This document shows positions 1 through 22,605 of a stretch of DNA of 22,605 bases, one piece after another. Position numbers and translations under genes: made by a program. The notes beneath the pieces were generated by a model that worked only from the letters and a program-made list of their open reading frames with translations, ran no database searches and was not told where the DNA came from. The DNA comes from Tolypothrix carrinoi HA7290-LM1 (GTDB lineage Bacteria > Cyanobacteriota > Cyanobacteriia > Cyanobacteriales > Nostocaceae): positions 1 through 22,605 of the forward strand of contig JAHHIK010000125.1 in the NCBI GenBank assembly GCA_019358935.1. Reading direction: 5' to 3'. How positions within the stretch are numbered: the first letter of the stretch is position 1; each line of letters starts with the position of its first letter.

Positions 1-126
1 CGCTCATGCCGTCAGGAAGTCCGCTTTTGACAAATGGACAACACATTGAGTAGCCGTGTGCGATGAAAATTGCAAGCACGGTTCCGAATGGGAGGGGTGT
101 TGCAGTAATGCACACCTCGACCCTAC
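1..126 (+). mobile_element. Group II intron, 3' end (end of domain IV, domains V and VI, 3' splice site); 5' part lies outside the window
   Basis: Domain V at 52-83 reads AGCCGTGT-GCGAT-GAAA-ATTGC-AA-GCACGGTT, with the AGC triad, GAAA tetraloop and 2-nt bulge. Domain VI at about 90-124 reads GGGAGGGGTG..TGCA GTAA TGCA CACCTCG-A-CCCT, with bulged A120 and terminal AC at 125-126. A frame ending ...AHAVRKSAFDKWTTH* (TGA 47-49) may be the end of the intron-encoded protein. Confidence 0.9.
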
Positions 127-655
127 CAGACGAGCGAGACAGATTTTGAAACGGCTGTCGGGCAGAGAGCGGCGCTATCAAACATGGTTGAACCATAACA
201 TCAGTAAATTGATTGTTCTGTCTGCACTTCAAAACAATGCCATCATTGCTATTGAAAATTTGACGGGCATAAGGGAACGAACGAATCAGCAACCTCGCAG
301 CAAGGTAGAGCGTAGGCGTAGCAATAGTTGGGCATTTTTTCAACTCCGAATGTTTCTCAGCTACAAAAGCTTGAAGTACGGTGTTGAATTGGTTGCGGTT
401 AATCCCGCGTACACCAGTCAAACGTGTGCCGAGTGCTTGCACATTCATCCCGTTCGGGGAAAGTCTTACCGTTCGGGGAAAGTATTTAACTGTGGGCATT
501 GTGGCAATTATTGCGATGCTGATGATAATGGTTCAAAAATGATTTCAATCGTTGGAGGCTCAGTAAATAGCCTCGGAGGTTCAAAGCTTTTCTGCTCTTT
601 GAGTAGTCAAGCTTTAGGGCTACTACAAAGCCCCGCCCTTCAGGGCTGGGGTTAG
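127..655 (+). CDS. tnpB: TnpB RNA-guided endonuclease (IS200/IS605 family), C-terminal part; 3' exon downstream of the group II intron
   Basis: Contains RRARQILKRLSGRERRYQ..NHNISKLIV, RuvC-II IAIENL, WAFFQLR..YK, VNPAYTSQTC, zinc finger CAEC..CGHC and RuvC-III DADDNG. The first 24 codons of track ORF 56..655 are intron domain V/VI sequence. Confidence 0.92.
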
Positions 656-680
656 TTTACAGTCAGTATCGTTGCCATAA
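555..680 (+). ncRNA. Predicted TnpB omegaRNA/reRNA scaffold with IS right end (ending GTTTAC at 660) and flank-derived guide; 5' boundary uncertain
   Basis: Hairpin GAGGCT/AGCCTC (555-574) has loop GTAAA (563-567) complementary to terminal TTTAC (656-660), a possible pseudoknot. A second hairpin AAAGCTT..CTGCTC/GAGTAG..AAGCTTT lies at about 583-615, and a subterminal hairpin CCCCGCCC-TTCA-GGGCTGGGG at 631-651. Confidence 0.7.
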
Positions 681-686
681 GTTAGA

Positions 687-1034
687 TTTTGGGTCAACAA
701 GAAGGGGGTAGGGTTGCAGGTTTCGGGTGTAGGGTGTAGTCAGAATTAGTGGGGGCTTACACCCACCACGAAGAAGGCGACCACCAAATCGGAGATTTTG
801 GTGTTCGTTGTACCCTATTGGTTCCGGGTCCTTGAGTACACAAATGCCAAGTTTTCTCATTCTTCACCCCACACCCTTGAAGAGGGTGTGGGGTGTGGGG
901 TATGGGGTGTAGGGAAAAGAGATAGCCAATATTTCTCTTTCTCCTTCTTCCCCCCACACCCTACCCCCTACCCCCTACCCCCTTCCTCCCCCCACACCCC
1001 CACACCCCACACCCTACACCCTAGTTTTGGTCAA
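687..1034. repeat. Composite repeat region: (GGGTGTA/GGGTGTG)n and (CCCCACA/CCCCTAC)n heptamers around a short structured unique core
   Basis: Opposed heptamer arrays, a 13-bp inverted repeat at 865-877/883-895, hairpins at 749-766 and 782-803, and TTTTG(G)GTCAA at both ends. Confidence 0.75.
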
Positions 1035-1113
1035 AAGGGCGATCGCCTTCACTCATACACAACCGCAAAACTTTTTTTCAGTGTGTCATTAAGAGCGCGA
1101 TCGCCCTTTTGAC
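1030..1113. repeat. Perfect 17-bp inverted repeat, each arm containing HIP1
   Basis: GTCAAAAGGGCGATCGC (1030-1046) and GCGATCGCCCTTTTGAC (1097-1113). Confidence 0.85.
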
Positions 1114-1616
1114 TTTTCATCAATACTGCAACTGGTGCTATCTCTAACTTTGGATAAGTCAATCCAATGCTAAATTTATGGTAATTATAAATACCTTAAT
1201 AAAAAAAAATACTTACAAACCAGGTGATAGTCACGAAAATTGGTTGTTTCCTTCCTTTGCTTGTTGTCTAGAAACCTGATTTTTGATGTTTTGTAACAAC
1301 TGCATCTCTAAGCGACACCTATTATAGCTGCTAACATAAGCAAGTCATATGCGCTTTGTCTTATAAGCAATGCTGAAAACCTTAATAATCAACAAAATTG
1401 AGCAAAAATCAGGCAAAGAATCTTGAAAAAATTAATTTATCTCAACAATGATGATTAGTGATACTTTGCATAAATGTTTCTGCAAATTTTCTGTTTAATG
1501 CTTTAAGTCAAGCTTTCAACAGAAAATATGAATACTTAAATAATTCATAAGTATAGTTAACCTTGTGAATAGATTGAATACTATATATAGAGAAAATATG
1601 TGGACGAGGGTATCAA

Positions 1617-1991
1617 ATGGAGCAATTACAAAAGCAGATCCTAAGTTTGGGTCATAAAGTCGATGCCCTCTACGAGCTGATTGAGCAGCTTGATGGTAAA
1701 GTCTCTCAAGCTGTATCAGAGTGTTCTTTAGCAAGAACAGAGGCAAAAGATAATTATTTGGAAAATAACAACACTGGGGGCTACCAGTTAAAAGGACAAA
1801 TTCGTTTAAATTCAGATTTAGAACACAAGGATGTATTGACAGACGGCATTTATCCAGAAATGAATCTGCAAGCCGGAGATAAGCTTTTAACACCAGAAAT
1901 TCAAATCCAACGCCTGACAGCACAATTAACAGCCGCATATAATCGCATAGCTGCCTTGGAAGAACAATTATTGCTCAAAAGAATTCATTAA
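1617..1991 (+). CDS. Small hypothetical protein with N- and C-terminal coiled coils
   Basis: 124-aa ATG ORF with GAGG upstream and heptad patterns (LQKQILSLGHKVDALYELIEQL; IQIQRLTAQLTAAYNRIAALEEQLL). It resembles a conserved cyanobacterial hypothetical family. Confidence 0.8.
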   Translation: MEQLQKQILSLGHKVDALYELIEQLDGKVSQAVSECSLARTEAKDNYLENNNTGGYQLKGQIRLNSDLEHKDVLTDGIYPEMNLQAGDKLLTPEIQIQRLTAQLTAAYNRIAALEEQLLLKRIH

Positions 1992-2025
1992 GTAGGTCGT
2001 TAAATTAAACATCACTCGTATGGTT

Positions 2026-2252
2026 TGGGCATGGGGCATGGGGCATGGGGCATGGGGCATGGGGCATAGGGCATTGGGAATGGGGCATGGGGCATGGGGC
2101 ATTGGGCATAGGGCATGGAAAGAATTTCTTATTACCAATTCGCAATTCCCAATGCCCAATGCCCATTGCCCATTAAACAATTGCCCATTACCCATTACCC
2201 ATTACCCATTACCCATTACCCATTACCCATTACCCATTACCCATTACCCATT
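2026..2252. repeat. Opposed STRR arrays (TGGGGCA)n and (CCCAATG/CCCATTA)n between convergent genes; possible terminator or stabilising hairpin
   Basis: Directly visible heptamer tandem repeats. Confidence 0.92.
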
Positions 2253-2276
2253 GGTTCAATAACTCTTAACTAACGA

Positions 2277-3488
2277 CTAATGATTATTGACTCGGATCAA
2301 GCGTTCGAGTTGGGCTTCAATAGCTGCCAGAAGTTGATTTTGTCGCCAATCTTGGCTTATATGGGCAGCAATGCAAGCGCCACCAGCGCCCATACCTTCT
2401 TTCACAAAACCTTGCTCATAAGCTTGGAGTTGGGAATAACGAGAATCAGCAAAACTTAATTGAGTTGCAAGTAGAGGTGGGGAAACATTATTTTCAGTTT
2501 TCCCACCTCTATTAATTAGTTGAGCTAATTCAACTGTAGCGCCAGAGGGGTCTTCTGCTACCCAGCGAGTTGTACCGACGACAACTGCTTTACTTCGCCA
2601 AGGTAAAGTATAAGCAATAGCGATCGCACTCATCAAAGCATAAACCGCCAGCATTTGCGTCCCACCAGCTAGCATTACACCACAACGCCGACTCGCTGCA
2701 ATAGCCATACCTGCCGCCACCACCTGCATCGGATCTCCCACTGCCGCTACAAGTTGTAGCGGATCTACAGGATTTTGGATTTTAGATTTTGGATTTTGGA
2801 TTAAAACTTTTTTTACCTCAGTTCCTCCACCTCCCCCACTCCCCCCTTCCCCCCCTCCAAACCTCCAAACCTCCAACCCCGCTTGCACTACCGCCCACTT
2901 TTGCGTGTGGTTACAAACAGGATGGCTGCTATTAACTTTGCCTACTGCTTCAATACCCAAGCCAGTTAAAATCGCTAGGGCGGTTGTAGTTCCGCCGACT
3001 ACGCACTCACCGACAATTAAATAGCCATCTTTAATTTTCTCACTTAACCGTGTACCCCAAAGCAGCCCTTGCTTTAACAAATGATTTACCGTTGCTAAAT
3101 CCATCGCTGCACCTTGACTTAAACACTTAGCCGGATAGCCGCCCAAATCAATTACAGGTACAGCAGGCAGCTGGGGTAAGCCAGCATTAAACAAATAAAC
3201 TGGAATCTCAAGTGCTTCAACTACAGCGCGAGAAATCAGCACAGGTGACGCGCCAGCCGACAAAGGTGGTAGGGGATATTGCGGCTTTCGTCCTGCACCG
3301 TAGTATAAAAACTCAGCATCAGCAACTGCTGTGTATTTCCGATCCTCTGGAGTCCGACCGGCTGCGGAAATTCCCGGAATTAAACAAGTTTCGGTAAATC
3401 CTAATACACAGGCAAAAATCGGTGAAGTACCGCGATAACGTGCGATCCATGCTTCACCTTGTTCTATTTGGGTATAAATGCGAATCAT
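2277..3488 (-). CDS. cobT: Nicotinate mononucleotide-dependent phosphoribosyltransferase CobT (cyanobacterial/archaeal type)
   Basis: Motifs TETCLIPGISAAG, GECVVGGTTTA, VGDPMQ, LAGGTQMLAV, VGTTRWV, YEQGFVKEGMGAGG. Confidence 0.88.
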   Translation of the reverse strand: MIRIYTQIEQGEAWIARYRGTSPIFACVLGFTETCLIPGISAAGRTPEDRKYTAVADAEFLYYGAGRKPQYPLPPLSAGASPVLISRAVVEALEIPVYLFNAGLPQLPAVPVIDLGGYPAKCLSQGAAMDLATVNHLLKQGLLWGTRLSEKIKDGYLIVGECVVGGTTTALAILTGLGIEAVGKVNSSHPVCNHTQKWAVVQAGLEVWRFGGGEGGSGGGGGTEVKKVLIQNPKSKIQNPVDPLQLVAAVGDPMQVVAAGMAIAASRRCGVMLAGGTQMLAVYALMSAIAIAYTLPWRSKAVVVGTTRWVAEDPSGATVELAQLINRGGKTENNVSPPLLATQLSFADSRYSQLQAYEQGFVKEGMGAGGACIAAHISQDWRQNQLLAAIEAQLERLIRVNNH

Positions 3489-3489
3489 A

Positions 3490-3616
3490 GGTTAGTTGGA
3501 GCGTTGTTGGTTGTTAGTTGGAGCGTTGTTGGTTGGAGCGTTGTTTTACTAACCACTATCCACTAACGATTAACCACGCTCCCACTATCGACTAACCACT
3601 ATCGACTAACCACTAA
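3490..3616. repeat. Degenerate STRR-type arrays (GTTAGTT/GGAGCGTTGTT opposed by ACTAACC/ACTATCG)
   Basis: Tandem short units between the DUF2232 gene and cobT. Confidence 0.75.
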
Positions 3617-4354
3617 CTATCCTTCATTATCCATCAGAACTTGCACCCAGCGTGGGGGACGAGGGATCGGATTGCCGAGGCGATCTAATAACAGCCATGC
3701 TGCTAGGTGAACGACGAATAGATAGATAAAATTGTTAATTATAATTAAGGCGATCGCTCCCACTTGAATGAAAAATACACTGGGAGTCGCCAAGATTCCC
3801 AGCTTCAAAAATAACCACTCTAGAAAATCTGTCGTCTGGTTAATCAAATAAATCCATAAGTCTTCACCCGACAACACAGACAACAACCACACCCGAAAAA
3901 ACACCCCCAAAGTACCTAACAGCGTACTCAAGGTGATAGAAACAATCCAGGGAACGCGGCGATGCCAAGTTGCGCCTAAAAGCACCCCCATAAAAGCAAA
4001 AGGCATGACAAACAGCAAACTGCGAACCGGTCCCATCAACACCGAAAGCAGCAACCCGGAAACTACCGCCGCCATCCATGCTGCGCGGTTGCCCCAACGA
4101 AGATAAACTAAAGCGATCGGCACGGGAAAAAATATCCGCAAAACTGGTCCCAACGGAAAATAATTGTTAATAAACCAAATCAAACTAGAGGCACTTGCTA
4201 AAAATGCCGTTTCCACCATTCGCAAAGGCGCATCAGCTTTTAACTGTTGTCGGCTAAAATTCTCTTGTTTGTCTAACAACTCATCAGCCTCGATTTGGGA
4301 TTTAAGGGAGTGGCGTTCTTCTGGCTCATCTGGCAGAGAATCTGAAATAGTCAT
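3617..4354 (-). CDS. DUF2232-family membrane protein
   Basis: Multiple hydrophobic helices; motifs MVETAFLAS, FFPVPIALVYLRWG, LMGPVRS, LGNPIPRPPRW. Confidence 0.8.
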   Translation of the reverse strand: MTISDSLPDEPEERHSLKSQIEADELLDKQENFSRQQLKADAPLRMVETAFLASASSLIWFINNYFPLGPVLRIFFPVPIALVYLRWGNRAAWMAAVVSGLLLSVLMGPVRSLLFVMPFAFMGVLLGATWHRRVPWIVSITLSTLLGTLGVFFRVWLLSVLSGEDLWIYLINQTTDFLEWLFLKLGILATPSVFFIQVGAIALIIINNFIYLFVVHLAAWLLLDRLGNPIPRPPRWVQVLMDNEG

Positions 4355-4355
4355 A

Positions 4356-4393
4356 GGGGACTAGGGACTGGGGATTAGGGATTAGGGATTAGG
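4356..4393. repeat. STRR (GGGATTA/GGGACTA)n
   Basis: About 5 heptamers immediately upstream of the DUF2232 start. Confidence 0.8.
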
Positions 4394-4453
4394 AAAGAGA
4401 TTTTCATCTGTTTTGGGGGAGTGCAGTTTATCACCGATTACTTGAATAAATTT

Positions 4454-5134
4454 TTAAACTATCATCTTTTCTAGGGCTAATAAATCGGGAACACAAATAA
4501 TGTCTTGATCCCGTTTAATCAAGCCTTTTTTTTCCAGCCTTGTCAATACTCGTGTAACTGTTTCCCGCGCAAGTCCACTCAAACTACTTAATTCCCGGTG
4601 AGGTAAATTGGGAATTTCCGTTCCTGTCTGCCCTTTTTTTCCCTGTCCCTCTGCTAAAAACAATAACGTGTCAGCCACCCGCGACTGACTATCAGATTCG
4701 CGCAATCGCAATCTTCGATTTACTTGTCGCAAGCGTCGTGCCATTAGTTGCGATAATCTAACTCCCGCCAAGGGTTCTGTGTGTAGTAACTTCACAAAAT
4801 CCTGTGCCGGCATACTGCCTATTACCGTCGGAGTCAGAGTAATCACATCAGTTGAACGAGGCACTTCATCTAGCGCTGCCATTTCTCCAAATAATTCGCC
4901 CTTGCCGATAATATTCAGCGTTACCTCTTTGCCTTCTAGATTGTAGGTACGAATTTTTACCCACCCATCGATAATAAAATATACAGAACCTCCCCAGTCA
5001 TTTTCCAGCAAAATGACTTGATTTGCCGGGTGAGTGCGGGTGACAAGATGAGTTAAGGCTGGTTCCACAACGTCTTCTGGCAACCCTTGAAAAAAGGGCG
5101 CACTTGCGATCCAGGGATTGGGAGGTGCGTGCAA
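4454..5134 (-). CDS. crp: Crp/Fnr-family cAMP receptor protein (SyCRP1/AnCrpA-like), TTG start
   Basis: cNMP-binding motif GELFGEMAALDEVPRSTDV and HTH HRELSSLSGLARETVTRVL. Confidence 0.9.
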   Translation of the reverse strand: MHAPPNPWIASAPFFQGLPEDVVEPALTHLVTRTHPANQVILLENDWGGSVYFIIDGWVKIRTYNLEGKEVTLNIIGKGELFGEMAALDEVPRSTDVITLTPTVIGSMPAQDFVKLLHTEPLAGVRLSQLMARRLRQVNRRLRLRESDSQSRVADTLLFLAEGQGKKGQTGTEIPNLPHRELSSLSGLARETVTRVLTRLEKKGLIKRDQDIICVPDLLALEKMIV

Positions 5135-5265
5135 AGTATATCAGTCCTTGATGACAACAGATTTATTAAAGCTGCATGTTACACAACTTTCAAGAGTGTT
5201 ATTTTCAGCAGTAGCGCGATCGCCACACAGCCGCACACAAACATAAAACTTAACTATGCTACACA

Positions 5266-5288
5266 AAAAAGCGATAATATCGCTTTTT
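5266..5288. promoter_or_regulatory. Perfect palindrome in the divergent intergenic region (operator or bidirectional terminator-like)
   Basis: AAAAAGCGATA-A-TATCGCTTTTT. Confidence 0.5.
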
Positions 5289-5688
5289 CTCAAAAATCTT
5301 TACCGTCAAGATTTTAAAGAAGTGAAAGTTTTGTGTAAAGCAGTTTGTGAGCGTGCGATCGTCACTCTTGTTTGCCCCAACTGCAAACATTATTACTTAA
5401 AACAAAACTTCATCAATGATACTAAATATAATTAATTTTGGCTTTTTTATCTTTTCTATGATAAAGGTAATGTTTCCTGTTTGCTGTCAACGTTGCTCGA
5501 CTGCGTTACCCTCAAAATGGCACATGGAGGAATGAGCGATGCAGAAAGGTGTGGCTCACACTCAACGCATGGTTGTGCGTCTGTTCCACCACTTCTGTGT
5601 ACCGCGCTTGATGGCATGACTCCTTCCTATTTCAGGTAAAGTAACTTCCATAAAAGATAACGTACAGTTCTAGCTAAGGTAAATCACA

Positions 5689-8600
5689 GTGACTTCCCAC
5701 TTTGAAGAAATACAAAGACTAATCGCAGATATTGAGGACTTATTCGCTAAAAGCGGCAAACGGCTACCCAGAGTTCTATCCGGTCAGGCAGCACAAGAGC
5801 CAAGACAGCTTTTAGAACGAATTCGCGACTTTCTCATCAAATTAAGGGACTCTTCAGAAAACAAGCTTGCCGAACAGCCACAATTATCGCCAATACTCGC
5901 GAAATTTGCCGATCGAGGTAATAGTGAGTCTTCACCACAGCCAGATCAAAACCAACAACAGAGTGTCCACCCCCCTGAGCAAAAAATTGATTTTTCCGCA
6001 TTGCTTCAGCCGTTGCAAGGAGAATTACAAACTTTGTTGCAAGAGCGAGCCACTTTAGTACAGGAAATCAGACAATTAGAGCAACGGCGATTGCACAACT
6101 ACTCCTTAACCCAGCAGATGGCAAATCAGGAGCAGATGATTTCCGAATTTTTGCAGGTGTTGATGAATCGCATAGTGCCAATAACGCCACAAATAACAGA
6201 TAATTTAGCATCAGGCGCGAGCCAGCAACTCGATACTAATTACTCAACAGAACTAGAATCTACCTCGACTCCACCATTTTTAGAATCAACACCCCCAGAG
6301 CAGTTAACACGCTTTGCTGCCGAGTTGGATCGCCGTCTTTTATCGCTAGATGGAACTGTGAATGTCGTCTTTGAAGCACTACAGCGTAACATTCACACTT
6401 ACCACGAGTCATTATCTCAAGCATTAGCGAGAATGCACAGCCAAGGAGTGCAAACAGAACACTTGATGAGCAGCTTTCTCAACAATTTGACTTCTCAGTT
6501 GCAGCAATCTTCTTTAAGGGGAGAAAACGAAACCTCTTCATCACCGACAATTATTCAACAAGATACCCCCGCGACAACAAATCTAGATACAGTACTTTTG
6601 CAACTTGGTGTGGATGAGCCAAACTCACTCGTTACTGCTAATACTACAACTCCAGCCGCATCAGTGCCGAATGCTCAGTTAGTTGTTGATGAAGTAGATC
6701 AGCTTTACTTAAGTTTGTTTGGTACTGAAAATCTCACCGAGCAAAGCCCGAAAATTGACACAATTCGAGAATCGGATATTACAGATAAATTATCTGCTAA
6801 CGCTTCAACTGATTTATCAATGTCGAATATCGTCCAGCCACCAGAAAGCCCCACAAAATTACAACAATCGGTTGTTCAGGATGAAGTCACCCCAGAAATA
6901 ATTAATCAGGAAACAAATGTTATAGATGATGTATCGGCTTTTACTACAGATTCCTCACAACTTGGCGGCACAAACGAAGTGCAACAAACGGAAAATCCAG
7001 TTGTTGTACAAGATGCTTGGCTGCAAGAATCAAATGTTATAGATGATGTATCGGCTTTGACCACAGATTCATCACAACTTGGCGCCACAAACGAAGTGCA
7101 ACAACCGGAGAATCCAGTTGTTGTACAAGATGCTTGGCTGCAAGAATCAAACGCGGATCTTCTGGATGCAAGCAACTCTACACCAGCAATATCAGATACT
7201 TCTGAAAAAGTAACACTGAATAATACTGAGAATCTTTTGCCGTCAGCAGAAGATGTAACACCTGTGGCTGTTGAAGAACCGACAGTTGCCGATACAATTA
7301 CTGTCTTGGGCGACTTGTTAATTAATGTAGCCCCAGATACTTCAGAAGTTCCAAGTTCGTTATTTGTGCAGAAAGATGAAGATCCTTCGCCAAACTATAT
7401 TAGCGCTTCTCCCCAGGAAAATTTACTCTCTCAAGCTGAAGCGATCGCTGACTCTGTTTTTGATATTTCCTTAGACGAAGACCAGTTAGAGCAATTAAAT
7501 CAAGATTTAGCTGATTTTGATCGGCAGTTAAATTCTCAGTTACAACCGGAAATCAACTTAGAAAATCAATTTATAGCAGAAAATACTTTGACAGCGGCTG
7601 AGTCTGTTGTCGAGGTGTTAGAAATTTTCCCCGCGTCAAGTGAAAAAACTGAACCGACAATACCAAGTTCCGGCGGGGCAAATCAACCAGAATCGCTCAA
7701 TCTTGATGGTTCAGTCTGGTATCTAGGAATCGATTTGGGTACAACTGGAATTTCTGCAACGCTGTTGAATCGCTCTACAAATGTTGTCTATCCTCTTTAT
7801 TGGTCAGCAGAAAAGCAATCGGCAGCAACTTTATTAAAACCATCGTTTCGTTTACCAGCAGAAGTTTATTTACCTGCGGCTTCTGTATCTGGTAGCGAGA
7901 TGTCCACAGAAGCACTCCACTCAGAAGCCCCAGTAGCTGTGGCTTCTGAAAAGGCAGGAGTAGCTACTAGCAATTCTCCCTCTTGGGCGCAAACAAACAG
8001 TGTTTATTCAGCGCAGTTGAAGCCTTATTTACAAATAGCGATCCCCTACAAAAACGAACTAGATAAATGGGAACCTGTGTTGCAATTAAATGAATTTTCC
8101 GCAGGTCCTTTGATTTGGGTTGTGCGATCGCTCTCGAAATTACTGTTAACTCTCAAATGCGTAAGCACTAGCACTACACCAGGTTTAACAGCAGCAGCTG
8201 TTGGTATAGATGAACAAAGTTTTCAGACAATTATCAATAATATTGCTGGTGTAATAATAACTTGTCCATCTAACTCGTCGGAACAATATCGCTTTAATGT
8301 CCGCGAAGCTTTACTCACCAGCGAAATAGTGCAGCATCCACAGCAAGTATTTTTTGTGGAAGAAGCGATCGCTAGTTTGCTCAGTGAACTTGACGGTGCT
8401 AACGGTGAGACTGTACAATTGTGCGTTCCCGAAGGTTCTCCTCCGCCAATTCAAAGCGATCGCCGTCCGATTGGTAGCACTCTGACAATTAATATTGGCG
8501 CAACTTCCACAGAAATGGCGCTAGTCGATTTGCCAGAAAACCTGCAAGAACTGACACACAGTAATTTTATGCTCCACGGTTTTGCTTATGCTGGCAAAGG

Positions 8601-9627
8601 AATTGAGCAAGACATTATCTGTCAGTTACTGTTTCCCCAAAAATGGCAACAACCACGTTCCTCAACACAAGACGATAGCAAAACTACCAGCAGTAATGCT
8701 TGGCATTGGCAACCAGCGATTCCTGGTTTAGATCGGATGCACCTGTCAAGTTTGAATTTAGAAGAATTAGAACTTCCTCGACCTGGGGAACCAGATATCA
8801 CAACTCGCATTCGTCTTCAGCAACGGCTCGAAAGTTCTCTTTTGGGACAGGCGGTGTTAGATGCAGGACTTGCTTTAAAATTGATTTTACAGCACCAAGA
8901 ATCTTTTACTTTGGAATTGGCAGATCGGCGATGGGTGTTGCATCGGCGAGATTTAGAGGCGAATGTATTTGTTCCGTTTGTGCGACGTCTCAACCGAGAA
9001 CTTAACAGATTGTTAGTAGCGAAGGGAATTCCTACAGAAGCAATTAATCAAGCTATACTCACCGGTGGAGTGGCAACTTGCGGTGCGGTGAAAAGTTGGC
9101 TGCGGCAAAAACTCCCCAACGCTAAGATTATTCAAGATTTATCTAGCAGTGACGGTGTTCCCACTTGTAGCCGGGTTGCTTATGGTTTGGCGATGTTGCC
9201 TTTGCATCCCCAAGTTGTAGAGGTAGCAAAGCAACAGTATACAGATTATTTCTTGTTTAGTGAATTGCTGCGACTAATGCCAGAGCGATCGCTATCTTTT
9301 AACGAAGTTATTCAGTTATTCGAGAATCAAGGCATCAATACCCGTACTTGTCAGCAACGCTTGCTGGCTTTTTTAGAAGGTGAGTTACCTCCTGGTTTGA
9401 TTCCTTCTAGCCAAGACTCCAACTGGCTGACTCAGACTTCAAAAGAAAATCCTGACTATAAAGCGATCGCTGCCGAAGCACTTTTTGACAAACAAGGTAG
9501 CCTTACCTATCGTCCCAATTCCCAACAACTACAAGCTCTGCGTCGCTATCTCGATGCTATCAAAGCCAGTACTCAGCAATCCTTTGAGGAACCTTACACA
9601 GTTAATTTCGTACTTGTCAGCAATTAG
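5689..9627 (+). CDS. Large protein: N-terminal coiled coil, long acidic disordered linker, C-terminal Hsp70/actin-like ATPase fold
   Basis: 1312-aa ORF with YLGIDLGTTG (phosphate 1), VEEAIA, TINIGATSTE (phosphate 2), AILTGGVA (adenosine) and VAYGLA. Confidence 0.85.
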   Translation: MTSHFEEIQRLIADIEDLFAKSGKRLPRVLSGQAAQEPRQLLERIRDFLIKLRDSSENKLAEQPQLSPILAKFADRGNSESSPQPDQNQQQSVHPPEQKIDFSALLQPLQGELQTLLQERATLVQEIRQLEQRRLHNYSLTQQMANQEQMISEFLQVLMNRIVPITPQITDNLASGASQQLDTNYSTELESTSTPPFLESTPPEQLTRFAAELDRRLLSLDGTVNVVFEALQRNIHTYHESLSQALARMHSQGVQTEHLMSSFLNNLTSQLQQSSLRGENETSSSPTIIQQDTPATTNLDTVLLQLGVDEPNSLVTANTTTPAASVPNAQLVVDEVDQLYLSLFGTENLTEQSPKIDTIRESDITDKLSANASTDLSMSNIVQPPESPTKLQQSVVQDEVTPEIINQETNVIDDVSAFTTDSSQLGGTNEVQQTENPVVVQDAWLQESNVIDDVSALTTDSSQLGATNEVQQPENPVVVQDAWLQESNADLLDASNSTPAISDTSEKVTLNNTENLLPSAEDVTPVAVEEPTVADTITVLGDLLINVAPDTSEVPSSLFVQKDEDPSPNYISASPQENLLSQAEAIADSVFDISLDEDQLEQLNQDLADFDRQLNSQLQPEINLENQFIAENTLTAAESVVEVLEIFPASSEKTEPTIPSSGGANQPESLNLDGSVWYLGIDLGTTGISATLLNRSTNVVYPLYWSAEKQSAATLLKPSFRLPAEVYLPAASVSGSEMSTEALHSEAPVAVASEKAGVATSNSPSWAQTNSVYSAQLKPYLQIAIPYKNELDKWEPVLQLNEFSAGPLIWVVRSLSKLLLTLKCVSTSTTPGLTAAAVGIDEQSFQTIINNIAGVIITCPSNSSEQYRFNVREALLTSEIVQHPQQVFFVEEAIASLLSELDGANGETVQLCVPEGSPPPIQSDRRPIGSTLTINIGATSTEMALVDLPENLQELTHSNFMLHGFAYAGKGIEQDIICQLLFPQKWQQPRSSTQDDSKTTSSNAWHWQPAIPGLDRMHLSSLNLEELELPRPGEPDITTRIRLQQRLESSLLGQAVLDAGLALKLILQHQESFTLELADRRWVLHRRDLEANVFVPFVRRLNRELNRLLVAKGIPTEAINQAILTGGVATCGAVKSWLRQKLPNAKIIQDLSSSDGVPTCSRVAYGLAMLPLHPQVVEVAKQQYTDYFLFSELLRLMPERSLSFNEVIQLFENQGINTRTCQQRLLAFLEGELPPGLIPSSQDSNWLTQTSKENPDYKAIAAEALFDKQGSLTYRPNSQQLQALRRYLDAIKASTQQSFEEPYTVNFVLVSN
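6907..7151 (+). repeat. In-frame tandem duplication, period 117 bp (39 aa), about 2.1 copies
   Basis: QETNVIDDVSAFTTDSSQLGGTNEVQQTENPVVVQDAWL repeated; units start at 6907, 7024 and 7141. Confidence 0.95.
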
Positions 9628-9645
9628 ATTGCTGCTTGAAAGTTC

Positions 9646-9694
9646 GTAGTAACGGCTTTAGCCGTTGTAATTCAGCGCTCTTCTCGCTCACTAC
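9646..9694. repeat. GTAG-type REP-like inverted doublet
   Basis: GTAG-T-AACGGCT-TT-AGCCGTT, followed by a degenerate inverted partner ending CACTAC, just after the stop codon. Confidence 0.6.
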
Positions 9695-9715
9695 CAAGCC
9701 CGCAAATCGTTTTAC

Positions 9716-9777
9716 ATAACACGCAATCATCCTTAGTATAAATACTGAGTAATACTTCCATCCAGATTGCGTGTTAT
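9716..9777. promoter_or_regulatory. Perfect 13-bp inverted repeat with 36-bp spacer upstream of the sugar transferase
   Basis: ATAACACGCAATC (9716-9728) and GATTGCGTGTTAT (9765-9777), with an inner palindrome AGTATAAATACT and a T-tract downstream. Confidence 0.6.
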
Positions 9778-9938
9778 TATTTTTTTCTTATTTGCTTCCG
9801 AGAAAATACTGAAAATTTAAAAAACCCTGCGTAATTGAAAGATTAGATAAAATTTGCGTTTCCGCATTTACTCAAGAAAATTTCTTGTCTATATTGGCAT
9901 TTAGCAACATATAAATCAGTAAAAACCGAATTAATGCC

Positions 9939-10613
9939 GTGTCCACCTGTACTTCTAATACAGAATCTTTTGTTGTGAATGATTTTGTAACTATAAATCA
10001 TTCTATACACGCATCAACAGTAAGCACTGTCAAACGATTAATTGACATTTTTGGAGCGATTATCGGATTGATGGTTACAGCAGTAGTGTGTATTCCCGTA
10101 GCGATCGCCAACTTGATTGACAACCCAGGTCCGATATTTTATTCTCAAATTCGCTGCGGTCTTAACGGAAAACCCTTCCGCATGTGGAAATTTCGCTCAA
10201 TGATCGTTGGTGCTGATAAACTCAAGCATCTAGTAACAAACGAGGCAAAAGGTCACATTTTTAAATCTATTCACGATCCTCGCATTACTCGTGTCGGTAA
10301 ATTTTTGCGGCACACCAGCTTAGACGAATTTCCTCAATTTTGGAACGTCTTAATCGGAGACATGAGTTTAGTTGGTACTCGTCCACCCACTCCTGACGAA
10401 GTAACACAATACGAACCACACCACTGGCAAAGATTGCGAGTTAAACCAGGCATTACCGGCGAATGGCAAGCAAATGGTCGTTCCTCTATTAACGACTTTG
10501 AAACTATCGTCAGAATGGATATTGACTATCAACGTAAGTGGTCTGTTGCCTACGATTTAAGTCTCCTAGTCAAAACTGTTTGGGTAGTCTTTAAAAAAAG
10601 CGGTGCTTATTAA
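9939..10613 (+). CDS. Bacterial sugar transferase (polyprenyl glycosylphosphotransferase, WcaJ/WbaP catalytic-domain type); start uncertain
   Basis: Motifs KRLIDIFGA, GPIFYSQIRCG, KFRSM, DPRITRVGKFLR, SLDEFPQFWNV, GDMSLVGTRP, KPGITG. Confidence 0.93.
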   Translation: MSTCTSNTESFVVNDFVTINHSIHASTVSTVKRLIDIFGAIIGLMVTAVVCIPVAIANLIDNPGPIFYSQIRCGLNGKPFRMWKFRSMIVGADKLKHLVTNEAKGHIFKSIHDPRITRVGKFLRHTSLDEFPQFWNVLIGDMSLVGTRPPTPDEVTQYEPHHWQRLRVKPGITGEWQANGRSSINDFETIVRMDIDYQRKWSVAYDLSLLVKTVWVVFKKSGAY

Positions 10614-10627
10614 TAAAATTTCCGCAA

Positions 10628-10683
10628 AAACTCTCTCAAACTCTCCCAAACTCTGCGTACTCTGCGTACTCTGCGGTTCGTTT
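10628..10683. repeat. Short tandem repeats (AAACTCTC..)x2 and (ACTCTGCG[T])x3 between convergent genes
   Basis: Directly visible. Confidence 0.65.
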
Positions 10684-10722
10684 TCCATTATCCTATCTTC
10701 CAATCCACGCATTAAGAATTAT

Positions 10723-11553
10723 TTAACCCTTCACACCCGCATCAGTTTCCGTCGGTACAATATAACGTTGTAAAAACAGAAATAATATCAGCACCGGCGC
10801 AATCGAAATTACCGAACCAGCAGCTACCAACCGCCAATCTAGGGAAAACGTACCCGCTAATTTCGCGACTCCCAGAGGTAGAGTGTATAACTGTTCATCT
10901 TGGATGACAATTAAGGGCCAAATAAAGTCACTCCAAGAACCAATAAATACGAAAATAGCCAAAGTTACCAAAGCAGGGCGAATCGCTGGCAACATAACAT
11001 GCCACCACAAGCCTAATTCTGAGCAGCCATCCATTCTCGCAGCTTCTTCCATTTCTTTAGGAACACTAATAAAAGCTTGCCGCAGCAGAAAAATCCCAAA
11101 TGCAGAAGCCAAGCTAGGAAAAATCATTCCCAAATAAGTGTTTCTTAAACCCATTTGCACTGTCAAAATGTACAGGGGAATCATCACGATTTGGAAGGGA
11201 ATCATAATCGTGGAGACGATCGCCACAAAAATCCAGTCTCGTCCTGGAAAGGACAATCGAGCTATCGGGTAAGCTGAAGCCGCGCAAAACAGTAAATTTA
11301 AGCCCACAGTCAGCACTGCCACCAATGTACTGTTGAATAAGTACTGCCCAAAAGGTAGAGATTGCCAAACTGAGACAAAGTTATTCAAAGTAGGTTGATT
11401 AGGCAATAATTGCAGCGGCGTCGCAAAGATATTTTCTGTCTTGCTTTTCAACGCCGTACTCAAAAGCCACAGCAAAGGAAACAGCGTCATTAACGCGATC
11501 GCTCCCAATAACCCATACATCCATAACCAATTTTTGCTTTTAATTAAAGTCAT
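10723..11553 (-). CDS. Carbohydrate ABC transporter permease (MalG/UgpE type)
   Basis: Six TM-like segments and EAA loop VPKEMEEAARMDG. Confidence 0.93.
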   Translation of the reverse strand: MTLIKSKNWLWMYGLLGAIALMTLFPLLWLLSTALKSKTENIFATPLQLLPNQPTLNNFVSVWQSLPFGQYLFNSTLVAVLTVGLNLLFCAASAYPIARLSFPGRDWIFVAIVSTIMIPFQIVMIPLYILTVQMGLRNTYLGMIFPSLASAFGIFLLRQAFISVPKEMEEAARMDGCSELGLWWHVMLPAIRPALVTLAIFVFIGSWSDFIWPLIVIQDEQLYTLPLGVAKLAGTFSLDWRLVAAGSVISIAPVLILFLFLQRYIVPTETDAGVKG

Positions 11554-11586
11554 TTCTCTTTTTCCACTCTCTTTTACAACTATTTC

Positions 11587-11971
11587 TTAATTACCATAGA
11601 TTATTTGCTGCTTTGACAACGTTTTATCCGGCAAATATCTATCCCCAAATCATTTTAATTGCTTGTGTTTGTCAAACGAACATAGTAATATAGTAAGTGT
11701 ATTTTACTAACTACATAGCGTTGTTGTTGGTGCGTCGAGGACAATAGTCCTCGGCGCGGAATTGAGAAAGTTGTAAATATTAATTACCATAGATTATTTC
11801 CTAGCTTTTGCAAATTTTATCCGGTAAATATCTATCCTCAAATCATTTTAATTGCTTGTGTTTGTCAAACGAACATAGTAATATAGTAAGTGTATTTTAC
11901 TAACTACATAGCGTTGTTGTTGGTGCGTCGAGGACAATAGTCCTCGACGCGGAATTGAGAAAGTTGTAAAT
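11587..11971. repeat. Direct tandem duplication of a 193-bp structured non-coding unit (candidate promoter plus sRNA)
   Basis: Copy 1 spans 11587-11779 and copy 2 spans 11780-11971. The last 133 bp are identical except G11754/A11947 in the hairpin GCGTCGAGGAC-AATA-GTCCTCGRCGC. Confidence 0.93.
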
Positions 11972-12055
11972 TGGGAATTTATTTATACCTTAATTTTCTT
12001 AATAAATACCATAACTAGAAAAATTCCTTGTAACTCGTAACAACTAACCCAACGG

Positions 12056-12148
12056 GAGAGCCAGTTGCGCGGCTGTCGGCAGAGCCGACGGCAGATGCTC
12101 CACTTGGGGAAACCCCAAGACCGCACTGCCTCCCCAACGCACTGGCTC
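12056..12148. repeat. Nested short dispersed palindromic repeat elements
   Basis: Outer GCCAGTTGC..GTCGGCAGAGCCG|CCCAACGCACTGGCTC is interrupted by ACGGCAGATGCTCCACTTGGGGAAACCCCAAGACCGCACTGCCTC. Confidence 0.8.
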
Positions 12149-12166
12149 ACAACTAACAATTAACAA

Positions 12167-12748
12167 CTAACTTCTACAAGCAGTCAACCCCATTTCAGTG
12201 CAAACATTTTGTAACGGTTGATCCCAAGATTCAATTGGTAGCTGTGGTAGATAGGCAAAATCAAATACAATTCCGATAGTCGGCTTTGTGGAACACTCAG
12301 GAGAACTCAGCAGGCGATCGTAATATCCACCCCCATAACCCAAGCGATATCCTTGATAGTCGCAAGCCACACTGGGAATGATAATCAAATCCACTTCCGC
12401 AGCCTTTATAGTTGGAGCGTCGGCATGAGGTTCGATGATACCATAAGCATTTTTTTGTAGGGAATCTTCTTTTGTGTAGAGATGCCAGCAAAGCGAGTCA
12501 CCGACGCAGCGTGGAAATCCCCATCTTTTAGTAATCTGGGTATCTTTCCCACCGTCAAAAGGTGCAAACAGTGGACTGAGGTCAGGTTCTTTCTTGAAAC
12601 TGAAATAAGCCAGGATTGTTTTTGCTTGGGTAAACAGCGGTGAGGTAGTTATGTAAGTGCAGATGCGATCGCTATGAAGTTTCCATTCTGCCAGCGACAT
12701 TGATTGACGTGTTTTGATAAGCGACCGGCGTAACTCTGCTTTTTCCAT
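12167..12748 (-). CDS. ygfA: 5-formyltetrahydrofolate cyclo-ligase
   Basis: Motifs KAELRR, YGIIEP, DLIIIPSVACD, GYRLGYGGGYYDRLL. Confidence 0.93.
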   Translation of the reverse strand: MEKAELRRSLIKTRQSMSLAEWKLHSDRICTYITTSPLFTQAKTILAYFSFKKEPDLSPLFAPFDGGKDTQITKRWGFPRCVGDSLCWHLYTKEDSLQKNAYGIIEPHADAPTIKAAEVDLIIIPSVACDYQGYRLGYGGGYYDRLLSSPECSTKPTIGIVFDFAYLPQLPIESWDQPLQNVCTEMGLTACRS

Positions 12749-12764
12749 TTAGAGAAATTTTCTT

Positions 12765-13640
12765 TTAATCTAACCGACGTCCTGTGAGATCCACGAAAAT
12801 ATCTTCTAAATTAGAAGCACGCACCATCATCCCGGTTTTATCTTTTTGTTGATCTAGATAAACATTAGCTTCTGACAAAGTCGGGAAAAACTGATATTGA
12901 GTGCGATCGCCAACTTGCTTCATCACCAAACCTTGACCATGTAAGGAGCGCAACTGTTGTAGAGTTCCCAAAGAAATCAGCTTTCCGCCATCCATAATAC
13001 CAATGCGTCCTGGCTTCTGGGCACCAAAAGCATCGCACAAATATTCGACCTCATCCATATAATGGGTCGTTAGTAGCATCGTCATTCCTTGCTTATTCAA
13101 ATCTCGAATAATTTCCCAAAGGCGCCGTCTTGTTTGCGGATCTAGTCCTACCGTCGGTTCATCTAAAAACAGAATTTGCGGTTGATGCAACAAAGCTCTC
13201 GCTATCTGTAACCGTCGCTTCATCCCCCCAGACAAAGTTTTTACTAAACCATTGCGTCTGTCTGCTAGTTCTACATAATCTAGCCATTGATTAATTAATC
13301 GCTGTCGCTGTGGATTGGCAATGTGATGTAGCCTTCCGTGCAACTCCATATTTTCCCATACTGTTAAATCTGCATCTACACTAACTTGTTGCAAAACTAC
13401 ACCAATGTTTTGCTTTGCCAATATCGGTTGCTTTACCACGTCATATCCAGATACTTCAATCCGCCCTTGGGATGGTTTCGTTAACGTGGTTAGCATCCGA
13501 ATTGTCGTAGATTTACCTGCACCATTGGGACCGAGTAGACCAAATATTTCACCTGCTTCAATTGTGAATGAAAGATCATTCACCACAGGTACATTGTTGT
13601 AAAGCTTGTAGACGTTTTCTAGGTAGACAGCAGCGGTCAT
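12765..13640 (-). CDS. ABC transporter ATP-binding protein (DrrA/NodI-like exporter family)
   Basis: Walker A GPNGAGKST, signature LSGGMKRR, Walker B LFLDEPTVGLDP, H-loop TTHYMDE. Confidence 0.93.
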   Translation of the reverse strand: MTAAVYLENVYKLYNNVPVVNDLSFTIEAGEIFGLLGPNGAGKSTTIRMLTTLTKPSQGRIEVSGYDVVKQPILAKQNIGVVLQQVSVDADLTVWENMELHGRLHHIANPQRQRLINQWLDYVELADRRNGLVKTLSGGMKRRLQIARALLHQPQILFLDEPTVGLDPQTRRRLWEIIRDLNKQGMTMLLTTHYMDEVEYLCDAFGAQKPGRIGIMDGGKLISLGTLQQLRSLHGQGLVMKQVGDRTQYQFFPTLSEANVYLDQQKDKTGMMVRASNLEDIFVDLTGRRLD

Positions 13641-13715
13641 GGATACTTTGCATATGATTGTGAATTCATCCTTAAACTAGCATTCCTGCCGCCAGGACAC
13701 TTACTTCAAAAGGAA

Positions 13716-14016
13716 TAAGGGCATAGGTTTGGCTGTGCGGTCTTGGGGTCTCCCCAAGTGGAGCATCTGCCGTCATCGGGCATGGAAAGAATCTGTCATT
13801 ACCAATAAAGCAATTACCACGTTCCCAATTCGCAATGACGGCAGGTGCTTCAAGTCGGCAGAGCCGACGGCAGGTGCTACAACGTTCGTGACCTCCCTTC
13901 GGGTTCGCCACTTCGACGGGACGGAAACCGACACCGCCGAGTGGACTCACCGCAACGCACTGCCTCCCCAACGCACTGCCTCCCCAATGCCCAATTCCAA
14001 TTGCCAATGCCCTATG
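13716..14016. repeat. STRR region carrying one inverted palindromic element (about 13730-13773) and a triply nested set (13838-13982)
   Basis: The inverted element closely matches the inner element at 12088-12132. The outer element 13838-13982 contains an inner element 13867-13966, which contains a third at about 13885-13950. Confidence 0.82.
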
Positions 14017-14920
14017 CTGGGAATGCCTTTACTAATTCATCGCCAGGAATAACTGTGGTGTAGAAGACATAGTTATGATTAGCTACATAACGGCGATCGC
14101 CTTTTATTATCGCCATGAACTCGCGGTGTCCCTCGCGTCTGCGTCCCACTAAACAACCCGCACTGGCAGCGCGAATATTATTTTGGGGAAAATCAAAGCC
14201 ATAGTGTTGATTAACCCCAAAATAATCACCTGTGTCAAGTTTGTCGCCAGTTCGTTTAAAATCTTGGTTAAAATCTCGGCAGACAGTGATATCATCAACC
14301 TGAACTAATGCTTCGTGAGGCTCTGCTGTGCCGTGGGTTCCAACACGCCAAGCTTTGTATTGCCCAAATTGAATTCTCGCAGCTCCTTGAGGATTCATTG
14401 GCTGGAAGGTATAATGACTACCTGGTTCGGTCGTAGCTTGCCAGTGGTTGACGATTTTAGGAACACCATCCACGACTTCAATGACTATTCGTCGATCGTT
14501 AAATTCATTCGGTGCATCATTATTGAGGCTGCCGTCTTCATTCATCCCCTCAATGTAAACAATGTTGTATTCCTTGGGTTCGGTGAATATAACATAATTT
14601 TTGGATTGCATGTATTTAACAATCCGGCTTGCTAGGTCATTACCTAGTTTTAAGGGAGTTTTAGGAAGTTCGTCTCGTTTAGTTTCAATCAGTTCTTTAG
14701 CTGTGACTTTTCCTAAAAATTCAGTTTCTCCTGTCTTTTTTAAGTCTTGAAATTTTTTCAGTGCTGCTGCGGAAAGCTTTCCAAACTTGCCATCGGCAGG
14801 AGGTTCCAACAGACCCAAGCCAATTAATTGTATCTGAACTTGACGAGCCAAGTCTGGATCTTGAGCGATCGCCTCAAAGCCATACTTCTCATCTGTTCCC
14901 AAAAATTCTTGTAATTTCAT
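14012..14920 (-). CDS. Peptidoglycan-binding domain protein with C-terminal L,D-transpeptidase (YkuD)-like His/Cys motif
   Basis: PG-binding-like VQIQLIGLGLL..ADGKFGKLSAAALKKFQ..G.LGKVTAKEL and catalytic-like GVNQHYG..AASAGCLV. Confidence 0.78.
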   Translation of the reverse strand: MKLQEFLGTDEKYGFEAIAQDPDLARQVQIQLIGLGLLEPPADGKFGKLSAAALKKFQDLKKTGETEFLGKVTAKELIETKRDELPKTPLKLGNDLASRIVKYMQSKNYVIFTEPKEYNIVYIEGMNEDGSLNNDAPNEFNDRRIVIEVVDGVPKIVNHWQATTEPGSHYTFQPMNPQGAARIQFGQYKAWRVGTHGTAEPHEALVQVDDITVCRDFNQDFKRTGDKLDTGDYFGVNQHYGFDFPQNNIRAASAGCLVGRRREGHREFMAIIKGDRRYVANHNYVFYTTVIPGDELVKAFPA

Positions 14921-15561
14921 ATTGCGCCCTTCAACTCTTATTAATCACATCTGCTGACTAATAGGTGCAAAACTCAATAAATTATGCACTCACTCAGTTT
15001 GTATGCGTCAAAATTCTTTACTTACCATCACTGGTTGCTATCTAAAAACCCGATTTTTCTTGTCTTCGCCTTACTTTTAGCAGTTATTTAATAACGATTC
15101 TCTTTTAAAATATACCCTTAGGTAGATTATTTAATCAAAATTATTATTTGTTACAAAATTTAAAATTATCGTTTAAAACAATACTTTTGTTTAGTAAAAA
15201 CATTTAAATATAAAAAAAATAGTAAAAATACCGAGAAAAACGTGAGATTTAAGAAATAACCTGTCAGTTATAGCGCTGTTTTACAGAGGCAGTGGCAGCA
15301 AAAAGCAAAACGAAAGCAGATGAGCGGAATATTGCTGTAAAAAAGTTAATTATTTGTATAAATAACATCTAATCTAAGTGACTTATTAGCTGACATTTTT
15401 TCATGTCATGAGCGATATTTGGGAAAAAATAGCTAATTTCTAGGCAATCAGCCGAAAAATCAGAAAAGGTTAATTTTTTGGATAAAAAAATCAATTTTTC
15501 CAGAAATGAGCTAATTTCAAAACACGGAGAAAAGTCTGTGTTCTCATTTGAGGCAAGAAAA

Positions 15562-16179
15562 ATGACAGAAGTATCAGTTCGTCTTCGCGATCTCAAACCG
15601 GAATATCAGAAGCTTTGGCAAAGCTGTCAAATAAAATCTGACCAATTAGATACCACCAAGCAGATAGTTGCGAAAATTAGGGCAAATCGCGATCGCTACC
15701 TCGCTGTACAACAAAAAATTAATGTACCTTGGTACTTTATTGCGGTCATCCACAATATGGAATCCTCCCTTAGCTTCAGCAAACATCTGCACAACGGCGA
15801 TCCCCTAAAAAAACGTACCGTAAATGTCCCAGCAGGTAGACCAGTCCCCGACCCCATTAAAGGTTGGGACGTAGGCTACACATGGGAAGAAAGTGCTATA
15901 GATGCTTTAACAAAAGGAGGCAAAGATTTAGACAAAGTAAAAGATTGGAGTTTACCCGCACAACTTTGGCAAATTGAACAATACAACGGTTTTGGTTACA
16001 GGCAAAACCATCCAGATGTTCTCACCCCTTATCTGTGGTCGGGCACAAACCACTATACCAAAGGTAAGTATAAGTCTGATGGAAAATGGGATGCCAGCCT
16101 AGTTTCTGAACAAATCGGTGTGGCTGCTTTACTAAAAATTTTGATGCAAGAAGAAAATCTTACCATTCTCATGGCTTAA
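15562..16179 (+). CDS. Lysozyme-family protein (COG5526-like); ATG 15562 preferred over the TTG at 15478
   Basis: Motifs VPWYFIAVIHNMES, LHNGDPL, VPAGRP, WEESAIDAL, EQYNGFGY, PYLWSGT, GKYKSDG; GAGG at 15550-15553. Confidence 0.82.
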   Translation: MTEVSVRLRDLKPEYQKLWQSCQIKSDQLDTTKQIVAKIRANRDRYLAVQQKINVPWYFIAVIHNMESSLSFSKHLHNGDPLKKRTVNVPAGRPVPDPIKGWDVGYTWEESAIDALTKGGKDLDKVKDWSLPAQLWQIEQYNGFGYRQNHPDVLTPYLWSGTNHYTKGKYKSDGKWDASLVSEQIGVAALLKILMQEENLTILMA

Positions 16180-16386
16180 TGGGAATGGGGCATTGGGCAT
16201 GGGGCATAGGGCATGGGGCATGGGGCATGGGGCATAGGGCATAGGGCATGGAAAAAATCTCCCATTGCCCATTGCCCATTGCCCATTGCCCATTGCCCAT
16301 TGCCCATTGCCCATTGCCCATTGCCCATTGCCCATTGCCCATTGCCCATTGCCCGATGCCCATTGCCCAATGCCCATTGCCCAATG
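16180..16386. repeat. Opposed STRR arrays (TGGGGCA/TAGGGCA)n and (CCCATTG)n
   Basis: About 18 CCCATTG-type units at 16261-16386, the first 13 perfect. Confidence 0.95.
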
Positions 16387-16397
16387 TTAAATAATCA

Positions 16398-16413
16398 TGT
16401 GATTTAAGTAACA
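16398..16413. promoter_or_regulatory. Candidate CRP-binding site upstream of sphR
   Basis: TGTGA-TTTAAG-TAACA, one mismatch from TGTGA-N6-TCACA; -10-like TAAGAT at 16457-16462. Confidence 0.45.
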
Positions 16414-16505
16414 ACTTTTTTTTGAATCTTCTTTAACTTTGATGCTGGCACTGATATAAGATAAATGTATTGATACAGGCACAAGCCCCAAACTTTGTGA
16501 TCCCG

Positions 16506-17258
16506 ATGTATACAAGTGAGTTGACTAAGTATCCTCCCAGAACAGAGATTGCAAACACAAGCCGCATTCTCGTGGTAGAAGATGAAGAATTAATTCGGGA
16601 AATGTTGGTTGTCGCTTTGGAGGAGGAGGGTTACGGGGTGGTAACTGCCTCGGATGGACGAACGGCTATAGAATATCTGAAAAATTTTGAACCCAACTCA
16701 GGAGAGGTTGTTTTTGACTTAGTTATCCTTGATTTGATGCTGCCTCAAATCAATGGACTGGATATTTGCCGCTTGCTGCGTCATCAAGGAAATCCAGTAC
16801 CAATTTTGATGCTGAGTGCTAAAGGTAGTGAAACTGACCGCGTTTTGGGTTTAGAAGTCGGGGCAGATGATTATCTGACTAAACCTTTTAGTATGCGGGA
16901 GTTAGTCGCTCGTTGTCGAGCTTTACTTCGGCGTCAACGCTTAAGCACTTTGCCGGTAGTGCCAGTTTTACATTATAAAGAAGTGACATTAAATCCCCAA
17001 GAGTGTCGCGTCATGGTTCGCGGTCAAGAAGTGAATTTATCGCCAAAAGAGTTCCGCCTTTTAGAATTGTTCATGAGTTATGCTCGTCGGGTATGGTCGC
17101 GAGAACAATTGCTAGATCAAGTTTGGGGTCCGGATTTTGTCGGGGATAGTAAAACTGTAGACGTTCACATCCGCTGGCTACGCGAAAAATTAGAGCTTGA
17201 TCCCAGTCGTCCGGAATATATCGTGACTGTGAGAGGTTTTGGCTATCGATTTGGATAA
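16506..17258 (+). CDS. sphR: OmpR/PhoB-family response regulator SphR; ATG 16506 preferred
   Basis: Receiver domain ILVVEDE..DLVILDLMLP..KPF, winged helix KTVDVHIRWLREKLE, upstream of the kinase and phoU. Confidence 0.92.
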   Translation: MYTSELTKYPPRTEIANTSRILVVEDEELIREMLVVALEEEGYGVVTASDGRTAIEYLKNFEPNSGEVVFDLVILDLMLPQINGLDICRLLRHQGNPVPILMLSAKGSETDRVLGLEVGADDYLTKPFSMRELVARCRALLRRQRLSTLPVVPVLHYKEVTLNPQECRVMVRGQEVNLSPKEFRLLELFMSYARRVWSREQLLDQVWGPDFVGDSKTVDVHIRWLREKLELDPSRPEYIVTVRGFGYRFG

Positions 17259-17312
17259 TTGATGACGATAGTTGTTAGTTTTTAGTTGTCATCAAGTAAC
17301 TAAAAACTGGCG

Positions 17313-18644
17313 ATGCTGGTATTGGTTTTTTTTCTGGGTTTAGCCATAGGCATTGGGTTTTGGATTTGGCAACAAATTCAACTAAATCGCTATTTGGGAC
17401 GAGTCCTGCGACCTTTTGCCCCCCATTCTTCTCAGGTAATGCTACCGCTGATTCCTCGTTTGCGGGATAAAATTGCCTTGGTTGAGCAGCATCAGCAAGA
17501 TTTACAGCAGTCGCTGCAAACTTATGAAAAAGTGCTGGATTTTGCACCAGTGGGGTATTTGCAAGTTGATGAAGAAAATCAACTGCTGTGGTGCAATCAG
17601 CAGGCAAGAGAGATATTGTATTTGCAAAGGTGGCAACCAGGACAGGTGCGCTTATTGCTAGAACTGGTAAGATCCTATGAACTGGATCGGTTAATTGAGC
17701 AAACGCGCGATCGCTCTTCTTGCCAAATCAAAGAATGGGTGTTTCACCCCTCTTATGAAAACGCCGCAGCTATGTTAGAATTAAAGCCTTTAGCTTTGCG
17801 AGCATCCAGCTTGCCCTTACCCAATGGACAAGTAGGGGTATTTCTGGAAAATCGCCAACCACTGCTAGATATGAACGCAGCACGCGATCGCGCATTTTCC
17901 GATCTGGCACACGAACTGAAAACTCCCCTAACTTCGATTCGTCTGGTCGTAGAAACATTACAAAACCGCTTAGAATCACCTTTAAATCGTTGGGTTGACC
18001 GCTTAATGCAAGAAGTTGACCGATTAATTAACTTAGTGCATACCTGGTTAGAACTCACCCAAATAGAAAATAATCCAGGAATTGAACTACATCCAGAAGT
18101 AGTAGAAGTGCGATCGCTAATTGCCTCTGTCTGGGCAACACTAGAACCGATAGCACAGCAACAGCAACTAACTCTTGACTCAAAAGGAGGCGAAAATCTC
18201 TGGATTAAAGCAGATAAATCGCGAATTTACCAAGTATTTCTCAATTTGCTCGATAACAGCATCAAATACAGTCACCCAGGTACAAAAATTTACGTAGAGG
18301 CGAAAATCATCCCCATAAATAATAACTATGGTGACAATTCTTCTCCCCAAAGTCTGGAAATCAATATAATAGATTCCGGATTCGGTTTTTCGGCAAGCGA
18401 TTTGCCTTATGTTTTTGAACGATTTTACCGGGGAGATACAGCCAGAAGTCGGAAGGAACAATCACCTATAAACTCAAAAACGGGAATTGTTGGAACTGGT
18501 TTAGGTTTGGCGATCGTTAAACAAATCGTCCAAGCACACGGAGGTTCGATTAAAGCCATGAATCATCCCGAAACAAAAGGTGCATGGCTGCAAATTGTAT
18601 TCCCAGAAGTAGTGGCAAACTCCCAAAGCCAAGACTATAGTTAA
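17313..18644 (+). CDS. sphS: Sensor histidine kinase SphS (PhoR-like)
   Basis: N-terminal TM, PAS-like region, H-box DLAHELKTPL, N-box NLLDNSIKY, DSGFG, FERFYRGD, GTGLGLAIV. Confidence 0.92.
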   Translation: MLVLVFFLGLAIGIGFWIWQQIQLNRYLGRVLRPFAPHSSQVMLPLIPRLRDKIALVEQHQQDLQQSLQTYEKVLDFAPVGYLQVDEENQLLWCNQQAREILYLQRWQPGQVRLLLELVRSYELDRLIEQTRDRSSCQIKEWVFHPSYENAAAMLELKPLALRASSLPLPNGQVGVFLENRQPLLDMNAARDRAFSDLAHELKTPLTSIRLVVETLQNRLESPLNRWVDRLMQEVDRLINLVHTWLELTQIENNPGIELHPEVVEVRSLIASVWATLEPIAQQQQLTLDSKGGENLWIKADKSRIYQVFLNLLDNSIKYSHPGTKIYVEAKIIPINNNYGDNSSPQSLEINIIDSGFGFSASDLPYVFERFYRGDTARSRKEQSPINSKTGIVGTGLGLAIVKQIVQAHGGSIKAMNHPETKGAWLQIVFPEVVANSQSQDYS

Positions 18645-18671
18645 ACAATATCTTCATGTTTGAGACGAAAA

Positions 18672-19343
18672 ATGACCAAAGCAGTCCTTGATAGTCCCAA
18701 TCCTGAAAGACCCCAGCTAGCACGCGCTATGAGACGTTTAGAACGGGATGTGTTACGTATGGGTGCTTTGGTCGAACAATCATTTCGCCTCAGTCACCAA
18801 GCTTTAATCGCCCGGAATTTAACCGCAGCTGAGGAACTTCCCCGATTAGATAAAAAAATTGACCGCTTTTATAAACAAATCGAATTAGATTGTACAGCAA
18901 TCATGACCCTGCAAGCACCGACAGCTCAAGATTTGCGATCCTTGAGTGCTATTATGCAGTTGGTGCGGGACCTGGAACGCATCGGCGATTATGCTAAAGA
19001 TTTAGCTGAAATTGCCGTGAAAATCTTTCCTTATCCGCCTCATGATACTTTACCAGAAATTGCCCTCATGTTTCACCACGCCCAGGCAATGCTAGCTACT
19101 AGTTTGGTGGCTTTGGCAGATTTGGATGAAGTTAGTGGACGCAGTATCAAACGTTTAGATGATGCTGTAGATAATGCTTACGATCGCGTTTATCAAACTT
19201 TAGCTTACCAACGAGATGTCCCAGGTGTAGTTGAACCAATTGTTTTGCTAGCTTTAGCAATTCGTTGTCTCGAACGTATGGCAGATCACGCCACCAACAT
19301 CGGTCAACGAGTAGCATACATCGTTACCGGTCAACGCGGTTAA
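18672..19343 (+). CDS. phoU: Phosphate signalling complex protein PhoU (SphU)
   Basis: Motifs QAPTAQDLR, DLERIGDYA, LERMADHATNI. Confidence 0.95.
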   Translation: MTKAVLDSPNPERPQLARAMRRLERDVLRMGALVEQSFRLSHQALIARNLTAAEELPRLDKKIDRFYKQIELDCTAIMTLQAPTAQDLRSLSAIMQLVRDLERIGDYAKDLAEIAVKIFPYPPHDTLPEIALMFHHAQAMLATSLVALADLDEVSGRSIKRLDDAVDNAYDRVYQTLAYQRDVPGVVEPIVLLALAIRCLERMADHATNIGQRVAYIVTGQRG

Positions 19344-19346
19344 TTG

Positions 19347-19428
19347 CGGCATTGGGCATTGGGAATTGGGCATGGGGCATGGGGCATTGGGCATTGGGCA
19401 TGGGGCACGCCCAATTCCCCATTCCCCA
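19347..19428. repeat. STRR arrays after phoU (possible terminator hairpin)
   Basis: (TTGGGCA/TGGGGCA)n followed by CCCAATT CCCCATT. Confidence 0.85.
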
Positions 19429-19691
19429 GACAATTTAGAAATTTTGTAGTAGTGGATACCGGTTTTCCACAATTTTTTTTGGTAATCTGTGACAAGAAAT
19501 TAATTCTTAGTAAAAAACATACATTACATTTAAATGTAACTTTTGGTTAAACTCTAAAAATTAAAGTAATAATCAGGTAAGTTGAAAATTTATTTTTATA
19601 CTACTGAAATAATGGTATTTAATAAAACATATAAATACAGAGATAAATATTTTTTGTTCAAGCAAATCAAATATTTGTTAAATAACATACA

Positions 19692-19735
19692 TTTCACGAA
19701 AAGCTTACCTGTTCTTAATCTTTGACGTTTAAAGT
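19692..19735 (+). promoter_or_regulatory. Putative Pho box (SphR site) with -10 element for phoX
   Basis: Units at 11-bp period: TTTCACGA (19692), GCTTACCT (19703), CTTAATCT (19714), compared with the cyanobacterial CTTAACCT consensus; TAAAGT at 19730-19735. Confidence 0.6.
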
Positions 19736-19806
19736 AACCAAAGATCGGCATTGCTGAATGCTCCTTTATATCTCACTCTCTGTTTATGCTGTAATCGATA
19801 AAACTG

Positions 19807-22044
19807 ATGAGTATCAAACGTCGGGAATTCTTGCTGTTATTGGGAGGAAGTGCAGGTGCAGCAGCACTTGGCTCTGTGGGTGTATGTGATAAAAAAAATA
19901 CATTACAGCAAGTAGCTACCACGGTAAATTCATTTTTATTTCAACCGATAAAAGGTGCTATACCCTTAGAAACGGCAGGCTTAAAACCAGAGCAGCAAAA
20001 AGAAATTTACAGCACCCATGAAGTAGTAGATGATTTAGTACTACCACAAGGCTTTCAATACCAAGTTATTGCAGCTTGGGGTGATAAAGTCGGTGATTCG
20101 CGGTTTGGTTACAACAACGATTATTTATCTTTTGTCCCAACAACTGAAAACCAAGGATATCTCTCAGTTAACTTTGAATATATCAGTGCCATCCCCTGGA
20201 TGCAGACATATCAGCAAGTAATAGGCAAATCATTACCATTTGCAGAGGTAAAAACAGCACTGAATTTGAACGCATCGGGTAAAAATGAAATTAATGCTTA
20301 TGCTTTGCCAGATAAAGATCCAATAAAAGCGAAAATCAAGGAAATTTGCTCAGAAGCGCTTTTAGATCAAGGATTGGGGATTATCTCGATTCGGAAAACA
20401 GCTTCGGGTAAATGGGAAAGAACTAATTCTCCAAGCGATCGCCGCATAAGTGGCATTTCTGGCTTAGAAGACAAGCGTTATTTAAAAGCAACCGGTCCTG
20501 CGGTAGCGGTGTTTCGCAAAAAGCAAGGACAGGGATATATTGATAAATTAGGCGATCGCATTATCGGTTCTTTCGCTAACTGCGCCGGCGGAACAACACC
20601 TTGGGGTACAGTTTTAAGTGCCGAAGAAAACTTTCAAGCGCAAGTACCAGAATTAGTATATGCCGATGGAACATCCTTAGACCCAAGTAAACGTCCTTTT
20701 GCTTTGGGTGATGAAGAACTTTTCGGACAAGGTAATGTTTTCGGATTAGCGGGAAATAAATATGGCTGGATTGTCGAAGTCGATCCAGCAAACCCGAATG
20801 ATTACGGCACAAAACACACTTGGTTAGGACGATATCATCATGAAGCTGTTGGTGTGCGGGTTGAAGCGGGGAAACAATTAGCATTTTATTCGGGATGCGA
20901 TCGCCGGGGAGGACATATCTATAAATTTGTGAGTAGCGATCGCGTCACCAACCCCAAAGATAAAGCTAATTCCCAACTGTTGCAAAAAGGAATGCTTTAC
21001 GCTGCCAAATTTAACCCTGATGGTACCGGTCGCTGGATTCCCCTAAAAGCAGACACACCCGTAGATCCAGATATTCCTAAGCTAATCGCAGGAAACATCA
21101 TCCGTCTACCAAAAGGTGCGACAAGCGAAAAAGGCAAAGTCAATTTTCAACCTTTACCAGAACCAATCGAAGGAGTTAATCTACAAATCACCAAAGACGA
21201 AGAAATCAGCTTTTTTAAGCAAAACTACAAAAAGTTAGGCGACCTTTACACCGGTAATAGTGAAGAACAGCAAGGTGCAATTTTAATTGACGCACATTAT
21301 GCCGCAAATGCCGCCGGTGCTACCTGCACAGCGCGTCCCGAAGATACGGAAATTGCTCCCAATGGCGATTTGTACATTAGCTTTACCTCTGGTTCTCCTG
21401 ATAAAGAGGGTGGTCCAGATATGAGAGTTTTCAAAAGTCCTAAAGGTGAAGCACCCTATGAGTATGGCTGGGTGATGCGTTTAACTGAAGACAACAACGA
21501 TCCCGCTGCCGATAAATTTAAATGGCAAATGTTAGCAACAGGAGGTGAACCCGCAGCAGGTGGTATGGGTTTTGCCAATCCAGATAATTTGCTGTTAGAT
21601 CGTAGCGGAAATGTCTGGATGGTAACAGATATGTCCAGCGGTAAAATGAATAGTGCCATCATTAATCGCGTTAATGACCAAGGTAAACCTGCTAACATAT
21701 CGGGTTTGTTTGGTAACAACGCTCTGTGGTTTATTCCCACCAGTGGTGAAGAAGCAGGTAAAGCTTTTCTATTTGCCACAGGACCTATGGAATGCGAAAC
21801 CACAGGTCCGTGCTTCACTCTTGACGAGCAAACAATGTTCCTCTCAGTCCAGCATCCAGGTGAAAGCAACGGTATACGTAAAAACCAAGCTTCAGAAAGC
21901 AGAGAATTTTTAGTTACCACTACCACAGGTGAAGAATTTATGCAAACTCGCCAAGTTCCGATTGGCTCGAATTGGCCCAGCAAAACTCCCAATTCTCCAC
22001 CGAAGCCAGCAGTTGTTGCGATTACTAAATCTTCATCTACTTGA
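19807..22044 (+). CDS. phoX: PhoX-family alkaline phosphatase with Tat signal peptide
   Basis: Tat motif IKRREFL; FGYNNDY, NCAGGTTPWGTVLSAEENF, YGWIVEVDP, LGRYHHE, RPED, NPDNL, ETTGP, SVQHPGE. Confidence 0.93.
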   Translation: MSIKRREFLLLLGGSAGAAALGSVGVCDKKNTLQQVATTVNSFLFQPIKGAIPLETAGLKPEQQKEIYSTHEVVDDLVLPQGFQYQVIAAWGDKVGDSRFGYNNDYLSFVPTTENQGYLSVNFEYISAIPWMQTYQQVIGKSLPFAEVKTALNLNASGKNEINAYALPDKDPIKAKIKEICSEALLDQGLGIISIRKTASGKWERTNSPSDRRISGISGLEDKRYLKATGPAVAVFRKKQGQGYIDKLGDRIIGSFANCAGGTTPWGTVLSAEENFQAQVPELVYADGTSLDPSKRPFALGDEELFGQGNVFGLAGNKYGWIVEVDPANPNDYGTKHTWLGRYHHEAVGVRVEAGKQLAFYSGCDRRGGHIYKFVSSDRVTNPKDKANSQLLQKGMLYAAKFNPDGTGRWIPLKADTPVDPDIPKLIAGNIIRLPKGATSEKGKVNFQPLPEPIEGVNLQITKDEEISFFKQNYKKLGDLYTGNSEEQQGAILIDAHYAANAAGATCTARPEDTEIAPNGDLYISFTSGSPDKEGGPDMRVFKSPKGEAPYEYGWVMRLTEDNNDPAADKFKWQMLATGGEPAAGGMGFANPDNLLLDRSGNVWMVTDMSSGKMNSAIINRVNDQGKPANISGLFGNNALWFIPTSGEEAGKAFLFATGPMECETTGPCFTLDEQTMFLSVQHPGESNGIRKNQASESREFLVTTTTGEEFMQTRQVPIGSNWPSKTPNSPPKPAVVAITKSSST

Positions 22045-22376
22045 CAAATTATTTCAATAATAGTAGGCTAATGACAATTTAATAGAGCATCTTTTATACA
22101 AATCATTAGCAAATTTTAAACTGCAATATATAAAATTCACCTGACAATATGTGATGCTAATGCCATGTCATAACTTCTAAAAGCTACCACCCGATTTGAG
22201 TAACGCTTCCTCAGGCGGTATGACCTGCTCAAATTATTAGTTGAATAATTTACAGACACTATTTGGCAATTGAATTTGAGATTTGCCCATGATTCAAATT
22301 ATATCAACTTACCTTAAAGCGGTTTTTCCTTTGAAAACATCTATCCTTTGACTGAAAGAGCGTGGTGATGAGTGTT

Positions 22377-22605
22377 CTAGAGTGCCAGTCCAGTAGAAGT
22401 AATTGACAAAAAATACAGTTATTGCAGAGGCTAAGATTGAAGAATATAGTATCAGGAGTGTATAAAGATGCGTCCCTCACTCTGGAATCCTCCCAAAGAA
22501 TTATCACTGACAGAAGAGAAAGTAGTAAAACGTATACGTAAAGCCAAGTTGTTCGTATTTTTAAGGGAGATGCGCCACGAACTATTTGATTCAGATTTTC
22601 AGTTA
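22377..22605 (+). mobile_element. Left end of an IS1182-like insertion sequence; boundary approximate
   Basis: Candidate terminal repeat CTAGAGTGCCAGTCCA precedes the transposase start; TTGCAG-N17-TATAGT at 22422-22450. Confidence 0.6.
22468..22605 (+). CDS. Transposase N-terminus (IS1182-like), truncated by the window edge; absent from the ORF track
   Basis: MRPSLWNPPKELSLTEEKVVKRIRKAKLFVFLREMRHELFDSDFQL; AGGAG at 22454-22458. Confidence 0.72.
   Translation, partial: MRPSLWNPPKELSLTEEKVVKRIRKAKLFVFLREMRHELFDSDFQL

Follow-up and report, generated by a model that had tools for sequence, protein, structure and literature searches.

The window analysed here, a 22,605-nt stretch of DNA from Tolypothrix carrinoi HA7290-LM1, is the start of contig C125 of the genome assembly (G000), and its first bases appear to pass from the end of a group II intron directly into the 3′ part of a tnpB gene. 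The arrangement raises two questions, namely whether a group II intron does interrupt the tnpB gene of an IS200/IS605 element and, if so, whether the intron is a passenger or a switch upon which synthesis of an RNA-guided nuclease depends. The reading preferred here, and considered very probable, is that a group IIB intron recently retrohomed into a conserved bridge-helix target in two paralogous tnpB-only IS200/IS605 elements, and that the result is parasitic nesting as opposed to a selected switch. The relevant features of the window are as follows.

1 to 48, forward strand: end of domain IV (3′ part of the region that holds the intron ORF in relatives), truncated where the contig begins
49 to 85, forward strand: domain V, with AGC triad at 52–54, GAAA loop at 65–68 and a 2-nt bulge at about 74–75, from the RF00029 match and the fold
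86 to 127, forward strand: domain VI, including the bulged branch A (120) and the intron 3′ end (C127), from the fold and boundary tests
128 to 655, forward strand: tnpB 3′ exon (175 codons plus stop), with the end of the bridge helix, RuvC-II Glu, zinc finger and RuvC-III Asp
548 to 660, forward strand: probable omegaRNA scaffold, with a putative 5′ limit, overlapping the last 35 codons
628 to 660, forward strand: IS200/IS605 right end, with subterminal hairpin (629–653) and terminal TTTAC ending at 660, from allele alignment
661 to 680, forward strand: right flank, the predicted guide, being the sequence directly after TCAC at the empty site of congener G001

The intron 3′ end and the splice boundary

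The sole gathering-level Rfam match within the window was to the group II intron model RF00029 (Intron_gpII) at positions 49–126, which scored 48.5 bits (E 6.2e-7) against a gathering score of 40. Domains V and VI fold as expected, with the catalytic AGC triad and the bulged A both in place, and complete relatives of 2.7 kb share, at their 3′ ends, 88–95% identity with the segment upstream (1–48). The original prediction had set domains V and VI at positions 52–126; the Rfam match and the fold bear this out except at the 3′ limit, since the intron ends at C127.

The position of this boundary is supported by several lines of evidence. A total of 65 family 3′ ends were found, and in all 60 that were kept (at least 83% identical) the final C is present (47 ACCCTACC, 12 ACCCTAAC and 1 ACGCTAAC), followed by a base that varies freely (C in 19, A in 18, G in 12 and T in 11). 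Excision that includes the final C restores a single TnpB frame at locus L173, scoring 294.8 bits compared with 212 or less for excision one base to either side, and the same excision lengthens the frame across the junction at L184, L222, L231, L232, L235, L240 and L253. Both ends are available for 25 introns; these are mutually related, so that the counts are non-independent trials, and two of them, retained in the counts, have internal deletions and are misaligned. In this set, the base that follows the C is complementary to the EBS3 column in 19 cases (plus one G-U pair), and the C itself in only seven. Additionally, the alignment of the 5′-exon contigs from sequencing run X1 extends to and includes the base that corresponds to 127. 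Since C127 belongs to the intron, and since the intron-free alleles L274 and L311 read ACT CGC AGA CGA GCG, the junction lies between codons (CGC/AGA). The phase-2 junction put forward originally, with the intron ending at 126, was rejected because both frame restoration and EBS3 pairing favour 127. This corrects the 3′ boundary for a widespread intron family, whose members end in ACC, one base past the Rfam match.

With the end at 127, the branch A lies 8 nt from the intron terminus, which is the spacing of subgroup IIB. Assignment to this subgroup of mobile, chloroplast-like introns draws on the branch-A spacing in the window itself, and on pairing of EBS1, EBS2 and EBS3 that co-varies in the 25 relatives. 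The intron ends in CC (CTACC) and not in the AY of group II introns; the CC ending was found in 47 of 60 family members and AC in the remaining 13. The CC ending is therefore a family-wide variant that retains the terminal pyrimidine, in introns where the other group II features tested are present.

The interrupted tnpB gene and its second copy

Directly after the intron, positions 128–655 form an open frame that matches Pfam PF07282 (Cas12f1-like_TNB; E 1.8e-18). As predicted, the exon is free of stops and retains the C-terminal nuclease motifs, namely the RuvC-II Glu (254–256), the four zinc-finger Cys codons (425, 434, 491 and 500) and the RuvC-III Asp (521–523); these align with Cas12f and TnpB chains, the best PDB matches, via the intact relative L265. 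The exon is 95% identical at the nucleotide level to L262, an allele without the window's intron, from which it differs in 18 synonymous and 9 non-synonymous codons. The differences are unevenly spread: the first 140 codons contain 27 relative to L262 and 70 relative to L265, whereas the last 35 codons contain none and one, respectively, and this tail tops the ranking for synonymous conservation among 25 alleles. The omegaRNA of TnpB systems is established to overlap the 3′ end of the gene, and an overlap of this kind would predict the near-invariance of the last 35 codons.

Alleles L262, L265, L266 and L328 agree with the window as far as the TTTAC that ends at 660 and then diverge. The congener G001 has an empty site, in which TCAC is followed directly by the sequence of window positions 661–697, and left flanks end in TCAC in seven of nine aligned alleles. 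The insertion is thus 3′ of a tetranucleotide and without duplication, and its right end has the subterminal hairpin of the IS200/IS605 family. The TTTAC end, the TCAC flanks and the empty site together indicate a tnpB-only IS200/IS605 element with TCAC as its probable target and a guide that would begin at 661. In close alleles the left end lies ∼110–190 nt before the start codon with no tnpA there, and the two X1 5′-exon contigs (817 and 871 nt) fit a left half of this form; three tnpA-like ORFs were detected elsewhere in G000 by motif search only. A search of G000 for TCAC followed by the 12-nt guide seed revealed no perfect self-target and two sites with two mismatches. With its ends, target and guide defined, the element provides a test case for whether active nuclease can be obtained from an intron-split tnpB after splicing. 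Beyond the element, tandem repeats of the heptamer type and a palindromic repeat that is dispersed in G000 (∼80 matches) occupy positions 690–1040 and 2025–2260, and are absent from the orthologous G001 site.

A second copy of the arrangement is present in the same genome. Contig C70 ends with an intron end of 122 nt that is identical to the window from position 6 onward, followed at the same codon by a paralogous tnpB 3′ exon with 70% nucleotide and 61% amino acid identity to that of C125. The suggestion that the intron can reach other tnpB copies is upheld by this observation. It is unlikely that homing occurred only once, with recombination or gene conversion across a ∼60-nt block common to the two paralogues around the site giving rise to the second copy. 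Such an event could be read from a 29-nt identical run in the two exons (+7 to +35), from the 5′-exon contigs ending alike, which suggests ∼24 shared exon bases (judged from 30-nt contig overlaps), and from the mosaic appearance of L262, 95% identical downstream and ∼87% over the aligned 5′ stretch. However, the first six exon bases differ at three positions, and these differences would not have survived conversion across the junction; the shared block is conserved also in intron-free alleles of other genomes and therefore predates the intron.

Neither the 5′ exon nor the intron body of the C125 or C70 copies is present in the assembly, all contig ends included. In order to interpret this absence, it is relevant that the assembly has no contig shorter than 10,054 nt, and that the genes to the left of the G001 empty site (presumably psaE-like and mutM-like, going by their sequences) are missing from G000 too. 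Four sequencing runs were compared with L262 as reference. Run X1, possibly the source of the assembly and not independent of it, gave seven aligned contigs. Two, of 817 and 871 nt and sequenced to depths of 501 and 511, carry 5′ exons and both stop six letters past the junction. Another, at depth 505, has 30 intron bases ahead of the window's 3′ exon; the exon junction is spanned by none of the seven. The two 5′ halves and two 3′ halves therefore converge on one shared, collapsed sequence, the alignment covering 106–121 nt of each 5′ exon. One 5′ contig reads G-R-R-D-I-A-V-T-S in frame, just after the position of the RuvC-I Asp, and carries one deletion and one insertion that compensate for each other. 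The collapsed sequence presumably starts with GUGYG and the 5′ exons are probably open throughout. When stand-in 5′ exons were joined in silico to the 3′ exon by splicing at 127, in-frame products of 403–410 aa with no internal stops were obtained, in keeping with the in-frame join that had been called for. Upstream 5′ exons of the kind anticipated were thus located in contigs of run X1, up to the junction, but not in the assembly. Taken with the RF00029 match and the open PF07282 frame, the 5′ exons that reach the junction sustain the central claim of a group II intron inserted within tnpB of an IS200/IS605 element.

An assembly chimera was considered and rejected, since in Logan contig 7 of run X1 the 3′ exon is independently linked to 30 bases of intron. 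It is exceedingly improbable that the locus is an assembly artefact or a dead, 5′-truncated intron fragment unconnected to any tnpB 5′ exon. A precedent is available in contig C174 (288–605, reverse strand), where a member of the same family has lost its 5′ part, carries a second intron inside its ORF and has no tnpB upstream, and no 5′ exon of this tnpB subfamily lies at any G000 contig end; against this, the assembly retains only contigs above 10 kb, it lacks also the genes to the left of the empty site, and run X1 supplies two 5′ exons for the two 3′ exons. Runs X3, X6 and X7 contained related alleles and other introns among their contigs, and the exact intron-plus-tnpB junction pattern had no match in the metagenome contigs searched.

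The intron family, its target and the frequency of tnpB insertion

Complete relatives of the intron are mostly ∼2.7 kb in length, start with GTGCG and encode a protein of 630–650 aa with a YADD motif. The domains RVT_N, RVT_1, GIIM and HNH were identified in the one relative scanned (L227), and the best PDB match to the intron-encoded protein of the relatives is 6ME0_C (E 8.6e-86), a T. elongatus IIB maturase. Exon positions −1 to −5, −8 and −10 to −13 co-vary with two domain I loops (EBS1 and EBS2) across the 25 relatives, with Watson-Crick pairs in 16–23 of 25 at each of 11 listed co-varying positions. With regard to the proposed EBS/IBS check, pairing co-varies among relatives, but in none of the 25 does EBS1 match the inferred target at five or more of six positions, the sixth column being unreliable (3/25), and pairing of the present intron with its target is accordingly a prediction. 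Family targets are very varied, and the EBS loops change to match them. A tnpB profile found tnpB coding sequence just downstream in four of 56 family sites; other sites were judged by eye to be transposon right ends, other introns or unrelated DNA, and none was the window's tnpB site. A right-end motif was found in 3/57 family targets compared with 8/3000 controls, a test that is uninformative because it missed the window's own right end, and right-end assignments in relatives were made by eye only. Family introns were seen in tnpB 3′ tails or right-end/omegaRNA regions at L227, L242, L234, L174 and L175, with an upstream tnpB match in L227, L242 and L175, and the L227 intron lies one base from the apparent end of its element.

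From these relatives and from established group II chemistry, a course of events may be proposed. An intron of ∼2.7 kb with an RT-maturase-HNH gene would recognise its site by EBS1/IBS1, EBS2/IBS2 and EBS3/IBS3 pairing, and its RNP would reverse-splice into the DNA between the codons of K-G-T-R-S-T-R and R-R-A. On transcription of the element, maturase-assisted splicing would then join the exons in frame to yield a TnpB of ∼400 aa. The chances that this particular copy may still be competent to produce some TnpB in this way are put at about even.

The target lies in one of the best conserved stretches of the gene. Among 25 intact intron-free alleles less than 90% identical to one another, the seven codons before the site ranked first of 378 windows for codon conservation and seventh of 378 for synonymous conservation. 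The exact 18-nt target was present in 24 of 76 related loci. An intron with this target finds more than one place to land, and the multi-copy, dispensable nature of tnpB together with its conserved target would make it a cheap landing place. The intron-free alleles that had been sought were found in abundance: all 76 related loci with a readable junction lack an intron end there, for which reason the insertion looks recent. A search of 388 other family genomes, in which two candidates per genome were scored, likewise revealed no match spanning intron end and exon.

A conserved 13-bp hairpin is possible within the tnpB coding sequence, in which −14 to −1 would pair with +7 to +21 and the intron site would fall at the 5′ edge of the loop. 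Across alleles L262–L356, 85% of cells pair (31 distinct alleles) compared with 16–45% in slid controls, although the hairpin was derived from the same sequences, with alleles filtered by a peptide motif. The pairing changes are mostly one-sided (G-U, A-U and G-C), and folding z-scores are weak (−1.8 to +0.8 in five alleles). At L264 (1–80), an internal deletion in tnpB has joined the start of the gene to its 3′ part, the point of fusion lying no more than a few bases from the target.

Insertion of introns into tnpB is common in this genome. Intron ends lead into tnpB coding sequence in 9 of 23 cases in G000, compared with 6 of 2000 random sites, and two further cases were identified by eye on C65 and C93. 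Copies of a single intron account for several of these cases, so that the set corresponds to about six intron types and not to eleven events. A single intron occupies the same codon position, before N-H/R-K-L-A, in four tnpB genes on C27, C123, C146 and C151, and its identical 79-nt end is found also on C6. On C180 (8554–8630, reverse strand) a group II intron is followed by an in-frame HNH domain that is IscB-like by eye. Allele L262 (1–1370) has a different, RT-HNH-encoding group II intron in phase 0, located 130 nt upstream of the window's site and just after the RuvC-I motif.

In the four intron-free paralogues of G000 (C24, C25, C34 and C50), the sequence immediately preceding the site departs from the target consensus. 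All four have frameshifts or insertions, while C24 and C50 keep open 3′ parts. An in-frame insertion of ∼12 codons, which is probably a short dispersed repeat, is common to C25 (near 64540) and C34 (near 6370), and both also have a frameshift immediately ahead of the intron target.

These data bear on the stronger form of the original reading, namely that the intron could be a selected partner, with splicing gating or lowering TnpB to the benefit of element or host, and TnpB homing and TnpA in trans keeping and moving the intron. That both interrupted copies keep open 3′ exons with C-terminal motifs while four of four intron-free paralogues are broken would suit such a partnership, but the sample is tiny and, because C24 and C50 are also open at the 3′ end, an open 3′ exon says little. 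Likewise, the intact appearance of the right end, TCAC target and flank, the tnpA-like ORFs as a source of transposase and the convergence of several intron types on tnpB are set against the empty junctions of all 76 related alleles, the lack of any intron–exon match among the two candidates scored in each of the 388 genomes, and the different intron of the 95%-identical L262. Furthermore, of the 53 tnpB loci in G000, 22 consist of one nearly complete ORF, so gating is not a general property of TnpB. A selected partnership is accordingly regarded as very unlikely. The same low probability is attached to a stricter form, a mutual dependence in which the hairpin would form only after exon ligation and then hide IBS1 and IBS2, splicing would meter TnpB, and TnpB homing with TnpA in trans would move a 4-kb composite; were it true, repeated colonisation of tnpB by several intron types within one genome would amount to a natural splicing-dependent control of RNA-guided nucleases. 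Nor is a conserved splicing gate on the nuclease indicated, given the absence of the intron from the related alleles and the many unrelated targets of its family. Recent retrohoming and parasitic nesting remain the preferred reading.

Relation to known systems

The F4 introns of the TeI3 family of Thermosynechococcus elongatus are not known to carry an ORF. According to Mohr et al. (2010, PMC2882425) they occupy a conserved site of ISEL1, an element of the IS200 family, and they resemble the present case as cyanobacterial group II introns that spread via a conserved site in a multi-copy insertion sequence. However, the TeI3 passage of that paper names no tnpB target gene, and the F3 introns that it describes are ORF-less, whereas relatives of the window's intron carry an ORF.

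The closest parallel is found in Coleofasciculus chthonoplastes, where near-identical 2511-bp RT-maturase-HNH introns lie at one codon boundary in two tnpB genes, those of IS605-1_CC and IS605B-1_CC (Kapitonov et al. 2016, PMC4810608, Fig. S9). The two genes are ∼60% identical, compared with 70% here, and independent homing was inferred; the same account mentions many further tnpB insertions at different positions (data not shown there) and raises transposition of an intron-IS composite. Both cases involve two paralogous tnpB genes of a cyanobacterium, interrupted in the sense orientation at the same codon boundary. They differ in intron size (2511 bp against ∼2.7 kb in relatives of the present intron) and in site, which is at aa 50/51 near the N-terminus in C. 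chthonoplastes; the present site is close to aa 227, in the bridge helix of a tnpB from a Cas12f-like subfamily. The arrangement is thus already published in kind (PMC4810608), and the window provides a clean, recent instance of that habit at a tnpB position other than the one detailed there. It also lends support to the route by which, as that paper proposes, a TnpB/IscB ancestor could have gained an HNH domain.

The idea that the locus is a new mirror image of IStrons is not supported, the arrangement having been published. In IStrons a group I intron encloses an IS605 or IS607 element as a stable chimera, removes the transposon from host RNA, and has a 3′ end that overlaps the omegaRNA (PMC10690162). 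The likeness extends to a self-splicing RNA and tnpB being combined in one element. Here, in contrast, the intron matches a group II model, is a retroelement with its own mobility, lies as a passenger inside the tnpB frame, leaves the right end untouched, and is absent from all 76 related alleles.

The group II intron passages of PMC10690162, PMC13565253 and PMC10055086 do not treat introns inside tnpB, and no test of splicing-dependent TnpB was found in the literature searched, which covered sources other than subscription papers and bioRxiv supplements. Waldern et al. (2020, PMC7306698) describe a general hiding of group II introns in mobile elements, those other than class C being common inside transposase genes and inside further introns; in the main text of that paper, supplementary tables aside, tnpB, IS605 and IS200 have no occurrences. 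Twintrons of the window's own intron family were observed also in genome G031, at loci L176–L178.
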